This document shows positions 1 to 64,000 of a stretch of 64,000 nucleotides of DNA, piece by piece (position 1 is the stretch's first letter; each line of letters begins with the position of its first letter). The notes under the pieces were generated by a model. That model worked only from the letters and a program-made list of their open reading frames with translations, ran no database searches and was not told where the DNA came from. The stretch is taken from contig QCHY01000006.1 of the NCBI GenBank assembly GCA_003216975.1, positions 13,972 through 77,971 on the forward strand. The letters run 5' to 3'. Made by a program: the position numbers and the translations under genes. This DNA is from Prochlorococcus sp. AG-402-I20 (lineage in GTDB: Bacteria > Cyanobacteriota > Cyanobacteriia > PCC-6307 > Cyanobiaceae).

Positions 1-7
1 AGAAGCA

Positions 8-1051
8 ATGCTTCTACCTCTTGGAGATCCTTATACTCGATTATTGAAGCCAGATGATTACGAAGCGATGAAAAAAAGCAATATAGGTAGTGAAATCAAT
101 GGAGTTGGACTTCAGTTAGGAGCCAGAAAAGAAGATGGAGAAATAGTTGTAATATCAGCTCTTGAAGGTTCTCCTGCCTCAGATGCAGGTATTAAAAGTG
201 GAACAATTTTAAAAAGAGTAAATGAACAATCTCCAAAACAATTAGGTCTTGAGGCAACAGCCGCAAAATTGAGAGGAGAAACAGGAACACAAGTAATTGT
301 TAAATTACAGGAACCCAATAATGAAATAAAAGAAATTTCTTTAGAAAGAAGAAGTGTTGATTTAAGACCAGTTAGGACGAAGAGAATTAGAAATGAATCT
401 CATACTCTCGGCTACTTACGAATTACACAATTTAGCGAGGGAGTCCCTGTTCAAGTCAAGGAAGCATTAGAAGAACTTTCTGACAAAGAAATAGATGGAC
501 TAATTTTAGATTTAAGAAATAACTCTGGAGGTTTAGTGAGTTCGGGCCTAGCCGTTGCAGACGATTTCCTAAGCAATATGCCTATTGTCGAAACAAAAAA
601 ACGAGATTCCATAAATGATCCGATCAGCTCTGGGTTAGAAACTCTTTATGACGGTCCTATGGTTACGCTTGTCAATGAGGGGACGGCAAGCGCTAGTGAA
701 ATTCTTGCTGGTGCTCTTCAAGACAATAAAAGATCTGAACTTATAGGTAATAAAACTTTCGGAAAAGGTCTAATACAATCTTTAACCAATCTTAGTGATG
801 GCAGTGGTTTAGCCGTAACAGTTGCTAGCTATTTAACTCCAAGTGGAAGAGATATACAAAATCTTGGAATAGATCCTGATCGCATTTTAGAAATGCCAGA
901 ACCTCTTAATCCAGGTTCTGATGAAGACAGATGGCTTTTAGATGCAGAGCTAATTATGCAAGCTACTTTGGACAAAGAAGAAATCTCAGAAAAGCTTTCA
1001 AAAGAAAGTCAAATAAAAGAAGAACAATTACTTCGCAAAGAAATTGAATAA
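8..1051 (+). CDS. ctpA: C-terminal processing peptidase (S41A, PDZ domain); 5' end probably lies upstream of the window
   Basis: PDZ-like GVGLQLG...VISALEGSPA segment, DLRNNSGG, catalytic ASASEILAGALQD and TFGKGLIQ motifs. Confidence 0.9.
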   Translation: MLLPLGDPYTRLLKPDDYEAMKKSNIGSEINGVGLQLGARKEDGEIVVISALEGSPASDAGIKSGTILKRVNEQSPKQLGLEATAAKLRGETGTQVIVKLQEPNNEIKEISLERRSVDLRPVRTKRIRNESHTLGYLRITQFSEGVPVQVKEALEELSDKEIDGLILDLRNNSGGLVSSGLAVADDFLSNMPIVETKKRDSINDPISSGLETLYDGPMVTLVNEGTASASEILAGALQDNKRSELIGNKTFGKGLIQSLTNLSDGSGLAVTVASYLTPSGRDIQNLGIDPDRILEMPEPLNPGSDEDRWLLDAELIMQATLDKEEISEKLSKESQIKEEQLLRKEIE

Positions 1052-1054
1052 GTC

Positions 1055-2314
1055 ATGTCAACAAGAACTTATTATGATCCTCTTCATCAGTCCATTACAT
1101 TAAATAGCTCAATTCCAGAAGAAAAAATGGTGATGGAATTAATAGATTCCTCACCATTTCAAAGATTAAGAAGAATCAAACAATTAGGTCCTGCTTACTT
1201 AACTTTTCATGGAGCAGAATCAAGCAGATTCACTCATTCCATTGGTGTATTTCATCTAGCAAGAAGAGCAATAAATCATTTATCTAGCTTTGATTCAGAA
1301 TTAAAAGAACACAAATTCATTCTCTACGGCGCCTCACTTTTACATGATTTAGGTCACGGGCCACTAAGTCATACAAGTGAGGAGATTTTCAAAATTAAAC
1401 ATGAAGAATGGACAGCCAAGTTAATAAATTCAAATCAAGAGATAACAGAGATACTTAACAAATATGGAGAGGGAAATGCTAAAGCAATATCAGATTTAAT
1501 TCAATCGAGGAAAGCAGAAAAGAAAGTAATAGTTTCGTTAATTAGTAGTCAGCTGGATTGTGATCGACTTGATTACTTAATAAGAGATAGTTATACAACT
1601 GGGGCAAGATATGGTCACCTAGATATAGATCGAATAATATCAGCAATGACAATTGCTCCAGATGGAGATTTAGCAATACACCCAAAAGGTCTAATGGCAG
1701 TTGAACATTATTTAGTAATCAGGAATCTTATGTATAGAAGCGTATACAATCATCGACTAAATGAAGTTTGCAATTGGTTATTAGAGCAAATTATAAAAAC
1801 AGCAAGAAAAATTGGACCAAAAAAATTATGGGCTGATAAAAACATGTCTGAATGGTTATGGAATCATGAAAAAATGGACGTAAAAAGTTTTTTGTCTAAT
1901 GATGATATAGTAACTGGATACCATATTCATAGATGGCAAGACTCTGGTTTTCATAATCTAAAAAATCTATGTAAACGTTTTATACAAAGAAATTTATTAA
2001 AAGCATTAAATATATCTTCCTTCTGCTTGGAAATGAGACTAGAAGCTCTTGCAAAAGCAAGGCTTCTTTCTGAAAAGAATGGCATCGAGCCAGATATATC
2101 ATGCGGTCTAAGAGAGCAAGTAGTTACAAGTTATCATCCTTATAAATATGGGCTTCGTTTATGGGATGGAGACAATCTTCAGGCTCTTGAGAAAGTCTCA
2201 CCATTAGTTGAGAGATTAATAGAGCCTAATCAATCTTCATGGTTGATTTACCCAAACGAAATAGAAAGTAAGTTAAAAATAGAGATTGAAAATCTAAAAA
2301 TGAAAAATAATTAA
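1055..2314 (+). CDS. HD-superfamily metal-dependent phosphohydrolase (dNTPase-like)
   Basis: FQRLRRIKQLG, SRFTHSIGV, LLHDLGHGPLSH, LDCDRLDYL motifs. Confidence 0.9.
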   Translation: MSTRTYYDPLHQSITLNSSIPEEKMVMELIDSSPFQRLRRIKQLGPAYLTFHGAESSRFTHSIGVFHLARRAINHLSSFDSELKEHKFILYGASLLHDLGHGPLSHTSEEIFKIKHEEWTAKLINSNQEITEILNKYGEGNAKAISDLIQSRKAEKKVIVSLISSQLDCDRLDYLIRDSYTTGARYGHLDIDRIISAMTIAPDGDLAIHPKGLMAVEHYLVIRNLMYRSVYNHRLNEVCNWLLEQIIKTARKIGPKKLWADKNMSEWLWNHEKMDVKSFLSNDDIVTGYHIHRWQDSGFHNLKNLCKRFIQRNLLKALNISSFCLEMRLEALAKARLLSEKNGIEPDISCGLREQVVTSYHPYKYGLRLWDGDNLQALEKVSPLVERLIEPNQSSWLIYPNEIESKLKIEIENLKMKNN

Positions 2315-2316
2315 AA

Positions 2317-2964
2317 ATGAATTCAAAACCTCAAAAAATTATTGTAAATATCCAAGATTGTAAATATCCAAGTTGGAAAGTATGCTTAAGAAATAAATTA
2401 AAATACCTGAAATCAAGCAATCTAGAAATCGATTGTAAAAATCTCGATCTTTCATGTACAGATTTATTGGAAGTTATTGCAATTTCAAATCAATCAAATT
2501 GTACAGTAATTAGTGTTTGTTCAACATCTTTAAAGACAACAGTAAGCGCTCAATCATTAGGTTATAAATCTCAATTTATTATTGAAAATCATTTAAATGA
2601 AACTTTAAAGATAAATGAAAAAAATATAACTATTTCAAAAACCAACTTTCATCAAGGAACTGTCAGGTCAGGAGAATATCTTGAAAGCTCTGGAGATTTA
2701 TTAATCCTAGGAGATGTTAATCCAGGGGCAAAAGTTAGTGCAGAGGGAAATATTATTATTTGGGGAAGACTTCTTGGAATTGCGCATGCAGGAAGTAAAG
2801 GCGACTCTAAATCAACCATATCGGCACTTCAACTTAGACCTGTTCAACTAAGAATCGCTTCAAGAGTTGCTAGAGGACCTAAGGAAAAGCCCCAACTTGG
2901 TTTTGCAGAGCAGGCAAGAATAGATTCTGAAGAAATTATAATTTGCCCATTAGAGACAACATAG
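2317..2964 (+). CDS. minC: Septum site-determining protein MinC
   Basis: C-terminal GTVRSGEYL...ILGDVNPGAKVSAEGNIIIWGRLLGIAHAG beta-helix; first gene of minCDE. Confidence 0.92.
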   Translation: MNSKPQKIIVNIQDCKYPSWKVCLRNKLKYLKSSNLEIDCKNLDLSCTDLLEVIAISNQSNCTVISVCSTSLKTTVSAQSLGYKSQFIIENHLNETLKINEKNITISKTNFHQGTVRSGEYLESSGDLLILGDVNPGAKVSAEGNIIIWGRLLGIAHAGSKGDSKSTISALQLRPVQLRIASRVARGPKEKPQLGFAEQARIDSEEIIICPLETT

Positions 2965-3130
2965 TTCGAAAAGTTAAATTAAGTAGGGGTTTTCAAATAA
3001 AAAGCAAGAAGAAATTACTACTTAAAACCTAAGAGATGTCTTCAAAAGCAAACCCAATGCAAACGATCTGACAATAAAGCTTTTTTCTTCATCAAAATCG
3101 AACTAAAGTTTGTCGAATCCAAGGAGGTCC

Positions 3131-3946
3131 GTGGCGACAGATACGCGCGTCATTCTTATTTGCTCTGGAAAGGGCGGGGTTGGCAAGACAACCCTTACTG
3201 CAAATCTTGGCATTTCACTTGCAAGGCAGGGGTTCACCACTGCTGTTTTAGACGCAGACTTTGGTCTGAGAAATTTGGATTTATTATTAGGTCTTGAAAA
3301 TCGAATTGTGTATACGGCACAAGAAGTTCTTGAGGAGGAATGCAGACTTGATCAGGCCTTAGTGAAGCATAAGCAAGAAGCCAATCTATCTTTACTTCCT
3401 GCTGGGAATCCAAGAATGCTTGATTGGTTAAAACCGGATGATATGAGGCGCATAGTCGATATGTTAAAAGAACAGTTCAATTACGTTTTAATTGACTGTC
3501 CTGCAGGAGTTGAAGATGGATTTAAAAATGCTATGGCTGCCTCTCAAGAAGCGATAGTAGTTACCAACCCTGAGGTATCAGCAGTTAGAGATGCAGACAG
3601 AGTAATTGGGCTGCTTAATACAAATGCTATTAAACCAGTCCAGTTAGTTCTTAATAGAGTTAGGCCAAAGATGATGGCCAACCAAGAAATGCTGTCCATC
3701 GATGATGTGACTGATATTTTAGCCCTACCTTTACTTGGCCTAGTGCTAGAGGATGAGCAAGTAATTGTCAGTACAAACCGAGGGGAGCCTCTAACTTTAA
3801 ATAGTCTTAATTCCCCAGCAGCTAAATGTTATCTAAATATTGCCAAGAGATTACAAGGAGAAGATATTCCGCTTATTGATCCGTTAGAGGAAAGTTCGGG
3901 ATTTGGAGCGAAGTTTAGAAGACTTATGCAAACAAAAATTTTCTAA
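3131..3946 (+). CDS. minD: Septum site-determining ATPase MinD
   Basis: [10 protein letters not shown] deviant Walker [16 protein letters not shown]; GTG at 3131 follows AAGGAGG at 3121-3127, so preferred over the TTG at 3110. Confidence 0.96.
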
Positions 3947-3950
3947 AGAA

Positions 3951-4298
3951 ATGGCAATGACACTTAGAGACATTATCAACAAGTTACTACGTAGACAGCG
4001 AGCTAGTGCTAGCACTGCGAGAGAGAGGTTGCAACTTGTTTTAGCTCATGATCGATCAGATCTCAGCACAGAACTTTTAGATCAAATGAGAAAAGAAATA
4101 CTTGAGGTGGTAGCAAAGTATGTAGAGATAGATGTGGATGAAGGTGCAGTAAGTCTTGAGACAGAAGATCGCATGACTGCATTAGTTGCAAACCTACCAA
4201 TAAAAAGAACTATGTCTGGTCAAATCAAACTTAAAGAGCCTATTAATAAGTCAGAAGAAAATCCTCAAGAAACTGAAGACAAAGAACAAAATTCATAA
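3951..4298 (+). CDS. minE: Cell division topological specificity factor MinE
   Basis: [17 protein letters not shown] and [16 protein letters not shown] motifs; ATG at 3951 just after the minD stop. Confidence 0.95.
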
Positions 4299-4421
4299 TC
4301 AATTAAAAGATGGTATTGATTTGTTTTGTTTGAGAACAAAAAGATATTTAAAAAGTATTTTCAACAAATTTTCTATATAGATTAACTTTTAGTTTACTTT
4401 CTTAGGTAAGATAAAATCATT

Positions 4422-4493
4422 GCCGGCTTAGCTCAGCGGTAGAGCAGCGCTTTTGTAAAGCGAAGGTCATCAGTTCAAATCTGTTAGCCGGCA
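4422..4493 (+). tRNA. tRNA-Thr(UGU)
   Basis: GCCGGCT/AGCCGGC acceptor stem, TAGCTCAGCGGTAGAGC D arm, anticodon loop TTTGTAA, GTTCAAATC T loop; CCA not encoded. Confidence 0.95.
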
Positions 4494-4685
4494 TCTTAAA
4501 AACCAGGACTAAAAAATCTATCTGGATTTACCAGAGATAATCCAAATTGAAAAAGCAATAACTAAGAATTTGAGAAATTTTAATTGATAAATCCAATCAA
4601 AACCCATTGTGGGAAATCGAAAAACCCACCAAAAAAGAGATTGCAAAAATAAAACACTTAGAAAAAGATAAATCATTCTTTTCTT

Positions 4686-5261
4686 TTAATTCAAAACAAC
4701 TGAACCAGCTCTTAACAAATTCCATTCCCCTTTATTCCATTCAACAACTGTGCTTGCGAGACCAGAGGCCTTTGGCCAAGGAACAGGTCCAAGTATTGGG
4801 ATCCCAGGGAATTTCATCGAAGCTTCTAACGCATCTTTAACAGGTGTCTCTCCAGAAATATTTGCACTTGTAGTTGCAAGAGGGCCAGTTTTGATAAGCA
4901 AATCCCTTGCAAGTCTTAGTGCGGGGACTCTGAAACCTAGAGAATTAGAATGGCAATTCAGATTCTTAGAAAAATTTCCTATTGTTGGCAAAACAATTGT
5001 TAATGCTCCAGGCCAATATTTTCTTGCCAATTTCAAGCCGTCTTCCTTAGCACAGGGATGAACATACTCAAATAAATCATCCAAGCATCCTCCCATTAAT
5101 ATAAGTGGCTTAGTTGAAGGCCTTTTTTTTATAGTCCATATTTTTTTTGAGTATTTAGGGTATGAACAAATTGCTGGCAAAGTATCAGTAGGGAATAAAG
5201 CTAAAGTTCCCTTTTTCAATTTTTTCGCCAAGTCAGATATTCCAAATTGCTGGGTGATCAT
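4686..5261 (-). CDS. tsaC: Threonylcarbamoyl-AMP synthase (Sua5/YrdC family)
   Basis: FPTDT, KKRP..KPL, YWPGALT, PLATTSANISG motifs; ATG at 5261 right after the prmC stop is the likely start. Confidence 0.9.
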   Translation of the reverse strand: MITQQFGISDLAKKLKKGTLALFPTDTLPAICSYPKYSKKIWTIKKRPSTKPLILMGGCLDDLFEYVHPCAKEDGLKLARKYWPGALTIVLPTIGNFSKNLNCHSNSLGFRVPALRLARDLLIKTGPLATTSANISGETPVKDALEASMKFPGIPILGPVPWPKASGLASTVVEWNKGEWNLLRAGSVVLN

Positions 5262-5262
5262 T

Positions 5263-6135
5263 TCATTTTTTACGACAAATTGCATAACGCCTAATTCCAC
5301 TTATATCTTTTTCAAAAGAAACTTCTTCCATTCCAATATTCTTCATAACAGAAGTTATCTTTTCACTTTGATCATAATGATGTTCAAGAATTAACCAACC
5401 TCCTTTAGCAAGTCCATTTAATGCCCCAAAAATGATTTTTCGAGAAGAATTCATTCCATCCTCTCCGCCATCCAAAGCCAGACGAGGCTCATGATTTTTA
5501 ACTACTGGGTCTAAATCTTCAATTAAATTAGAGGGGATATAAGGAGGATTACTTAAAACCAGATTAAAGCTTCCCCACCATCTGCTTAAAGGTTCCCACC
5601 AATCTCCCAAAGAAAACCTCACATTCGCATTAGGAACAATAGATTTTAAATTTCTTTTTGCTAGGTCTAATGCTTCATTACTAATATCAGATGCATGCCC
5701 ATTCCAACTAGGAAGAGATTTAGCTAAAGATACTGCTATAGGTCCCGATCCCGTACCCAAATCAGCCCATCTTCCACAATCAATATTAGACACTTTTTTC
5801 AAAGCAATATCAATCAAAAACTCTGTTTCTTGCCTAGGTATAAGAGCATCTGCTGAAGCCTCTAACTCAATATCTCTCCAAGGACATTTAGAAATCAAAT
5901 ATTGAAGTGGGATTTTATCTTTTAAATGAGATCCCCAAATAACTTCTAATTCATCAATTGAGATTTCTAAGGAAATAAAATTCTCAGGATTCAAAATAAT
6001 ACTTTGCAATTTAGACCAAGAGACTCCAGCAGCCATTTCTAAAAGCCAATCAAAATCAACTTTCCTACCGCCTTTCAATATCATTATCTTTCTCCATTGC
6101 AGAAAAGCCTCGCCAGTAATGGATTTAAAAATCAT
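5263..6135 (-). CDS. prmC: Release-factor glutamine methyltransferase
   Basis: PLQY, ALIPRQETE, DLGTGSG, SNPPY, LDGGEDG motifs. Confidence 0.94.
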   Translation of the reverse strand: MIFKSITGEAFLQWRKIMILKGGRKVDFDWLLEMAAGVSWSKLQSIILNPENFISLEISIDELEVIWGSHLKDKIPLQYLISKCPWRDIELEASADALIPRQETEFLIDIALKKVSNIDCGRWADLGTGSGPIAVSLAKSLPSWNGHASDISNEALDLAKRNLKSIVPNANVRFSLGDWWEPLSRWWGSFNLVLSNPPYIPSNLIEDLDPVVKNHEPRLALDGGEDGMNSSRKIIFGALNGLAKGGWLILEHHYDQSEKITSVMKNIGMEEVSFEKDISGIRRYAICRKK

Positions 6136-6150
6136 AAATTATTCAATTCT

Positions 6151-6591
6151 TTAAATTTTTGGGCCTTCTTCTAGCATTAATAATATATTTTTAATTTGTA
6201 CTGGTAAGTCTTTTACTAACTTTATTGAGTCATTTATTTTTTTTACAACAACAAGTTCAATTTTTGCTTCTGCACCAATATCACCATTGGATTTCACAAA
6301 TAAAGAGTTACAAATAAGTCTTATTTTATTTTCCATCTTAAATTGACTCATTAAAAGAACCTTTTCACCATGAATAAAAGATCTTTTATATTTAAGTTGA
6401 ATTGAAATCACTGGGATTTCAAAACCATTTCTAGATAATTTTGAATATGAAAGTCCAACTTTATCCAAAGCATCAATTCTCCCCTCTTCTAAAAAGTTTA
6501 AATAAGAACCATGCCACATAACACCAGCATGATCAGTGTGTTGCGGGAGAACCGTTTTTATTAATTTCCAATGATTATTTATTGAGCTCAT
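6151..6591 (-). CDS. Acyl-CoA thioesterase (YbgC/4HBT hotdog family)
   Basis: QHTDHAGVMWHGSYLNFLEEGR motif. Confidence 0.85.
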   Translation of the reverse strand: MSSINNHWKLIKTVLPQHTDHAGVMWHGSYLNFLEEGRIDALDKVGLSYSKLSRNGFEIPVISIQLKYKRSFIHGEKVLLMSQFKMENKIRLICNSLFVKSNGDIGAEAKIELVVVKKINDSIKLVKDLPVQIKNILLMLEEGPKI

Positions 6592-6716
6592 CAGAAAGCA
6601 AAGCCAAATATCTTAGTTCTTTAATTGAATAAATAAAGTTTTGAAGTAATACCCTTACCAGATACAACCTCATTATTAACTGAGATCTCAAGTATCTCTT
6701 GAGATCTTTGATTAGA

Positions 6717-6743
6717 AAAAGTCCTAAATTACTTTTTAGGACT
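6717..6743 (-). terminator. Probable intrinsic terminator of psbM
   Basis: AGTCCTAAA...TTTAGGACT inverted repeat overlapping the psbM stop; A-run on + gives a U-tract on -. Confidence 0.55.
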
Positions 6744-6881
6744 CAATCTACCCTTACTGGAATCTGAATAAAAGCTTGATTTCTCACCCTCACTGGTAGA
6801 AACGAATAAACCGATAAGAAAGATCGTTGGTACTCCAACAAATAATAGACTTGCGGCAAAGCCAAAACTAGTGGTTTCCAT
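6729..6881 (-). CDS. psbM: Photosystem II protein M (not in ORF track)
   Basis: Manual translation METTSFGFAASLLFVGVPTIFLIGLFVSTSEGEKSSFYSDSSKGRLSPKK (50 aa). Confidence 0.93.
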   Translation of the reverse strand: METTSFGFAASLLFVGVPTIFLIGLFVSTSEGEKSSFYSDSSKGRLSPKK

Positions 6882-7362
6882 AACCGAGGTTTTTACTCAG
6901 AACAAATTTTACTGAAACAAACTATATATCCCTTCAGCAGAAAAACAGTGATTTGAATCAAAGAGTCTGAGATTTTGTAATTTGCCGAAAAATAATCATT
7001 TGAATTCCCCTTTTTTAATTATTCGAAATTTTGATGATTTTGAAAAAATTTTTAAATAGATAGATTTAAGGTGAATTTAATCCCTGATTTTTCGTTTTTT
7101 TTTCTACTTGGATCAAAAAACAACTTAAAAATTACAAAATCGATTGAAAGTTGAAAAATTCTTTTTTTTCTTTTTTTTTTGATTTTTTCTTGTCCACCAC
7201 TGCTTATTTTAGAATTCAAGCCTTCCAAAACAAGCTAAATTTCATCCAAGAGTGTCAAAAGTCATTTCAGGTATCTCCATCCTGTGCATTAACTCAAGCA
7301 ATACCATTTACGATCATGCGAGTCTTGCTGCATTAAGCAGCTTCGTTATACGAACCTGACCC

Positions 7363-8886
7363 ATGGGATTGCCCTGGTATCGGGTGCACACAGTCGTTAT
7401 TAACGACCCTGGCCGCCTCTTGGCCGTGCACCTCATGCATACTGCTTTGTTAGCCGGCTGGGCCGGCTCTATGGCCTTATATGAATTGGCCATTTTTGAT
7501 CCTTCGGATCCAGTACTAAATCCAATGTGGCGCCAAGGCATGTATGTCATGCCCTTCATGGCACGCCTTGGAATCACAGGTAGCTGGAACGGATGGGATA
7601 TCACCGGTGCAACCGGAGTTGACCCCGGTTTCTGGAGCTTCGAAGGTGTTGCCGCAGCTCATATAGTTTTCAGTGGTCTCTTGATGCTCGCCGCCGTATG
7701 GCACTGGACATACTGGGACCTTGAATTGTGGGAGGATTCCCGCACTGGAGAACCAGCTTTAGATCTTCCAAGAATCTTTGGGATACATCTTTTCTTAGCT
7801 GGCTTGACATGCTTTGGGTTTGGCGCATTTCATTGCTCAACCGTTGGCATATGGGTTTCTGACCCATATGGATTAACTGGTCATGTAGAAAAAGTTGCTC
7901 CAGTTTGGGGTGCAGAAGGATTTAATCCATTCAATGCTGGAGGAATTGTCGCTAATCACATTGGGGCAGGACTTTTAGGAATAATTGGTGGAATATTCCA
8001 TATCACCAATAGACCTGGAGAAAGGCTTTATAGAGCTTTAAAGCTTGGCAGCCTGGAAGGCGTCCTTGCTAGTGCTCTTGCTGCTGTTCTTTTTGTATCT
8101 TTCGTAGTCGCTGGAACCATGTGGTATGGATCAGCAACAACACCAGTTGAGTTATTTGGTCCTACTAGATATCAATGGGATTCTGGGTATTTCAAAACTG
8201 AAATCAACCGCAGAGTTCAAGAATCTATGAATGAAGGTGCTTCAAAAGCTGAAGCATATGGATCTATCCCTGAACAACTTGCTTTCTATGACTATGTTGG
8301 AAATAGTCCTGCTAAAGGAGGTCTCTTCAGAGTAGGAGCAATGGTTAATGGAGATGGAGTTCCAAGTGGATGGCAAGGTCACATTTCATTTACTGATAGC
8401 GATGGCAATGACTTAGAAGTAAGAAGAATTCCAAATTTCTTTGAAAACTTCCCTGTCATTCTTGAAGACAAGGATGGGAACGTTAAAGCTGACATTCCTT
8501 TCCGTCGCGCCGAAGCTAAGTACTCCATAGAACAAACTGGAGTCACAGCTACCGTTTATGGTGGCGAATTAAATGGACAAACATTTACTGATCCAGTAAT
8601 AGTCAAACGTCTAGCTAGAAAGTCTCAACTTGGAGAAGCCTTCAAGTTTGACAGAGATCGCTACAAGTCAGATGGTGTATTCAGAAGCTCTCCAAGAGCA
8701 TGGTTCACCTATGCACACTTGTGCTTTGGCTTGTTATTCCTTTTCGGGCACTGGTGGCACGCCGCAAGAACTCTCTTTGGCGACAGATTCTCAGGTATCG
8801 ATCCAGAGCTTGGGGATCAGGTTGAGTTTGGTCTCTTCAAAAAACTTGGAGACGAATCAACCCGCCGAGTTCCTGGTCGAGCCTAA
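7363..8886 (+). CDS. psbB: Photosystem II CP47 chlorophyll apoprotein
   Basis: [30 protein letters not shown]-terminus, 507 aa. Confidence 0.99.
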
Positions 8887-8922
8887 ATCAGGATTCTTTA
8901 CCCCCTTATTCCGAGAACTTAG

Positions 8923-9018
8923 ATGGAAGCTTTCTCTTACGTGCTAATCCTTACTTTGGCACTTGTAACGCTCTTCTTTGCTGTCGCATTTCGCGATCCT
9001 CCTAAATACGACAAGTAA
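8923..9018 (+). CDS. psbT: Photosystem II protein T (not in ORF track)
   Basis: Manual translation [31 protein letters not shown], directly after psbB. Confidence 0.96.
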
Positions 9019-9070
9019 AAGACATAAAAAAGCCCTGAAATTTCAGGGCTTTTTTTATGTCTTTTACTTG
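9012..9070 (+). terminator. psbBT intrinsic terminator within an extended palindrome
   Basis: AGCCCTGA-AATT-TCAGGGCT stem followed by a T-run; arms extend to 29/30 nt. Confidence 0.85.
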
Positions 9071-9204
9071 ATTGAAAAAACTTTATTAATTTAGTCTTCG
9101 AAAAAAATATAATTTTTTTGAGTAAAAAGTATTTTTATTTAATCTACCCCTTCTCAGAAGCCAAATAAATGTTTAAAGTTAGATAAATCATTGAAAAGGG
9201 CTGC

Positions 9205-9684
9205 ATGCAGTGCCCATCTTGTCAAAACACAGACAGTCGAGTTCTTGAATCTCGTTCCGCAGATTCAGGAAGAAGCGTAAGAAGGAGAAGGGAGTGCTTA
9301 AATTGCGACTTCCGATTTACTACTTATGAAAGAGTTGAAACGACACCAATTATTGTTTTAAAAAGAAGCGGAGCAAAAGAGTTATTTAATCGAAGTAAAA
9401 TAATTAATGGTTTAAACAGAGCATGTGAAAAAACACTTATAAATGGATCAAAAATTGAATTTATTGTTGATGAAATAGAGATAGAGCTCCATCAAGGAAT
9501 TCGCAAAGAAGTCAAAACAAATGAAATTGGAGAAATGGTTCTTACACATTTAAAAGATATTAATGAAGTTGCATATATAAGATTTGCCTCTGTTTATAGA
9601 CAATTTGATGGAATTAATGATTTCATGAAAACTCTTGAATCCCTTCATCCAATAAAAAAAGAACAATTTGCATCTGTTGTTTAA
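9205..9684 (+). CDS. nrdR: Transcriptional repressor NrdR
   Basis: MQCPSC...SRVLESR...RRRRECLNC zinc ribbon, ATP cone, [11 protein letters not shown]. Confidence 0.96.
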
Positions 9685-9787
9685 CTAGAAAGACCGATCA
9701 GTAAAGTAGAATTTAAATTCAATATGGTCGGCGGGCTATATTGAGTTTCTATCGCACTGTCCTCATAAGGCAGACCGCCATTCAAGC

Positions 9788-10897
9788 ATGTCTGAAAATC
9801 CAGCAAGCAAAGTTCAAGAAGAGAATCCTGAAAAAGAAACATCAATATCTGAAGAAACCATGTCAAATTCCCAAAGTGCAGAGTTTGAAAACAATCCCAT
9901 TGACGAATTAAAAGAAGAAGGAATTCCCAAAAACATTCCTGCTGCTGATAACTCTACAAGCAGAATTAATAAGGGTGATCTTGAAAGTGCAGGATTCACT
10001 CTTGATGAATTTGCATCTTTACTAAGCAAATATGACTACAATTTTAAACCTGGCGATATAGTCAATGGAACTGTTTTTGCTCTTGAATCCAAAGGAGCAA
10101 TGATTGACATTGGTGCCAAAACAGCTGCTTTTATGCCAATGCAGGAAGTATCAATAAATAGAGTCGAAGGTCTGAGTGATGTTTTACAGCCTTCAGAAAT
10201 TAGAGAATTTTTTATAATGACCGAAGAGAATGAGGATGGCCAATTATCCTTATCAATTAGAAGAATTGAATACCAACGAGCTTGGGAAAGAGTTAGACAA
10301 TTACAAAAAGAAGATGCAACAATTTATTCAGAGGTTTTTGCAACTAACAGAGGTGGTGCACTTGTTAGAGTTGAAGGGCTGAGAGGTTTTATCCCTGGAT
10401 CCCATATAAGCACTAGAAAGGCCAAAGAAGAACTAGTTGCTGATTTCCTCCCTTTAAAATTCTTAGAAGTTGATGAGGAAAGGAATAGGCTCGTTCTTAG
10501 TCATCGCAGGGCTTTGGTTGAAAGGAAAATGAATCGTCTTGAAGTTGGGGAAGTTGTTGTAGGAGCTGTAAGAGGAATTAAACCTTATGGAGCATTTATT
10601 GATATTGGTGGTGTAAGTGGACTGCTTCACATTTCCGAAATAAGTCATGAGCATATTGAAACTCCTCACTCTGTTTTAAACGTCAATGACCAAATGAAGG
10701 TCATGATAATAGACCTAGATGCTGAAAGAGGACGAATTTCACTTTCTACAAAAGCACTTGAACCAGAACCTGGAGATATGCTGACTGACCCTCAAAAAGT
10801 TTTTGATAAAGCTGAAGAAATGGCAGCAAGGTATAAACAAATGCTTCTTGAACAAGCCGAAGAGGGAGAGGATCCTATTGCAGTAATGACTATTTGA
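9788..10897 (+). CDS. rpsA: 30S ribosomal protein S1 (cyanobacterial short form)
   Basis: Three S1 domains (GDIVNGTV, VEGLRGFIPGSH, GAFIDIGGVSGLLHISEIS). Confidence 0.95.
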   Translation: MSENPASKVQEENPEKETSISEETMSNSQSAEFENNPIDELKEEGIPKNIPAADNSTSRINKGDLESAGFTLDEFASLLSKYDYNFKPGDIVNGTVFALESKGAMIDIGAKTAAFMPMQEVSINRVEGLSDVLQPSEIREFFIMTEENEDGQLSLSIRRIEYQRAWERVRQLQKEDATIYSEVFATNRGGALVRVEGLRGFIPGSHISTRKAKEELVADFLPLKFLEVDEERNRLVLSHRRALVERKMNRLEVGEVVVGAVRGIKPYGAFIDIGGVSGLLHISEISHEHIETPHSVLNVNDQMKVMIIDLDAERGRISLSTKALEPEPGDMLTDPQKVFDKAEEMAARYKQMLLEQAEEGEDPIAVMTI

Positions 10898-10915
10898 TTA
10901 TTTACTTTTTTAGAA

Positions 10916-11704
10916 ATGGCAGAGCTGTTAATCAAAAATAGTTCTGTTGGTTTTGTTAAGGCAATAATATTTGATAAGGATGGAACATTATCAAATAGTG
11001 AGCAACACTTATTAGAACTGGCAAAGACCAGAGTAGACTTTGCAGTTAATAAATTTAAAAAATTAAAAATAAACAATTTTAAAATTTTTTTATTAAGAAA
11101 ATTACTTAATTATATTTATGGATTAAAAAATCAAGCTCTTTCAGCTAATGCATGTCTAGCTATAGCTTCGAAAGAGCAAAATATAATATCTACAGCAACA
11201 ATATTCACTTTATTTGGTATTGATTGGTCCAAATCACTTTCAATAAGTCAATCAATCTTCGATGAAGTAGATATTTTCCATTCTAATAATCTAGACAATA
11301 TACAAAGAAAAAGGACTTTAATTTCAGGGGCATTTGATCTATTAGTTACTCTAAAAAACAATGGAGTGAGTATTGCATTAATGACAAATGATACACAAGC
11401 AGGAATAGAAGAATTTATTTACAGCAATAAATTGGAAGGTCTATTTGATTATCTTTGGAGTGCTGAGAATAAACCGTCAAAACCTAACCCACAAGCAGTT
11501 ATAGAACTTTGCAAAAGAATGAAGATAAATCCTTCAGAATGCGCACTCATTTCAGATGCAGATACTGATTTAAAAATGGCCAAAAAAGCTGATGTACCAA
11601 TAATAATAGGCTTTACTGGTGGATGGAAAAATCCTCCCAGTCTTACTGAAAAACAATTCATTATCGAAAAATTAAATGAATTAAATATTCAGATAAACAC
11701 CTAA
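10916..11704 (+). CDS. HAD-superfamily hydrolase (phosphoglycolate phosphatase-like)
   Basis: IFDKDGTL motif I, MTND motif II, KPNP and ISDADTD motifs III/IV. Confidence 0.85.
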   Translation: MAELLIKNSSVGFVKAIIFDKDGTLSNSEQHLLELAKTRVDFAVNKFKKLKINNFKIFLLRKLLNYIYGLKNQALSANACLAIASKEQNIISTATIFTLFGIDWSKSLSISQSIFDEVDIFHSNNLDNIQRKRTLISGAFDLLVTLKNNGVSIALMTNDTQAGIEEFIYSNKLEGLFDYLWSAENKPSKPNPQAVIELCKRMKINPSECALISDADTDLKMAKKADVPIIIGFTGGWKNPPSLTEKQFIIEKLNELNIQINT

Positions 11705-11728
11705 AGTAGTATTCAATTCAGATTTCCA

Positions 11729-12958
11729 ATGAGTAGATACGTTTTTACCTCTGAATCGGTAACCGAAGGACATCCTGATAAAATTTGCGATCAAATAAGT
11801 GATGCTGTCTTAGATGCTCTCTTAACTAAAGATCCAACAAGTAGAGTTGCTTGTGAGGCAGTAGTAAATACTGGCTTATGCCTAATAACTGGAGAAATAA
11901 CTTCTAAAGCGGAGGTTGATTTCAATAAGCTTGTTAGAGAAGTCATCAAAAGCATTGGCTATGAAAGTGCAAGTGCTGGTGGATTTGATGCGAATAGTTG
12001 CGCAGTCTTAGTTGCACTTGACCAACAGTCTTCAGATATTGCTCAAGGGGTAGATGAAGCTGAAGATCATTCAACAGATCCATTAGATCAAGTTGGCGCT
12101 GGTGATCAAGGAATTATGTTTGGTTTTGCTTGTGACGAGACTCCTGAACTTATGCCATTGCCAATTAGTCTCGCTCACCGTTTAGCAAGACAGTTGGCAT
12201 CAGTTAGGCATCAAAAATTAATTGATTATCTTTTACCTGATGGAAAAACCCAAGTAAGTGTTTCATACGAAAATGGAATCCCCTGTTCCATAGACACAAT
12301 ACTAATTTCTACTCAGCACAAATCAGAAGTCGATGGAATAACTCTTGAAGATGAAATCCAAAAAAGAATTGCAAAAGACCTATGGAAATTAGTTGTTCAA
12401 CCAGCCACACAGGATTTAGCTTTAAAACCTTCAATAGAAACTACACGTTTTCTAGTAAATCCAACTGGGAAATTTGTCATTGGTGGACCGCAAGGAGATG
12501 CTGGACTCACAGGTCGAAAAATAATTGTAGACACATATGGTGGATATGCTCGCCATGGGGGTGGGGCTTTCTCTGGGAAGGATCCCACAAAAGTTGATCG
12601 ATCAGCCGCTTATGCAGCAAGATTTGTCGCGAAGGCCTTGGTTGCAGCAAATCTTGCAAAAAAAGTTGAAGTCCAACTAAGTTATGCAATTGGTGTAGCC
12701 AAGCCAGTATCAATACTTGTTGAGTCTTATGGCACCGGTAGAGTTTCAGACGCTGCACTCACTCAAATTGTTCAAGAACACTTTGATTTAAGGCCAGGCG
12801 CAATTATTGAATCTTTTAACCTGCAAGAACTTCCTATGCTAAGAGGAGGACGTTTTTATAGAGATATTGCAGCTTATGGTCATTTTGGAAGAACTGATAT
12901 TGCTCTTCCATGGGAAGATGTATCTAAAAAAGCAAAAGATCTAAGTTTGCTTATATAA
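11729..12958 (+). CDS. metK: S-adenosylmethionine synthetase
   Basis: [42 protein letters not shown]. Confidence 0.98.
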
Positions 12959-12977
12959 AAAGGTTTTAGTCAAAAAA

Positions 12978-14213
12978 ATGTTAAATAATTCTCTTGTACT
13001 TGGTGTTGATTTTGGGACATCGGGCGTAAGAATAGCAATCATTAATACTAAAAAAAAATTACTATTTACATCATCAAAAACATACTCTAAAGGTCTTGAG
13101 ATATCTGAAGACTGGATCAATTGCCTCAAAAATATTATAAACGAAATTCCAAAAAATCTAAAAGAGAAATTGGTTTCTTGTTCAGTAGCGGGGACATCTG
13201 GAACACTTCTAGCATGCAAAAAGAATGGCGAACCTCTTGGGAAAGCTCTACCTTATTTCTTATCTTTTGCGGAATATTCATATGAGATTAAAAAGCTATT
13301 TACAAAAGAATGTGCCGGCTCAAGCATCAGTGGAAGTGTTAGCAGAGCACTTAAACTTGTAGACTTATATGGTAATGAAATAATCTTAAGGCACCAAGCA
13401 GATTGGATTAGTGGATGGCTTATCAATAATTGGGAGTTTGGTGAAGAAGGTAACAATATTAGGATGGGTTGGGGAATATCAAATAATTCATGGCCAAAAA
13501 ATTTTCAGAATTTAAAATGGTTCAAATGTCTTCCTAAAATACTTCCTTCAGGCCATATAATGGGAAATATATGTAATAAAAAAGCCCATGATTTAGGTTT
13601 GCCAAAAAATCTTAAAGTAATTGCAGGAACTACAGATTCTAATGCTGGTGTTTTAGCCACTTTTCCTAATAAAGATGATGGGATAACAATTCTGGGCAGC
13701 ACAATAGTGATAAAGAAGTTTGTTGATAAGACCCTTTCAGGGAAGGGCATCTCGAATCATAAATTATTAGGGAATTGGCTATCTGGTGGGGCATCTAATG
13801 CAGGAGCTGCAATACTACTAGAATTCTTTAATCTTGAATATATTGAAGAATTAAGCAAACAAATAAATCCTAATAAATCAACAGGATTAAATCTTCTTCC
13901 ATTATCAAGTCAAGGAGAAAGATTTCCAATAGATGACCCAAATTTACAACCTAAACTTGATCCAAGACCAGTCAGTGATTCTCTTTATCTTCATGCATTA
14001 TTTGAAGGATTAGCGAAAATAGAAGCAAGAGGTTGGCAAAAACTTAATGAATTAGGTGCTGATTTACCTAAGCAAATAATTACTGTTGGAGGAGGTGCGA
14101 AAAATATTACGTGGAAAAAAATTAGAGAACGAGAAATCGGTATACCAATAAAAATATGCAATACCCCCCCCGCAGCAGGAGTAGCGAGAATTGCTTTGCA
14201 AGGATTATTATGA
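12978..14213 (+). CDS. FGGY-family carbohydrate kinase (ribulo/xylulokinase-like)
   Basis: GVDFGTSGVR, AGTTDSNA, TVGGGAKN motifs. Confidence 0.88.
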   Translation: MLNNSLVLGVDFGTSGVRIAIINTKKKLLFTSSKTYSKGLEISEDWINCLKNIINEIPKNLKEKLVSCSVAGTSGTLLACKKNGEPLGKALPYFLSFAEYSYEIKKLFTKECAGSSISGSVSRALKLVDLYGNEIILRHQADWISGWLINNWEFGEEGNNIRMGWGISNNSWPKNFQNLKWFKCLPKILPSGHIMGNICNKKAHDLGLPKNLKVIAGTTDSNAGVLATFPNKDDGITILGSTIVIKKFVDKTLSGKGISNHKLLGNWLSGGASNAGAAILLEFFNLEYIEELSKQINPNKSTGLNLLPLSSQGERFPIDDPNLQPKLDPRPVSDSLYLHALFEGLAKIEARGWQKLNELGADLPKQIITVGGGAKNITWKKIREREIGIPIKICNTPPAAGVARIALQGLL

Positions 14214-14311
14214 ATAAAGCATTAAACTCTTCGTAAAAATTTTAATCTCAATTTTTTAAAGTCCAACTAAATTATTAATTAATTTCTAAAGTCGCTAGCA
14301 AGAAAAATTTT

Positions 14312-14581
14312 ATGCCTTTCGAACCGATCACTAAAGAGTCAAGCATGAGAATATGTAATCATATGAACAAAGACCATGAGAGTGCAGTCAATGCATATGC
14401 AAAATATTATGGAAAAATCAAAACTTTCGAATCAGCAAAAATGATAAGCCTATCTCAAGAATCTATGCAGCTTAAAATTGATGACCAAACATTAGAAATA
14501 AAATTTGATCATATTCTTCAAGACTGTTCAGATGCACATAAAACATTGGTTAGGATGAGTAAATCTATTCCTGAGTCATGA
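14312..14581 (+). CDS. DUF2470-type small protein (HugZ/heme-utilisation C-terminal-like domain)
   Basis: RICNHMNKDHESAV motif and IKFDHIL...AHKTLVRM end. Confidence 0.8.
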   Translation: MPFEPITKESSMRICNHMNKDHESAVNAYAKYYGKIKTFESAKMISLSQESMQLKIDDQTLEIKFDHILQDCSDAHKTLVRMSKSIPES

Positions 14582-14725
14582 AAGTTACTTCCAAGAAAAT
14601 CATTAGAACATTAGCTTTCTAATGATTTCCAAATTGCCATTTCAATTAGACAAAAGAAAATTAAGGAGATTTCAATTTATTTTTCAATAAGGTACTTACG
14701 AATTGGTAGATTACTAGGGGATACA

Positions 14726-14801
14726 GCCGGGATAGCTCAGTTGGTAGAGCAGGCGACTGAAAATCGCCGTGTCCCCAGTTCAAATCTGGGTCCTGGCACC
14801 A
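14726..14801 (+). tRNA. tRNA-Phe(GAA), CCA encoded
   Basis: GCCGGGA acceptor, TAGCTCAGTTGGTAGAGC, anticodon loop CTGAAAA, GTTCAAATC, ends TCCTGGCACCA. Confidence 0.97.
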
Positions 14802-14806
14802 TTATT

Positions 14807-14830
14807 AACCACCTTAACTGGTGGTTTTTT
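14807..14830 (+). terminator. Intrinsic terminator after tRNA-Phe
   Basis: AACCACC-TTAACT-GGTGGTT followed by a T-run. Confidence 0.75.
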
Positions 14831-14942
14831 AATGCCTTGAGTGATACTTAATACCCCCTTCAAGGCAGTAGTACCAATGGTTATAGCAATATAAGTAGAG
14901 GATAACTCCTAAAGAGTACAGGACAATCTGGAAGATCTTTAA

Positions 14943-14967
14943 TGGTATGGAAGTGGTATGGAAGTTT
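14943..14967 (+). repeat. Tandem TGGTATGGAAG x2 (left end of cassette)
   Basis: TGGTATGGAAG TGGTATGGAAG TTT; matches 17536-17560 at 24/25. Confidence 0.85.
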
Positions 14968-15023
14968 CCCTATCAGATTAATGAATTATTACTGCCACGA
15001 TGTTCAATGAATAATCAGAATAT

Positions 15024-17210
15024 TCAGGTATTCATTTTAGAAACCCAGAACTGATACATTCCTCTGAAGGTATGTGGATGTTTCTCTTCAAATTTTTGCC
15101 AATTTTGTAAGTTCGTTTGTTCTTTATCTTCTGGGAAATATTGCTTGTAGAGAGATTTAACTATTTTTGGAAGTAAGAATCCAAGAAACTCTAATTTATT
15201 AGATTTAAGAGTTTCTTGTAGTTGGTTAATTGTGAATCTATGTTCTTGTGGGTGAAAGCATAGATCACGGCAGGAAGAAAGTGTATAGAAATCACCACTG
15301 TTTAATAGAGAGTTTAGCTCTGGTATTTTTCCCGAGAATACAGTCTCTCTGAAATCACGAATGTTATCTTTGCTTGGTTGAAGTTTTTGACTGGCAATAT
15401 AATGCCTTGCTTTAATAATATGTTGTCTTGCTAGTTCGCTATATAAACCTAGATGAAGAAATCCATTAGGTTTTAAAATATTTAATAATGCTTTCAATCC
15501 TTTTAAAGGATTCTCCATATGGTGTAAAACACCACTAGATTCAATAATGTCAAATTGTTCTTCTAGTAATCTAACTTCTAAGATATCCATTTGAATTAGT
15601 TCAACATTATTAATCTCAAATTCATTTATCTTTCTTTGAGCATAAGCAAGACTAGATGAACTTAAGTCTATACCAATAATCTGACTATTCTTATAATTTT
15701 GTGTATATAAAATATGCTGACCTGTTCCACAACCAGCAACAAGAATTTTTAATTGCTTATCACCTAGAGTTTGACTTATATTATTTGGGTAGATTTCATT
15801 ATTAATTCCTTGCACAATAGATATCTTTTCTTTTTCTGAATGATTAGCATATCTCCATCTAGGATATGGATTTTCTTCATATTGAGATTTTACTTTTTTA
15901 GAAATATTGTTATTAATCAACCCTAGTTTTTTAATATTATGGGATAATTCAATTTCTTTTAGAGGTTCCTTTATTTGATAGTTTATTAGTTCTTTAAAAT
16001 TTTCATTAGAAGAATTAAAAGATTTTAAAGATGGTATTAGATCAAGAAGTTTATATAGTGGGAAATAACAAGATAAAATTGCAATATATGATTCATTGCA
16101 TTCCCCATCTGTACATTTCTTTATAATATTATCAATTGAAATATTTTCTTCTTCAGTAAATGAATAAACATATTCATTTAAGAAGCATTGCTCTCCTAAA
16201 GCAATAATAAAGTGTAATTCTGAGCGATTAATAATCTCTATATTGTAAGCGATACGAATGCATATATGCCTCCTTACGTTGGTTAATAGTATCTCTAATT
16301 TATGATCACAAAAGATAATTTTTTTAAGTGCATTAATTATAACTTTATCATTGATAAGCAATTCTATTTGTGAGAAGTTTGAATCAAGTTTCTCTAAATT
16401 ACTGATTATCTTATTTCTATATACAAAGTTAAATGCTCTCCTTAATTCTTTATGAGGGACATCATTTTTCTCTAGCAGAATATTTAATATGTTTTTCAAT
16501 TTTGAGTTGTTTAATTCAGCTAGATCCGAATATCTTAAAAAATAAGTGATTGCTTGGTAAACATTGGAATGTGTTGGATTGATCCGAATCACTTTCAAAT
16601 AAGCATCAAATGCTTCTTGTGATTTTCCAAGATCTATCAATATATTTCCAAGATTGTAATGAGCATCTGCGAAATCAGGTTTCAGTGCAATTGCTTTGCG
16701 AGTAGATACTTCTGCTTTTTTTAAATTCCCAATATCTCTCAATATATTTCCAAGATTGTAATGAGCATCTGCGTAATCAGGTTTCAATTCAATTGCTTTG
16801 CGAGTAGATACTTCTGCTTTTTTTAAATTCCCAATATCTCTCAATATATTTCCCAGGTTGTAATGAGCATTTGCGTAATCAGGTTTCAATTCAATTGCTT
16901 TGCGAGTAGATACTTCTGCTTCTTTTAAGTTGCCAACATCTTTTAATATGACTCCATAATTAGATAAAACTCTGTGATCATTGAAACCTTGCTTTATACA
17001 ATACTGATAATATTTGGTTGCTTCTGGAATATTTCCTTTTAGATGAAACTGAATTGCTTGATTGATTATTTGTTCTTTAGAAGGTTTAGAAGGAGTATTG
17101 GTAGTAATAGTTATGTTTCCTTTGATTTCTCCTAAAGCAAATGGCACTGGGAATGTTTTTAAATCAGTAATTTTCTTCTTTTTTTCTTCTTCTTGACCAT
17201 AACTATCCAT
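15024..17210 (-). CDS. TPR-repeat protein with C-terminal class I SAM-dependent methyltransferase domain
   Basis: 34-aa TPR units (AHYNLGNILRDIGNLKKAEVSTRKAIELKPDY); ILVAGCGTGQH, IDLS, FDIIESSGVLHH methyltransferase motifs. Confidence 0.88.
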   Translation of the reverse strand: MDSYGQEEEKKKKITDLKTFPVPFALGEIKGNITITTNTPSKPSKEQIINQAIQFHLKGNIPEATKYYQYCIKQGFNDHRVLSNYGVILKDVGNLKEAEVSTRKAIELKPDYANAHYNLGNILRDIGNLKKAEVSTRKAIELKPDYADAHYNLGNILRDIGNLKKAEVSTRKAIALKPDFADAHYNLGNILIDLGKSQEAFDAYLKVIRINPTHSNVYQAITYFLRYSDLAELNNSKLKNILNILLEKNDVPHKELRRAFNFVYRNKIISNLEKLDSNFSQIELLINDKVIINALKKIIFCDHKLEILLTNVRRHICIRIAYNIEIINRSELHFIIALGEQCFLNEYVYSFTEEENISIDNIIKKCTDGECNESYIAILSCYFPLYKLLDLIPSLKSFNSSNENFKELINYQIKEPLKEIELSHNIKKLGLINNNISKKVKSQYEENPYPRWRYANHSEKEKISIVQGINNEIYPNNISQTLGDKQLKILVAGCGTGQHILYTQNYKNSQIIGIDLSSSSLAYAQRKINEFEINNVELIQMDILEVRLLEEQFDIIESSGVLHHMENPLKGLKALLNILKPNGFLHLGLYSELARQHIIKARHYIASQKLQPSKDNIRDFRETVFSGKIPELNSLLNSGDFYTLSSCRDLCFHPQEHRFTINQLQETLKSNKLEFLGFLLPKIVKSLYKQYFPEDKEQTNLQNWQKFEEKHPHTFRGMYQFWVSKMNT
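16638..16920. repeat. 102-bp near-identical tandem repeat (about 2.8 units) encoding TPRs
   Basis: CAATATATTTCC recurs at 16638, 16740 and 16842 with almost identical intervening sequence. Confidence 0.92.
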
Positions 17211-17476
17211 CTTCTCTTATCTTTTCTCTCTTTTAGTTCTTCCGATTTTACTACTAAAGCAAAGCGGATACTTGAAATTGGTTGTTTCCCGAAGTTGCTT
17301 AAAGATCTATTGACCTGAACGCTTCTGCATAAATTCCAATGCAATTGATTTGACTGCTTGCTTCTCCTTGAATAATCCTCTTTGGCAAATCTTTTTCTCA
17401 ACATTACTTATGAATGATCAGGAATACGATCCACTTATCAACTCTTCTGGAACTTCTGAAGTGACTAAGTCCCCAG

Positions 17477-17560
17477 AACTTCCATACCAATGACTCATGA
17501 ATAAGAAACAAAAAACAACTCCTACAGAAATGTACTGGTATGGAAATGGTATGGAAGTTT
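17477..17560. repeat. Right-end copies of the TGGTATGGAAG motif (one inverted at 17477-17489, two direct at 17536-17557)
   Basis: AACTTCCATACCA (reverse complement TGGTATGGAAGTT) and TGGTATGGAAA TGGTATGGAAG TTT. Confidence 0.85.
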
Positions 17561-17636
17561 TTTTAAAGGCACCATATTTAGACATTTGCCTTTGGTCACC
17601 AAGCATAAATAGTGTTTTTTCATTATTTTTTTTAGT

Positions 17637-17665
17637 TGTCCCCAGTTCAAATTTGGGTCCTGGCA
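17637..17665 (+). repeat. attR-like duplicate of the tRNA-Phe 3' end
   Basis: TGTCCCCAGTTCAAATTTGGGTCCTGGCA vs TGTCCCCAGTTCAAATCTGGGTCCTGGCA (28/29 identical). Confidence 0.93.
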
Positions 17666-17935
17666 GCATTCAAATAGGAACATTTGAAGCATGAAAAAAG
17701 CACCTTGTTGGAAATACTTTTTTAATACTTATAAAAGTGTTAGTAATTCTTTGAATATTATTAGTTAGCCACTTAGCCACCATTTCTTTGGAACTGCTAT
17801 GCCTTTAAGTCGTGAGTGCCTAAGTAGACCAATCCTAAATTATTACAAAACTGCATAAGAGTTGATACTAGAAGCTCAAAAATCAAAAGATCATTTCAAT
17901 TTTGAGCTACCATAAATGAAATTAGTTGTTAAGAG

Positions 17936-18103
17936 ATGATGAACCTTTTACTAGGAGTTCAAAGTACATTTGATCTATCTAAAGTAGATTTCTCCTCAGG
18001 CCTAGGTATAAATTCACCGGATCTTGCTGGCATAAATTTTTTAATGGTTATTTTTGCAGGGGTTTTAGCTTTGAGACTTGGAACAACTCTTAGAGACTCT
18101 TAG
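17936..18103 (+). CDS. PsaM-like small membrane protein, 55 aa (not in ORF track)
   Basis: Manual translation MMNLLLGVQSTFDLSKVDFSSGLGINSPDLAGINFLMVIFAGVLALRLGTTLRDS; C-terminal AGVLALRLG resembles photosystem I subunit XII. Confidence 0.65.
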   Translation: MMNLLLGVQSTFDLSKVDFSSGLGINSPDLAGINFLMVIFAGVLALRLGTTLRDS

Positions 18104-18501
18104 TTTCCAAAAGAATAAAAGTTAAATTTTTAAAGTTGATATTCTTAAAGAATAAATAATGATTTTCTTAAACCATTAATAAGATTAGATAATCTAATTT
18201 CGATTTCTTCGAAAGAAGTTCACAATAAAAATGAAGACAATTATAAGTAAGACTAAAAGATCGTTAATATCTGGCAAAATCAATAGCTGATAATCAAATA
18301 TATTTTAAACAATAATCTTAAGTTTTGTTGGTTTTCATATCATTTATCTCCAAATGCATTAGTTAGCTTATAAAGCAGAAACCATACTGCGATAGGCTTG
18401 ATCGACTAAAATAAATAATGATTAACTAAATTACAAAGACTGGGTGATTTTTAATATGCCATTAAGCAAGTAAAATACCTTAAAAGTTTGATTCTTTTCT
18501 A

Positions 18502-18732
18502 ATGAATTTAGAGGCATCTAGTGAAAATTTATATAATAATGCTGATAGTTTTGCAATGGCATTTGATGCAGCCTGGAAGGATTGTGATATAGGAAAAAAT
18601 AAAAATATAAAAATAGATGAAAAGATTGAAATAGCCTTTGAAAAGATCAAAAATCACCCTTTTCTAATTTCAAATCCAATCCAATCAAAAAATGTTGCTC
18701 TCTTCAGAATAAAATTATTAGGACTATCCTAA
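18502..18732 (+). CDS. Small hypothetical protein
   Basis: 76-aa ATG-initiated ORF filling the gap; protein-like composition (LYNNADSFAMAFDAAW, KIKNHPFL). Confidence 0.6.
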   Translation: MNLEASSENLYNNADSFAMAFDAAWKDCDIGKNKNIKIDEKIEIAFEKIKNHPFLISNPIQSKNVALFRIKLLGLS

Positions 18733-18765
18733 GTTTTAATAATCAGAAGGAATCAAAACCTTTCT

Positions 18766-19812
18766 TCAAAAAGTATTTTTAAAATAATCCAAGTACCATT
18801 CAGAAAACAATTTAATACCATTCTCTATAGATGTTGTAGGTTTATATTCTACCCATGAATTAAGCAAGTCCATCCTTGCAGCAGTTGAAACTACATCTCC
18901 TGGCTGCATAGGTTGAAAATTCTTTATAGCTTTCCTTCCTAAATTCTTCTCTAATAACTCTATAAAATATATGAGTTGAGTGGGATGTGAATTACCTATA
19001 TTAAAAATCCGATAAGGTGCGGATGAAGTTGAAGGGTTAGGAAGAAGAGGATTAAATTTTTCATCAATACTTGCTTTCTTGAAGCAACAACGAATTATAC
19101 CCTCTACCACATCATCGATGTAAGTAAAATCCCTCTGCATTTTACCGTGATTAAATACTTGGATTGGCTCATTATTTAATATTGATCTCGCAAAAATCAT
19201 TGGAGCCATATCTGGTCTTCCCCATGGTCCATAAACGGTAAAGAATCGAAGCCCAGTTGTTGGCAAGTCATATAAATGGCTATAAGTATGGGCCATTAAT
19301 TCATTAGATTTCTTAGTTGCCGCATACAAGCTAACTGGATGATTTACTGCTTGTTCTTCATAGAAAGGAAGATTTTGATTACCACCATAAACAGAACTGC
19401 TTGATGCATAAATCAAATGAGGAATCTTATTCTGCCTACACCCTTCAAGTACATTTGCAAAACCTACCAAATTACTTTGTATGTATGTAGCAGGATTAGT
19501 TATTGAATAACGAACACCAGCTTGCGCAGCAAGATGAACAAAAACTTGTGGATTATATCTATTAATAATGTCTTGCAATACTTTATTATCTTCTATAGGA
19601 ATCTCATAAAAAAACCATTCTCCATTTTTCTCGGCAACTTTCCCAATTTCAGTTAATCTAGATCTCTTTAAGGCAGTAGAATAATAATCATTTAAGTTAT
19701 CAATACCTATAACTTTGAAATCTAAATTAAGAAGAGCTTTTACTAAAGCAGCACCAATAAAACCTGCGGCACCTGTTACAAGAATTGCCTCCTTACTTAC
19801 CTTTTTATTCAT
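18766..19812 (-). CDS. NAD-dependent epimerase, UDP-glucuronate 4-epimerase-like
   Basis: VTGAAGFIG, HLAAQAGVRYS, YAATKKSNE, GRPDMA, MQPGDV motifs. Confidence 0.9.
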   Translation of the reverse strand: MNKKVSKEAILVTGAAGFIGAALVKALLNLDFKVIGIDNLNDYYSTALKRSRLTEIGKVAEKNGEWFFYEIPIEDNKVLQDIINRYNPQVFVHLAAQAGVRYSITNPATYIQSNLVGFANVLEGCRQNKIPHLIYASSSSVYGGNQNLPFYEEQAVNHPVSLYAATKKSNELMAHTYSHLYDLPTTGLRFFTVYGPWGRPDMAPMIFARSILNNEPIQVFNHGKMQRDFTYIDDVVEGIIRCCFKKASIDEKFNPLLPNPSTSSAPYRIFNIGNSHPTQLIYFIELLEKNLGRKAIKNFQPMQPGDVVSTAARMDLLNSWVEYKPTTSIENGIKLFSEWYLDYFKNTF

Positions 19813-19897
19813 GAGTTATTACAATTTCCAAAAAATAAATAATTTCAATATAATAATAGCATCATATTGATTAACTTTATAAATTAAAAATAGTTAA

Positions 19898-20857
19898 TTA
19901 CTTATTTAGTTTTACAAAGGTTAATTTCTTTTCAAAATACTTTCTTGTAATTGCCAATCCTTCTTTGAACATTATTTTAGGTTCCCAATTCAATTCTTTT
20001 CGTGCGAGTCGAATTGAAGGTTTTCTTCTTAAAGGATCATCCTCAAGTTCTTTTAAAAATTGCAGATTTACTTTTTCAATTGATGTATTTCTAATTAAGT
20101 TAGTTATTTCAAGGATAGATAATTCTTCAGGATTACCTAAATTCATAGGTCCTATACTTGAAGAATTCATAAATAGAATTAAACCATCTATCAAATCATC
20201 AACATAACAAAAGCTTCTGGTTTGATTACCATTGCCATAAATAGTTAAGTCCTTTCCATATATTGATTGAACTAATAAGTTGCTAATAAGTCTTCCATCA
20301 TTTAATAACATTCTAGGCCCATAGGTATTAAATATTCTGGCAATTCTGATCTCTATATCGTGCATTCTCATATAGTCATAACACAATGATTCGGCAACAC
20401 GTTTACCCTCATCGTAGCAACTACGAATTCCTATAGGATTTACATTGCCGTTATATTTTTCAGTTTGAGGATGTATTTCGGGATTCCCATAAACTTCACT
20501 AGTACTTGCGAATAATATTCGAGCTCCAACTCTCCTCGCCAACCCAAGCATATTGTAAGTCCCAAGAAAACTCGTTTTAGCTGTTTTAATAGGGTTAAAT
20601 TGATAATGAATTGGAGAAGCTGGACAAGCTAAATGCCAAATCCTATCAACATCAAGCTTGATTGGCTCGGTAACGTCATGATGTATAAGCTCAAAAGATG
20701 GATTTCCAATCCAATGTTCAATATTTTCTTTACTCCCAGTAAAAAAATTATCCAGACATACAACTTTTTCTCCAGATTTCATTAAGCGATCAACCAAATG
20801 AGAACCCACAAAGCCAGCTCCTCCAGTAACCAAGTTTTTTCCAGGAGATGTGGGCAT
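19898..20857 (-). CDS. UDP-glucuronate decarboxylase (UDP-xylose synthase)
   Basis: VTGGAGFVGSHL, HLACPASP, ASTSEVYG, RSCYDEGKR, DDPLRRKP motifs. Confidence 0.92.
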   Translation of the reverse strand: MPTSPGKNLVTGGAGFVGSHLVDRLMKSGEKVVCLDNFFTGSKENIEHWIGNPSFELIHHDVTEPIKLDVDRIWHLACPASPIHYQFNPIKTAKTSFLGTYNMLGLARRVGARILFASTSEVYGNPEIHPQTEKYNGNVNPIGIRSCYDEGKRVAESLCYDYMRMHDIEIRIARIFNTYGPRMLLNDGRLISNLLVQSIYGKDLTIYGNGNQTRSFCYVDDLIDGLILFMNSSSIGPMNLGNPEELSILEITNLIRNTSIEKVNLQFLKELEDDPLRRKPSIRLARKELNWEPKIMFKEGLAITRKYFEKKLTFVKLNK

Positions 20858-21026
20858 CAAAAATAAAGCTTTAAAACTTTATTTTAGTATCGCGCCAAAA
20901 ACCATGAAATTGATTAATTTCATGCCACGTAAATCTTTATGGATTAACTAAATCAAACACATTTTAAATAGGATAATTAAATTAGAAATCTTTTAAAAGC
21001 TTATCCTTTATAGCCAGGAGTTCAAT

Positions 21027-21686
21027 TTGAAAAAAGAAAAATTAAAAAAGTTCCTTACTATTGCATTATTCACGGGTGCTTTCATTTTACTTGTCTTCTT
21101 AATTCAGACGTATGGAATTGAACCATTAAGAAGTGCCGTTAAAGAAATGGGTATTTGGGCACCTTTAGGAATTCTTATACTTCGAGGAATAAGCGTAATC
21201 CTTCCAGCATTGCCTAGCTCAGTTTATTCACTTTTAGCTGGATCATTACTTGGTTTCAAAATAGGCTATCTAACTATATTTATATCCGACCTGATTTTTT
21301 GCCAGTTAGCATTTTTTATAGCTAGAAATTTCGGGCGTGCTCCTGTTCGAAGATTAGTTGGCGTAAAAGCCATGAAAAGAATTGAGGGTTTTAATCAAAA
21401 TCAACTAGAAGGAAATTTCTTTTTAATGACTGGACTACTAATGACAGGACTTTTTGATTTCTTAAGCTATGCACTAGGGATAGGTGGAACACGTTGGAGG
21501 CTGTTCACACCAGCTCTAATAATCAGTTTATTAATCAGTGATTCAATTATTGTTGCTGTTGGAGCAGGCGTAAGTCAGGGCGCCGGACTAATGCTTGGGG
21601 GAGCTTTACTTGGAATGTTTGCACTAGCAACCATCGCTGGATTTAATAAAAATAGAGTTTCCGAAACTCAAGCAAAAAGCCAATAA
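21027..21686 (+). CDS. TVP38/TMEM64 (VTT/DedA-like) membrane protein
   Basis: Multiple transmembrane segments; LAGSLLG, FFIARNFGR, FDFLSYALG pattern. Confidence 0.82.
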   Translation: MKKEKLKKFLTIALFTGAFILLVFLIQTYGIEPLRSAVKEMGIWAPLGILILRGISVILPALPSSVYSLLAGSLLGFKIGYLTIFISDLIFCQLAFFIARNFGRAPVRRLVGVKAMKRIEGFNQNQLEGNFFLMTGLLMTGLFDFLSYALGIGGTRWRLFTPALIISLLISDSIIVAVGAGVSQGAGLMLGGALLGMFALATIAGFNKNRVSETQAKSQ

Positions 21687-21791
21687 ATTCGACACAAGTA
21701 TTAAGAAATCAAATAATATAGACAAGCAAAGAGAGAAATTTTATATTTATTCTCTTTGTATTGTTAAAATTACTTTTTACTAAATGTAGAT

Positions 21792-22583
21792 ATGTCAAGT
21801 ATTCCATTTAAAGCGCTCAAAATAGGAGCAGAAACTATCAATAAAAATCCAGTTAAGTATAATAAATGCAGAATATCTGGAAGTAAAAATATAACATACG
21901 GATTACATATAAGAGGAGCATCGATGCCAGGAGAAAAAGAAAAGTTTACAGTCACATCTAAAACAAAACCTAAACAATTTGAAAACTTAATTCATAACAA
22001 AATTATGAGCAGTTATAGAAGGGATAAGATTGAAAGTTATAACTACAAAATACTTAATAAAACAAGTACTGGAATAAATATGCTTAAAATCAATGAATTT
22101 GTTCCTAATGATGATGATGCATTACTTGTAGCAATCAATGCCTTATATAAAAACATCTTTGGTAACTTATCGTTAATGCAATCTGAGCGCCCAATTGATA
22201 TAGAAAGGAAACTAAGGAATGGTGATATAACAGTGCGAGAATTTACAAGAAAAATTTGTAAATCAACTATTTATAGAAATTACTACTTTGATAATATTAG
22301 CCAATATAAATCTATCAAGTTAAGATACAAACATCTTCTTGGCAGACCCATCAGAAATCAAATCGAAGTAACTCAAAGTTCTAAAATTATAAATAACCTA
22401 GGTTTTGAATCTCATATTGATTTTCTAATAGATTCAGATGAATACAATAATGTTTTTGGTGAAGATATAGTTCCATACATGAGGACATGGAATTCTCCAA
22501 TGGGTTTTAAAACTAAAAGTTTTCTAGAGACGTCATCCATAACAAAAGCTTTTGCTACAAGTGACATTTGTGAAATTATTTAA
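21792..22583 (+). CDS. Phycoerythrin-associated linker polypeptide (PBS linker domain, PpeC/MpeC-like)
   Basis: INALYKNIFGN, LRNGDITVREF, KHLLGRP, IDSDEYNNVFGEDIVPY PBS-linker motifs; inside the cpe cluster. Confidence 0.85.
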   Translation: MSSIPFKALKIGAETINKNPVKYNKCRISGSKNITYGLHIRGASMPGEKEKFTVTSKTKPKQFENLIHNKIMSSYRRDKIESYNYKILNKTSTGINMLKINEFVPNDDDALLVAINALYKNIFGNLSLMQSERPIDIERKLRNGDITVREFTRKICKSTIYRNYYFDNISQYKSIKLRYKHLLGRPIRNQIEVTQSSKIINNLGFESHIDFLIDSDEYNNVFGEDIVPYMRTWNSPMGFKTKSFLETSSITKAFATSDICEII

Positions 22584-22622
22584 TTGTTTAAAAGTAATTT
22601 AATCCCAACACAAATCAAGTAA

Positions 22623-23156
22623 ATGAATATTGAAGAGTTTTTCTTAAAAAGCGTTGGGGAATGGAACTCAATGAGAAGCGGACATTCATTAGCGTTTCAA
22701 GAGTTTGAGGAAATAAGAAGTAAAATAAAAATCGTTCCTTCCAAAAGCAACGATTCTAGGGTTATTAAATTCTTAAAAGATAATTTAATAAATACTAATG
22801 CAATAAATAAAGCATTCCTAATTAATTGGGAAGCAAAAAGTGAATGGGTTGAAGAGAATCAAAAAGAAACCTCTTCTGGCGAAAGTATACTCGTTCCGAT
22901 AGAAATTTCTAAAAAAGAAGGAAAAATAATTAGAAGCGTTGGATACACTGAAGCAGTCCAAGTAGTATCATTATATAAAATTCTTGATGATGGAACTCTA
23001 ATTATTTATTCAGACTATAGTCATATTTGTACAGAAGAGAGAATATGGTTTATCTCAAACAATTTAAGGAGTAGATCTTCTGTTACAAGATCAATAGATT
23101 CATTAGCAATCCTACAAACCTCTTATGCATCGGAAATTCGTTCTATCAAAAAATAA
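22623..23156 (+). CDS. cpeS: Phycobiliprotein lyase CpeS (S/U family)
   Basis: FFLKSVGEWNSMRSGH start, EERIWF, NLRSR, SYASEIR. Confidence 0.9.
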   Translation: MNIEEFFLKSVGEWNSMRSGHSLAFQEFEEIRSKIKIVPSKSNDSRVIKFLKDNLINTNAINKAFLINWEAKSEWVEENQKETSSGESILVPIEISKKEGKIIRSVGYTEAVQVVSLYKILDDGTLIIYSDYSHICTEERIWFISNNLRSRSSVTRSIDSLAILQTSYASEIRSIKK

Positions 23157-23170
23157 AACATATCTAAAAA

Positions 23171-23782
23171 ATGAAAAATAAAAATGTAATAGAATTTGCA
23201 AAGATCATTTCAGGCATATTTAGTAATAAAGAACAAGCTTTAGATAATCCAAAAAACTTTGCGCATATTCAAATACATATTCGACCATTGTTTTTTAAGA
23301 CTTATCAATGTTTTGCGTTTTACTCAGAACAGAGATATCAACACGATATATGGAATCCATATAGACAGTCAATAAATAAATTATCCCACGAAAAAGAAAT
23401 TTTTATTTTAAGTAATCATAAGGTTGAAGGGCAAGAAAGATTAACTGGTGGTGCTTTAGATATATCTCTTCTAGATAACATATCTAAATGTAAGTTATAT
23501 AAAAAGTCTGGGTGCTCTATGCATTTTAGAGAAAGAAACCCAGGGAATTTTTCAGGGACTATAGAACCAGGTTGTAAATGCTATATACAATATGGAAAAG
23601 TTAAGACTTATGTAAATAGCGAAGTAAAAGTTAATAAGAACTGTCTTATTGCCAAAGATTCTGGATATGACATAGAAACGGATAAGAAAATCTGGGGATC
23701 AGAATTTGGGCCATTAATATTTAAAAAAATAGATAATTTTGATTGTTTTATTAACGAAAATTGGGATAGATCTTCAATTTAG
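23171..23782 (+). CDS. cpeT: Phycobiliprotein lyase CpeT (T family)
   Basis: FSNKEQALDNPKNFAHI, YSEQRY, NPYRQ, GYDIETDKKIWGSEFGP. Confidence 0.9.
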   Translation: MKNKNVIEFAKIISGIFSNKEQALDNPKNFAHIQIHIRPLFFKTYQCFAFYSEQRYQHDIWNPYRQSINKLSHEKEIFILSNHKVEGQERLTGGALDISLLDNISKCKLYKKSGCSMHFRERNPGNFSGTIEPGCKCYIQYGKVKTYVNSEVKVNKNCLIAKDSGYDIETDKKIWGSEFGPLIFKKIDNFDCFINENWDRSSI

Positions 23783-23802
23783 CATTACCAAAAAGAAAAC
23801 TA

Positions 23803-25107
23803 CTAAGAACAAATTTCTTTTGCCTTTAATCTCACAAATCTATGACTATCAGTCAAAAATAATTTAGCTAAATCTGTTTTAATACATTCTTGCTTATTTT
23901 GTAATACAAGCAAGGCTGTATATCTATTTTTCCAATAAGGTGTATGTCTCTCATCTGAAAAATCTTTTATATTATTAAAAAATTTAGTTTCATTCAAGCA
24001 ACCCAATATTTGTATTGCGGAAGATTTAAATTTCATGTAATCAGGCCAAATATCCGATAATAAGAAATCTACTTTATCTAAAATCAATTCATCATATAAT
24101 TGACTATCTAATAGAAATTTATATACAGTAATAAAGAAATATATGGCTCCATAATCTGATTTAGCTCTATCCCAATTATTATTTAGATAATATAAAACTA
24201 TATCTGAAGGGAATTTTAGCAATTCTTTGATTGATTGATAACATCTATTAAAGTCTGTATGAAAAAGTTGCTCAATACAAAAACTAAGATCTTTATTAAA
24301 ATCATTAACTTCTAAAGTATCTATCTTAATTGGATCATCAACAATGACTGAATCTATACAATTAAAGAGATTTATATTTTTCCACAAAACCACATCACTA
24401 ATCCAAAGAGAATCTATTGCATTTAATTTAAATGATGGAGAAATTGGGGATTTGATTAAAAAAGGTAAAACAGATAAATGACCAGCATTTATAATATCTT
24501 GAACTGCACAATGTCTATCATTTTGATTAGGTAGTCTCAAGAAATCCTTCAAATCAATAAGCTTATCCTCTTCACCACAAAGTTTTATTAATGCGGCAAG
24601 AGCGGCTCCTTTGACTCCATTAGATGATTGTGTATCCGTTGATAATGATCTTATTTTATCTATTTCTTTTTGAACTCCTAAATTAGTTAAGGTTTGTATT
24701 ACTATTCTTTTGTTATTAAATTGCTTATATAATATTGAACAAATAGTATTAATAATATTAATATCATTACATTTAAGTTTACCTAAAGACCAAATAGCGG
24801 TCTCAACGAGATAGTCATCATCATTTTCTAGAAAATCTGCAATAATTGGTATAGCTTTTTTACAATCAAAAATAGCAAGTACTTCTATGGCTTTTCTTTT
24901 TGCTATGTTGTATTCAAGTTTTTGATAGTCATATTTGATAAAGTCAAGAAGTACAATTTCTGATTCTTCGCATGGGTAATTTGCCAAGTGGAATACAGCT
25001 TTATAATAGTCGGCTAAAATCTTAACTTCAGAAATTGGTTTTCTAAGAATATTGATAGCATCTCTTTTATTAATTTTAGGTAGATTATTAAATGAATTTA
25101 ATTGCAC
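23803..25107 (-). CDS. cpeY: HEAT-repeat bilin lyase, CpeY family
   Basis: DYYKAVFHLANYP N-terminal motif, RKAIEVLA, HEAT repeats, HRFVR end; GTG start. Confidence 0.8.
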   Translation of the reverse strand: MQLNSFNNLPKINKRDAINILRKPISEVKILADYYKAVFHLANYPCEESEIVLLDFIKYDYQKLEYNIAKRKAIEVLAIFDCKKAIPIIADFLENDDDYLVETAIWSLGKLKCNDINIINTICSILYKQFNNKRIVIQTLTNLGVQKEIDKIRSLSTDTQSSNGVKGAALAALIKLCGEEDKLIDLKDFLRLPNQNDRHCAVQDIINAGHLSVLPFLIKSPISPSFKLNAIDSLWISDVVLWKNINLFNCIDSVIVDDPIKIDTLEVNDFNKDLSFCIEQLFHTDFNRCYQSIKELLKFPSDIVLYYLNNNWDRAKSDYGAIYFFITVYKFLLDSQLYDELILDKVDFLLSDIWPDYMKFKSSAIQILGCLNETKFFNNIKDFSDERHTPYWKNRYTALLVLQNKQECIKTDLAKLFLTDSHRFVRLKAKEICS

Positions 25108-25260
25108 TTTTAATTTAAAGATCTATATTTAGTAGATAAGCTTTAAGCATTATATTCAGCATAAAATACATGCTGAATATAAAAAAGATACTATTTATGA
25201 AAATACATGTAATAACATTACAGCGAATATATTAATCTAGATTACACAAGAAGCTTTTAA

Positions 25261-26124
25261 GTGGATAATTACTCGAAAAGCAAACTAACAACAGAAGAAG
25301 AGAAATCAACCACCCAGAATAGCCAACGCAAGATGAGGAGTCAGAAAAAATCAATTCAAAAAGACATAAAGTTGTCAATAAAAGGTCTTAATGATGAAAA
25401 TGGTTTAGTTAGAAGAAGTCATGCAGAAGCTTTAGCTCAAATAGGAACAGCCGCTTTACCTGAACTAATTAATGCTCTTCTGAAAAGTAAAAACGTAATA
25501 CAGAGAAGAGCCGCAGCCAAGACTCTAAAGTTAGTTGGAGATCCAGCTGCTTTACCCCATTTAATAAAAGCACTTACAACTGATTCAGATTCTGTTGTGC
25601 AATTTTCTGCCGCTGGAGCAATCGCTATTTTCGGCGAGGATGCTGTCAATCATCTAATCATTGTCTTAGAGAGTAAAGAACATACAGAAATGCAATACGG
25701 TCTTGCATCATGGTGTTTAGAATTTATTGGAGTCAAAGCACCAAATGCAATAAAGAGAGCAGCTAAATCAAACAACACTAATGTTAAATCAGCTGCGATT
25801 TCAGCCCTCGAAGAACACATTAGACAGTCACAAGACCTGGAAGCAATTGAGTTAGTAAAAAATGCTATTAATGATACGGCTGAAAATGTTCAGATTGAAG
25901 CTATTAAATTAGTTGGTAAATTAGATAGAATAGAATCATTAATACCTAGTTTAATATCAAAATTAAAAAACAAACGTCCAGATATTCGAAAAGCTTCTGT
26001 ATTGTCATTGATGCAACTTAATATTAACAAAGCTGTAAGACCTCTCAAAGAACTCCTTGAGATTGAGCAGGATAATAATGTTAGAACAATAATTAAATTA
26101 GCTATAAAGAAAATTGATAACTAA
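25261..26124 (+). CDS. HEAT-repeat bilin lyase, CpeF/MpeX-like (E/F clan)
   Basis: GLVRRSHAEALAQIG, QRRAAAKTLKLVGDP HEAT repeats; position in the cpe cluster. Confidence 0.78.
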   Translation: MDNYSKSKLTTEEEKSTTQNSQRKMRSQKKSIQKDIKLSIKGLNDENGLVRRSHAEALAQIGTAALPELINALLKSKNVIQRRAAAKTLKLVGDPAALPHLIKALTTDSDSVVQFSAAGAIAIFGEDAVNHLIIVLESKEHTEMQYGLASWCLEFIGVKAPNAIKRAAKSNNTNVKSAAISALEEHIRQSQDLEAIELVKNAINDTAENVQIEAIKLVGKLDRIESLIPSLISKLKNKRPDIRKASVLSLMQLNINKAVRPLKELLEIEQDNNVRTIIKLAIKKIDN

Positions 26125-26148
26125 CATACTTAAAAATAATCAAGAATA

Positions 26149-26745
26149 TTAAATAATTTTATCTCTTAAAATATCTTCTTTTATCATTGGATCAATAGAT
26201 TTATCATTTAATAATTTATCAAATAAATCATCAATAGTTTGATCTTTCATTTCTAGAAGAGCACTAATAGAAGCTTTAGCTATTAACAAGTCTTTATCTC
26301 TACAAGTTTTGATCAAAATATTTCTACCAGTGTTACCTAATTGCCTCAAAAGAGAAATAACAGTCAATATTATCTCAGGTGAACCATCTTTAAGAGCTAG
26401 ATCTACTACTAACATCTCCTTCTGAGTTAATTCTTCTAAGTTAAAATTAACAACAACTTTTATCATTGTTTTAAGGCAGCTAACTTTAACAATTGTATTA
26501 TTGGTTTCCATATACAATGAAACGATTGAATTTAAAGCTTTTTCTCCAAACATACTCAAAGCTAATATTGATTTTCTTCTTATAAATAAATCTTCTTCCT
26601 TAAGATTAGCTATGAGATTCTCCATAAATCTAAATTCAAATTCTTTTCTTAAGATCAAAAATGCTTGAGAATTAATATTTGGATTTGGATGCAGAAAATC
26701 TTGATAAAGTTCAATATAATTATTTATATCTACATAATCATTCAT
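26149..26745 (-). CDS. cpeZ: Bilin lyase partner/chaperone CpeZ
   Basis: FLHPNPNIN motif, RRKSILAL, 198 aa, directly downstream of cpeA. Confidence 0.82.
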   Translation of the reverse strand: MNDYVDINNYIELYQDFLHPNPNINSQAFLILRKEFEFRFMENLIANLKEEDLFIRRKSILALSMFGEKALNSIVSLYMETNNTIVKVSCLKTMIKVVVNFNLEELTQKEMLVVDLALKDGSPEIILTVISLLRQLGNTGRNILIKTCRDKDLLIAKASISALLEMKDQTIDDLFDKLLNDKSIDPMIKEDILRDKII

Positions 26746-26807
26746 TATTATTTAAAATCATTTGTTAAAACCCCCTAAAACTATTTTAATTAAATTAATT
26801 TATTTTT

Positions 26808-27275
26808 TCATGCAAGTGCGTTTATTAAATAATCCAATAATCCTTTAAATTCTGTTTCTGCCTGCTGACTCATAACATCATTTATTTTAATTTCATCTCT
26901 AATAAAAATAAATGCTTCTATATATGCAGCTGTTGGTAGTAACTGGATACGAATAATTTCTCTCATACCTGATATTCCCCATTCATCTAAAGGACCAGTG
27001 CCTCCAGTTACTAAGCAATAATTAATAAGACGCAAGTAATGATGAATATCTCTCACACACTTATCTTTATTAGCCTGCTCATATGAGCCATTTTGATATA
27101 CAGCATCAACGGCAAGATTGGTAAATTTATCAATACAAGAAGCAAGTTTTTCTGCAGCCTCCAGACGAGCTTTAGCCCTATCAAAAGAACCTTTCACAGA
27201 CTCAAAATCGCTCATGCTAGGAAATCTTCCTGCTGCATCAGCTGCGCTAACAACGGTTGTAACTGCTGATTTCAT
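26808..27275 (-). CDS. cpeA: Phycoerythrin alpha subunit (PE-III type)
   Basis: MKSAVTTVVSAADAAGRFPS, KDKCVRDIHHYLRLINYCLVTGGTGPLDEWG. Confidence 0.96.
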   Translation of the reverse strand: MKSAVTTVVSAADAAGRFPSMSDFESVKGSFDRAKARLEAAEKLASCIDKFTNLAVDAVYQNGSYEQANKDKCVRDIHHYLRLINYCLVTGGTGPLDEWGISGMREIIRIQLLPTAAYIEAFIFIRDEIKINDVMSQQAETEFKGLLDYLINALA

Positions 27276-27338
27276 AGTGACTTAATAAGAATTGGTTGGA
27301 AGTGCTTTAGATGAGGAAAAAAGATTAAAGTTGAATAT

Positions 27339-27890
<552 letters not shown>

Positions 27891-27916
27891 TTAAATACCT
27901 AGGCTCTATAAGTAAA

Positions 27917-27960
27917 AAGTTAAATAAGTAATGATTTAATAGTCATTACTTATTTAACTT
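27917..27960. promoter_or_regulatory. Perfect 18-bp inverted repeat upstream of cpeB
   Basis: AAGTTAAATAAGTAATGA-N8-TCATTACTTATTTAACTT; function inferred only. Confidence 0.5.
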
Positions 27961-28113
27961 AAGACTTACAGTCAAATTTCACTGCAAGAGACCTAAGAAC
28001 GCAATGCTTCTTAACTGTAAAAAGAATTTTTACTCAAATCATTCATAGAGTTATCTCAAAAAGCTTATAAGCAAAGGGGATATTACTAATTTGAGCTATT
28101 GTTGAGCTAAAAA

Positions 28114-28338
28114 ATGCAACTTCCTACTGAAGAAGAATTAGAAGAATCAATTAAGGAACTAACCGAGTATAAAGATCGTTTAGAAAAAGAAGTGGTTACT
28201 ATTTCAAATAAGCTAAAAATGCCTCAGAAAAAAATCAACGAAATTATCAACTCGCATTCAGAGCTTAATCAAATTAAAATAATACTTTCCAAACTAAATA
28301 AACAAAAAGAAGGTGTGACTTCTAACTTAATACCATAA
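28114..28338 (+). CDS. Small conserved hypothetical protein (coiled-coil like)
   Basis: PTEEELEESIKELTEYKDRL...KLKMP; ATG-initiated ORF between cpeB and uvrD. Confidence 0.7.
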   Translation: MQLPTEEELEESIKELTEYKDRLEKEVVTISNKLKMPQKKINEIINSHSELNQIKIILSKLNKQKEGVTSNLIP

Positions 28339-28426
28339 CTTTATTTTATCTTCTTAAATAATATAAAATGATCTCTATTAATATTGCTCAAACTAAATTT
28401 AAATTAATGTATTTTCAATCTGTAAA

Positions 28427-30844
28427 ATGAAACAATCAAACAATATATTTTTGAATGGATTAAACCAAGCTCAGTCTCAAGCAGTTGATCATTTTCATGG
28501 TCCATTATTAGTGATAGCAGGAGCAGGGAGTGGAAAAACCAGAGCACTTACTCATCGTATTGCTCATTTGATTATTGAATATAAGGTTGATCCAAGCTCT
28601 ATTCTTGCAGTCACTTTTACCAATAAAGCTGCAAGGGAAATGAAAGATAGACTTGAATTACTTTTAGCAAAAAGATTAGCAACTATCAGTCATGGAAAGC
28701 CATGGTCTGCCTTACAAGTTGCAGAACAAAGACAAATCCGCAATCGTATATATCGTGAAATAAGCCGTGAATTATGGATAGGAACTTTTCACGCATTATT
28801 TGCAAGATTATTACGTTTTGATATTGACAAGTTCAAAGATCCTGAAGGATTAACATGGACCAGACAGTTTTCAATATACGATGAAACAGATGCACAAAGT
28901 CTTATCAAAGAAATAGTTACTCAAGACCTGCAATTAGATCCTAAAAGATTTGAGCCCAAAAAAGTCCGCTGGGCAATCAGTAATGCCAAAAATCAATGCT
29001 TACTTCCTGATGATTTATCAAAGAATCAAGAGGGTCAGAGAGGTAAGTTAGTTGCTGAAACTTATAGACTTTATAGGAAAGCTTTAGCTGCTAATAATGC
29101 ATTAGATTTTGATGATCTTCTATTAATACCTGTTCAATTACTGCAGCAAAATGAAAACATTAGAACTTATTGGCACAATCGTTTTAAACATGTTTTAGTC
29201 GATGAATATCAAGATACTAATTGGACACAATACGAATTAATTAAACAATTGGTTACCAATGGCAAAGATCCATCTTCTTTTAAAGATTGGAAAAATCGAT
29301 CAGTTTTTGTTGTAGGTGATGCAGATCAAAGTATCTACAGCTTTAGAGCTGCGGACTTTAGGATACTTATGGGATTCCAAGAGGACTTCGGAAAGAAAAC
29401 CCAAGACAATACAAATGATTCAACCCTAGTAAAACTTGAAGAAAATTATCGTTCGACCTCTACCATCCTCGAAGCAGCAAATTCACTAATTTCCAATAAT
29501 AAAGAAAGAATAGATAAAGTTCTTAGAGCAACTAGAGGAAAAGGTGAACCTATTAAATTAACTAGGTGTGACGATGAGATAGCAGAGGCAGAGGCAGTTA
29601 TTCATAGGCTAAGAATTTTAGATGCCTCGAATCCAGAATTAAATTGGGGAGATATGGCTATTCTTTATAGAACTAATGCACAATCAAGAACCATTGAGGA
29701 TTCATTGGTCCGCTGGAGTATTCCGTACATTGTGGTTGGAGGACTGCGTTTTTATGACAGAAGAGAAATCAAAGATTTACTAGCTTATTTAAGACTATTA
29801 ATTAACCCATCTGACAGTGTCAGTCTTCTAAGAGTTTTAAACGTTCCTAAAAGAGGGATTGGTAAAACAACGGTTCAAAGATTGAGTGATGCTGCTAGTC
29901 AATTAAAAATTCCTCTTTGGGAAGTTGTAAATGACCCCGAAGCCGTAAGGTCTCTCGCTGGAAGATCTGCTAAAGGTCTTTTGATTTTTAGTGAGCTTAT
30001 CAATGAATTACAAAGTCATCTTCTTTCTTCAAGCCCTGCTGAGTTGGTTCAATTAGTTTTAGAAAAAAGTGGCTACTTAAGTGAATTAATTGCAATAGGA
30101 ACAGATGAGGCAGAAGAAAGAAGGCGCAATCTTCAAGAATTAGTTAATGCTGCTCTGCAATATCAGGAAGAAAGTGAAGAAGGGAATTTAGAAGGTTTTT
30201 TATCTTCAGCTGCGTTGTCAAGCGATGCAGACAATAAAGACACTGCTTCGAATCGAGTCACATTAATGACTCTTCACAGCAGTAAAGGTTTGGAGTTTCC
30301 TGTTGTTTGTCTTGTTGGAATGGAGCAAGGCTTATTCCCCAGCTATAGATCACTTGATGATCCATCTTCACTTGAGGAGGAAAGGCGACTTTGTTACGTA
30401 GGACTTACTAGAGCGAAAGAAAAACTATTTCTCTTTCATGCATCAGAGAGAAGAATGTGGGGAGGCATGAGAGAACCTGCTATCGCATCTACATTTCTCT
30501 CCGAAATCCCAGAAGAGCTAGTTAAAGGCGATATTCCTTTATCGGGTGGAGCTACAATAAGAAGAGACAAAAATCTAGATAGACTTACTAGAATTGATCG
30601 CCAAACTAATAAAAAGTCTTTTCTTAGTGGAGCTGAAAATGGAGTAAGAAAAACATATTCTGGTCCTTCCCCAGGGAAAAGATGGTCAGTAAACGACAGA
30701 GTTGAACATTCCTCATTTGGAGAAGGGAAAATCACACATGTTTTTGGTTCAGGAGAAAAAATCTCGCTTGCTATAAAGTTCTCAGGGATGGGACCAAAAA
30801 TATTGGATCCAAGACTAGCTCCATTGAAATTAATAGATGAGTAA
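28427..30844 (+). CDS. uvrD: ATP-dependent DNA helicase UvrD/PcrA
   Basis: IAGAGSGKTR, VDEYQDTN, VGDADQSIYSFRAA, LEENYRS, MTLHSSKGLEFP, EERRLCYVGLTRA. Confidence 0.96.
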   Translation: MKQSNNIFLNGLNQAQSQAVDHFHGPLLVIAGAGSGKTRALTHRIAHLIIEYKVDPSSILAVTFTNKAAREMKDRLELLLAKRLATISHGKPWSALQVAEQRQIRNRIYREISRELWIGTFHALFARLLRFDIDKFKDPEGLTWTRQFSIYDETDAQSLIKEIVTQDLQLDPKRFEPKKVRWAISNAKNQCLLPDDLSKNQEGQRGKLVAETYRLYRKALAANNALDFDDLLLIPVQLLQQNENIRTYWHNRFKHVLVDEYQDTNWTQYELIKQLVTNGKDPSSFKDWKNRSVFVVGDADQSIYSFRAADFRILMGFQEDFGKKTQDNTNDSTLVKLEENYRSTSTILEAANSLISNNKERIDKVLRATRGKGEPIKLTRCDDEIAEAEAVIHRLRILDASNPELNWGDMAILYRTNAQSRTIEDSLVRWSIPYIVVGGLRFYDRREIKDLLAYLRLLINPSDSVSLLRVLNVPKRGIGKTTVQRLSDAASQLKIPLWEVVNDPEAVRSLAGRSAKGLLIFSELINELQSHLLSSSPAELVQLVLEKSGYLSELIAIGTDEAEERRRNLQELVNAALQYQEESEEGNLEGFLSSAALSSDADNKDTASNRVTLMTLHSSKGLEFPVVCLVGMEQGLFPSYRSLDDPSSLEEERRLCYVGLTRAKEKLFLFHASERRMWGGMREPAIASTFLSEIPEELVKGDIPLSGGATIRRDKNLDRLTRIDRQTNKKSFLSGAENGVRKTYSGPSPGKRWSVNDRVEHSSFGEGKITHVFGSGEKISLAIKFSGMGPKILDPRLAPLKLIDE

Positions 30845-30888
30845 AATTTAAAATAAAAAATATTAATTACTTAAAAATCATATATCTC

Positions 30889-32145
30889 ATGGAATTATTT
30901 AAGAAATCTAAAATTGAAAAAGAGATAAGAGCATTACCAAATGGAATTTTAACAATTCTAGTAGAGGCAGCAGTCTCGGTTAATATAAATTCTATTGCGA
31001 TAGTTGGAGGTGTTGTTAGAGACTTAATAACAAAGTCTAAAAATCAAGATTTTGAAATTATCTTTAATGATCTAGATTTAATCATTGAAGGCGATACATC
31101 AATCTATGTAAAAGAATTGCAAAAGATTCTTGGACCAGAAAGAGTAAAAGTCATACGCAATAACAGAAATTATAAAACCTCAGAAATACAAATTAATGGA
31201 ATAAAAATTGATATTGCAGCTGCTCGTGTAGAAAAGTATCCAATCCCAGGAGAAAATCCAATAGTCGAATCATCAACAATCAAAAATGATCTAATCAGAA
31301 GAGATTTTAATATAAATGCAATGGCAATTGAGCTGAAAGAGAATAAATTAATAGATTTATTTTATGGATTAGATGCTATTAACCATATGGAAATGGACTT
31401 TTTGCATGAATCAAGTGTTCTAGATGATCCAACTAGAATCATTAGGGCTTCTCGCTATTCTGCAAAGTTAGACTTTGATCTATCAAATCAAGCCTTAAGA
31501 CAAATAAAAGATACAGTAAATCTTTGGCCATGGAATTGGAATATTGGAGATAATACTGATTTAGCACCTTCAGCATTATCAATACGATTAAAAATGGAAC
31601 TCGAATTACTTTTAAAAAGTAAATATTGGAAGAATGGATTAAAAAAATTACAAACCTGGGAGGGTCTAAAAATAGTAGATTCTAAATTACAGAATGATAA
31701 GAGACTCGTCGAAAAGATATTGATTGCAAAGAAGTCAAACATTGAACCTCTAACAGCATTAGTTTACGAATCTAAAAACCCTATCTCTCTTGCCAAAAGA
31801 CTACACCTAGATCAACAACAAAAAGAAATAATAGAAGGAGCTTGTCAATTAAACAAATATCTAGAGAATCTAGCAGCTAATGATTTATATAAAAAGTGGC
31901 CTCCATCAAAGTGGACAAGTTTTCTAGAGGAAATAAATGCGAATGACTCTTCTTTCTTACTTGAAATATGCAAAGAAAACCCTCTTAAAGAATATTTGAA
32001 AGCTTGGCTATATAAATGGAGACATATAGATTCTCCAATAAAAGGAGATGATTTAATAGCTAAAGGTTGGTCCCCTGGACCAGAAATAGGAATAGAGATA
32101 AAACGACAAAGAATGAAATTAATTGACGAAGAAAATATTTACTAA
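30889..32145 (+). CDS. tRNA nucleotidyltransferase / poly(A) polymerase family protein
   Basis: VGGVVRD, DLDL, RRDFNINAMA, DDPTRIIRASRY motifs. Confidence 0.88.
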   Translation: MELFKKSKIEKEIRALPNGILTILVEAAVSVNINSIAIVGGVVRDLITKSKNQDFEIIFNDLDLIIEGDTSIYVKELQKILGPERVKVIRNNRNYKTSEIQINGIKIDIAAARVEKYPIPGENPIVESSTIKNDLIRRDFNINAMAIELKENKLIDLFYGLDAINHMEMDFLHESSVLDDPTRIIRASRYSAKLDFDLSNQALRQIKDTVNLWPWNWNIGDNTDLAPSALSIRLKMELELLLKSKYWKNGLKKLQTWEGLKIVDSKLQNDKRLVEKILIAKKSNIEPLTALVYESKNPISLAKRLHLDQQQKEIIEGACQLNKYLENLAANDLYKKWPPSKWTSFLEEINANDSSFLLEICKENPLKEYLKAWLYKWRHIDSPIKGDDLIAKGWSPGPEIGIEIKRQRMKLIDEENIY

Positions 32146-34319
32146 GAAATGAACCCAATTTTAGTCCAAGGTCCTTTCTGTATAAGTTTTTCCGAATGAA
32201 TGGGTGAACAACTAATAACTAAAGGGCCACAAGTTTGCGGGTCTATTAAAATTCTCAGCATAGCATTATAAAACGAATCTTTAGGAACAAAATTGTTAGA
32301 AATTAGATCAAATTTTAAATTTTTTTCTCCATAGATATATTTTAAAAAAATTTCATTTGAAGGAGCAAAAGTACTCTCAAAGCCTTGGTTTAAAAGTTCT
32401 ATAACACCATCATAGACTGGTATATTATCTAGCTCAAGAATGATTTTGAAAGGATCTAAATTCATCTTCAATTGCTCGGTATTTGTAGAATCCAACATTT
32501 CAGATAAATGGCCTAGCAAACCAAAACCAGTTATATCAGTACATGCATTAATAATTTTTTTGCGTGGATTTCTATTTTCTAATTGATTAATATAATTAAC
32601 AATATTATGCTGACTTTTATTCATTTCTTTTAAAACAGAATCAAGTATATAAGGTTTTAATTGACCATTCATAAATGCCGAAAAAATAATTCCAGTTCCT
32701 AAAGAACGACTAATTAGAATCTGATCTCCTTGTTTCATTCCTCGCTTAGACCAAAAATATTTTTTATCATCAATAGTTCCATTTACAGTTAATGAACTTT
32801 CAATAGCCAGAGAGAATGGTTCTTCTGATATTTTTCTTGATTCTAATGTATGCCCACCTATAAGGTTTGCGCCTTGAATAACTAAAGCAGAATTAATACC
32901 TTCTAATACTTGAAATAACAATTCTTGCTGTAAATCATGGGACAAGGTTGGTAAGTTCACAACAGATTGTGCAGAGATTACAGATCCTCCACATGCCCAA
33001 ATATCAGAACAAGAATGAAAAGCTAAAAGCCTCCCATTCAACCATGGATCACTGACTAAAGATGGGAATCCATCTACACTTTGTATCAATGTCTTACCAG
33101 AATTTAGTAGTTCTATATCAATAGAATCATCTGTTGAAGATTCTATTAAATCTAATTTTTTTAATGCTGAATTTAATGGTTTAAAAGCTACTTTTGCGGC
33201 ACATCCTCTACATTTAATCTTCTCTTCTTGAGAAAACATATTTGAATGTATTTCTTTGCTTAGATCAAATTTAGAGATAAATTTTCTATCAATTGATTCT
33301 TTTATTCTTGATAAAAAATGATAAGGTCCAATCATAAATTTACCCCAAGAAATAAAAGCTTTAGATTCTTTTTTTCTTGAGTTAATATCTAAAATCTGTA
33401 TTGCTTTTCTTTGAGGTTTCCATTCCTTAAGTTTAAAATATTTACTCATACTCTCTAAATTCTTTGCAAGTGGTTTTGCTGAACGAACTGCCCATACTCC
33501 AGAAGCAGGGCGAGGATGATTCTTTATAACTCCACAATCTCCTACAGCAAATAACTCAGGATAATTAAGAACTTGAAGAGTTTTTTTTGTTAGTACTCTC
33601 CCATCCTCATCTAAAGGTAAACAACTATCTTTTATCCAATCAAATGATTCATTACCTGTACATATTAATTTTGGATATAAAATAGATGGATCTTTTTGTA
33701 TGATCCTAATGTTAAAAGCCTTTAAATTTATTAATAGGTTTTTATTGAGTTTTATTCCTGATTTAACTTTTAATAGAATAGATCTTTTAGGCCATCTTTT
33801 TCTTAAAGAAAAAGCTATTTCTATTCCAGCGAATCCACCACCAATAATTACAAATGGTTTTGCAGAAGAATCATCTTTATGTATATCTTGATCGACAATA
33901 AACTTATATGATTCAGAGAAAGGTTTAATTGGAACAGCTAAATTTTTATCCCCTTGAATGAAGGATTTAGAATTTAAGTTAGTTTTTGTTCCTATATTTA
34001 GAGAAAGTGAAGAATATTGAATTTCTGGGCGTCCTGCTAAAAATAATTTTTTTTTCTTAGGTGCAATCCCCTCAATTTCTGCCATCACAAATGAAACGCC
34101 AGCTTTTGAAGCAAGGTTCCTCAAATCAATTAGTATTTCATCCATCTTGTATTTACCTGCTAACACACCTGGAAACATTCCAGAATAAATAGTAGTACTT
34201 GACTTATTGACTAAAGTAATCATTGCAGAAGGCTTCAATTTTGGATTCATTGCCCATCGAAGCAACACAAGGGCATGAGTATGACCACCACCAGCGAGAA
34301 CGAGATGATCACTGAACAT
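32142..34319 (-). CDS. selD: Selenide, water dikinase fused to an N-terminal FAD-dependent pyridine nucleotide-disulfide oxidoreductase domain
   Basis: LVLAGGGHTH, IIGGGFAGIE, FAVGDC; then CRGCAAK, GGHT, CTDITGFGLLGHL, DPQTCGPL. Confidence 0.9.
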   Translation of the reverse strand: MFSDHLVLAGGGHTHALVLLRWAMNPKLKPSAMITLVNKSSTTIYSGMFPGVLAGKYKMDEILIDLRNLASKAGVSFVMAEIEGIAPKKKKLFLAGRPEIQYSSLSLNIGTKTNLNSKSFIQGDKNLAVPIKPFSESYKFIVDQDIHKDDSSAKPFVIIGGGFAGIEIAFSLRKRWPKRSILLKVKSGIKLNKNLLINLKAFNIRIIQKDPSILYPKLICTGNESFDWIKDSCLPLDEDGRVLTKKTLQVLNYPELFAVGDCGVIKNHPRPASGVWAVRSAKPLAKNLESMSKYFKLKEWKPQRKAIQILDINSRKKESKAFISWGKFMIGPYHFLSRIKESIDRKFISKFDLSKEIHSNMFSQEEKIKCRGCAAKVAFKPLNSALKKLDLIESSTDDSIDIELLNSGKTLIQSVDGFPSLVSDPWLNGRLLAFHSCSDIWACGGSVISAQSVVNLPTLSHDLQQELLFQVLEGINSALVIQGANLIGGHTLESRKISEEPFSLAIESSLTVNGTIDDKKYFWSKRGMKQGDQILISRSLGTGIIFSAFMNGQLKPYILDSVLKEMNKSQHNIVNYINQLENRNPRKKIINACTDITGFGLLGHLSEMLDSTNTEQLKMNLDPFKIILELDNIPVYDGVIELLNQGFESTFAPSNEIFLKYIYGEKNLKFDLISNNFVPKDSFYNAMLRILIDPQTCGPLVISCSPIHSEKLIQKGPWTKIGFIS

Positions 34320-35237
34320 GATTTTTTAAATATTTCTGGAACACAATCAAAAACCTATGATTACAAAAAAGCTAGATTAGGAATTATTGGAGGAAGCGGA
34401 CTATATAGGATAGAAAATCTTAAAAACATAGTCGAATTAAGCTTAGACACTCCCTATGGAAAACCTTCTAATAAGTTACTAATAGGAAATCTCTTTGGAA
34501 TAGAGATTGTTTTTCTAGCTCGCCATGGAGAGAAACATACTTTAAATCCAAGCGAAATTCCATATAAAGCAAATATCTGGGCTATGCGCTACCTAAATGT
34601 TAGATGGTTAATATCGGCATCAGCTGTGGGGTCATTAAAAGAAAATATCAAACCTTGCGACATTGTCATCCCTGATCAATTTATTGATCGAACTCATCAA
34701 AGGCCATTGACTTTTTTCAACAATGGAGTTGTAGCTCACATAAGCATGGCAAATCCTTTTTGCGAAGTTCTTTCTCAAATTTTGTCGAAAGAAATAGAAA
34801 AACTTTTAACCAAAGAAAAAAAAATGCATATTGGAGGAACATATCTTGCTATGGAAGGACCAGCATTTTCAACAAAGGCAGAATCAAACTTATACAGAGA
34901 TTGGGGATGTTCAATCATAGGAATGACAAACCATACTGAAGCACGATTAGCAAAAGAAGCTGAAATCGCCTATTCAAGCCTATCCATGGTTACTGATTAT
35001 GATTGCTGGAATCAAAATTGCGAAAATGTATCTGTCGAGATGGTTATTGAGAATCTTCAGGAAAATGCAAATTTTGCAAAATCAATAATTTCTGCTGCTG
35101 CTAAAAGGATTTCATCATTGAGGCCTTCAAGCTCTTTTCATAATGCATTAAAAAATGCTCTAGTTACTCCAAAAGAGCACGTACCAAATAAAACTAAAGA
35201 CAAGATAAAATTATTTACAGATAAATATTGGCTTTAA
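34305..35237 (+). CDS. mtnP: S-methyl-5'-thioadenosine phosphorylase
   Basis: GIIGGSG, FLARHG, NIWAM, MEGPAFSTKAES, GMTNHTEARLAKE, VTDYDCW; start uncertain (34275/34281/34305). Confidence 0.92.
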   Translation: MITEHDFLNISGTQSKTYDYKKARLGIIGGSGLYRIENLKNIVELSLDTPYGKPSNKLLIGNLFGIEIVFLARHGEKHTLNPSEIPYKANIWAMRYLNVRWLISASAVGSLKENIKPCDIVIPDQFIDRTHQRPLTFFNNGVVAHISMANPFCEVLSQILSKEIEKLLTKEKKMHIGGTYLAMEGPAFSTKAESNLYRDWGCSIIGMTNHTEARLAKEAEIAYSSLSMVTDYDCWNQNCENVSVEMVIENLQENANFAKSIISAAAKRISSLRPSSSFHNALKNALVTPKEHVPNKTKDKIKLFTDKYWL

Positions 35238-35272
35238 AAAACCAACCGACAAAAATTGTCAGTTGGTTGTTT
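35237..35272 (-). terminator. Terminator between convergent mtnP and psbJ
   Basis: On - strand AACCAACUGACAA/UUGUCGGUUGGUU stem (one G-U) followed by a U-run. Confidence 0.7.
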
Positions 35273-35310
35273 TAAGTTATTTCAAATAAATAGTATTTTT
35301 CTAGTTAAAA

Positions 35311-35508
35311 CTAACCAGCGTTACCAATACCAGTGTATGAACCGTAAAAGAAAATACCAAGAACAAAAATAACAGCTGTTCCACCTGCAGTAGCTACTAA
35401 CCATAAAGGAAGTGCTCCCTCCGTCCACCGTCTTTCCCAGGAGACTGCAGGCATACCATTTGGTAGACGATCTCCTGCTCGTCCATCAGGTCCTTTTAAT
35501 TTGCTCAT
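35311..35508 (-). CDS. psbJ: Photosystem II protein J
   Basis: [30 protein letters not shown]; N-terminally extended form. Confidence 0.95.
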
Positions 35509-35519
35509 GATAAAGAGAT

Positions 35520-35639
35520 TTAGTTAAAGAAGTAACTGGAAAAAAGAATTCCCATTACAAAAACAAGTAAGAGTCCAAGATAAAGACTTGTTCGGTTTAA
35601 TTCAACCGGAACTTTATTTGGATTTGGATTGACTTGCAT
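35520..35639 (-). CDS. psbL: Photosystem II protein L (not in ORF track)
   Basis: Manual translation [39 protein letters not shown]. Confidence 0.96.
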
Positions 35640-35669
35640 GGATAGTAAAAGCAATCAGATGAAATTGGG

Positions 35670-35918
35670 TTATTTCAGACGCGTGTCAAGTTCAGCCTTG
35701 GAATCAAAGCGCTGAACAACAACAGGAGCTTTGCTTTCTCCAGCCTGAAAATACGTATCTGGTCTAGGAGTTCCAAAAGCGTCGTAGGCAAGCCCAGAAG
35801 ACACAAATAGGAATCCTGCCACGAAGATCGCAGGAAGTGCAACCGCATGGATAATCCAATAGCGGACACTAGTAATGATCTCAAAAAACGGGCGTTCCCC
35901 GGTAGAGCCGGCAGCCAT
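35670..35918 (-). CDS. psbE: Cytochrome b559 alpha subunit
   Basis: [21 protein letters not shown] (heme-ligand His), [12 protein letters not shown]. Confidence 0.98.
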
Positions 35919-36025
35919 AGCCTCACTTAATCAGCTCAGTGATCTTATCAAGCGAAATCAAAAGAAACGATCTCTGTTGCAAGGTGGTTACACAGAGTCA
36001 TGGAAATCATCAAAAATTAATGATT

Positions 36026-37042
36026 TCAACCCTGCCATCGCAGTAAATTCCCCCTTTCTCCAAATACAAATCCCTTAGGACTGTCACTATTTAAATCGTC
36101 CACAAATAGAATTCTGATGAAATTTGTTGGAACAGATTCACCAACAGGGTCTTTTTCCCAAGTTTTTCCATCATCATTGCTTACTAATAATGTTCCACTA
36201 CCTCCCGCTGCCCAAATCGACTGAGATGGATCCCAAACTAGATCTTGATAGTTGTACCCATTGACGATTGGGATTATGGGCTTTGACCAGGAATCGACAT
36301 CATCAGGATCTGCATTGAATCTGATTTCAGCTCCTCTAGAAAGCATCCATAAATCACCATTTGGCTGCTCGCCAACACTTTGAACTCTTTTACTACTTGC
36401 TCTTTGATGAGGTCTCCATGTCTCTTCTCCTGGGTTTAGAACCGAGAAGAAGTTCCCAAGGCTACTAACACTTATATAGCCACCATTATTTGTGCGTCTT
36501 AATTCTCTTATACCTCCTGAACCTGAGGTATCAACAACTAATGCTTCCCAATTTGTACCAGCATCAGTTGTTTTATAAATTGCTCCAGCAGTGGTTGCCA
36601 GCTCAGCAGAATCAGTATCAATTGTTGTTATCAGATATGGATCTCCTGGCAACTTATTTCCCAAATCGATACGAGTCCAAATTTTCCCTCCATCAGTTGT
36701 ATGAAGAATTAATCCTGGTTGACCTGCAATCCAACCTTCTTGACCTTTGAAATCAACGCTTATCAAACGAAAGTTGCCTTCGCTTGGAATATCTAAATTT
36801 CTTTCATTCCACGTAATCCCTCCATCATTTGTCTCCAGAATTAACCTATTCGTACCGACTAAAAACCCATTTTTATCATCTACGAAGTCAACATCCAGTG
36901 GATTTGCCTCAGTATCAAGATCGACTAGTAACCAAGGGCTTGATGAACCCATGGAGGCATTGCTAACAGTACAACCACTAAGAGTTAATCCAACTATTAA
37001 GACAAGGGTCAAATTAATGACATTTGAAAACAGACGTTTCAT
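36026..37042 (-). CDS. ycf48: Photosystem II assembly factor Ycf48/HCF136
   Basis: Lipobox LSGC, repeated GW/GFxVG...LILxTxDGG beta-propeller units; upstream of psbE. Confidence 0.94.
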
Positions 37043-37464
37043 TTCAAGGAATAAAGAGAGAGAAAACAGGCAGCTGCTAAAGCCAGGCTTCCAAAAATAA
37101 GAACGTTTTTCTGGCCTGAAGGAAGTTTATTAAATCCAAAGCCATAAGTAAGGTTTTCTTCAAATCCACTAGGCTTTGACTTAGGTCCAATATCCTTATA
37201 TCCACTAAATCCTACTCGACAGACTGGACATCTAAACTTCTCTCTATCTATGTCAAAGAATGCCGTTCCTGGCTCAATATTTAGCTTTTTTATACCCTCA
37301 TCAGGATCATAAATAAAACCACAACTCATGCATTCGAAGCGATTTCTTCTTGGATCAAAATCCTCGGTTAAATTTTTTGGTTCCAATGAAATAACTTGAT
37401 TCTGTTTTTCATCAGAACTCGAATTTCCAATAGGATTGGATTTTGTTTTGGTGTCTTCACTCAC
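37039..37464 (-). CDS. rubA: Membrane-anchored rubredoxin RubA
   Basis: [10 protein letters not shown] and CPVC motifs, C-terminal transmembrane helix; GTG at 37464 preferred start. Confidence 0.92.
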
Positions 37465-37548
37465 AGTTTTCACTTTCACATATAACAACTCTATGGCACT
37501 AATCTAGAAAATGACTGTCAGACTGATATTGAAATCAGTAATTCATTC

Positions 37549-37911
37549 ATGTTTTCCCTTCAGGGTTATGAGTATTTTTTAGGATTTCTTCTTATTTCTG
37601 GAGCAGTTCCCATTCTTGCTCTCACTACAAATAAGCTAATTTCTCCTAAAAGCAAAGCAGGAGAAAGGCAGCTTACATATGAATCTGGAATGGAGCCCAT
37701 TGGAGGAGCATGGATCCAATTTAATATTCGTTACTACATGTTCGCTCTTGTTTTCGTTATATTTGATGTAGAGACAGTGTTCCTTTACCCATGGGCAGTT
37801 GCATTTCACAAACTTGGGTTATTAGCATTTATAGAAGCACTTGTTTTTATCACAATATTGGTTGTGGCATTAGCATATGCATGGAGAAAAGGTGCCCTTG
37901 AATGGAGTTAA
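37549..37911 (+). CDS. ndhC: NAD(P)H-quinone oxidoreductase subunit 3
   Basis: [40 protein letters not shown]. Confidence 0.97.
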
Positions 37912-38651
37912 AAGCATTGAATAAATCTCCCTCTTCTGAAGCAGTAAGAAATCTTAGAGAAGCTTCCTGTGGCCCTGTGGGATCACCAACAGTAACAAAC
38001 GATTTAAGCGAAAATATAATTCTCACAAGCCTTGAAGATCTTCATAACTGGGCAAGACTAAGCAGTCTATGGCCTCTTCTTTATGGAACTGCTTGTTGTT
38101 TTATTGAATTTGCAGCTCTAATTGGTTCTCGATTTGATTTTGACAGATTTGGATTAGTACCACGAAGTTCTCCTAGGCAAGCAGATTTATTGATAGTGGC
38201 AGGTACGGTTACAATGAAAATGGCACCTGCTCTTGTAAGGCTTTATGAGCAAATGCCAGATCCAAAATACGTAATAGCCATGGGGGCTTGCACCATTACT
38301 GGGGGCATGTTCAGCGCTGATTCAACCACAGCAGTTAGAGGTGTTGACAAATTAATACCAGTTGACCTTTACCTCCCTGGATGCCCTCCAAGACCAGAAG
38401 CAATATTTGATGCTGTTATTAAATTAAGAAAAAAAGTTGCAAACGAATCAATCTCTGAGAGATCAAAGATTACTCAAACTCATCGGTATTTAACTGTCCC
38501 TCATAAAATGAAGAGAGTGGAGTCAAAAGTTAATGGACAATATCTAAATGCAAAATCCCAACTAATTGCATTAAATCCTTCCCTATCTGAAGAGTTCAAT
38601 CAATCTTTAAAAGAGGTTCAAAAAATATCTGAAGAACTTTCAAGTAATTAA
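37902..38651 (+). CDS. ndhK: NAD(P)H-quinone oxidoreductase subunit K
   Basis: [34 protein letters not shown]. Confidence 0.97.
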
Positions 38652-38668
38652 ACATCTCTTATAAAAAA

Positions 38669-39190
38669 ATGACAAATGAATCAGAAATTTTAATTGAAGA
38701 AAAAAACTCAGGTCCAATAAGCGATTGGCTCACTCAAAATGGATTTGAAAACACTCCTCTCCAAGATGACCACTTAGGAGTTGAAGTAATTAAAATCACA
38801 CCAAGCAAGCTTTTATCAATAGTTGAAGCATTAAAAAATGATGGATTTAACTATCTTCAATGTCAAGGTGGATACGATGAAGGTCCTGGTTTAAATATTG
38901 TATGTTTTTATAATTTGATAGAGATGAGTGAATTCAAGAAAGATATTACTCCTCGTGAAGTAAGATTAAAAGTATTCCTTGCTCGTGATGGGGACCTAAC
39001 TGTTCCTAGTTTATACAGTCTTTTCAGAGGAGCCGATTGGCAAGAAAGAGAAACATTCGATATGTATGGTGTTAACTTCAGAGGTCACCCTCATCCTAAA
39101 AGACTTTTAATGCCTGAAGATTGGAAAGGATGGCCACTTAGGAAGGACTATGTTCAGCCAGATTTTTACGAAATGCAAGATGCTTACTAA
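38669..39190 (+). CDS. ndhJ: NAD(P)H-quinone oxidoreductase subunit J
   Basis: [35 protein letters not shown]. Confidence 0.96.
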
Positions 39191-39191
39191 T

Positions 39192-40598
39192 TTATTTACC
39201 TTTTTTGTATCTTCTATAAAATCTCATTATTGCTAAACCGAGACTTCTAGGATCATGCCTCAAAGTTGGAGTAGCCTTTGAACCCTGAAGAGATGCTAAA
39301 TAAACCTTATAGCCTCTATTCAAAAGGTCTATTTTATTGCAACTAACTGGTTCAGCTCCTTTTGATTTGTAGTAATCAACCAATGGGGAGGGTTCTAATT
39401 CATCTTGAGCAAGTATTGAACTAAATATTTTTCTAGTAATTCCTCTAGATGCCAATTGCGCTTCGATAGCCCTCACATGCCCAGTGACATCAAGTCCATC
39501 AGTTTCTCCTGGTTGAGTCATCAAATTACATATGTATAGCTTTGGTGCTTTGCTCTTCTCAATCGCTTCAACTATTTCAGGAACAAGGAGATTTGGAAGA
39601 ATTGAGGTGTATAGACTTCCTGGCCCTATCAAAATAATTTCAGCATTTCTTATGGCTTCCAGCGCTCTTGGCAAAGCCGGAGGTCTTGATGGATAACAAC
39701 CAATTCTGATTATTGGTAGGCTAGCCTTTCCAATGGCTGATTCTCCATTTATTCGGGCACCGTTTTCAAGTTCCGCCCACAATTGAACATCAACATTAGT
39801 AGCTGGTACAACTTGACCCTGAACAGCTAGAACCCTACTTGATGCAGTGATTGCTGTCTCTAAGCTTCCAGTTATTGCAGTTAAAGCGGACAAAAAAAGG
39901 TTCCCAAAGCTATGTCCCTCAAGTCCACTACCGGAGGGGAAGCGATATTGAAACAAGCCTTTGATTAGTGGTTCTTCGGTTGCTAAAGCTGCTAAACAAT
40001 TTCTTATATCACCTGGAGGTTGCACTCCAAGTTCTCTTCTAAGTACACCACTACTTCCTCCATCATCAGCGACAGTAACTATTGCTGTGATTCTACTGCT
40101 ATATCTTTTTAAGCCTTTCAACAATGACGATAAACCTGTTCCACCTCCAACAGCAACAATGTTTGGACCTCTATTTAATTTTTGTTTAGCTCTTAATGCA
40201 TCAACTAAAAAAGTATCTTTTTTTGAACCTAAAGCCTGCTTAATAGATTCAAAACTCCTTCCTTGACCCCAAACCATAAGAGATATCCCTATTAAAAAAA
40301 CTATTGGTCCAGAAATAGTTCTTGGTATGAAAGTAGTTATGAATCCTAAAAACCAAAAAAGTATTTCAACAACCCAATAAATTGGTCGAAGATCAGCCCA
40401 AATCGAAGCTCCAATCAAAGCAATTAACAATCCCAATCCAGATGTCATCATCCACCTCTTCACTACTAGCCCTGGCAAAAGCCATCTAATAGCTCTTTTA
40501 AAGCGTGAGTAAAGCTGAAAAGACAAACTAGCGAAAAAGCTTTTACGCAAAGTAGATCTTCTAAATTTTCTTTTCCTTCTTTTGTTCAATGGATTCAA
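39192..40598 (-). CDS. YvcK/CofD-like gluconeogenesis factor family protein with N-terminal membrane segments
   Basis: VGGGTGLS, VTVADDGGSSG, PGDIRNC, GHSFGNL, GPGSLYTS, NLMTQPGET. Confidence 0.88.
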   Translation of the reverse strand: MNPLNKRRKRKFRRSTLRKSFFASLSFQLYSRFKRAIRWLLPGLVVKRWMMTSGLGLLIALIGASIWADLRPIYWVVEILFWFLGFITTFIPRTISGPIVFLIGISLMVWGQGRSFESIKQALGSKKDTFLVDALRAKQKLNRGPNIVAVGGGTGLSSLLKGLKRYSSRITAIVTVADDGGSSGVLRRELGVQPPGDIRNCLAALATEEPLIKGLFQYRFPSGSGLEGHSFGNLFLSALTAITGSLETAITASSRVLAVQGQVVPATNVDVQLWAELENGARINGESAIGKASLPIIRIGCYPSRPPALPRALEAIRNAEIILIGPGSLYTSILPNLLVPEIVEAIEKSKAPKLYICNLMTQPGETDGLDVTGHVRAIEAQLASRGITRKIFSSILAQDELEPSPLVDYYKSKGAEPVSCNKIDLLNRGYKVYLASLQGSKATPTLRHDPRSLGLAIMRFYRRYKKGK

Positions 40599-40716
40599 GT
40601 TAGAGAAGATTTCAACAAAGAGACCTAAATAATTAATTCATATAAACGCTAAATAAACTTCCCAATTCACGTATCTCATACAAAATGAGATAGGTAAACA
40701 AACATTAGGAGAGAGT

Positions 40717-41502
40717 GTGCCAAAAAACACTCAAGTAATGTTGATGAAAGATCTCAGTGTAGAACTGGGGTCAAATAAAGTTCTCAATGAAGTGAATCTT
40801 GCCATGCGTGCTGGCGAGAGACTGGCAATTGTTGGTCCATCTGGCTCAGGCAAGTCAACGATACTTCGCTTACTAGCTGGATTACTCTTACCGTCTAACG
40901 GAAGCCTTCAAATATCGGGCATTGAGCAAAATTATTTAAGGCTTGATCAAAACAACCCTCCCGACGTGAGATTAGTTTTTCAAAACCCAGCATTATTAGC
41001 ATCATTAACAGTTAGCGAAAATGTAGGATTTTTACTGTTAAAGCAAAAAGTTTTTTCCGAAGAGATTATTAATAAAAAAGTCATAGATTGTTTACAGAAA
41101 GTAGGTTTATACGATGTTGCAGAAAAATTTCCAAATCAACTTAGTGGAGGAATGCAAAAAAGAGTAAGTTTTGCTCGTGCATTAATTAGTGACTCAAGTA
41201 CAGGGAAAGACTCTATTCCACTTCTCCTATATGATGAACCAACTGCTGGTTTAGATCCAATAGCTTGTACTCGAATTGAAGATCTAATTATTAAAACTAC
41301 TGATGCTGCGAAAGGCTGTTCAATTGTAGTAAGTCACGTTCCCAGCACAATTGAAAGAACAGCCAATAGAGTTATTTTGCTTTACGATGGGAAGTTTAAA
41401 TGGGATGGATCTATAGATCAATTTAAACAAACTGAAAATTCCTATGTAAAACAATTTCGTACAGGTAATCTGCAAGGACCAATGCAACCTGAGGACTTAT
41501 AA
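40717..41502 (+). CDS. ABC transporter ATP-binding protein (MlaF/TGD3-like)
   Basis: GPSGSGKST, LSGGMQKRVSFARA, LLYDEPTAGLDP; paired with an MCE gene. Confidence 0.9.
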   Translation: MPKNTQVMLMKDLSVELGSNKVLNEVNLAMRAGERLAIVGPSGSGKSTILRLLAGLLLPSNGSLQISGIEQNYLRLDQNNPPDVRLVFQNPALLASLTVSENVGFLLLKQKVFSEEIINKKVIDCLQKVGLYDVAEKFPNQLSGGMQKRVSFARALISDSSTGKDSIPLLLYDEPTAGLDPIACTRIEDLIIKTTDAAKGCSIVVSHVPSTIERTANRVILLYDGKFKWDGSIDQFKQTENSYVKQFRTGNLQGPMQPEDL

Positions 41503-41506
41503 ATTT

Positions 41507-42352
41507 ATGCGTAGAAGTTTACGAGATGCGTTCGTTGGATTTTCACTATTAGGTGGATTAGTTATCTTTTCAGGCGCAATGCTTTGGCTAAGAGATTTTC
41601 GTTTGGGTTCTAAAACCTGGGAGATATCTGCAAGTTTCAAAGATGCAAGTGGTCTTGCCAAGTTGTCACCAGTAACTTATCGGGGAATAATTGTTGGCTC
41701 TGTAAAAAAGATTACTTTCACCCCAAACTCTGTTGAAACTAAAATCAAATTAAACAATGATGATTTAATTTTACCAAAACCTGTAATTGCTAAAATAGTT
41801 ACGAGCTCTATGCTTGGAGGAGATGCTCAACTATCCCTCATCTCATTAGGGAAATCATTAAATAGAAAAGAAATAATTACAGTAAAAAAAGATTGTCCTA
41901 ATCAAAGATTTTTGTGTAGTGGAGACAAGGTTAAAGGAGTAGAAATGGTTAGCATATCAAGCCTAACAGAGGGTATAAATGGAATTATTGATGAAGCAGA
42001 TAAGCAAGCAATAGTAAATAAAGTATCAGAGTCTATTCAACAATTTGACAGAACTCAAGCCAATCTTGATGAACTTGTCTTGTTATCTAAATCAGAACTT
42101 ATAAGAGCCAAACCTATAATTTCTGAACTTACAAAAGCTTCTATACATTTAAATAATATTCTTGAAAGCCTAGATAATCCAAAGACGCTAAATGATATTA
42201 AGGAACTCGCCTCAACATCTAGTTCTCTAACAAAGAAGATTGATCAAATGAGTTCAGACATGGGAAATATTATGGAAGACAAAGAACTTATAGATGCTCT
42301 AAAAAGGGTGACTATAGGTTTGAGTAAATTATTCGATGATATATATCCTTAA
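41507..42352 (+). CDS. MlaD/MCE family lipid transport protein (TGD2-like)
   Basis: N-terminal transmembrane anchor, FKDASGL...VTYRGIIVGSV MCE domain, helical C-terminus. Confidence 0.88.
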   Translation: MRRSLRDAFVGFSLLGGLVIFSGAMLWLRDFRLGSKTWEISASFKDASGLAKLSPVTYRGIIVGSVKKITFTPNSVETKIKLNNDDLILPKPVIAKIVTSSMLGGDAQLSLISLGKSLNRKEIITVKKDCPNQRFLCSGDKVKGVEMVSISSLTEGINGIIDEADKQAIVNKVSESIQQFDRTQANLDELVLLSKSELIRAKPIISELTKASIHLNNILESLDNPKTLNDIKELASTSSSLTKKIDQMSSDMGNIMEDKELIDALKRVTIGLSKLFDDIYP

Positions 42353-42363
42353 AACATAACGTT

Positions 42364-44538
42364 TCAGGTAACACTATTAATTGCATCCATTGCAATTGAA
42401 GCAATAGCCTTATCACTTGCCTTAGGTAATTGAACATATTTACCTCCAGAGGCCTCAGCCAAGTCTTTACCCATACCACTTGCAATAAATTTTCTTTCTG
42501 TATCAATTACAAGCAATTTGATACCAAGTGATCGATAACGAGAAGCAACATCAAGAACTTCTTGCTTCAAATCAGAAGGTTCTTCCCCATCAAGGACTGG
42601 TTGACCTAATGAAGTACTTAATGGAACATTTCCTCTACCATCTGTAATTGCAACTACGACAACCTGGCCTAGATCTCCAGTCGCCAAAGCATTTGCGCCT
42701 ACTCTTGCGGCTTGAGTCAAACCATGGGCAAGTGGAGATCCACCTCCGCAAGGCATTGCCTCAAGTCTCCTTTTCGCCGCAGTGATTGATCTGGTTGGTG
42801 GAAGCAAAACTTCTGCTTGCTCTCCTCTAAAAGGTATGAGAGAAACTTCATCTCTGTTTTCATAAGCTTCGGTTAGCAAGCGAATAACAGCTCCCTTGGC
42901 ACTTTGCATTCTATTGAGAGCCATGGAGCCACTTGCATCAACCAAGAAAATCACAAGCGCACCTGCTTTACGCTGAAGTAATTTCGCGCGTAAATCCCCT
43001 TCTTCAACAATAACTTTCCTATTTGGTTCTCTTTCCCTTCTGGCTTTTTGATAAGGAGCTGCAGCTCTCAAAGTTGCATCTACAGCAATTCTTCTAACTG
43101 GACCTCTTGGAATAATTGGTTTTACATATCTACCACGGTTATCACTTAAAACAGCTGAGCGACTTCCACTATTACCACTCTTGGATTTTGCAGATGAAAA
43201 CAGCAATAAATCGGGATCCACAGCACATGCTTCTGGATCAAGCATAAATTCTTCAGGGATTGGAGGAGATGACTCTTGATCTTGATCTTCTTCTTGATCT
43301 TCCTCTTGATCTTCTTCTTGTTCATTATTGTCATCAGAGTCTTCAGGAGGCGGAGGGGGTGGCTGCTGATCTTCTGGCGCTGGGGGTTCCATGTCCTCTT
43401 CTGAAGGCATTTGCATAGCCCTTGGAGCAATCACAAGTCTTACTGCAGCCTTTAAATCTTCTGCGTCCACTGAATCTCTACCACATAAAGCAGCATGAGC
43501 CTTTGCAACTCTTACAGCATAGAGCTCTGACCTATGTCCCTCTACGCCTCCACGAATGGCTTCTGTAACTAAGTATTCGATTTGATCCGCACTGATTTGA
43601 ACATCTGGGAGCCATTGCCTCGCCAAAAGTAATTGCGTTGATAGTGATTCTGTATCTTCAGACCATTTCTTAGCAAAAGCTTCACTAGATTGACCATGTG
43701 CAATGGCAGACTGAGTTATTTGAACTCTTTGTTCATTTGTAATTAATTGATCTGCAGACAGCACAATTGCAAATCTATCCAGAAGATGGTCCCTCAATGC
43801 CCCCTCTTCAGGGTTGTAAGTGGCAATCAAAAGTGGACGACATGGGTGACTTAGGCTTAATCCTTCTCGTTCGACTCTATTTTCACCTGCCCCAACTGAA
43901 GCTAAAAGGAGATTAACAATGCCATCATCTAACAAATTCAATTCGTCTATGTACAAAACTCCTCTGTGAGCTTCAGCCAATAACCCTGGCTGAAATACTG
44001 GAGTTCCACTTGACAATGAAGCAGCAACATCCACAGCGCCAACAAGCCGATCCTCGGTTACTCCTAAGGGGACCTGAACGAAAGGAGCAGGAACCACTTT
44101 TTTAGGGATATTTTCTAAGTCATTGGTATTATCGAGGCTTCCTATATTTTTTGTAAATAGCTTTTTAGTCAAATCATCCCACTCCCCTGAAAAAGAGGGA
44201 TCTAAATTTCTACCTGCTGGATAAATAAATGAATCATCATCATGATCATTATTAGCTAATTTTTCTAAATCAATTATTTCAATAGGAGGTAGAAGCGCAT
44301 GTAACCCTCTAGCTAAAACAGATTTACCAGTACCACGACCACCAGCAATTATCACTCCTCCCAAGCCTGGATCAACTGCGGCGAGCATTAAAGCAAGCTT
44401 TAAAGTTCCATGGCCTGTAATTGCAGCCAACGGGAAAGAACGATTAGCTCTATCCATTACAGCAGTGTCTTTTGAAGCTGAAGACATCTTGTTGTTATTC
44501 AATCCACTGGAAACCATAGGGTTGGATAAATCAAGCAA
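42364..44538 (-). CDS. chlD: Magnesium chelatase subunit D
   Basis: AAA+ [17 protein letters not shown], Pro/acidic linker, vWA VDASGSM. Confidence 0.95.
43275..43320. repeat. Short 12-bp tandem repeat in the ChlD acidic linker
   Basis: TCTTGATCTTC(T/C) units encoding [15 protein letters not shown]. Confidence 0.6.
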
Positions 44539-44590
44539 ATTTTTAAAAGTCTTTTAATATTCGCATGACTTATGCAAAACAAAAACAGAA

Positions 44591-45145
44591 TTGAAACTCG
44601 TCATCTCAATAGGCGCAAATATCCCTGGCATTCTTGGAGATCCCATAAGAACAATCGCTGCCATGAGGCCGCAAATAGAAAAAAGCATAATTGAGTGGAA
44701 TATTGCTTTAAATTGCCGAATAATCGACTCCCAAAATATTGATAAGTCTTTATCTTTTCAATGGGCGCCTCTATTTGAGACTGCTCCTTTAGGGGGGCCA
44801 GTTGATCAACCAAACTTTATTAATACTGTACTTGTTGTTGAGGGAGAGGATTTTGCAACGGTAACCCCAAATAAAAAAGCAGCTATCTGTTTGATGGAAA
44901 AATTTTTAGAATTAGAAAGAATTGCAGGTAGGAATAGAGAAAAAGCAGGAATTTTTTGGGGTCCAAGATCTTTAGATATTGACTTCATTTCTTGGGGAGA
45001 ACTGCACGTAAATTCAGAAACTCTTATTTTGCCTCATCCAAGATTAAGTGAAAGAAACTTCGTTTTAATTCCCCTTGCAGAGGTTTTATCAAAGTCTCAA
45101 GGAAAACCCAAACGTATCAATTCTCAAAAAATTTGGCCTGAATAA
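44591..45145 (+). CDS. folK: 2-amino-4-hydroxy-6-hydroxymethyldihydropteridine pyrophosphokinase
   Basis: ISIGAN, QPNFINTV, WGPRSLDIDF, LPHPRLSERNFVLIPL. Confidence 0.9.
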   Translation: MKLVISIGANIPGILGDPIRTIAAMRPQIEKSIIEWNIALNCRIIDSQNIDKSLSFQWAPLFETAPLGGPVDQPNFINTVLVVEGEDFATVTPNKKAAICLMEKFLELERIAGRNREKAGIFWGPRSLDIDFISWGELHVNSETLILPHPRLSERNFVLIPLAEVLSKSQGKPKRINSQKIWPE

Positions 45146-45196
45146 AACTCATAACCAAAATTACCTGCTTTTTCTAAAAAAATCAGTCATCCTAAT

Positions 45197-45775
45197 ATGA
45201 ATAGGAAAAAATGTATGTCTATTCCAGGACCTGAACCCTCAGAAATTGTTGAGACAAAAGCTTGTCTTGATGCAAAAAAAATTCGTTTTGAAATTAATAA
45301 ATTTCTTTTACCCAATTCAATGGAGGGTGAATTTGGGGTCATTCGGCATCCAGGAGCTGCGTTAGCAGTACCAATAACAGATTCCGGAGAAGTTATTATT
45401 CTTCGTCAATACAGATTTGCTTGCTCAAGAAGAATTCTTGAGTTTCCAGCAGGAACCTTAGAAGCAGGAGAAAGCCCACTGGAATCAATCAAAAGAGAAG
45501 TTCAAGAAGAAAGTGGTTACTCAGCCCAAAGATGGGACAATCTTGGAGAAATGCTTCCTTGCCCAGGATATTCAGACGAAACAATTCATCTTTTTCTAGC
45601 AAGAGGTTTAACTAAACTTAATCAGAAGCCTGAGGGCGATGCGGATGAAGATATTGAAGTACTGAAAATTACTCCCGAAAAGTTAAACGAAATCATTGCA
45701 AGTGGAAAAGAATCCCTTGATGGAAAAACCATTACTGCATGGTTCAGAGCATGCCAAATCTTGAATAAAAAATGA
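45197..45775 (+). CDS. NUDIX hydrolase (ADP-ribose pyrophosphatase-like)
   Basis: HPGA, RQYR, LEFPAG, Nudix box GESPLESIKREVQEESG. Confidence 0.9.
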   Translation: MNRKKCMSIPGPEPSEIVETKACLDAKKIRFEINKFLLPNSMEGEFGVIRHPGAALAVPITDSGEVIILRQYRFACSRRILEFPAGTLEAGESPLESIKREVQEESGYSAQRWDNLGEMLPCPGYSDETIHLFLARGLTKLNQKPEGDADEDIEVLKITPEKLNEIIASGKESLDGKTITAWFRACQILNKK

Positions 45776-47253
45776 CAAAGTTTCGATCAATATTTTGGCA
45801 TAGAAGAGATTTAAGAATTGAAGACAATATAGGTCTATTTCAAGCATCTAAAAATTCAAAATACCTCGTAGGAGTATATATTTTAGATCCCAATCTTTTA
45901 GATATCAATAGAACTACATCTGAGGCAAAAAATTGGTTTTTGGGCGAAAGTCTTTTAGAACTCCAAAAGAATTGGAAAAAAAGAGGAAGTCGTTTATTAA
46001 TATTGAATGGAGATCCTATTAAATTAATTTCTAAATTAGCGGACTTAATTAAAGCTGAATGTATTTACTGGAACGAAAATATTGAGCCCTATGAAATCAA
46101 TAGAGACAAACTAATTACAGAACTACTTTTAAAGGAGAAAAGAAAAGTATATACATTTTTAGATCAATTACTTGTTAATCCAGTTCATATCAAAACAAAC
46201 AATGATGAACCTTACAAAGTGTATGGACCTTTTTATCGTAAATGGATTAATTTAATCAATAAGACCAACATAGCAAATAATAATTCAATACAAATCTCAA
46301 GAACACCTGAAAATTTTCGAGGTCTAGATAAGAGAGAATTATCATTAATTAAAAACTCAGATTTAAACTATTGCATTACAAAAGAAAGTAAATATATTTG
46401 TGATTTACTTTCTTCAAATAGATTTAAGGATACTAATCTTTGTCCTTGCAAACCAGGAGAGTCTGAATCAATAAAGCAATTAAACTTTTTCATAGATTCA
46501 AGAGTAATAAATTCATATAATCAAGCAAGAGATCTTCCATCTTTAGAATCAACCTCTAATCTAAGTGCTGCTTTAAGTCTAGGGACAATAAGTTGCAGGG
46601 CAGTATGGAATGGGGCTCAAAAATCAAAAAATATGGCGACTGAAGAATATCAAATAAATTCTATTGATACTTGGATAAAGGAACTTGCCTGGAGAGAGTT
46701 TTATCAAAATGCTCTCATTAATTTCCCAGAGCTTGAGAAAGGTCCATATAGGAAAAAATGGTTAAATTTTCCATGGCAAAATAGGCCTGCTTGGCTGGAT
46801 GCTTGGGAAAATGGATTGACCGGTATCCCAATAGTTGATGCTGCAATGAGACAACTTAAGGATTCTGGATGGATGCATAATCGATGCAGAATGATTGTTG
46901 CTTCTTTTCTAGTAAAAGACCTTTTAATTAATTGGCAATTGGGGGAACTTTTCTTCATGAAAAGCTTAGTTGATGGTGACTTAGCATCAAACAATGGAGG
47001 TTGGCAATGGAGTGCTAGCAGTGGAATGGATCCAAAACCTATGAGAATATTTAATCCTTTTAGACAAGCTTCTAAATTCGACGAAGATGGTAATTATATC
47101 CGGAAATGGATTCCAGAGTTATCACATATATCGACGCCTAATTTACTTTCAGGTGATATATTTTTAGCGGAGAGGAATGGCTATCCAAAACCTATAATAA
47201 ACCATAAAAATCAAACACAAATATTCAAAGAATTATATTCAAATATTAAATAG
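45772..47253 (+). CDS. phrB: Deoxyribodipyrimidine (class I CPD) photolyase
   Basis: WHRRDLRIEDN, ELAWREFY, GWMHNRCRMIVASFLVKDL, NNGGWQWSAS, RIFNP. Confidence 0.93.
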   Translation: MTKFRSIFWHRRDLRIEDNIGLFQASKNSKYLVGVYILDPNLLDINRTTSEAKNWFLGESLLELQKNWKKRGSRLLILNGDPIKLISKLADLIKAECIYWNENIEPYEINRDKLITELLLKEKRKVYTFLDQLLVNPVHIKTNNDEPYKVYGPFYRKWINLINKTNIANNNSIQISRTPENFRGLDKRELSLIKNSDLNYCITKESKYICDLLSSNRFKDTNLCPCKPGESESIKQLNFFIDSRVINSYNQARDLPSLESTSNLSAALSLGTISCRAVWNGAQKSKNMATEEYQINSIDTWIKELAWREFYQNALINFPELEKGPYRKKWLNFPWQNRPAWLDAWENGLTGIPIVDAAMRQLKDSGWMHNRCRMIVASFLVKDLLINWQLGELFFMKSLVDGDLASNNGGWQWSASSGMDPKPMRIFNPFRQASKFDEDGNYIRKWIPELSHISTPNLLSGDIFLAERNGYPKPIINHKNQTQIFKELYSNIK

Positions 47254-47254
47254 A

Positions 47255-48424
47255 TTATCTTTTAAATATTTCCTTTATTTTATCAATTACATATGATTGC
47301 TCAATAGGTTTTAACTCGGGGAAAATAGGTAGGCTAATAACCTGACTGCATACTTTTTCAGTAATAGGAAGAGAACCTTCTTTATAACCTAATGTTTTAT
47401 ATGCAGGTTGCAGATGTATTGGTATTGGGTAATAAATTATTGTATTTACTCCATGCCCTTGAAGTTCGGATTTAAATAGATCTCTACTTAGACTATTAAG
47501 AACATCCTCTGAAGTGAATTTTAAATTTTTAACAAAAGAACTGTCCATTATCCTTATTGCAAATTGATTCCAAGAATGACTAGAATTATCAATAAAGGTA
47601 TTAGATGGTAATTTAATTGACTCAATAGTTGATAACTTGTTTATATAATTAATCGCTATTGATTTTCTTTGCTCGATCCATTTATTTAATCGAGATAACT
47701 TAACATTTAAGATTGCAGCTTGTAATGAATCAAGTCTACTATTATATCCAATATTTGTATGAAAATATCTCTTTGGCATCCCATGAATAGCTAATTCCCT
47801 AATTGTTTTTGCCAAATCAAAATCATTAGTAGTTATAGCTCCTCCATCTCCTGCTGCACCTAAGTTTTTTGTAGGGAAAAAACTAAAACAACCTACATCC
47901 CCATAACTTCCTACGGGTTTACCTCGCCAATGTGCACCAGCCGCTTGCGCACAATCTTCTACAACCTTTAGATTATTTCCTTCAGCAATTGCCATTATTT
48001 TATCCATATCTAGTGGATGACCAAATAAATGAACAGGCAAAATAGCTTTTGCTCTGGGAGTTATTGCTTTTTCTACTAAATCCAGATCCATAAGATAATT
48101 TTCAGGATCAATATCTACAAAAACCGGCCTAGCTCCAACTCTTGTAATTGCTTCTGCAGTAGCAAAAAAACTAAATGATGAGGTAATCACCTCATCACCT
48201 TGTCCAATATTGAGTGATCTTAAAGCAAGAATTAATGCATCAGTTCCACTATTACAACTAACTGAGTAAGAAGTTTCTGTAGCTAAGGCAAAAGCTTTTT
48301 CGAAGGAAGTTACCTCTTCTCCTCCAATATATTTTCCGCTTCTAAAAACCTTTATTAAAGCTTCTTCAATCTCTTCTCCAATTTCAGAAATTTGAGATTC
48401 AAGGCTAAAAGGAGGTATTTGCAT
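47255..48424 (-). CDS. DegT/DnrJ/EryC1/StrS PLP-dependent aminotransferase
   Basis: CNSGTDAL, PVHLFG, EDCAQA, FSFFPTKNLG, GYNSRLD. Confidence 0.92.
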   Translation of the reverse strand: MQIPPFSLESQISEIGEEIEEALIKVFRSGKYIGGEEVTSFEKAFALATETSYSVSCNSGTDALILALRSLNIGQGDEVITSSFSFFATAEAITRVGARPVFVDIDPENYLMDLDLVEKAITPRAKAILPVHLFGHPLDMDKIMAIAEGNNLKVVEDCAQAAGAHWRGKPVGSYGDVGCFSFFPTKNLGAAGDGGAITTNDFDLAKTIRELAIHGMPKRYFHTNIGYNSRLDSLQAAILNVKLSRLNKWIEQRKSIAINYINKLSTIESIKLPSNTFIDNSSHSWNQFAIRIMDSSFVKNLKFTSEDVLNSLSRDLFKSELQGHGVNTIIYYPIPIHLQPAYKTLGYKEGSLPITEKVCSQVISLPIFPELKPIEQSYVIDKIKEIFKR

Positions 48425-48475
48425 AACTATTTAAATTAAGTGCAACGATGAAGAATCAAAAAGATACTCATGAAT

Positions 48476-49096
48476 TCATCCAAACCACTCAGGCTCCATA
48501 CCAGGATGCCATTTGATGTTGCAACCAATAGAAGGTTTTTGATTAGCTGAAATATCTTCTCCCTTTAATAATGATTTGAGTGCTTGACGAATATCATCAC
48601 CAGAAACAGGTATTTCATTGCCAGGACGACTTTCGTCCATTTGTCCCCTGTATCTCAATGTTGAGCCTCCATCTGGAGAAGGCCAAAAAATATAAAAATC
48701 AGGCGTACATGCGGCTTTAAGCGCCTTTGCTAATTTTTGATCAGAATCAAATAAATATGGAAACTTCCATCCCAGTTGATTGGCCTGAGCGGCTAGGAAT
48801 TCTGGCGCGTCTTGCGGATGTGTTTTCAAGCTATTGCTAGAAATAGCCAAAAATTGAACGTCATCACCAAAAGAATTGAATAAATTTGTGATTCCACTTT
48901 CTACATGTTTAACAAATGGACAATGAGCGCATATGACCATCAAAAACAATGGTCTTTTTGTTAATTCAAAACTACTGATATGACTGAGACCTTTTAAAGA
49001 ATCATTCTGAGCGAGGCTCACGCCTGAAACCACCGCTAACTCAAAAGCAGGTAATTGAGTTCCTAATGGAAGCATTGTTGAGGCTGTTCGAACCAT
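48476..49096 (-). CDS. Thioredoxin-fold (AhpC/TSA-like) redox protein
   Basis: ICAHCPFV, AACTPDF, YRGQMD, PSIGCNIKW. Confidence 0.88.
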   Translation of the reverse strand: MVRTASTMLPLGTQLPAFELAVVSGVSLAQNDSLKGLSHISSFELTKRPLFLMVICAHCPFVKHVESGITNLFNSFGDDVQFLAISSNSLKTHPQDAPEFLAAQANQLGWKFPYLFDSDQKLAKALKAACTPDFYIFWPSPDGGSTLRYRGQMDESRPGNEIPVSGDDIRQALKSLLKGEDISANQKPSIGCNIKWHPGMEPEWFG

Positions 49097-49215
49097 AATT
49101 CTTATATTTTTTGGGGTAAGTGGATTACAGAACTTTTAACTATATATTCATTTAACTATGAGTCTTAGCCCTAAATAAGGGACAATTAGTAATACTAACC
49201 AAATGAATCCGAAAG

Positions 49216-49998
49216 ATGCTTCTCGATCTTAGTGGCAAAAAAATCCTTGTTACAGGAATAGCAAACAACAGATCAATTGCCTGGGGCATTGCACAACAGT
49301 TAAAAGCAGCTGGAGCTGAACTAGGAATTACATACTTGCCCGATGAAAAAGGTAGATTTGAAGCAAAAGTAAAAGAACTAACTTCTCCTTTAAATCCCAG
49401 CCTGTTCTTACCACTTAATGTTCAAAACTCTTCTCAAATTGAAGAAGTTTTTGAAGCCATTAAAAATCAATGGGGACAGCTTGATGGATTAGTTCACTGT
49501 TTAGCCTTTGCGGGAAAAGAAGAGTTGATAGGTAATTACAGTGCAACTTCTTCAGAGGGATTCTCAAGAGCCCTAGAAATTAGTGCTTACTCACTCGCCC
49601 CATTATGCAAATATGCAAAACCTCTTTTCAGTAAAGGTGCAGGCGTAGTGACATTGACTTATTTAGGAGCAGAAAGAGCGATTCCTAACTACAACGTAAT
49701 GGGAGTTGCTAAAGCAGCTTTAGAGGCATCCGTTAGATATCTTTCGGAAGAACTTGGTCCTGAAAATCAGGTTCGAGTAAATGCTATTAGTGCTGGGCCA
49801 ATAAGAACTCTCGCGAGTTCAGCTATTGGAGGAATTCTGGACATGATTCATAACGTCGAAGCAAAAGCTCCCCTAAGGAGAACCGTTACTCAAATCGAGG
49901 TGGGTAATACAGCTGCTTTCTTGCTTAGCGATCTTTCGAGTGGTATATCAGGACAAACAGTTTATGTGGATGCAGGTTATTGCATAAATGGAATGTAA
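49216..49998 (+). CDS. fabI: Enoyl-ACP reductase
   Basis: TGIANNRSIAWGIA, YNVMGVAKAALE, ISAGPIRTLAS. Confidence 0.97.
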   Translation: MLLDLSGKKILVTGIANNRSIAWGIAQQLKAAGAELGITYLPDEKGRFEAKVKELTSPLNPSLFLPLNVQNSSQIEEVFEAIKNQWGQLDGLVHCLAFAGKEELIGNYSATSSEGFSRALEISAYSLAPLCKYAKPLFSKGAGVVTLTYLGAERAIPNYNVMGVAKAALEASVRYLSEELGPENQVRVNAISAGPIRTLASSAIGGILDMIHNVEAKAPLRRTVTQIEVGNTAAFLLSDLSSGISGQTVYVDAGYCINGM

Positions 49999-50028
49999 TT
50001 TCAAGCAAACTCAAATTTCCAATCAAAT

Positions 50029-50640
50029 ATGAAAAAAACTAGAGAAGGAGAGATTAGCCGGAAAACTAAGGAAACTGACGTTTTTGTGAAAATTGATCTG
50101 GATGGTTCTGGGAAATGCAGTGCAAATACCGGGATTGGTTTTCTAGACCATATGATCCAACAATTATCTAGTCATGGATTATTTGATATTGAAGTAAGAG
50201 CTAATGGAGATACTCACATAGATGATCATCACAGCAATGAAGATGTTGGAATTGCTATTGGACAAGCTTTGTCAAAAGCATTAGGTGATCGAGTTGGAAT
50301 AAAACGCTTTGGTCATTTTTTAGCTCCGCTTGATGAAGCTCTTATTCAGGTTGTGGTTGATTGTTCAGGTAGGCCACATTTAAGTTTTAATTTAGATATT
50401 CCTTCTCAAAAAGTGGGCACTTATGATACCGAGTTGGTTAAAGAATTTTTTAGTGCTGTTGTGAGTAATGGAGGGTTAACTCTCCACATCAGACAACTGG
50501 CGGGAAATAATACTCACCACATAATAGAGGCTACTTTCAAATCTTTTGCAAGAGCTCTTAGGATGGCTACTGAAATTGACCCTAGAAGATCAAGTCAAAT
50601 ACCAAGCAGTAAAGGAGTTCTTGAACAGGCTGGTCAATAA
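50029..50640 (+). CDS. hisB: Imidazoleglycerol-phosphate dehydratase
   Basis: [35 protein letters not shown]. Confidence 0.97.
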
Positions 50641-50729
50641 AAACTTCATATGTAAATAAATCATTTTGACCTTGAGCTCGCAAAAGTAAGAAGTTTAAGC
50701 GAAAATCAAGTTCCAATCTAAGAAAAATA

Positions 50730-52223
50730 ATGTCAGTTAGTTATTTAAAAAAAGAAACATCACCACAGCAAACAATCTTCAATCAAGAAGACTGGTCAAG
50801 TGCATATTGCAATGTTGAAAAAGAATTAGATCATGTTGAACTCAAACTGGTAAAAGGATCTATTCCTGAACAAATTTCTGGGACCTTTTATCGAAACGGA
50901 CCAGGCAGATTAGAAAGAGGCGGGAAATGGGTCCATCATCCATTTGATGGAGATGGCATGATTGCTGCCTTCAAATTTGAAAATGGGAAAATAAACCTAA
51001 CAAATCGTTTTGTTCGCACAAAGGAATGGGCAGAAGAAGAAAAATCCCAAAAATTTTTATATAGAGGTGTATTTGGAACTCAAAAAGAGGGAGGGGTATT
51101 AGCTAATGCTTTTGATGTAAGGCTAAAAAATATTGCCAATACTCACGTAATAAAACTTGGAGATGATCTACTAGCTTTATGGGAAGCATCTAGTCCATAT
51201 TCACTTAATCCAAATACCCTTGAAACCAATGGTTTATCTGATTTAAAAGGAGTTTTAAAAAAAGGTGAGGCATTTAGTGCTCATCCAAGATTTGACCCTG
51301 GCCATCATAAAAGTCAAAGAATGGTCACTTTTGGAGTGTCTACAGGTCCTAAAAGCACAATTAGATTGATGGAATTTTCTACAGAGGGAGAAAATATAGG
51401 TTCTCTTTTAAGTGATAGAAGAGATTCTTTTAATGGATTTGCGTTCTTGCATGATTTTGCCATAACTCCAAACTGGGCAATCTTTCTGCAAAATGCTATT
51501 AGTTTTAATCCTCTTCCATTCCTACTTGGACAAAAAGGAGCCGCACAATGCTTAGCTTCCAAACCCAATGGGACTCCAAAATTTTTATTAATTCCAAGGG
51601 ACGTAGGCAAATTTGCTGGTCAACCTCCAAAATCAGTTAATGCTCCCAAAGGTTTTGTGTTTCATCATTTAAATGCATGGGAAGAAAATGAAAAAATCAA
51701 TATTGAAAGTATTTTTTATAATGATTTTCCTAGTATTGGACCCGAGGATAATTTTAGAGAAATTGATTTTGATGTTTTACCAGAAGGAATTTTGAAAAGA
51801 AGTGAAATCAATCCAATAGAAAATACATTTACCTGTTCAACCATAAGCAATCAATGTTGTGAGTTTGCAATGGTCAATCCTCATTTCGAAGGATTAAAGG
51901 CCCGCTTCAGTTGGATGGCAACTGCAGAAGAAAAAGAAGGAAATGGGCCACTACAGGCTATAAAAAAAATTGATTTTTCCAACAATAAAGAGATCAGCTG
52001 GAGTGCTGCTCCAAGAGGTTTTGTAAGTGAGCCAATCTTTATTCCATCCCAAGAATCAAAATCTGGAGAAGACGATGGATGGGTAGTTGTATTGGTTTGG
52101 AATGGTATTAGATCGGGAACTGATTTAATAATCCTTGATTCTAAAGATCTGAGTGAAACAGCAATTCTCGAAGTTCCTATCTCAATTCCCCATGGATTAC
52201 ACGGAAGCTGGGTTGAAAATTAA
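50730..52223 (+). CDS. Carotenoid oxygenase (apocarotenoid-15,15'-oxygenase-like)
   Basis: YRNGPG, HPFDGDGM, FSAHP, FLHDF, FVFHH, EPIF, HGLHGSW iron-ligand His motifs. Confidence 0.92.
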   Translation: MSVSYLKKETSPQQTIFNQEDWSSAYCNVEKELDHVELKLVKGSIPEQISGTFYRNGPGRLERGGKWVHHPFDGDGMIAAFKFENGKINLTNRFVRTKEWAEEEKSQKFLYRGVFGTQKEGGVLANAFDVRLKNIANTHVIKLGDDLLALWEASSPYSLNPNTLETNGLSDLKGVLKKGEAFSAHPRFDPGHHKSQRMVTFGVSTGPKSTIRLMEFSTEGENIGSLLSDRRDSFNGFAFLHDFAITPNWAIFLQNAISFNPLPFLLGQKGAAQCLASKPNGTPKFLLIPRDVGKFAGQPPKSVNAPKGFVFHHLNAWEENEKINIESIFYNDFPSIGPEDNFREIDFDVLPEGILKRSEINPIENTFTCSTISNQCCEFAMVNPHFEGLKARFSWMATAEEKEGNGPLQAIKKIDFSNNKEISWSAAPRGFVSEPIFIPSQESKSGEDDGWVVVLVWNGIRSGTDLIILDSKDLSETAILEVPISIPHGLHGSWVEN

Positions 52224-52252
52224 AAACTAAAAGTTTTGCAAGAAAACAAAAA

Positions 52253-52843
52253 CTACTTTTTTATTGAAACCAGTAGTTTGTTCAATTCTGGTATGAGCAA
52301 TTTGAATGCATTCCCCCTGTGACCAATATGCTTCTTTTTTTCGTGGTCCATTTCCGCAAAAGTCTCACCTAATCCAGACACTTCAAAAATCGGATCATAA
52401 CCAAACCCTTTTTCCCCTTGCGGGGAAAAAGTTATTAGACCTTCGCAAAAGCCTGAAACTTCTATCAACACTTTTGTCCCACTAGCTATACATAATGCAC
52501 ATTCAAATTTAGCTTTTCGATTTGGAAAAGGTTTTAGCTCTGCCAATAGTTTTTCAATTCTTTCCTTATCTGAATTTGCATACCTAGAAGAATAAATACC
52601 TGGTGCCCCTCCAAGAGCCTCAACACTTAACCCAGAGTCGTCAGCAAGAGACAAATTACCTGTTGCTTGACTGACAGCAATGGCCTTGATTCTTGCATTT
52701 TCCATAAATGTATTTCCTGTTTCCTCAATCTCAAATCCAACAGGTTGAGTCAATAAATCAAATGGAAAATCATCCAAAAGTTTTTTAAATTCTCCAATTT
52801 TACCTTGATTGCCACTAGCAATTACTAGAGGGAGATTATCCAA
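52253..52843 (-). CDS. rdgB: Non-canonical purine NTP pyrophosphatase (dITP/XTP)
   Basis: ASGNQGK, DDSGL, PGIYSSR, GFGYDPIF, HRG. Confidence 0.93.
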   Translation of the reverse strand: MDNLPLVIASGNQGKIGEFKKLLDDFPFDLLTQPVGFEIEETGNTFMENARIKAIAVSQATGNLSLADDSGLSVEALGGAPGIYSSRYANSDKERIEKLLAELKPFPNRKAKFECALCIASGTKVLIEVSGFCEGLITFSPQGEKGFGYDPIFEVSGLGETFAEMDHEKKKHIGHRGNAFKLLIPELNKLLVSIKK

Positions 52844-54296
52844 AACTAATATCTATAAGTTGTTTTGCATAATACAAAGTTGAAGTAACTTCTGCACTGG
52901 ATGGAGCTTCACAATAAATTCTTAAAAGAGGCTCTGTTCCAGAGAAGCGGAACATAAGCCAATGACTTTTATCAAGTACAAGTTTTATTCCATCAGTTGA
53001 AATAACCTCTAAAACAGATTTATGACCAATTGAAGAAGGAGTTTTCTTTTTCAAAAAATTCTCCAAATTCCTTTTCATCTCCATATCTTTGAGAGTTAAA
53101 TCAATACGATCGAAATGACTATTACCAAAACGACCATGAAGAGAATCTATTTTCTCACCTAAACATCTACCATCAGCAACTATTGACTCCATCAAAAGCA
53201 AAGCGGTAAACAAAGCATCGCGTTCTGGCAAGTGATGTCCAAATCCAACTCCCCCTGACTCCTCTCCTCCTATGAGAACTTCTCTTGAAAGCATTTCCTC
53301 AGCAATATATTTAAAGCCAACGGGCTTTTCGAGCACTTCTCTACCCAAATCCTCCGCAACTAATCGCATCAAATCCGATCCGCTCACAGTTTTAACAACA
53401 CAACCTGACATATTTCTAACTCTTGCTAAATGATCTATAAGGACAGGCATTAATAACTGTGTATTGCAAAATCTCCCTTTTTCATCAATTGCCGCAATTC
53501 GATCTCCATCTCCATCAAAAACCAAGCCCATGGACAACTGATCTGCTTTGAATGAAGCCTGAACTTCTTCTATTAATTGAGATAGGTAAGCCCTCATAGG
53601 TTCTGGTGGGTTCCCGCCAAAACATGGGTCTCTTTCAGTTCTTATTTCATGAATAAGGTCATCACTATCAACGCCAAATAATTCAGACATGCAGCCCGCC
53701 GCAGATCCATGCATTGGATCGACAAATATTTTCACACCTAATTTTCTCAAACCATTAGCAATGAAAGGTATGTCAAATTTTTGACTAATACCTAAAAGAT
53801 GTTTTTTTCTAAAATCAATTCTCTCTGTTACATCTTCAATTGGAATTGATATTCCTCCAGCATCCAATCTTTTTTGAACGGAATCGGTGAAAGAGTTATC
53901 AACTGAGCCTCCAAAAGGACCTTTGATTTTCAAACCCAACCATTCACAAGGGTTATGACTTGCGGTGATTACTAGTGCACCAAGTGCATTTTCTTCAACT
54001 ATTCCCCAGCTACAAGAAGGAGTTGGTAGAGCGGAAGATGCCAACAAAGGTACTAAACCTACTCCTCTAACTGCAGATGCAACTGCCTCAGCCATCTCCT
54101 CTGCAAGAAAACGACGGTCAAAACCAATAATTATTTTGTTATTTTTTTTCTCCTTCACATATGCAAGCTCTTGGGCTGCTGCTGCCGCAACTTTAAGCAA
54201 TCTTTCCAATGTGAAATCAACTCCTAATATCCCTCTCCATCCATCTGTGCCGAAAGAAATTTTCTCCTTAGTAAGATTCAATTTTTTCTTTTTCAT
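52836..54296 (-). CDS. Phosphoglucomutase/phosphomannomutase family protein
   Basis: FGTDGWRG, ITASHNP, FDGDGDR, GGEESGG, RFSGTEP. Confidence 0.93.
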   Translation of the reverse strand: MKKKKLNLTKEKISFGTDGWRGILGVDFTLERLLKVAAAAAQELAYVKEKKNNKIIIGFDRRFLAEEMAEAVASAVRGVGLVPLLASSALPTPSCSWGIVEENALGALVITASHNPCEWLGLKIKGPFGGSVDNSFTDSVQKRLDAGGISIPIEDVTERIDFRKKHLLGISQKFDIPFIANGLRKLGVKIFVDPMHGSAAGCMSELFGVDSDDLIHEIRTERDPCFGGNPPEPMRAYLSQLIEEVQASFKADQLSMGLVFDGDGDRIAAIDEKGRFCNTQLLMPVLIDHLARVRNMSGCVVKTVSGSDLMRLVAEDLGREVLEKPVGFKYIAEEMLSREVLIGGEESGGVGFGHHLPERDALFTALLLMESIVADGRCLGEKIDSLHGRFGNSHFDRIDLTLKDMEMKRNLENFLKKKTPSSIGHKSVLEVISTDGIKLVLDKSHWLMFRFSGTEPLLRIYCEAPSSAEVTSTLYYAKQLIDISFG

Positions 54297-54349
54297 CTTT
54301 TATGTTGGAGAAACTTTGTACTTAAAGAAATGCAGATTAGTCTGAGAGT

Positions 54350-55804
54350 ATGAAATGTAATAAATCCAAGACAATTAACGATCACCTTTTAAGGAGTTGG
54401 ATTCGATGCAGAAGAAAAGCTTGGCTTGAAATCTATGGCGATAAACAAAAAAAATTGTGGACAGCTCACAGCACACTTCAATTAAATCATCAAATCGACT
54501 GCTTTCATAATCTCGCACAAAAAAGTTATGGGATAGGAATTCAAGCTTGTAAAGAGGGTAAAAATATCGTTTATGGAATCAGACTTAAATTACCTTTAAT
54601 AAAACATAGACTTATCAAAGGTAATTTACCTATTTTGAAAAAGACATCTGGAGAGAGTATTTGGGGTAGTTTTTCTTACCAACCTGTATTAGCCAGGCAA
54701 GGTAAAAAAATCACAAGAGAGCACAGATTAATACTTTCCATGACAGGTTTATTCATAAATAATATACAAAAATATCAGGTCCAAAAAGGTTTAATACTCC
54801 ATAAAGAAAGTGAAATCATAAAAGTCGAAAAGATAAGATTAACCGATAAAATGAATACAGAATTAATAGAATCATTATTAAATCTAGAGAAAGATATTGA
54901 ATCCAAAACTCCTCCACCAATCACTTCTAATCGAAAAAAATGCACTATATGTTCTTGGAGAAGTCATTGTAATAGTGTCGCCAGTAAAAAAGGATATCTA
55001 AGTGAAGTGAGTGGAATAGGAGCGAAAAGAGAACTTTTGTTAAACAAAATTGGTATAAAAAATATAGAAGATTTAGCAAAAACTAAGCATTACAAGCTGA
55101 AGGGAAAGCTTGACAAATTTGGCACACAGCATGGTGATATTTCAAAACAACTTATTTTACAAGCGCAATCCCAATCAAAGGATAAGGCAATCAAGCTAAA
55201 TCCAGCAAAAAATCTAAACAACCTAAAAGAAGCAAAAGGTTTATTGATTTATGATATTGAATCTGACCCAGATATTAAACATGATTTTTTACACGGTTTC
55301 ATTCGAATACCAAACAATATTCATAAGGAGATAAATTTAAAAAAAATTAAATATTCACCATTACTTAATCTTAAAAAGGATACAGAAAATTCACTATGGA
55401 AAAGAATAAATAGAAAGTTAAATCATCACAAAGATCTTCCAATACTCCATTACGGTGAAACAGAGCCTATATCTTTACTAAAACTAGGATTACAGCAAGG
55501 GGCTAGTCCTCATGAACTTGATGCGATAAAAAAAAGATTTATTGATATACATCTATTAATTAGAGAATACTGGTGCCTTCCTGTAAGGAATTATGGACTG
55601 AAAGCAATCGCAGAATTCATAGGATTTGAATGGGAGCAATCAAATACTGACGGAGCTAGAGCTCTTTTATGGTGGAGGCAATGGAAGAAATCTCGTAAAT
55701 TAAATCATGTTTACTCTAAAAATTTAAATTCAATCTTTAGATATAATCGTGATGATTGTATTGCGACGTTAATGATCGCAAAGTGGTTAATAGATCAAGA
55801 GTGA
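54350..55804 (+). CDS. TM0106-family RecB-like nuclease with C-terminal RNase H-like domain
   Basis: RCRRKAWL, CTICSWRSHC, VSGIG HhH, YDIESDP, YGLKAIA, YNRDDC. Confidence 0.82.
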   Translation: MKCNKSKTINDHLLRSWIRCRRKAWLEIYGDKQKKLWTAHSTLQLNHQIDCFHNLAQKSYGIGIQACKEGKNIVYGIRLKLPLIKHRLIKGNLPILKKTSGESIWGSFSYQPVLARQGKKITREHRLILSMTGLFINNIQKYQVQKGLILHKESEIIKVEKIRLTDKMNTELIESLLNLEKDIESKTPPPITSNRKKCTICSWRSHCNSVASKKGYLSEVSGIGAKRELLLNKIGIKNIEDLAKTKHYKLKGKLDKFGTQHGDISKQLILQAQSQSKDKAIKLNPAKNLNNLKEAKGLLIYDIESDPDIKHDFLHGFIRIPNNIHKEINLKKIKYSPLLNLKKDTENSLWKRINRKLNHHKDLPILHYGETEPISLLKLGLQQGASPHELDAIKKRFIDIHLLIREYWCLPVRNYGLKAIAEFIGFEWEQSNTDGARALLWWRQWKKSRKLNHVYSKNLNSIFRYNRDDCIATLMIAKWLIDQE

Positions 55805-55819
55805 AGATATAGTAATAGA

Positions 55820-56665
55820 TTAAAAAGGCATACTAAAAGAGATTGGCTTTTTTATAGTAATAGATTCATCTTTTTCAGAAAAACACATATCCTTATCAAG
55901 AAAATTATTTTTGATTAAAGCAAGTCCAAAACAAGAATTTTTAATTTTAATTGAAGATGTAACAACTCCTACTTTCTTTTTTAATTCGTTATCTTTATTA
56001 GTATTAAGAAATATTTTGCCAATTTCGAAATTATCAATTTCCCCAGCAGCCTCCCAATAACGAAGTTGATATTTTAAAGATTTAGATCTAAAGAATCTTG
56101 CAATTGCTTCTTGACCTAAATAACAACCTTTATCAAGCTTTATAATATCTCCTAAACCTAATTCATATGGGTTTGTTTCTCCATTCATCTCTCTATCATA
56201 TGTAGGTATTCCTTGTCTTATTTTCCATATTTCTAACTCTTCTTGAGTTGCTTTCCTATAGTTTGAAAATTCATTTTCAACAAAATTACTATTCCCAATC
56301 CAACTTGGAGTTAACTCCTTCCATGATTGATAGTTATTTATTTTTTGTATTCTTCTGATTGGTTTTAGAACTTCTAACTTTACTTGATCGGCTGGAAATA
56401 TTACTGATTCGAACCCCTCAATTATAGAATTAATTTCACCACATATTATGATTATTTGAGCCAAATTATTTGAAATTCGAATTTCCAATAAAGCTTTTAA
56501 ACTTCCTTTAGATGACAACCAACAGCTCAAAAAAGTTCTGTCTAATTGTTTCTGAGCAAAAATATTAGCAGTTGTTTGACCATGTAAAAAAGCAGCAGTC
56601 CCCTCCCCTTTTAAAAGTAATGAAGGGAATGTTTCATCCCAAATCAATGATTTAGTTTCTGCCAT
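55820..56665 (-). CDS. Folate-binding protein, YgfZ/GcvT-like
   Basis: FLHGQTTA and KGCYLGQE signature. Confidence 0.9.
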   Translation of the reverse strand: MAETKSLIWDETFPSLLLKGEGTAAFLHGQTTANIFAQKQLDRTFLSCWLSSKGSLKALLEIRISNNLAQIIIICGEINSIIEGFESVIFPADQVKLEVLKPIRRIQKINNYQSWKELTPSWIGNSNFVENEFSNYRKATQEELEIWKIRQGIPTYDREMNGETNPYELGLGDIIKLDKGCYLGQEAIARFFRSKSLKYQLRYWEAAGEIDNFEIGKIFLNTNKDNELKKKVGVVTSSIKIKNSCFGLALIKNNFLDKDMCFSEKDESITIKKPISFSMPF

Positions 56666-57243
56666 TATAAGCTTTTTGCTCTTTGAACAATATCTTTTAA
56701 AAAGAAAAGACTATTTAAATCTAAATCAGCCTTAGACATAGCTTCTAGTCCTCCTTCTTCTCTATCAACTATTGCTAGTACTTGGTTAACTAAATACCCT
56801 TGATTTCTAAGTTGCTCAACAGCTTTTAAAGAAGAGCCACCAGTGGTAACAACATCCTCTAGGACCGTAATAACAGAACCCTTTGGAGGTAAAGGCCCTT
56901 CTAACCATGCTCCAGTTCCATGACCTTTGGCTTCTTTCCTTACTATTAAACCACTCAAATCAATACCTGATTGAGCTGCCAACATTACAACACCACTAAC
57001 AAGAGGGTCAGCACCCAAAGTCAAGCCCGCCACGCCAGTATCAATTTCATTTATTTGCTCAAGGAATAGTGCACTTATAGACAAGATACCTGGACCTGAA
57101 AGAGAGACTGGCTTGCAATTGACGTAATGAGAACTTTTTTTTCCGGAAGCTAAAGAAAAATCGCCAAACCTATAAGCTTTTTGAGCTAATAAAGTTAAAA
57201 GATTTTCTTTTATTCCATCTAATGAGGGATCCAATGGATTCAT
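56665..57243 (-). CDS. pyrE: Orotate phosphoribosyltransferase
   Basis: [32 protein letters not shown] loop. Confidence 0.95.
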
Positions 57244-57352
57244 ATCTTTATATGCAAGTTTAATTATTAAACATCTTGGTTAGATTAGATATATATTTAC
57301 TTTAGGCAAACTAATTAACTATTATCAAAAAAAGTTTTAGTCCTGCTTTTTT

Positions 57353-57425
57353 GGGGGTGTAGCAATCTGGTGAATGCAGCGAACTCATAATTCGCCTTAG
57401 GCGAGTTCGATCCTCGCCACCCCCA
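57353..57425 (+). tRNA. tRNA with CAU anticodon; non-initiator, probably tRNA-Ile2 (lysidine), elongator Met not excluded
   Basis: GGGGGTG/CACCCCC acceptor, GCGAA-CTCATAA-TTCGC anticodon arm, GTTCGATCC T loop; G1-C72 pair argues against fMet. Confidence 0.88.
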
Positions 57426-57439
57426 TAGAAAATTTATTA

Positions 57440-58708
57440 ATGAGTTTATTACTTCTTTTTGTATTGCTTGTAATACCAGCATTTTTCAATGCAGGTCAAT
57501 TTGCCATTTTGCGACTTCGTTCAACAAAGGTTCAAAGGCTTGTAGAAGATGGACTACCTGGTTCCAATTCCATAATTCGTCTACAAAAACGGCTCAGAAG
57601 AACTCTTTTAATAGCAGAATTAGGTATAACAATTTCATTAATTTCAATTGGTTGGATCTGTAAAAATTTTGCAATTCAACGGTGGGGAAATAATGCTTCA
57701 ATTAACTATTTTTTAGATCTAGGACTTTTTATTACTGTTGTACTTTTAGCAACTCTGATATCTGGTCTTCTTCCAAAAGCACTTGTTCTTAATCAACCAG
57801 AGACTTCAGCCCTAAAATTATCACCTCTAATTGAAGCTTCAATAAAATGGATGTCTCCATTGCTTTCTTTGCTAGAAGGACTTGCTTTATTAATTCTTAG
57901 ATTATTTGGACTGAATTCTAAATCAGAAAGTCTTACGACAGCTGCATTCTCAGCAGGAGAATTAGAGAAATTAATTGAAACTGGTGGCGTAACAGGGTTA
58001 AAACCTGATGAAAGAAACATACTTGAAGGTGTTTTTGCTTTAAGAGATACACAAGTCAGAGAAGTAATGGTTCCCAGATCAGGGATGGTTACCCTTCCAA
58101 GAGAGGTTTCCTTCACTCAAATGATGGAAGAAGTTCATAAAACTCGTCATGCAAGATACTTAGTAATTGATGATTCACTTGATAATGTTCTTGGAGTTTT
58201 AGATCTAAGGCAACTTGCTGATCCAATAGCTAAAGGGGAAATGCAAGCCAACTCATCTTTAGAGCCTTATATAAAACCAGTTGTTCGTGTTTTAGAAACT
58301 TCTACTTTGGCCGAATTGTTACCTCTAATAAAAAATGGGAACCCACTACTATTGGTTGTTGATGAATATGGAGGTACTGAAGGATTAATAACATCAGCAG
58401 ACTTAACAGGTGAAATTGTTGGTGATGAAATTCAATTTGATAATAAAGAATCTGAGCTCAAACCTATTGATGACTTAAAAAAAATATGGATTACTTCTGG
58501 GGAGATAGAAGTTATAGAACTAAATAGAGAGCTTAAATTAGAATTGCCAGAAGCTGCTGATCATTACACTCTTGCGGGATTTGTTTTAGAGAAACTCCAA
58601 GAAATTCCTAACTCAGGAGAAACTTTCGTTCATAATGAAATTGTATTTGAAATTATCTCCATGAAAGGTCCAAGGATAAACAAAGTTAAAATAACTCTTC
58701 CTAAATAA
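57440..58708 (+). CDS. CNNM/DUF21-CBS-CorC (hemolysin-like) transporter-associated protein
   Basis: FFNAGQFA, LLPKALV, tandem CBS domains, VVDEYGGTEG, TLAGFVL...IP CorC domain. Confidence 0.9.
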   Translation: MSLLLLFVLLVIPAFFNAGQFAILRLRSTKVQRLVEDGLPGSNSIIRLQKRLRRTLLIAELGITISLISIGWICKNFAIQRWGNNASINYFLDLGLFITVVLLATLISGLLPKALVLNQPETSALKLSPLIEASIKWMSPLLSLLEGLALLILRLFGLNSKSESLTTAAFSAGELEKLIETGGVTGLKPDERNILEGVFALRDTQVREVMVPRSGMVTLPREVSFTQMMEEVHKTRHARYLVIDDSLDNVLGVLDLRQLADPIAKGEMQANSSLEPYIKPVVRVLETSTLAELLPLIKNGNPLLLVVDEYGGTEGLITSADLTGEIVGDEIQFDNKESELKPIDDLKKIWITSGEIEVIELNRELKLELPEAADHYTLAGFVLEKLQEIPNSGETFVHNEIVFEIISMKGPRINKVKITLPK

Positions 58709-58745
58709 TTTTTTTAAAAGGCTATTAATTAATAAGAATGTAAAC

Positions 58746-59768
58746 ATGCAAACAATTTCAAAGATCAACGAAAATATTATTCCTGTAAAAGTTGGGGTAA
58801 TAGGTATTGGAAATATGGGGTGGCACCATGCAAGAGTACTAAGTCTTCTCAAAGATGCTGATTTAATTGGAGTTGCAGATTTAGACGAAGAAAGAGGAAA
58901 GTTGGCTATGGAGCAATTTAATTGTAATTGGTATAGAAATTACAAGGATTTATTAAATCAAGTAGAAGCTGTATGTATTGCTGTACCTACGTTATTTCAC
59001 CATGGAGTAGGTCTAGAGTGTTTAAACTCAGGTAAACATGTGTTAATTGAAAAACCGATAGCAGCAAATAAAGAAGAGGCATCATCGTTGATTAGTGCTT
59101 CAAATAATGCTGAAAAATTATTACAAGTTGGTCACATAGAAAGATTTAATCCAGCTTTTAGAGAATTAACAAAAGTAGTCGCTAATGAAGAAGTTGTAGT
59201 TCTTGAAGCTAGAAGGCATAGTCCTCATCCAGAGAGAGCTAATGATGTTTCAGTCGTATTGGATTTAATGATCCACGATATTGATTTAGTTATTGAACTT
59301 GCAAATTCAAAAGTTATAAGGCTTGCTGCCGTTGGAGGATGCAGTGGAGATGGACCTATGGATTACGTTAATGCGACACTTGGTTTTCAAAATGGAGTGG
59401 TTGCTAGTCTTACTGCTAGCAAAATGAGTCACAAAAAAATTAGAAGTTTAAGCGCTCATTGCAAACAAAGTCTTATAGAAACAGATTTTCTAAATCACAA
59501 TATTCACATCCATAGAAAGGCTCATGAATGGTATTCAGCCGACCATGGAGAACTGCTCTATAGAAATGATGGATTTATCGAAGAAGTCAGCACAACATCA
59601 ATTGAGCCGTTGTATGCAGAGCTGGAACATTTTCTACAATGCGTGAGAGGCAAGGAGAAACCAGCTGTTGGAGGACTTCAAGCATCTAGGGCACTTCATC
59701 TTGCTGATTTAATTGAGAAAGCAGTATCAATGCCAAGTGAAGACATTTTGCTTAAAAAAGGTATATAG
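58746..59768 (+). CDS. Gfo/Idh/MocA family oxidoreductase
   Basis: GVIGIGNMG, HVLIEKP, VGHIERFNP, DLMIHDID. Confidence 0.9.
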   Translation: MQTISKINENIIPVKVGVIGIGNMGWHHARVLSLLKDADLIGVADLDEERGKLAMEQFNCNWYRNYKDLLNQVEAVCIAVPTLFHHGVGLECLNSGKHVLIEKPIAANKEEASSLISASNNAEKLLQVGHIERFNPAFRELTKVVANEEVVVLEARRHSPHPERANDVSVVLDLMIHDIDLVIELANSKVIRLAAVGGCSGDGPMDYVNATLGFQNGVVASLTASKMSHKKIRSLSAHCKQSLIETDFLNHNIHIHRKAHEWYSADHGELLYRNDGFIEEVSTTSIEPLYAELEHFLQCVRGKEKPAVGGLQASRALHLADLIEKAVSMPSEDILLKKGI

Positions 59769-59793
59769 CTAAGCCTCATTAAATCACTACAAA

Positions 59794-59842
59794 AAAATAA
59801 AATTTTTGCCCGATATTTTACTTCGAACAAAAATTTTATTTT
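59794..59842. terminator. AT-rich inverted repeat between convergent oxidoreductase and psbK, possible bidirectional terminator
   Basis: AAAATAAAATTTTTG-N19-CAAAAATTTTATTTT. Confidence 0.45.
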
Positions 59843-59902
59843 GTTAAGAACCTCTAATAGATTACTTAAATTGTAAAAAATACAGAAGAAAAAGCATCGC
59901 TT

Positions 59903-60046
59903 TTAGCGAAAGCCAACTGCTGCTTGCCAAACAAAAACAAGTAGAAAAAAGAATAGAGGTATGAGCGGAAGTACATCCACTGTTGGTGCAAAAGCCTGGT
60001 AAGCAACCGGAAGTTCAGCAAGTAAGTCGAGATTAATCAATGCCAT
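59903..60046 (-). CDS. psbK: Photosystem II protein K (not in ORF track)
   Basis: Manual translation [47 protein letters not shown]. Confidence 0.96.
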
Positions 60047-60080
60047 CCCTAAGAAATAATGGACGTATTAAGCACGCACG

Positions 60081-61211
60081 CTACCACGTATGACGCGCTT
60101 TAGAGTCACTCTGCCACGGAGCGAAATCCTCTGAAAAACAACCTGCCCGAATTGCTTGCCTCATAGCACCTGTAAAACGGATCAAATGAGTAAGATTATG
60201 CAAACTTAAAAGGGTAAGACCTAGCAACTCTTTGTTGCGAATTAAATGATGAATATATGCCCTTGTGTATCCAGTACAAGCTTCACAAGGGCAAGATGAA
60301 TCCAGTGGCCTGTAATCGTCTTTAAAACGTGAATTGCGTAAGTTCCAGGTCTCTCCATTAACCAAAGCGCTGCCATGCCTTCCCAAGCGCGTAGGGATGA
60401 CACAATCGAATAAATCTATTCCATTGGCTACTGCTATTGCCATTTCTTGCAATGTTCCTATTCCCATAAGGTATCTTGGCCGATCTTCCGGCAAAAAAGG
60501 ACAGGTCTCTCGAACGATTTTATGCATTTGACTTATTGGTTCACCTACGCTCACTCCTCCTATAGCGATCCCTGGCAAATCAAATCCTGAGACAATTTTT
60601 GCACTCAATTCCCTTAAATGAGGGAAACAACCCCCTTGAACTATTCCAAAAACTGCTTGATCATCTTTGGAATGAGCATTTAGACATCTTTCCAGCCAAA
60701 GGTGAGTTCTTTTACAAGCCGCCTCAACTTCTACTTCACTTGATGGGTAAGGGGGGCATTGATCAAAAGCCATTGCGATATCAGACCCTAAAGCCATTTG
60801 AATCTGAATAGCTTTTTCAGGAGTCAAAAAAATATGTTTACCATCTCTTGGACTTTGAAATGAAACTCCTTCATCATCAATTTTATTTAGCTTTGCCAAA
60901 CTAAAGACTTGAAAGCCTCCAGAGTCAGTAAGTATGGGCTTATTCCAATTCATAAATTCATGTAGCCCACCTGCTTCTTGAACAATCTTTTCTCCAGGCT
61001 GCAGATGAAGATGGAAAGTATTAGCAAGAATCATCTCTGCTCCTGTTTTTTTAAGCTGCTCAGATGTAACGCCCTTGACTGTTCCTAAAGTCCCGACAGG
61101 CATAAATCTGGGAGTATTTATAATTCCATTTGGCGTTTTAAAAGAACAGACACGAGCTAATGTCGAATTGCATCTGCTTTTTATTTGGAAATCAAAGAAG
61201 GGCTTTTTCAA
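60081..61211 (-). CDS. tgt: Queuine tRNA-ribosyltransferase
   Basis: [40 protein letters not shown]...H zinc site. Confidence 0.97.
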
Positions 61212-61287
61212 TTATTCCTAAATATTCGATAACTTAAACTACTTATATAACTAATTTGAGACCGAAGGAACAGTTGAGGTTGCAATT

Positions 61288-62067
61288 CTGATTTTTCAAA
61301 AATGGCTAAGTGACCTTGCAGGTGCATGGGTTTTTTACACGGTTTTGCCTCAATGGCCAATAATCAGACCGAGATTCAAAAGAATTGCTCGTTTTGCTCC
61401 TTTAATAGGGGTTTTGATTGGCTTTTTACAATCATTTTCTTGGCTTTTATTGAAATACTTTAATTGGCCAAATATTTCCGTCGCCTTGATATCTATTGCA
61501 ATAAGCATCTTCATAACTGGTGGACTACATATTGACGGCTTAATGGATACAGCTGATGGCATTGGTGCAGGACCATCAAAGCGAATTGAGGCAATGAAAG
61601 ACAGCAGAGTGGGGGCAATAGGTGTGCAAAGTTTAGTAATCATTTTGCTTCTTCAAATAGCAGCAATTATCAAACTTGGTTTTTATGCACCCTTCGCCTT
61701 CCCTTTAGCTGCATTTTGGGGAAGAGTCTCCCAAATCTTTGCAATTGAAAATTATGAATATATTTTCAAGAAAGAATCTCTTTCGTTTCATCATAAATAT
61801 TGGGAAGGGATACATAAAGAAATAAGACCATCCTTTATACTTCTTTCTCTAGGAATAATAATTTATCTCTTTTTCTCTAATTTAAATATATCTAATACTT
61901 TTTTATTAGTCTATTGCATTATATCAGGTTTTATAACTTCAATATTAATACCAAAATTAATAAACAACTCTTTGGGAGGACATAATGGCGATAGCTATGG
62001 GGCAAGTTTAGTTATAACAGAAACAACTAATTTATTACTATTAAGTATTATTTTGGTTCCAAATTAA
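61288..62067 (+). CDS. cobS: Adenosylcobinamide-GDP ribazoletransferase (cobalamin synthase); start probably non-canonical
   Basis: GGLHIDGLMDTADG, AMKDSRVGAIG, GHNGDSYGA; frame is open upstream of TTG 61345 through DLAGAWVFYTVLP. Confidence 0.88.
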   Translation: MIFQKWLSDLAGAWVFYTVLPQWPIIRPRFKRIARFAPLIGVLIGFLQSFSWLLLKYFNWPNISVALISIAISIFITGGLHIDGLMDTADGIGAGPSKRIEAMKDSRVGAIGVQSLVIILLLQIAAIIKLGFYAPFAFPLAAFWGRVSQIFAIENYEYIFKKESLSFHHKYWEGIHKEIRPSFILLSLGIIIYLFFSNLNISNTFLLVYCIISGFITSILIPKLINNSLGGHNGDSYGASLVITETTNLLLLSIILVPN

Positions 62068-63169
62068 AAACGAAAGCATTCCCTGATTCAGGTAAAGATT
62101 TTTTAAATGTACTGGGATTAACAAATAACTTTAAATCTCCACCTAATTGCCTAGCCAAATCTCTTGCAAGTGCTAGACCTATCCCACTTCCAGACATTTT
62201 CGAACCACTTTCACCTCTAAAACCTTTATCAAAAATCTTTTCTCTTTCATCCTCATTTATTGGGATGCCCTCATCCCAAATGCATATACTATCTTCAACT
62301 AACTCTATCCCTATGGATGATTGAGGAGGGCTATAACGAAATGCATTTTCCAACAAATTCGCAACAATTTCCGCAATAACGCCCTCTGAAATAGATCTTG
62401 ATTCCATCCATTCTGGCCATTCTGAAGGACTAAACCATTTTCTACCTTGCAAATTAGCTCTAGCTTTAGCTCTTTCAATCAATGGCTCTATTAGGCTTTT
62501 TACGCTGATATTTGTCTCAGTTGGCAAAAGGGGAGGCAAGAGCAATCTATTTGATCCATCATCAGCTTGAGGTAGTTTTACTTGACTTAGTTGATCTAGC
62601 GCCGAAAGATATTTATTAACTTGTGCTTGTTCTGAAATTAGTCCTTTCAAAAGATTTTCATGTTCACTCTCAGGGCCTATTTTTCTCAAAAGAAGTTTTG
62701 CATATGTTCCAAGAGCCGCTAATGGATTTCTTAATTGATGAACCATTAATGATATCTGCTCCTTTTGATCATCTAATTGATCTAACAACCTTTTTCTGTC
62801 TAGTTCAGAAGCAAGAGAGTTAGCCAGTAAAATTGACATTGATTGCAATCGTTGATCCAGAAATTCAGGCCATTCTTCCTCAGATGCAATTCGCTCCGCT
62901 CGAATAACCCCCAATAATATTGATCCTTCTTGTAGGGGGTACCACCTCCTATTGGAAGAGGGAGTACGTAGAGCGATATCAGTTTCTACTGGCTGTAATA
63001 TTTTTTCTGACTTAGGCCACTGTCCAACAACTTCCAAAGTGGGAGACCCACTGTCTCCAGATCGAGCTACATAAACAACAACATGTTCAAGTTCTTGATC
63101 AGCGTGAAAGCTCATCAACTGTTGTTGAACAAAATTCAAAAACCGTTCTGAATACTGCTTTGAGCTCAT
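62048..63169 (-). CDS. Sensor histidine kinase, Hik2/CSK-like
   Basis: H box MVHQLRNPL, N box NLLENAFRY, G boxes DEGIP and GSGIGL; N-terminal GAF-like region. Confidence 0.85.
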   Translation of the reverse strand: MSSKQYSERFLNFVQQQLMSFHADQELEHVVVYVARSGDSGSPTLEVVGQWPKSEKILQPVETDIALRTPSSNRRWYPLQEGSILLGVIRAERIASEEEWPEFLDQRLQSMSILLANSLASELDRKRLLDQLDDQKEQISLMVHQLRNPLAALGTYAKLLLRKIGPESEHENLLKGLISEQAQVNKYLSALDQLSQVKLPQADDGSNRLLLPPLLPTETNISVKSLIEPLIERAKARANLQGRKWFSPSEWPEWMESRSISEGVIAEIVANLLENAFRYSPPQSSIGIELVEDSICIWDEGIPINEDEREKIFDKGFRGESGSKMSGSGIGLALARDLARQLGGDLKLFVNPSTFKKSLPESGNAFVFNLEPK

Positions 63170-63480
63170 TATGCAATCTTAAAGAAGGGGAAAGAAGTAT
63201 TCAAAAACTTGAAAAATTTGAAAAAAGTATTAAGATGTAAATAAAGATTTTAGATCCTTAACAGGAGGTTATCTCAAATTTAATTAAAAAGTGAGCACTT
63301 TGAGTGACTTTGAGCTTCGGAAAAATTGATGGGTAATCTCCGTAGTCCACTTTTAATTATTTGAGAATAAATTTCCACCTCAATTTCAAATCTATTTTTC
63401 TAAAAAACTCTAGCTTCATTCAGAGCTAATTCAAAAAGAAAATCCCTAACACTCTCACCCCCAATAAAGGTAGTTTTTTC

Positions 63481-63849
63481 ATGTCTAAGAAGCGTAAAAG
63501 AATTAGCAGACGTCGACTTGCAGGCCAGCGAGTTATGTCTCATGTCCCTATCTTTCATTTAGGAACAGGCCAACACAAGCCAGTAACTGCTGCAAGACGC
63601 TTTATTGCTGAAGAGGGCTTATTTGCACCAGCGATACTGAATGTGCGTCGAAATGAACACACTACTGATCGTTTCTTCTGGGGAGAAAAAGGTTTGTTTA
63701 GTGCTCAATATGCCGAAGAGAATCACTTTCTTTTCCCTTCCCTGAGAGTTATTGTTGAATTTCTTGGTGAGGACAAAATCTTTGCAGGTTTAGAACTTAC
63801 AGCAGATGATTGGGAAGAAATCGAAGAGTATGAATACGCTTTTGTTTAA
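63481..63849 (+). CDS. Conserved cyanobacterial protein (DUF3155-like)
   Basis: Basic N-terminus RKRISRRRLAGQRV, KPVTAARRFI, RRNEHTTDRFFWGEKG, WEEIEEYEYAFV. Confidence 0.8.
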   Translation: MSKKRKRISRRRLAGQRVMSHVPIFHLGTGQHKPVTAARRFIAEEGLFAPAILNVRRNEHTTDRFFWGEKGLFSAQYAEENHFLFPSLRVIVEFLGEDKIFAGLELTADDWEEIEEYEYAFV

Positions 63850-64000
63850 CTTATAAATTCTTTTTTAATCTTTTCTCGGCAATGTTCAATTAGATCATTA
63901 GTTATTTCGTGGCCTCCATCAAAAAAATATAATTCTGATTTAACTCCATTTTTCAATAACATATCAAAGCTTTTTTGTGAAGCAGCCTTGGGAACTACTT
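63846..64000 (-). CDS. C-terminal fragment of an alpha/beta-hydrolase (carboxylesterase-like), cut by the window end
   Basis: Manual translation VVPKAASQKSFDMLLKNGVKSELYFFDGGHEITNDLIEHCREKIKKEFIS; VVP and GGHEI catalytic-His context. Confidence 0.7.
   Translation of the reverse strand, partial: VVPKAASQKSFDMLLKNGVKSELYFFDGGHEITNDLIEHCREKIKKEFIS

Follow-up and report, generated by a model that had tools for sequence, protein, structure and literature searches.

An integrase-less cassette with attachment cores and arm-type sites at the tRNA-Phe gene of Prochlorococcus sp. AG-402-I20

In Prochlorococcus sp. AG-402-I20, the tRNA-Phe gene is followed by an interval that lies between two copies of the tRNA 3' end and holds a single long gene. 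With a probability of about 0.75, this interval is an integrase-less derivative, similar to the CIMEs of streptococci, of a Phe-type, tycheposon-like picocyanobacterial element. The initial annotation of the analysed stretch of 64,000 nucleotides (hereafter, the window) had suggested that the insert is tycheposon-like, being either a stripped remnant or a cassette that is non-autonomous but retains its cis sites, and the analysis supports this proposal. The target, the att cores and the content of the interval are:

14726–14801, plus strand: tRNA-Phe(GAA), the integration target (ARAGORN), with the 3' end now coming from the attL copy
14770–14803, plus strand: attL core of 34 nt, spanning the T-arm to the encoded CCA and a further TT (direct repeat and pattern search)
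14807–14832, plus strand: element-derived hairpin and T-run, with a terminator-like site at 14807–14826
15024–17210, minus strand: cargo gene for a TPR plus class I SAM-dependent methyltransferase protein of 728 aa (ORF, Pfam)
17211–17415, no strand: upstream region of the TPR gene (blastn against relatives' loci)
17637–17670, plus strand: attR core, the displaced original tRNA-Phe 3' end, with 2 mismatches in 34 nt (direct repeat and pattern search)

The last 29 nt of the tRNA gene (TGTCCCCAGTTCAAATCTGGGTCCTGGCA, 14770–14798) recur at 17637–17665 with one mismatch (C to T at 17653), at a start-to-start distance of 2,867 bp. This repeat had been noticed before and is confirmed by ARAGORN and a pattern search; its true length is 34 nt, and a second mismatch, at 17666, turns the encoded CCA into GCA. 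The pattern search detected no further copy of the 29-mer in the 64-kb window, none is found elsewhere in the 1.70-Mb genome, and an exact scan of the IMG/VR viral contigs for the 26-nt att core gave no match.

The tRNA-Phe sequence is 100% identical across all genus genomes examined, and the site downstream of it is hypervariable. Among the 32 genomes of the genus that were compared (with G000 denoting the window's own genome), the site is empty or carries cassettes of differing content, cassettes in tandem or mini-cassettes of 109 bp, and its content differs between related species. In three genomes (G027, G029 and G007), the site is exactly empty, and the right flank picks up where the tRNA ends; such alleles may also come from homologous replacement via the conserved flanks and so are not proof of excision. 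In the window, the sequence from 17666 onward is homologous to the DNA directly 3' of the tRNA in the empty-site genomes. The earlier interpretation of the repeats as an attL/attR pair produced by integration at the tRNA 3' end is supported by these empty sites and by full elements at the same att.

The interval 14802–17636 contains no recombinase ORF and, according to the ORF list and Pfam, no integrase, excisionase or replication gene, so that its first description as one long gene without mobility functions stands; Pfam matches none of the small ORFs, three or four in number, at the non-coding cassette ends. The cargo protein matches TPR_1 (E 7e-35) and Methyltransf_11 (E 9e-18) in Pfam and nothing above the cut-off in NCBIfam, and no gene with an exactly identical product is on record. 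The dN/dS ratio of 0.32, compared with the G036 orthologue, suggests that the gene is under purifying selection. The cargo belongs to a very large family of TPR proteins, here in fusion with a methyltransferase. Relatives have the region upstream of the TPR gene (17211–17415) as well, with the cassettes and TPR genes of their tRNA-Phe loci; this region is no particular feature of the att end and has no second copy within the window's own genome. At the other end of the cassette, the att core is followed in almost every occupied locus by a hairpin homologous to the one at 14807–14832, and the empty sites lack it; this element-borne hairpin is now the putative terminator of the tRNA-Phe transcript.

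Full elements occupy the same att in two genomes. In Prochlorococcus sp. AG-402-I21 (G035), 6,777 bp separate the att copies, which match the 26-nt core with 0–1 mismatches; in P. marinus MIT 1012 (G021), the distance is 5,544 bp and the distal core has two mismatches. In both elements, a small serine recombinase of the Resolvase family (Pfam E 2e-36 and 4e-25, respectively) adjoins the tRNA, and a gene of 469–493 aa adjoins the distal att; no Pfam domain of a replication module (primase, helicase or polymerase) was detected among the proteins of either. Pfam, NCBIfam and PDB profile searches with the ~470-aa protein gave no match. One member of the family matches the phrog_1 integrase (E 8.7e-10), and the R, K, R-H-T and Y columns are invariant in the family alignment. 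The AlphaFold model (pLDDT 87) has XerH, XerA, lambda Int, Tn1549 Int and Cre as all of its best PDB matches and can be aligned to lambda Int in full length (1z1b) across 415 columns, with a predicted N-terminal beta-strand domain. The PHROG match and the fold comparison identify the distal family as very divergent tyrosine recombinases.

The tyrosine recombinase lies 170–260 nt from the distal att in G035, in G021 and in at least 16 metagenomic loci, and the family is encoded in 6 of the 42 genus genomes and also in Synechococcus genomes. In three metagenomic elements (L075, L076 and L113), the core seen at attL adjoins it. A cognate class of recombinase, whose absence from the population had been named as counting against the proposal, is present: full elements at this att carry it, and so do metagenomic elements that share the arm motif of the cassette. 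This motif, the 9-mer GGTATGGAA, is found in the window at five sites:

14944–14963, plus strand: P' (left) arm, two tandem GGTATGGAA sites (starts 14944 and 14955; +170 and +181 from the core)
17480–17488, minus strand: P (right) arm, one inverted GGTATGGAA site (−161 from the core)
17537–17556, plus strand: P (right) arm, two tandem GGTATGGAA sites (starts 17537 and 17548; −104 and −93 from the core)

All five copies of GGTATGGAA in the 64-kb window fall within the two cassette ends, with 0.42 copies expected. These sites were not part of the initial annotation of the cassette. Together with the 34-nt cores, they bear out, at both ends, the claim that cis sites have been retained. The recombinase-bearing elements L075, L076 and L113 have the motif at −162, −104, −93, +173 and +184, compared with −161, −104, −93, +170 and +181 in the window, the −104 and −93 offsets being the same in all four. 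A sixth site (inverted, +232 in L113) is missing from the window, which accordingly keeps five of six. In L113, the inverted site at −162 abuts the recombinase start codon, and the arms of the cassette are homologous to those of the recombinase-bearing elements as far as the inverted site. The 9-mer varies by element (GGTATGTAA in G035, GGTATGGCA in G021 and GGTATAGCA in G020), and the element-specific change is seen in direct and inverted copies alike. The N-terminal domain of the recombinase would be the part that binds GGTATGGAA. A strict right-arm pattern, searched in 401 genomes of the family, matches only G000 and G033, so that the exact arm type is confined to the genus.

Under the favoured reading, the ancestor would have been a circular element whose attP contained a 34-bp core identical to the tRNA-Phe 3' end. 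[quoted passage not shown] The window copy would have kept the cores, the element-borne terminator and the five arm-type sites at their original spacing, and would have lost both recombinases, the tyrosine and the small serine enzyme, along with every other element gene, with one cargo gene left. Such a cassette would not be self-mobile and could move only if a cognate Phe-type element entered the cell, in which case it might be cut out as a circle of 2,867 bp or leave within a tandem composite. The multiple alignment hinted at a degraded 5' remnant of the recombinase gene in the right arm (~17420–17480); this was rejected, given that local alignment against six recombinase genes did not go beyond shuffles (z 0.2–2.0, not significant). 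With no significant recombinase remnant in the right arm, we infer the direction of derivation, i.e. deletion of the recombinases, from arm homology only.

A different and less probable, albeit possible, scenario is that these cassettes form a family of actively maintained non-autonomous units, with cis sites under selection, that are serviced in trans by rare recombinase-bearing Phe-type elements. The locus would then be a tRNA-anchored, integron-like array in which a recombinase present in a minority of cells excises, stacks and exchanges cassettes. In favour of this scenario, arms of the GGTATGGAA type surround different cargo in at least eight species genomes: the TPR-methyltransferase gene in G000 and G036, a 331-aa gene plus TPR in G033, three unrelated genes in G026, and further cassettes at G009, G017, G031 and G014. 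Tandem cassettes are found in G033 and G009, and a cassette also follows the G035 full element. In the flank tree, nearly all terminal branches show a change in the content of the site, and G035, the sister of G000, has the full element in place of the cassette. The alleles of the TPR-methyltransferase gene in G000 and G036 differ by a dS of 0.60, compared with 0.28–0.39 for the flanking core genes, which fits draws from a cassette pool, and the last 60 nt of the G026 right arm match the recombinase-bearing L075 type. Finally, and in keeping with the favoured reading as well, in the integrase-less cassettes the arm-site columns vary less than the neighbouring arm sequence, both in the right arm (5.0% versus 19.9% variable, p 1e-5) and in the left arm (7.8% versus 20.5%, p 3e-4), in a test built on 5 and 8 related sequences, a sample that counts against the scenario.

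Several observations speak against maintenance in trans. The cassettes of G033, G017 and G014 have a common 3' fragment of the TPR-methyltransferase gene, a sign of shared ancestry and internal replacement, not of separate captures. The 0–5 mismatches in the att copies of relatives and the loss of one arm site in G036 are expected under neutral decay, and homologous recombination via the flanks could yield the same patchy distribution. The suggestion that this route helps explain the spread of TPR-methyltransferase genes in the lineage is tentative, given that ~15 TPR paralogues elsewhere in the same genome lack such arms. A TPR-methyltransferase cassette behind the G035 full element was also considered and discarded: the homologues are on other G035 contigs, and the fetched loci have neither arms nor att.

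It is improbable that the cassette is mobilised in this very cell by a cognate integrase encoded in the ~8% of the genome that is missing from the assembly. The assembly is 92% complete, in 43 contigs, and such an integrase could sit in the missing part; mobile elements often land in assembly gaps, and the five arm sites are all perfect and attR is changed at only 2 of 34 nt. Against this, any member of the family is found in only 6 of 42 genus genomes, as noted above, and tRNA-Phe, the sole attB, holds this cassette alone on a 98-kb contig. A genome-wide tblastn search with three Phe-type recombinases yielded no cognate integrase, only the copy in a tRNA-Cys element (34% identity), and PF00589 matches a single gene of the genome, a core Xer-like one of 390 aa. 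An integrase elsewhere in the genome with the same att motifs, which the initial annotation had proposed to look for, did not turn up: the only family member belongs to the tRNA-Cys element, which has arms of the GGAAGGGGA type. This resident element was rejected as a helper given its different arm motif and a recombinase that is only 34–38% identical. The reading that the repeat copies the end of the tRNA by chance or through duplication, next to an insert acquired by illegitimate or homologous recombination, has nothing specific in its favour beyond the partly palindromic, conserved nature of tRNA T-arms and is untenable given that none of 100 shuffles gave two matches, that the empty sites share the same boundaries and that full elements have the same core beside a tyrosine recombinase.

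To our knowledge, Prochlorococcus has no plasmids, conjugation or competence genes, and tycheposons are the main proposed answer to how island genes are gained and lost. As a probable integrase-less derivative of a Phe-type element, the cassette is of an already described kind; such insertions at tRNA-Phe have been published for Synechococcus, not for Prochlorococcus. The present case indicates that tRNA-Phe is a busy integration site in low-light Prochlorococcus as well, that the recombinase family at work here has diverged too far for Pfam and NCBIfam to recognise it, and that a full set of cis sites, i.e. the core and element-specific arm-type sites, can be read straight from the DNA. It thus offers a concrete pair of substrate and enzyme for asking whether island pieces that lack an integrase are mere debris or can still move. 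If cassettes are indeed serviced in trans, the lineage would be able to swap single genes, here of the TPR type, beside the pigment gene region, and no cassette would need to pay for its own integrase.

Among the known systems, lambda-type attP sites are similar in having a short core that equals attB and direct and inverted arm-type repeats on both arms at fixed distances; unlike lambda-type systems, the Phe-type elements have no identified excisionase. Similarly to integron cassettes, single promoter-proximal genes without a recombinase are stacked at one site, with servicing from elsewhere being putative here. An integron-type reading was nevertheless rejected: there is no attC fold and no IntI or attI platform, and the site is instead a tRNA-derived duplex core with linear arms, served by a lambda-like recombinase family.

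Tycheposons of Prochlorococcus integrate at the 3' end of island-seeding tRNAs, leave partial tRNA copies, form tandem integrations and carry cargo; remnants without clear integrases are known, and tRNA-Phe is not among the seven tRNAs listed (Hackl et al., bioRxiv 10.1101/2020.12.28.424599). The cassette resembles them in tRNA integration, in the flanking full and partial copies of the tRNA 3' end, and in tandems and cargo. It differs in having neither its own integrase nor a replication module, the full relatives G035 and G021 do encode an integrase, and their tyrosine recombinase is distal, whereas tycheposon integrases of Prochlorococcus usually adjoin the tRNA (PMC8995045). In marine Synechococcus, tycheposon-like insertions lie between tRNA-Phe(GAA) and the phycobilisome rod region; they contain resolvases and TPR genes, with a tyrosine recombinase at the distal end and a remnant of tRNA-Phe; according to the same study, tRNA-Phe has never been seen as a tycheposon site in Prochlorococcus (Grebert et al. 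2022, PMC8995045). The window has the same target, a distal tRNA-Phe remnant (17637–17670) and phycoerythrin genes downstream (cpeB- and cpeA-like, ~27126–27887, minus strand, ~10 kb away), and the full relatives share with these insertions the distal tyrosine recombinase beside the remnant and the tnpR-like resolvases and TPR genes inside. In contrast to the Synechococcus insertions, the hosts here are Prochlorococcus genomes of the low-light clade I type, and the window copy lacks any recombinase; PMC8995045 gives no account of arm-type sites, of how they are spaced or of how they co-vary, all of which are described here.

A parallel to the cassette itself is found in the CIMEs (cis-mobilizable elements) that derive from streptococcal ICEs and IMEs (review, PMC5704250). 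Unlike in CIMEs, the parent is a small, non-conjugative cyanobacterial element rather than an ICE, and any mobilisation by accretion is hypothetical. As in CIMEs, attL and attR are kept with no recombinase gene between them, and related elements stand in tandem at the tRNA 3' end (G033, G009 and G035).

The 29 nt that precede the encoded CCA of the tRNA-Phe(GAA) gene recur at 17637–17665 with one mismatch, and the full repeat comes to 34 nt, with a second mismatch that turns the encoded CCA of the distal copy into GCA. Measured from start to start, the copies are separated by 2,867 bp; none of the window shuffles gave two matches to the 29-nt tRNA end, and a third copy is absent from the 1.70-Mb genome (43 contigs, 92% complete). 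The sole long ORF of the interval encodes a protein that combines a class I SAM methyltransferase domain with three to five TPR units, and for which an NCBIfam search returned no model at its cut-off; a Pfam search of the short ORFs that occupy the non-coding ends gave no match. The direct repeat and the single TPR-methyltransferase gene described in the initial annotation are borne out.

Features of the tRNA-Phe cassette (window positions)
14726–14801, + strand, tRNA-Phe(GAA), predicted by ARAGORN
14770–14803, tRNA-borne att copy (attL)
14807–14826, hairpin terminator supplied by the element
15024–17210, − strand, 728-aa TPR-methyltransferase (cargo)
17637–17670, distal att copy (attR)

Just to the right of the cassette, a 55-aa ORF (17936–18103, + strand) shows a weak match to PsaM (Pfam E 0.0012, below the cut-off).

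The tRNA-Phe locus was compared in 31 further species-level genomes of Prochlorococcus (genomes in this genus span 1.8–2.0 Mb with ~35% G+C), by searching each for att-like copies and for the point where the window's right flank begins. Three genomes (G027, G029 and G007) contain exact empty sites, in which the right flank restarts precisely at the tRNA end; in G027, the tRNA is followed by CCATTCAAATAGG..., matching GCATTCAAATAGG... past the distal copy in the window. Four more (G022, G025, G003 and G032) are empty or nearly so. The occupied sites are diverse: G036 carries a cassette of the same type, with a 728-aa TPR-methyltransferase and three mismatches in the distal att, G033 a 2,836-bp cassette of different content followed by a 108-bp mini-cassette, G001 a mini-cassette of 109 bp, G026 a trio of unrelated genes whose flanking att copies agree over the 26-nt core, and G012 and G009 7–9 kb with several TPR genes. 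In the phylogeny built from the 4.7-kb left flank, the state of the site switches on almost all terminal branches, and G035 is the sister of the window's own genome (G000), yet has a different occupant. These empty sites, together with full elements at the same site, support the proposal that the duplicated tRNA 3' end represents attL and attR of a tycheposon-like integration.

The mini-cassettes (loci L032 in G033 and L033 in G001) follow the first or the second att copy and consist of the element terminator, ~45 nt and another att copy, with nothing else; each is either a unit of the smallest possible size or a leftover of between-arm deletion. G008 is on a very long branch of the flank tree, so its locus (L045) is far diverged, or may be partly rearranged or misassigned; there, cpeB- and cpeA-like genes lie only ~9.6–10.7 kb from tRNA-Phe, the right-flank anchor of the window (17666–20000) finds no blastn match, and the first 14 kb after tRNA-Phe include a 76-aa homologue of the window ORF 18502–18732 and a UXS-like gene.

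Full elements occupy the site in G035 (Prochlorococcus sp. AG-402-I21; 6,777 bp between two att copies with an identical 26-nt core) and G021 (P. marinus MIT 1012; 5,544 bp from the tRNA copy to a distal copy whose core has two mismatches). In both, the tRNA-proximal gene encodes a serine recombinase of 207 aa that belongs to the resolvase family (Pfam Resolvase, E 2e-36 and 4e-25), and the distal gene, reading inward 170–260 nt from the distal att, a protein of 469–493 aa; in G020, a TPR gene comes after the serine recombinase, and in G010 the large protein is represented by a 126-aa stump. The large protein has no sequence match in Pfam, NCBIfam or PDB. Nevertheless, it is identified as a tyrosine recombinase because the R, K, R-H-T and Y columns of the family alignment are invariant and follow the expected order for these enzymes, one member matches PHROG 1 'integrase' (E 8.7e-10), and a PDB fold search with an AlphaFold model (34 sequences, pLDDT 87.3) retrieved only tyrosine recombinases as top matches (XerH, XerA, lambda Int, Tn1549 Int and Cre), with 415 aligned columns against full-length lambda Int. 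This divergent family is present in 6 of the 42 genomes of the genus, and is found also in Synechococcus and Vulcanococcus.

When all occupants are aligned, they share the architecture of the ends: the core, an element-borne hairpin terminator, a tandem pair of a 9-mer in the left arm, and in the right arm an inverted copy of it together with a further tandem pair. The sequence of the 9-mer depends on the element, and all copies within one element change jointly: the window shares GGTATGGAA with seven further integrase-less cassettes, and the 9-mer is GGTATGTAA in G035, GGTATGGCA in G021 and GGTATAGCA in G020. The window contains five copies of GGTATGGAA (0.42 expected), all within the cassette arms, and the only tandem pairs genome-wide are the two in the cassette. 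The mismatch to the consensus is lower in the motif than in the other columns, both in the right arm (5.0% vs 19.9% in five integrase-less cassettes, p 1.4e-5) and in the left arm (7.8% vs 20.5% in eight, p 2.6e-4), which, the sequences being few and related, is suggestive of arm-site conservation.

Among the 80 metagenomic loci recovered with a recombinase profile, at least 16 have the tRNA-Phe core 170–200 nt upstream of the recombinase start. Three independent marine contigs with GGTATGGAA, L075 (Ga0163180_10064803), L076 (MDSV01127613.1) and L113 (Ga0163179_10027273), lack the tRNA 5' half and join both ends of a Phe-type element via one att core, in the order recombinase, right arm, core, terminator, left arm, serine recombinase, a junction that would be expected from an excised circle or a tandem pair.

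Arm 9-mer offsets from the core
L113: right inverted −162; right tandem −104, −93; left tandem +173, +184; left inverted +232
Window: right inverted −161; right tandem −104, −93; left tandem +170, +181; left inverted absent

In another branch of the recombinase family, mostly from freshwater metagenomes (L074, L078, L080, L084, L094, L121, L123, L125, L132, L133 and L149), the gene lies at an equal distance from another tRNA-like end, CCCCAGTTCGAATCTGGGTGCCGCCT, which suggests target switching between tRNAs within the family.

The initial annotation called for a search for an integrase elsewhere in the genome with the same att motifs, and none is visible in the 92% complete assembly. The single PF00589 match is a 390-aa gene that, being present in nearly all genomes of the genus, is a core Xer-like enzyme, and the sole member of the divergent family resides in a 10.2-kb element in tRNA-Cys(GCA) outside the window, with GGAAGGGGA-type rather than GGTATGGAA arm repeats and only 34–38% identity between its recombinase and the Phe-type ones.

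tRNA-Cys element
L063:4952–15224 (G000 contig C12:21951–32223), whole element
L063:4952–5052 and 15124–15224, att repeats, 101 nt, 83% identical

The genes of this element include a 465-aa recombinase by the distal repeat, a 193-aa serine recombinase and a 523-aa protein with TPR-like repeats; tRNA-Cys is missing from the published list of tycheposon targets.

The cargo of G000 and that of G036, which by flank identity belongs to the other main clade, share 68% protein identity (dN/dS 0.32, dS 0.60, compared with dS 0.28–0.39 for the flanking core genes). The cargo is functional in both lineages, and its alleles predate the split of their flanks, which is compatible with independent acquisition or with an old polymorphism moved by recombination. 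The cassettes of G033, G017 and G014 retain a 3' fragment of the TPR-methyltransferase gene beside the left arm, so the integrase-less cassettes probably have common ancestry, with the content altered internally. A recombinase-gene stump in the right arm of the window's cassette was not confirmed. In G000, ~15 paralogues (C2:134400–139300, C13:39900–45600, C24:9900–14850, C26, C10, C33 and C3) have the N-terminal leader and the TPR part in common with the cargo, and up to ~100 DNA matches occur in related genomes; several paralogue clusters adjoin tRNA-Ala(GGC), tRNA-Arg(TCT) or tRNA-Ser(GCT), and none of the ~15 in G000 has GGTATGGAA arms.

The cassette is best read as having entered the 3' end of tRNA-Phe through site-specific integration, catalysed by a lambda-type tyrosine recombinase, after which both recombinases would have been lost and the complete cis sites retained; the overall interpretation in the initial annotation is supported, and the feature is real. 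An incoming cognate element could excise the cassette as a 2,867-bp circle or, alternatively, integrate beside it and carry it out as a composite. The tandem states in G033, G009 and G035 indicate that accretion at tRNA-Phe does happen.

A cassette that lacks a recombinase but keeps its cis sites fits the definition of a cis-mobilizable element (CIME; PMC5704250). Tycheposons have been described at seven tRNAs, including integrations in tandem and degenerate remnants that bear partial tRNAs, with no mention of tRNA-Phe or arm sites (Hackl et al., bioRxiv 10.1101/2020.12.28.424599). Tycheposon-like insertions that in Synechococcus separate tRNA-Phe(GAA) from the phycobilisome rod region contain resolvases and TPR genes as well as a tRNA-Phe remnant and a tyrosine recombinase at the distal end, and according to the same report no tycheposon had ever been observed at tRNA-Phe in Prochlorococcus (Grebert et al., PMC8995045); no paper on a Prochlorococcus counterpart was found in the later literature. 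Given that cpeB and cpeA are located ~10 kb downstream of the cassette, the window locus is that counterpart. The mechanism and the target are already known, and what is new is the host lineage, the arm sites, which can now be read as a set, and a recombinase family missed by the standard profiles.

Follow-up and report, generated by a model that had tools for sequence, protein, structure and literature searches.

Candidate arm-type sites of a divergent tyrosine integrase family at both ends of an integrase-less tRNA-Phe cassette in Prochlorococcus

Five copies of an 11-bp unit are located near the two ends of a short cassette next to the tRNA-Phe gene of Prochlorococcus sp. AG-402-I20, which raises the question of whether they are arm-type sites of an integrase that the cassette itself does not encode. 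The window analysed here is a 64,000-nucleotide stretch of contig QCHY01000006.1. Exact copies of the unit TGGTATGGAAG are positioned head-to-tail on the forward strand at 14943–14953 and 14954–14964, forming the left tandem pair (14943–14964). The right pair is composed of the one-mismatch copy TGGTATGGAAA at 17536–17546 and an exact TGGTATGGAAG at 17547–17557, both on the forward strand. A single inverted exact copy is present on the reverse strand at 17479–17489. The coordinates given for the five copies in the original prediction all hold, with the inverted copy at 17479–17489, and the identity of 24 out of 25 nucleotides between the 25-mers 14943–14967 and 17536–17560 was reproduced. The copies are non-coding, short mechanical ORFs aside, and lie inside the att repeats, as had been claimed. 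The window holds nine matches to the unit with at most one mismatch, compared to 1.04 expected, and none of 100 shuffles reached nine; a chance origin of the unit cluster is excluded. Four of the six exact copies of TGGTATGGAAG in the whole 1.70-Mb genome are within the cassette, the other two being isolated singles, and the tandem 22-mer (at most two mismatches) is present in 16 of 42 genomes of the genus, but in none with the reversed control.

The cassette is a 2.9-kb insert that encloses all five units and is bounded by tRNA-Phe and a partial copy of its 3′ end. The tRNA-Phe(GAA) gene, identified by ARAGORN at 14726–14801 on the forward strand, is the integration target. Its 3′ 28 nt (14771–14798, forward strand) constitute the attL core, which was found by repeat search and which the empty attB sites of relatives join to the right flank of the window. 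The attR core (17638–17665, forward strand) matches 27 of the 28 nt, with a C to T substitution. On the element side of attL, the P′ arm starts with a terminator-like hairpin and T-run (14807–14832, forward strand) that substitutes for the native tRNA terminator. The sequence 'caccattattaagcacc..ggtgctttttt' is also positioned 3′ of the core in three contigs in the attP form (L078, L073, and L075), with 91–97% identity over 67–68 nt. The P′ arm pair, two copies of TGGTATGGAAG with an 11-bp period, begins 144 nt past the core and is abutted by TTTCCCTATCA (14965–14975, reverse strand), a possible degenerate inverted unit with 8 of 11 positions matching. In the P arm, the inverted unit, which reads CTTCCATACCA on the forward strand, is followed after 46 nt by the right pair, which ends 80 nt ahead of the attR core, or 79 nt if the 34-nt repeat is taken as the core. 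The only cargo gene (15024–17210, reverse strand) encodes a 728-aa protein with TPR repeats (Pfam TPR_1, 7e-35) and a class I SAM methyltransferase domain (Methyltransf_11, 9e-18), and its orthologues are present in three related loci. A promoter scan of the cassette found no enrichment, with 13 matches compared to 15.1 expected. At 21.8–25.1 kb, the window encodes a PBS linker, CpeS, CpeT, and a HEAT lyase.

The same layout recurs at the same tRNA. Seven other genomes of the genus contain tRNA-Phe, pair, cargo, inverted unit, a gap of about 47 nt, pair, a gap of about 80 nt, and tRNA fragment in this order, with differing cargo, and the first pair was located about 105–145 nt past tRNA-Phe in seven related loci. 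Four orthologous cassettes have near-invariant units and pair-to-core spacers that vary, a pattern that points to selective conservation of the units of integrase-less cassettes while the spacer drifts. At least five genomes of the genus have an empty attB site, with 96–125 nt between tRNA-Phe and the right flank, compared to 2999 in the window. Complete elements of 5.6–6.9 kb occupy tRNA-Phe in two genomes of the genus, MIT 1012 (L026) and AG-402-I21 (L029). Each encodes an inward-facing protein, of 469 and 493 aa, respectively, at its distal end. These two elements and a third relative combine a distal recombinase with a tRNA-Phe remnant, and the window cassette has the remnant without the recombinase. 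Other members of the family target tRNA-Cys(GCA). The original prediction had taken five sites as the full complement; complete elements carry six. The additional site is an inner inverted unit located 37–58 nt past the P′ pair, which is present in the attL of L026 and L029 and in six further intact elements, but was not found in the window cassette. The cassette retains five of the six arm sites, namely both pairs and one inverted unit, as well as both cores.

All six sites and the tRNA-Phe core are within about 400 bp of one another on six contigs of relatives. One of these, L136, has a 123-nt terminal overlap, consistent with a circular molecule, and L076 has an overlap of 22 nt. The order of inverted site, pair, core, and pair that was predicted for a rebuilt attP is seen in these circular-looking contigs, not in the window's own cassette. 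The motif GGTATGGAAG adjoins an integrase gene, without any mismatch, in a single cell of Synechococcus AG-686-B21, from which both element ends were recovered. It is also present with an integrase in five marine contigs (L072 and L078–L081), of which L078–L080 have GC contents of 36–38%. An exact-pattern scan of genome contigs for the 21-mer returned only five loci, one of which is a chance match in a Lachnoclostridium MAG.

The distal 460–490-aa proteins are very divergent tyrosine integrases. Their identification is based on PHROGs, conserved residues, and a fold search, because Pfam, including PF00589, gave zero matches to the 469- and 493-aa proteins. The distal protein matches the phrog_1 integrase at 8.7e-10, and the conserved residues R293, K324, R401, and Y438 are invariant in the family. 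In a Foldseek search with an AF2 model, the structure of full-length lambda Int (PDB 1z1b) was matched best, at E 6.9e-6; the other top matches included Tn1549 Int, XerA/H, and Cre. No relative of the integrase was found among IMG/VR viral contigs. At their N-termini, the proteins have an additional domain of about 110 aa, a confident model of which (pLDDT 89, pTM 0.79) contains one long helix and four strands. The best matches of this domain, at E 2.5 in PDB and E 0.22 in BFVD, are not significant, nor is that to the Mx8 integrase in BFVD at E 0.39, and no Pfam arm-binding family was matched. Homology of the domain to the arm-binding domains of lambda-type integrases is not claimed.

The arrangement of the units was compared across 84 integrase loci from picocyanobacterial genomes and metagenomes. 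An exact pair with an 11-bp period and one inverted unit are located just upstream of the integrase gene in 79 of the 84 loci, compared to 5 of 1680 shuffles and none of 84 gene-internal controls. The inverted unit is mostly 5–29 nt and the pair about 75–98 nt upstream of the integrase start codon. Such positions, found in most loci, are also what could be expected if the units were operators of a regulator or excisionase-like factor acting on the integrase gene and on the gene located at the opposite element end, with the cassette copies being relics. The excisionase of lambda, Xis, likewise binds tandem head-to-tail sites, and the elements encode small unannotated ORFs, for example one of 82 aa after the L136 integrase, that could provide such a factor. 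Nevertheless, the triple of pair and inverted unit is also present at the tRNA-proximal end, where its orientation with respect to the adjacent gene is reversed, the only protein common to every element is the integrase, and the unit sequence follows the integrase N-domain, as described below. We consider this regulatory explanation unlikely. The upstream position is no argument against arm sites, because the arm sites of KplE1 that overlap the int promoter serve as operators for Int itself (PMC2951348).

The sequence of the unit is uniform or nearly so within one element and differs between elements. The units of L026 are nearly all GGTATGGCA, the exceptions being the second unit of attL, GGTATGGATG, and the inverted unit of attL, GGTATGGATT. 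All units of L029 are GGTATGTAA. The sole member of the integrase family in the genome of the window, positioned at tRNA-Cys on contig C12, uses GGAAGGGGAG units, and those of its element read GGAAGGGGA. The consensus of the unit is YGG[T/A]A[G/T]G[G/T][G/A/C]AG, with variable positions 4, 6, 8, and 9. The unit sequence is correlated with the N-domain given the C-domain (partial Mantel r 0.50, p 2e-4, a test that does not remove shared ancestry), whereas the converse correlation with the C-domain is weak (r 0.20). The units thus appear to be specific to the integrase and to co-vary with its N-domain, with shared ancestry not fully controlled.

Many elements, including L026, L029, L040, L136, L076, and L073, also carry a small serine recombinase of 190–210 aa (PF00239), often adjoining the P′ arm, and this resolvase/invertase could have been the protein that reads the units as res-like sites. 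The units do not co-vary with it. The resolvases of L049 and L050 are 76% identical, but their elements have the units GGTATGTAAG and TGATAGGGAG, and the resolvase of L052 is 63% identical to that of L026 despite a quite different unit. Furthermore, the long loci L042, L044, L054, and L055 lack a resolvase, and the subsites of resolvases are inverted repeats bound by dimers, unlike the 11-bp head-to-tail pairs. The resolvase was rejected as the reader of the units, a role that we regard as very improbable. We give hardly any credence to the units being iterons of a replication origin of the excised circle, a reading suggested by the circular-looking contigs and by a conserved 218–245-aa protein and a ParB-methylase fusion encoded in the elements, since there are just two head-to-tail units and one inverted unit per arm, the recombination core is always flanked by the units at set distances, integration separates them to the two element ends, and the 218–245-aa protein has neither a Pfam nor a PHROG match to a replication initiator.

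We conclude that the five copies are probably arm-type sites of a heterobivalent tyrosine integrase from a family of small elements. The original prediction that they are the P and P′ arms of a lambda-type integrase gains strong comparative support from the layout shared at the same tRNA, the arrangement in 79 of 84 loci, the co-variation with the N-domain, and the attP contigs; binding is predicted from these comparisons, and the N-domain has no fold match to arm-binding domains. The family would consist of integrative elements of about 5–10 kb from marine and freshwater picocyanobacteria that insert at the 3′ end of tRNA-Phe or, in some cases, tRNA-Cys. The proposed complete attP is composed of an inverted unit, about 47 nt, a pair, about 80 nt, the 28-nt core, about 105–165 nt, a pair, about 37–58 nt, and an inverted unit, with the integrase gene starting right beside the first inverted unit. 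Integration would separate the two arms, leaving one at each element end, immediately inward of attL or attR. The N-terminal domain of about 110 aa may bind the 11-bp units, whose four variable positions would provide an address particular to each element; strand cleavage and rejoining at the tRNA core would fall to the C-terminal domains. Given that one arm extends into the region upstream of the integrase gene, the units probably double as operators by which the integrase, like KplE1 IntS, represses its own expression.

The window cassette is best described as a putative non-autonomous derivative with one cargo gene and no recombinase. A profile of the integrase N-domain compared to all six frames of the cassette returned only fragments with E values above 2, and no integrase remnant is claimed. 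An integrase matching GGTATGGAAG was not found in the genome of the window, the assembly of which is 92% complete. The cassette would be movable only if the cell also received an element with an integrase that reads GGTATGGAAG, and it may still be mobilisable in this manner. The earlier view that the cis machinery looks intact is overstated, because the inner inverted P′ unit is absent and the attR core contains a mismatch. With one of the six sites gone and no matching integrase detected in the genome, the sites may be inert relics here. It is possible, although we suggest it only tentatively, that integrase-less cassettes are maintained as non-autonomous cargo modules, with an arm address matched to one type of N-domain, and are moved by passing matching elements. 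Since GGTATGGAAG is shared with Synechococcus, cargo might be transferred between the genera at tRNA-Phe, ahead of the light-harvesting genes.

The gain and loss of genes in Prochlorococcus islands is only partly explained, and most island genes are outside integrase-bearing elements. The results suggest that cassettes beside the tRNA-Phe of marine picocyanobacteria that lost their own integrase could still be moved. The stripped cassettes keep most of their putative docking sites, and the divergent integrase family escapes standard Pfam screens. For one hot spot, the defined six-site attP and the readable specificity code of the arm units offer a testable cis/trans scheme.

The putative arms resemble those of lambda (P1, P2, and P′1–P′3), Tn916/Tn1549, L5, and KplE1 IntS in that short repeats of about 10–11 bp, distinct from the core, are present in both arms. 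As in lambda-type arms, adjacent head-to-tail copies are one helical turn apart and are accompanied by oppositely oriented copies, and the sites, placed on the element side in attL and attR, come together again in attP. The catalytic and core-binding fold of the integrase is closest to those of lambda Int and Tn1549 Int, and the overlap of one arm with the upstream region of int is shared with KplE1 (PMC2951348). In contrast to lambda-type systems, the six-site attP is nearly symmetrical, the 460–490-aa integrase is missed by PF00589, and its N-domain has no detectable fold match to arm-binding domains; arm binding is predicted, and no excisionase or bending-protein sites were identified here.

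CIMEs, described beside ICESt1 and ICESt3 of Streptococcus thermophilus, are cis-mobilisable, att-flanked, and devoid of recombination genes. The window cassette is similarly bounded by attL and attR, keeps recombination sites without an integrase, and is presumably movable in trans only, but one of its six arm sites is gone and there is no conjugative partner.

Tycheposons use seven tRNAs (Pro-tgg, Ser-tga, Ala-ggc, Thr-ggt, Arg-tct, Met-cat, and tmRNA), and their integrases reportedly group with the core integrase of Prochlorococcus (Hackl et al., bioRxiv 10.1101/2020.12.28.424599). The terms 'arm', 'attP', and 'direct repeat' are absent from the text of that preprint. Like tycheposons, the elements described here integrate at tRNA 3′ ends, leaving partial copies of the tRNA, and have a tyrosine recombinase that faces inward from one end. 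Cargo modules, island-building remnants, and small serine recombinases, which are among the tycheposon hallmark genes, are also shared. However, the targets of the present elements, tRNA-Phe(GAA) and tRNA-Cys(GCA), are outside the seven, and the integrase is distal instead of tRNA-proximal. When the core integrase of the genome (L039) was compared by hhalign to the profile of the family, just 35 N-terminal columns were aligned, at a non-significant E value of 0.22.

Grébert et al. 2022 (PMC8995045) described 'tycheposon-like' insertions in marine Synechococcus that separate tRNA-Phe(GAA) from the phycobilisome rod region, and stated that tRNA-Phe had never been seen to harbour a Prochlorococcus tycheposon; arm sites are not mentioned and the word 'repeat' does not occur in that paper. 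The window cassette is next to the same tRNA and in the same place ahead of pigment genes. Like those insertions, related elements have their tyrosine recombinase at the distal end beside a tRNA-Phe remnant. Resolvases of the tnpR type and TPR genes are further shared features, and one element with the exact motif is in a Synechococcus single-cell genome. Unlike in the Synechococcus insertions, the tRNA-Phe site is used here in a low-light Prochlorococcus genus, by both integrase-less cassettes and full elements, which extends the 'tycheposon-like' elements of Synechococcus into low-light Prochlorococcus, with an arm address common to both genera.

The 2.9-kb cassette of the window lies between tRNA-Phe(GAA) (14726-14801) and a partial copy of the 3' end of this tRNA gene. 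The left core comprises the last 28 nt of tRNA-Phe before the CCA region (14771-14798), and the sequence recurs with one C-to-T change as the right core (17638-17665). A single cargo gene between the cores (15024-17210, minus strand) encodes a 728-aa TPR and SAM-methyltransferase protein. Two tandem pairs of TGGTATGGAAG units and one inverted copy make up the repeats. The left pair occupies 14943-14964 and the inverted copy 17479-17489; the right pair (17536-17557), whose first unit ends in A, follows the inverted copy after a gap of 46 nt. The period of the units is exactly 11 bp. Re-examination of the sequence bore out the original description of these repeats and their positions. The window contains nine matches to TGGTATGGAAG with at most one mismatch, versus 1.04 expected. 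In the 1.70-Mb assembly, four of the six exact copies are located in the cassette. The clustering is not due to chance. The best reading of the sequence is that the repeats are arm-type sites of a lambda-like integrase. No recombinase was found among the ORFs of the cassette or by a profile search of it.

The conserved layout belongs to a mobile element. The tandem 22-mer, with up to two mismatches, is present in 16 of the 42 species-level genomes of the same genus, the named members of which are Prochlorococcus, such as MIT 1012; the reversed control gave none. In seven genomes tRNA-Phe is likewise followed by a pair, the cargo (the same or different), an inverted unit, a second pair about 47 nt further on and, after another 80 nt or so, a tRNA-Phe fragment. 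In genomes G003, G007, G014, G030, and G037, the tRNA end is joined directly to the right flank of the window, and the distance from tRNA-Phe to this conserved flank is 96-125 nt; in the window it measures 2999 nt, and in other genomes 0.3-11 kb. The sequences identify these five as empty attB sites and the tRNA-Phe site as polymorphic for presence and absence. Short relics, with the 3' end of the TPR-methyltransferase gene among them, occupy the tRNA-Phe sites of loci L152 (G019, contig C13) and L153 (G001, contig C2); no arm pairs are recognisable there, and the relics resemble the window's cassette in a decayed form.

Full elements, 5.6 and 6.9 kb long, occupy the tRNA-Phe site in two genomes: loci L026 (MIT 1012) and L029 (AG-402-I21). 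Each encodes a small serine recombinase, a 223-245-aa protein of no assigned function, and, at the distal end, an inward-facing protein of 469/493 aa; the L029 element also has a ParB-methylase fusion. A 218-245-aa protein is conserved in tRNA-Phe elements (L136 351-1007; L026 cassette 2278-3015; L029 cassette 2355-3026); it matches nothing in Pfam or PHROGs. These elements also commonly encode the ParB-N/N6-methylase fusion, which is about 496 aa long. Either protein could help the excised circle to replicate or partition.

The distal 469/493-aa proteins have no Pfam match. They can be assigned as tyrosine recombinases because of a match to the PHROGs integrase family phrog_1 (8.7e-10), the R, K, R, and Y residues retained in their expected positions, and the similarity of the AF2 model (pLDDT 82.5) to full-length lambda Int (1z1b, E 6.9e-6) and Tn1549 Int, its closest structures. 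The N-terminal domain has a confident structure model, which gave no significant match in fold searches of PDB and BFVD, and the domain does not match the Pfam arm-binding families. The binding protein is the weak link in the arm-site reading. Searches with the integrase alignment identified 17 loci in genomes and 80 in metagenomes, the hosts being Prochlorococcus, marine and freshwater Synechococcus, and Vulcanococcus. Loci L044 and L046, from MAGs labelled Andersenbacteria and Chitinophagaceae, have integrases and arms typical of freshwater picocyanobacterial members, and their contigs are probably mis-binned. The core integrase of the window's genome (L039 1438-2601, contig C8) aligns to the family in a single, N-terminal stretch, 'LDINQDLQSKGINLRIERRGKVLNIRGSLPDK' versus 'LNVxxDLGxKGxxPxNLxIxK...WLP'. 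At E 0.22 this match lacks significance; it hints that the core/tycheposon integrase lineage may have the N-domain in common with the family.

Units are uniform, or nearly so, within one element and differ from one element to another. The unit is GGTATGGCA in the L026 element, where two attL units read GGTATGGAT; GGTATGTAA in the L029 element; GGTCGGTAAG in a remnant at tRNA-Phe in genome G028; and GGTATGGAAG in the window type. Upstream of the integrase gene, a pair with 11-bp period and an inverted unit lying 30-75 nt closer to the gene are present in 79 of the 84 loci with enough upstream sequence; among the controls, the arrangement turned up in 5 of 1680 shuffles and in none of 84 segments internal to genes. 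Counted from the integrase start codon, the pair usually lies at about -75 to -98; the usual position of the inverted unit is about -5 to -29. Arm sites overlapping this region probably also serve autoregulation, by analogy with KplE1 IntS, for which such regulation was shown (PMC2951348). In loci that include the tRNA end, the element's own unit recurs there as a pair and an inverted unit, and a complete element therefore has six sites.

The family consensus of the unit is Y-G-G-[T/A]-A-[G/T]-G-[G/T]-[G/A/C]-A-G. Positions 3, 5, 7, and 10 are invariant or nearly so, position 11 is G in 88%, and positions 4, 6, 8, and 9 vary. Co-variation in 56 non-redundant elements indicates that the units track the integrase: unit distance correlates with that of the N-terminal domain when the rest of the protein is controlled for (partial Mantel r 0.50, p 2e-4), and the converse correlation is weaker (r 0.20). 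T at position 6, for example, is accompanied by C/W-R-W/F as a motif of the third strand of the N-domain, and G by Y/S-A-x-W/Y. No tracking was seen between resolvase and unit sequence.

The window's cassette keeps five of the six sites and lacks the inner inverted unit of the tRNA-proximal P' arm, to which the nearest sequence is an 8/11 match adjoining the left pair (14965-14975). The sequence at this position, TTTCCCTATCA, is conserved in loci L021, L024, and L035, and its reverse complement TGATAGGGAAA resembles TGATAGGGAG, the unit of family member L050. Comparison of four orthologous cassettes that lack an integrase shows almost no change in the units and drift in the pair-to-core spacer. 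This fits continued constraint, as weak evidence from four related sequences.

The 6696-nt contig L136 is probably a circle, because its ends overlap by 123 nt. Within about 400 bp it contains an inverted unit, pair, tRNA-Phe core, pair, and inverted unit, followed by the integrase gene. The same layout occurs in L076 (22-nt overlap), L073, L078, L075, and L119, and includes the hairpin present after the core in attL of the window. The circular-looking contigs are strong but not conclusive evidence for the attP form, because a tandem array could look alike.

An integrase putatively matched to GGTATGGAAG exists, though not in the window's genome. In Synechococcus sp. AG-686-B21, an exact GGTATGGAAG pair and inverted unit adjoin a 465-aa integrase, and the second arm is beside tRNA-Phe on another contig. 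GGTATGGAAG is also next to integrases on marine contigs L072 and L078-L081, and the GC content of L078-L080 is 36-38%, as expected for Prochlorococcus. The 42 genomes of the window's genus contain only four full integrases of the family, none of which uses GGTATGGAAG. The only integrases in the window's genome are the core integrase and one family member, missed by a Pfam PF00589 scan, in a complete 10.2-kb element at tRNA-Cys(GCA) outside the window (C12:21950-32270; locus L040 4952-15270). This element lies between the copies of a 101-nt direct repeat (83% identical), encodes a 465-aa integrase and a resolvase, and has the site architecture of the tRNA-Phe elements with GGAAGGGGAG units. A second cassette type, without any tRNA, occurs in L022 (G008:C4), L025 5370-6800 (G015:C11), and L031 8600-10350 (G027:C3). 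Copies of a repeat some 47 nt long, GAGTGGTGGACTGGGTTTTACTGCCCTAAACTATTCCCACTCAATAG, mark its boundaries, with pairs of GGTGTGGAAG a few nucleotides away, and by eye its site appears to adjoin an unannotated GMP-synthase-like gene.

The kind of system is already known. Grebert et al. 2022 reported tycheposon-like insertions that use tRNA-Phe in front of the phycobilisome rod region of Synechococcus and carry TPR genes, resolvases and, at the distal end, a tyrosine recombinase. They stated that Prochlorococcus tycheposons were never seen at tRNA-Phe; repeats are not mentioned (PMC8995045). The genomic context of those insertions is the same as that of the window's cassette, with PBS linker, CpeS, CpeT, and HEAT lyase genes at 21.8-25.1 kb of the window. 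Hackl et al., who do not discuss arm sites, list seven tycheposon tRNAs (bioRxiv 10.1101/2020.12.28.424599); Phe and Cys, used by the elements of the integrase family, are not among them. What is new relative to these systems is the six-site attP with a predicted specificity code in its units, the divergent integrase family, and the use of this family in low-light Prochlorococcus.

What the first reader, a model, noticed from the sequence alone, without database searches (positions are those of the whole stretch)
35640..35669. psbF (cytochrome b559 beta) is missing from the psbE-F-L-J operon
Seen: the psbE stop (35670-35672) and psbL start (35637-35639) are only 30 nt apart (minus strand CCCAATTTCATCTGATTGCTTTTACTATCC). 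That cannot encode PsbF (about 45 aa, RWLAVH motif), and I did not spot a psbF-like ORF elsewhere in the window by eye. psbE, psbL and psbJ are intact, and PsbE keeps its heme-ligand His. Established: psbEFLJ is a highly conserved operon, cyt b559 is an alpha/beta heterodimer with one His from each chain, and psbF is needed for PSII assembly. Inference: a clean deletion (natural, assembly or editing artefact), relocation of psbF, or an unprecedented psbF-less PSII such as an alpha2 cytochrome.
Basis: partly seen in the sequence, partly recalled or inferred. Interest (0 to 1): 0.85.

Follow-up and report, generated by a model that had tools for sequence, protein, structure and literature searches.

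The report
Prochlorococcus clade without canonical psbF
The normal gene for the beta subunit of photosystem II's cytochrome b559 is missing here and throughout this low-light Prochlorococcus clade; the only relative left is a two-helix PsbY-PsbF fusion lacking the heme-binding histidine, so these abundant ocean phototrophs may run photosystem II without a normal cytochrome b559.

Summary
On the minus strand, psbE (35670-35918) and psbL (35520-39) are 30 nt apart, and no psbF lies in the window.

It is not an artefact. All 28 genomes of this genus that I examined, 8 of them closed and one the size of NATL2A, show the same 29-30 nt junction or lack any canonical PsbF hit. A sister-level genus (G033) does too. 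The other 34 genera of the family keep canonical psbF.

The genome is not free of PsbF homologues. Contig C33 encodes a 97-aa protein that NCBIfam already names "cytochrome b559 subunit beta, long form". It has a PsbY-like helix, a loop, and a near-perfect PsbF helix in which the heme His is Asn and the adjacent Trp is Thr. Asn is invariant in 57 distinct sequences. Other clades carry this paralogue alongside canonical psbF, so it is not a relocated psbF.

New here: the two genera that lost psbF have also lost stand-alone psbY, deleted at its syntenic site.

Best reading (about 0.6): the fusion takes the beta (and PsbY) place in PSII, so heme b559 is absent or not bis-His ligated. I found no publication discussing this.

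The parts
36026..37042 (-). ycf48 (PSII assembly factor), upstream neighbour of the operon
   Evidence: ORF; Pfam PF14870, 441.8 bits
35670..35918 (-). psbE, cytochrome b559 alpha subunit, 82 aa. Heme His24 retained (RYWIIHAV). Carries T27A and T41S, shared with genus g16 and absent from the other 15 PsbE sequences compared from other genera.
   Evidence: (TIGR01332, 118 bits)
35640..35669 (-). 30-nt psbE-psbL spacer at the place where canonical psbF (about 140 nt of coding sequence) sits in other clades. It may retain the psbF tail (TTCATC..TGA).
35520..35639 (-). psbL, 39 aa, starting at the ATG at 35639 (not the upstream TTG the ORF lister offers)
   Evidence: PF02419, 82 bits; N-terminus MQVNPNPN shared by most representatives
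35311..35508 (-). psbJ, 65 aa
   Evidence: PF01788, 57.5 bits
35234..35275 (-). Terminator-like hairpin followed by a U-run, after psbJ; likely end of the psbE-L-J transcript
   Evidence: -19.3 kcal/mol, z = -6.2, 0 of 200 shuffles fold as well. The simple consensus scan did not call it.

Best explanation
Shown: this genome belongs to the low-light I (NATL-type) Prochlorococcus genus. In that genus canonical psbF has been deleted from psbE-F-L-J, leaving a 29-30 nt spacer. Stand-alone psbY has also been deleted at its own locus. The only PsbF homologue left is a 97-aa gene on another contig, which NCBIfam calls 'cytochrome b559 subunit beta, long form'. It has an N-terminal PsbY-like helix, a loop of about 35 residues with a conserved N.Q.WED motif, and a C-terminal helix differing from a canonical PsbF helix at only four positions, but with Trp changed to Thr and the heme-ligand His changed to Asn. 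Inferred: in this clade the fusion protein takes the PsbF position beside PsbE in photosystem II, and probably the neighbouring PsbY position. Its topology fits that role: PsbY enters from the lumen and ends on the cytoplasmic side, where PsbF begins. Cytochrome b559 would then have no second histidine, so the heme is either absent (a natural apo-b559) or held differently, for example by the PsbE His alone. PSII would still assemble, because what it needs structurally is the alpha and beta polypeptides rather than the heme. The long form arose before the clades split and coexists with canonical psbF elsewhere, so it was probably already an alternative beta subunit, and this clade simply kept only that one.
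For: Loss across the lineage: the psbE-psbL junction is 29-30 nt in four closed same-genus genomes and 34 nt in G033. In a TIGR01333 survey of 201 family genomes, all 15 g1 genomes and G033 have no canonical-strength hit and at most one long-form-strength hit (14 g1 genomes plus G033; G017 has none), while the other 34 genera have a canonical-strength hit. MIT 1012 has only the long form, whereas MIT 0603, SB, MIT 9322, MIT 9107 and SS51 have both. A published table, whose last column I read as NATL2A orthologues, lists no orthologue for canonical PsbF. Identity of the long form: NF002717 173.4 bits against a cut-off of 153, and TIGR01333 64 bits against 61.15. Its helix is nearly invariant and Asn is present in 57 of 57 distinct sequences (invariant columns). 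PsbY-like helix: hhalign probability 95%, E = 2.9e-8, aligned start to start, with PsbL, PsbJ, PsbF and PsbE controls all below 3%. Co-loss of psbY: no PF06298 hit in any g1 genome or in G033, while nearly all other genera have one; no PsbY-like ORF in a sensitive six-frame search of this genome; psbY is missing from the syntenic interval C4:30247-30736. PsbY lies next to PsbE in PSII (PMC10889353). Feasibility: T. elongatus PsbE H23A and H23M mutants assemble only apo-b559 yet keep wild-type levels of active PSII (PMC4709441). Parallel case: three other Prochlorococcus genera have PsbE with the heme His changed to Gln.
Against: The AlphaFold model is low confidence (pLDDT 61.6), and no multimer prediction was possible. 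PsbE in this clade keeps every heme-side residue (Arg19, Tyr20, Trp21, His24), whereas the PsbE His-to-Gln lineages changed Arg19 and Tyr20 as well as His24. That hints that heme may still bind here. The long form did not change after canonical psbF was lost: the helix is identical to that of MIT 0603, which has both. This could equally mean its role is different and unrelated. psbY is also missing from G049, which has canonical psbF and no long form, so psbY loss need not be linked. In Synechocystis, heme-ligand mutants fail to accumulate PSII (PMC4709441).
Confidence: 0.6

Rival explanations
1. Alpha2 cytochrome. With no canonical beta subunit, two PsbE chains bridge the heme with their two histidines, and the long form has a separate role such as assembly or repair factor.
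For: PsbE keeps His24 and all heme-pocket residues in this clade. The long form coexists with canonical PsbF elsewhere, so it may have its own job. From my own knowledge, not tested here: PsbE homodimers binding heme have been reported in heterologous expression.
Against: Apart from the two heme-side residues, the long form's helix is nearly identical to canonical PsbF. That fits selection for the PsbF packing site. PsbE shows only two clade-specific changes, too few for it to occupy a second, different site. PsbE also carries a roughly 40-residue lumenal tail that would have to fit at the beta position.
Confidence: 0.1
2. The long form is the beta subunit and heme is still bound, either five-coordinate on PsbE His24 or with a weak Asn amide or water as sixth ligand. 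This would be a functional cytochrome with changed redox properties. It is a variant of the best explanation that differs only in heme status.
For: The PsbE heme-side residues are fully conserved in g1 and g16, while the lineages with PsbE His-to-Gln also changed Arg19 and Tyr20. Both natural replacements of the ligand are amides (Asn in beta, Gln in alpha), which is not random.
Against: The Trp next to the ligand, a heme-pocket residue, is also replaced by Thr in nearly all long forms. From general knowledge, Asn is a poor heme ligand. PsbE is so conserved overall that retention of its His carries little information.
Confidence: 0.25
3. Artefact, or psbF hidden elsewhere: an assembly collapse, or a canonical psbF in unassembled sequence.
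For: The window's own assembly is a draft (43 contigs, about 92% complete).
Against: Eight closed genomes of the genus show the same state, and four of them were inspected at the junction. Synteny is intact on both sides. An independent published orthologue table agrees.
Confidence: 0.01
4. PSII in this clade has no beta-type subunit at all, and the long form is unrelated to PSII.
For: None directly. It cannot be excluded without biochemistry.
Against: Deleting the beta subunit destabilises PSII in Synechocystis (Pakrasi et al. 1990, cited in PMC4709441). The long form is under very strong purifying selection on exactly the PsbF helix. In MIT9312 its transcript falls together with other PSII genes under stress (PMC6517427).
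Confidence: 0.04

Closest known systems
Canonical psbE-psbF-psbL-psbJ operon and the alpha/beta cytochrome b559 heterodimer of PSII
   Same: Same neighbourhood (ycf48 upstream), the same psbE, psbL and psbJ in the same order, and PsbE with its heme His.
   Different: psbF is absent, with 30 nt in its place. The genome encodes no beta subunit carrying the ligand His.
NCBIfam NF002717 / NF002720 'cytochrome b559 subunit beta, long form' (called 'PsbF-like protein' in MIT9312, PMC6517427; 'an extra copy of PsbF', bioRxiv 10.1101/2020.11.24.395392)
   Same: The protein on contig C33 is a full-length member (173 bits against a cut-off of 153), with the same two-helix layout and the same Asn at the ligand position.
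   Different: In most clades it is an extra copy beside canonical psbF. Here, and in genus g16, it is the only PsbF homologue. I found no functional study of it.
Engineered apo-cytochrome b559 PSII of Thermosynechococcus elongatus (PsbE H23A and H23M; Sugiura et al. 2015, via PMC4709441)
   Same: One of the two axial His ligands is missing while both polypeptides are present, and those mutants still assemble active PSII.
   Different: Those are laboratory mutants on the alpha side. Here the change is natural, on the beta side, fixed across a clade, and comes with an added PsbY-like helix.
PsbY (Pfam PF06298), a small PSII subunit next to PsbE
   Same: The long form's N-terminal helix matches a PsbY profile (hhalign 95%, start to start).
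   Different: It scores below Pfam's cut-off on its own (best E = 0.038) and is fused to a PsbF helix. Stand-alone psbY is absent from this clade.

Membership tests
Canonical PsbF (cytochrome b559 beta; TIGR01333, PF00283) | Gene for a single-helix protein of about 45 aa located between psbE and psbL | tested here: not met
   30-nt spacer; no such ORF anywhere in the genome
Canonical PsbF (cytochrome b559 beta; TIGR01333, PF00283) | Heme-ligand His in the RWLAVH motif | tested here: not met
   The sole homologue reads RTLAVN; Asn in 57 of 57 distinct long forms
Canonical PsbF (cytochrome b559 beta; TIGR01333, PF00283) | HMM score above the curated cut-off | tested here: met
   The long form scores 64.0 bits against 61.15 for TIGR01333 and 36.8 against 30 for PF00283. 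It only just passes; canonical PsbF scores 74-88 bits.
Cytochrome b559 beta, long form (NCBIfam NF002717) | Full-length match above the curated cut-off | tested here: met
   173.4 bits against 153, covering residues 3-97 of 97
Cytochrome b559 beta, long form (NCBIfam NF002717) | Two helices: an N-terminal extra helix plus a C-terminal PsbF helix | tested here: met
   AlphaFold secondary structure gives helices 2-26 and 62-91 (low-confidence tertiary model); hhalign to PsbY at 95%; PsbF alignment
psbEFLJ operon | Four genes in the order E-F-L-J | tested here: not met
   Only E-L-J is present
PsbY (PF06298) | Stand-alone gene of about 40 aa scoring above the Pfam cut-off | tested here: not met
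   No hit in this genome or in any genome of the genus; the syntenic site is empty
PsbY (PF06298) | The long form's N-terminal helix is homologous to PsbY | tested here: inconclusive
   Profile-profile comparison gives 95% probability with clean controls, but Pfam finds nothing for the variant in this genome and E = 0.038 for an HL variant
Holo-cytochrome b559 (bis-His, heme-bridged alpha/beta dimer in PSII) | One heme per reaction centre, ligated by one His from each chain | not testable with these tools
   Needs spectroscopy or a structure of PSII from a strain of this clade. The sequence shows that only PsbE can supply a His.

The most novel reading that the evidence does not exclude
A whole, globally abundant clade of Prochlorococcus (LLI, NATL-type) runs oxygenic photosynthesis with a PSII that has no functional cytochrome b559 heme. 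A His-less PsbY-PsbF fusion replaces two subunits. Other Prochlorococcus lineages have independently removed the ligand on the alpha side (PsbE His to Gln). Heme b559, regarded as universal in PSII, would then be naturally dispensable.
Probability: 0.35. Interest if true: 0.9.

Novelty: new variant of a known kind. Interest (0 to 1): 0.75.

Why it matters
Cytochrome b559 is described as an essential component of PSII in all oxygenic phototrophs (PMC4709441), and its physiological role is a long-standing open question. A natural, culturable lineage would turn that question into a direct comparison between sister clades. NATL-type strains are in culture collections. Their genomes can supply only one of the two heme ligands, and they have merged two small subunits into one. 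Does PSII there contain heme b559? If not, what does it cost in photoprotection and repair? The result also matters for annotation, because pipelines that label the long form 'cytochrome b559 subunit beta' hide the loss of the real one. And it matters for models of low-light and low-iron adaptation, since each heme avoided saves iron.

Tried and rejected
I could do no read mapping across the junction and no transcript check for the long form.
2. Database names: the listing of cluster members returned no source names for the long form.
3. Structure: AlphaFold of the long form from 33 sequences gave pLDDT 61.6 and pTM 0.39. I used only the secondary structure and ran no fold search, because matches to a low-confidence model mean nothing. 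No multimer prediction is offered.
4. PDB chain 7ymi_F (99 aa, labelled 'Photosystem II protein Y', aligning to PsbF) looked like a possible precedent for a fusion. It has no PsbY similarity and the paper does not discuss it, so I dropped it as a deposition label.
5. Direct Pfam scan of the N-terminal helix: nothing for this clade and E = 0.038 for an HL variant. A profile-profile comparison was needed.
6. One loss or two: a five-protein tree (1,282 columns) places g16 with g1 and HLII but does not resolve their order. The spacers of g1 and G033 share only the 3' part.
7. Literature: searches on psbF, b559, PsbF-like, NATL2A and Prochlorococcus, plus targeted reading of Kettler 2007 and a 2024 light/oxygen study, found no discussion of the loss. 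This covers only the open-access library held here.

Full report
OBSERVATION. On the minus strand the window carries ycf48 (36026-37042), psbE (35670-35918, 82 aa), a 30-nt spacer (35640-35669, CCCAATTTCATCTGATTGCTTTTACTATCC), psbL (35520-35639, 39 aa) and psbJ (35311-35508, 65 aa). Pfam confirms all four identities. A strong hairpin with a U-run follows psbJ. PsbE keeps its heme histidine. The window is C6:13972-77971 of a 43-contig assembly that is about 92% complete.

NOT AN ARTEFACT. A Pfam PF00283 search of 18 same-genus relatives found psbE and, in most, one weak distant hit, but never a psbF next to psbE. Cyanobacteria from other families showed the usual adjacent pair. I read the junction in four closed same-genus genomes. 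psbE is followed by psbL after 29 nt of nearly the same sequence as here. A TIGR01333 survey covered 201 genomes of the family that are at least 90% complete. Canonical PsbF scores 74-88 bits on this model and the paralogue about 64. All 15 genomes of this genus (8 of them closed), plus G033 of a neighbouring genus (g16), have no canonical-strength hit and at most one weak hit (G017, a draft, has none). The other 34 genera all have a canonical-strength hit. Counting together, 28 genomes of the genus were examined and none has canonical psbF.

Among named genomes, MIT 1012 has only the weak hit. MIT 0603, MIT 9322, SB, SS51, MIT 9107 and a Synechococcus MAG have both. One closed genome of the genus is 1,842,899 bp, which from memory is the size of NATL2A. 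Independently, a supplementary table of PMC6517427 lists MIT9312 genes with a last column that I read as their NATL2A orthologues. PsbE maps to WP_011294296.1 and PsbL to WP_011294297.1, which are consecutive accessions. Canonical 'cytochrome b559 subunit beta' has no orthologue listed, and 'PsbF-like protein' maps to WP_011294880.1.

THE REMAINING HOMOLOGUE. The second b559 hit in this genome is on contig C33 (L002:868-1161, 97 aa). NCBIfam already has a model for it: NF002717, 'cytochrome b559 subunit beta, long form', at 173.4 bits against a cut-off of 153. It also just passes the PsbF equivalog TIGR01333 (64.0 against 61.15). Its C-terminal 34 residues, [34 protein letters not shown], align without gaps to every PsbF in the PDB. 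The Trp of RWLAVH is Thr and the heme-ligand His is Asn. No solved structure contains a long form.

The protein is conserved along its full length in LLI, LLII/III and HL Prochlorococcus and in some marine Synechococcus. In 57 distinct sequences the ligand position is always Asn, and the PsbF-like helix is almost invariant (35 invariant columns). One variant (G040) keeps Trp but still has Asn. In this clade the gene stands alone with its own terminator-like hairpin, next to flavodoxin and small membrane-protein genes. Because it coexists with canonical psbF in SS120-type, MIT 9211-type, HLII and other genera, it is an older paralogue and not a relocated psbF. A preprint notes 'an extra copy of PsbF' gained early in Prochlorococcus evolution.

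A PsbY-PsbF FUSION, AND psbY IS ALSO GONE. Earlier notes of this scan called the long form a PsbY-PsbF fusion, and I tested that claim. Pfam alone is weak: E = 0.038 for an HL variant and nothing for this clade. A profile of long-form N-termini against a PsbY profile gives hhalign probability 95% and E = 2.9e-8, with 25 columns aligned from the first residue of both. PsbL, PsbJ, PsbF and PsbE controls give less than 3%.

I then looked for stand-alone psbY. It is absent from every genome of this genus and from G033. Nearly all other genera of the family have it, including those with both psbF forms. A sensitive six-frame search of this genome with general and Prochlorococcus-specific PsbY profiles finds only noise. 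In MIT 9211 and SS120, psbY lies between a tRNA gene and a gene for a roughly 435-aa FAD enzyme. The same interval in this genome (C4:30247-30736) keeps the tRNA but has no psbY. So the two genera that lost psbF also lost psbY, and they keep one gene that joins a PsbY-like helix to a PsbF-like helix. PsbY lies next to PsbE in PSII (PMC10889353). From general knowledge, PsbY runs from lumen to cytoplasm and PsbF from cytoplasm to lumen, so the order of the fusion fits. One caveat: G049 lacks psbY but has canonical psbF and no long form, so psbY can be lost on its own.

MECHANISM. Shown: the gene content described above. Inferred: the long form occupies the beta position, and probably the PsbY position, in PSII of this clade. 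Cytochrome b559 then cannot be bis-His ligated. This is feasible. T. elongatus PsbE H23A and H23M mutants assemble only apo-b559 yet keep wild-type levels of active PSII, whereas deleting the beta polypeptide destabilises PSII (PMC4709441). Whether heme is absent or held by PsbE His24 alone is open. PsbE in this clade keeps all heme-side residues, which argues mildly for retained heme. PsbE of g1 and g16 shares T27A (three residues after the His, a position targeted by mutagenesis as T26P in T. elongatus) and T41S, which none of the other 15 PsbE sequences from other genera has. A T-to-A change at the same position occurs in only 2 of 80 other PsbE sequences. This could be co-adaptation or shared ancestry.

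A five-protein tree puts g16 with g1 and HLII inside a well-supported clade that also holds SS120 and MIT 9211, but it does not resolve the order. One loss or two therefore remains open.

A SECOND ROUTE TO THE SAME STATE. Three other small-genome genera have a PsbE in which the heme His is Gln: G064 (closed), G043 and G031, plus five further single-cell genomes named Prochlorococcus. The neighbouring Arg and Tyr are changed too. Their PsbF keeps its His but reads RFFAVH. They have no long form. Independent removal of the other ligand makes it more plausible that bis-His heme b559 is dispensable in parts of this group.

WHAT IS KNOWN AND WHAT IS NEW. The protein family is named by NCBI, and the extra copy is mentioned in the literature. 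In the library available here I found no statement that NATL-type Prochlorococcus lack canonical psbF and psbY, and no functional study of the long form. An earlier report of this scan reached the same reading for another genome of the clade.

VERDICT. The artefact reading is rejected. Relocation is rejected in favour of an old paralogue. The functional reading, a His-less fusion acting as the beta subunit, is probable but untested.

Noticed in passing
L143:5057-5329 (G064, closed genome), L150:5169-5441 (G043), L151:4688-4960 (G031), L152-L156 and L167: In three other small-genome genera of the family (single-cell genomes named Prochlorococcus AG-363-P15, AG-363-K07, AG-439-E13, AG-409-B13, AG-463-P14, AG-363-A16) PsbE has its heme-ligand His replaced by Gln (FWVIQ[IV]V). 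Arg19 becomes Lys or Asp and Tyr20 becomes Phe. Their PsbF keeps His but reads RFFAVH. This is a second, independent loss of a b559 ligand.
   Followed up: partly
own genome C4:30247-30736 (outside the window): psbY is deleted at its ancestral site between a tRNA gene and an FAD-enzyme gene. MIT 9211 and SS120 have psbY there.
   Followed up: yes
window 35670-35918 (psbE): PsbE of this genus and of G033 shares T27A (three residues after the heme His) and T41S. Neither change occurs in the other 15 PsbE sequences from other genera, and T-to-A at the first position is seen in only 2 of 80 further PsbE sequences.
   Followed up: partly
L120:496-795 (G040, genus g23): This long-form variant keeps the Trp (RWLAIN) while already having Asn at the ligand position, and it scores 74 bits on TIGR01333. 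It may be an intermediate state. No psbE hit was found in that draft genome.
   Followed up: no
L002:237-671 (minus strand), beside the long form: A 144-aa predicted membrane protein is transcribed divergently from the long form. The MIT9312 pair (PMT9312_1175 and PMT9312_1176) maps to what I read as consecutive NATL2A accessions, and both transcripts fall under leachate stress. It may be a functional partner.
   Followed up: no
G049 (genus g32), L127/L140: This genome (99% complete) has canonical psbE-F-L but neither psbY nor a long form. psbY can therefore be lost without a fusion to replace it.
   Followed up: partly
window 35640-35669 and L099 (G033): The spacers of g1 (29-30 nt) and G033 (34 nt) share only their 3' half (TGAT..TTTATTATCC). 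That half looks like the psbF stop codon plus the old psbF-psbL spacer. The 5' halves differ, so the breakpoints may differ.
   Followed up: partly
PDB 7ymi chain F: The deposited chain is 99 aa and is named 'Photosystem II protein Y', but it aligns to PsbF over residues 11-47 and shows no PsbY similarity. It is probably a labelling quirk.
   Followed up: yes
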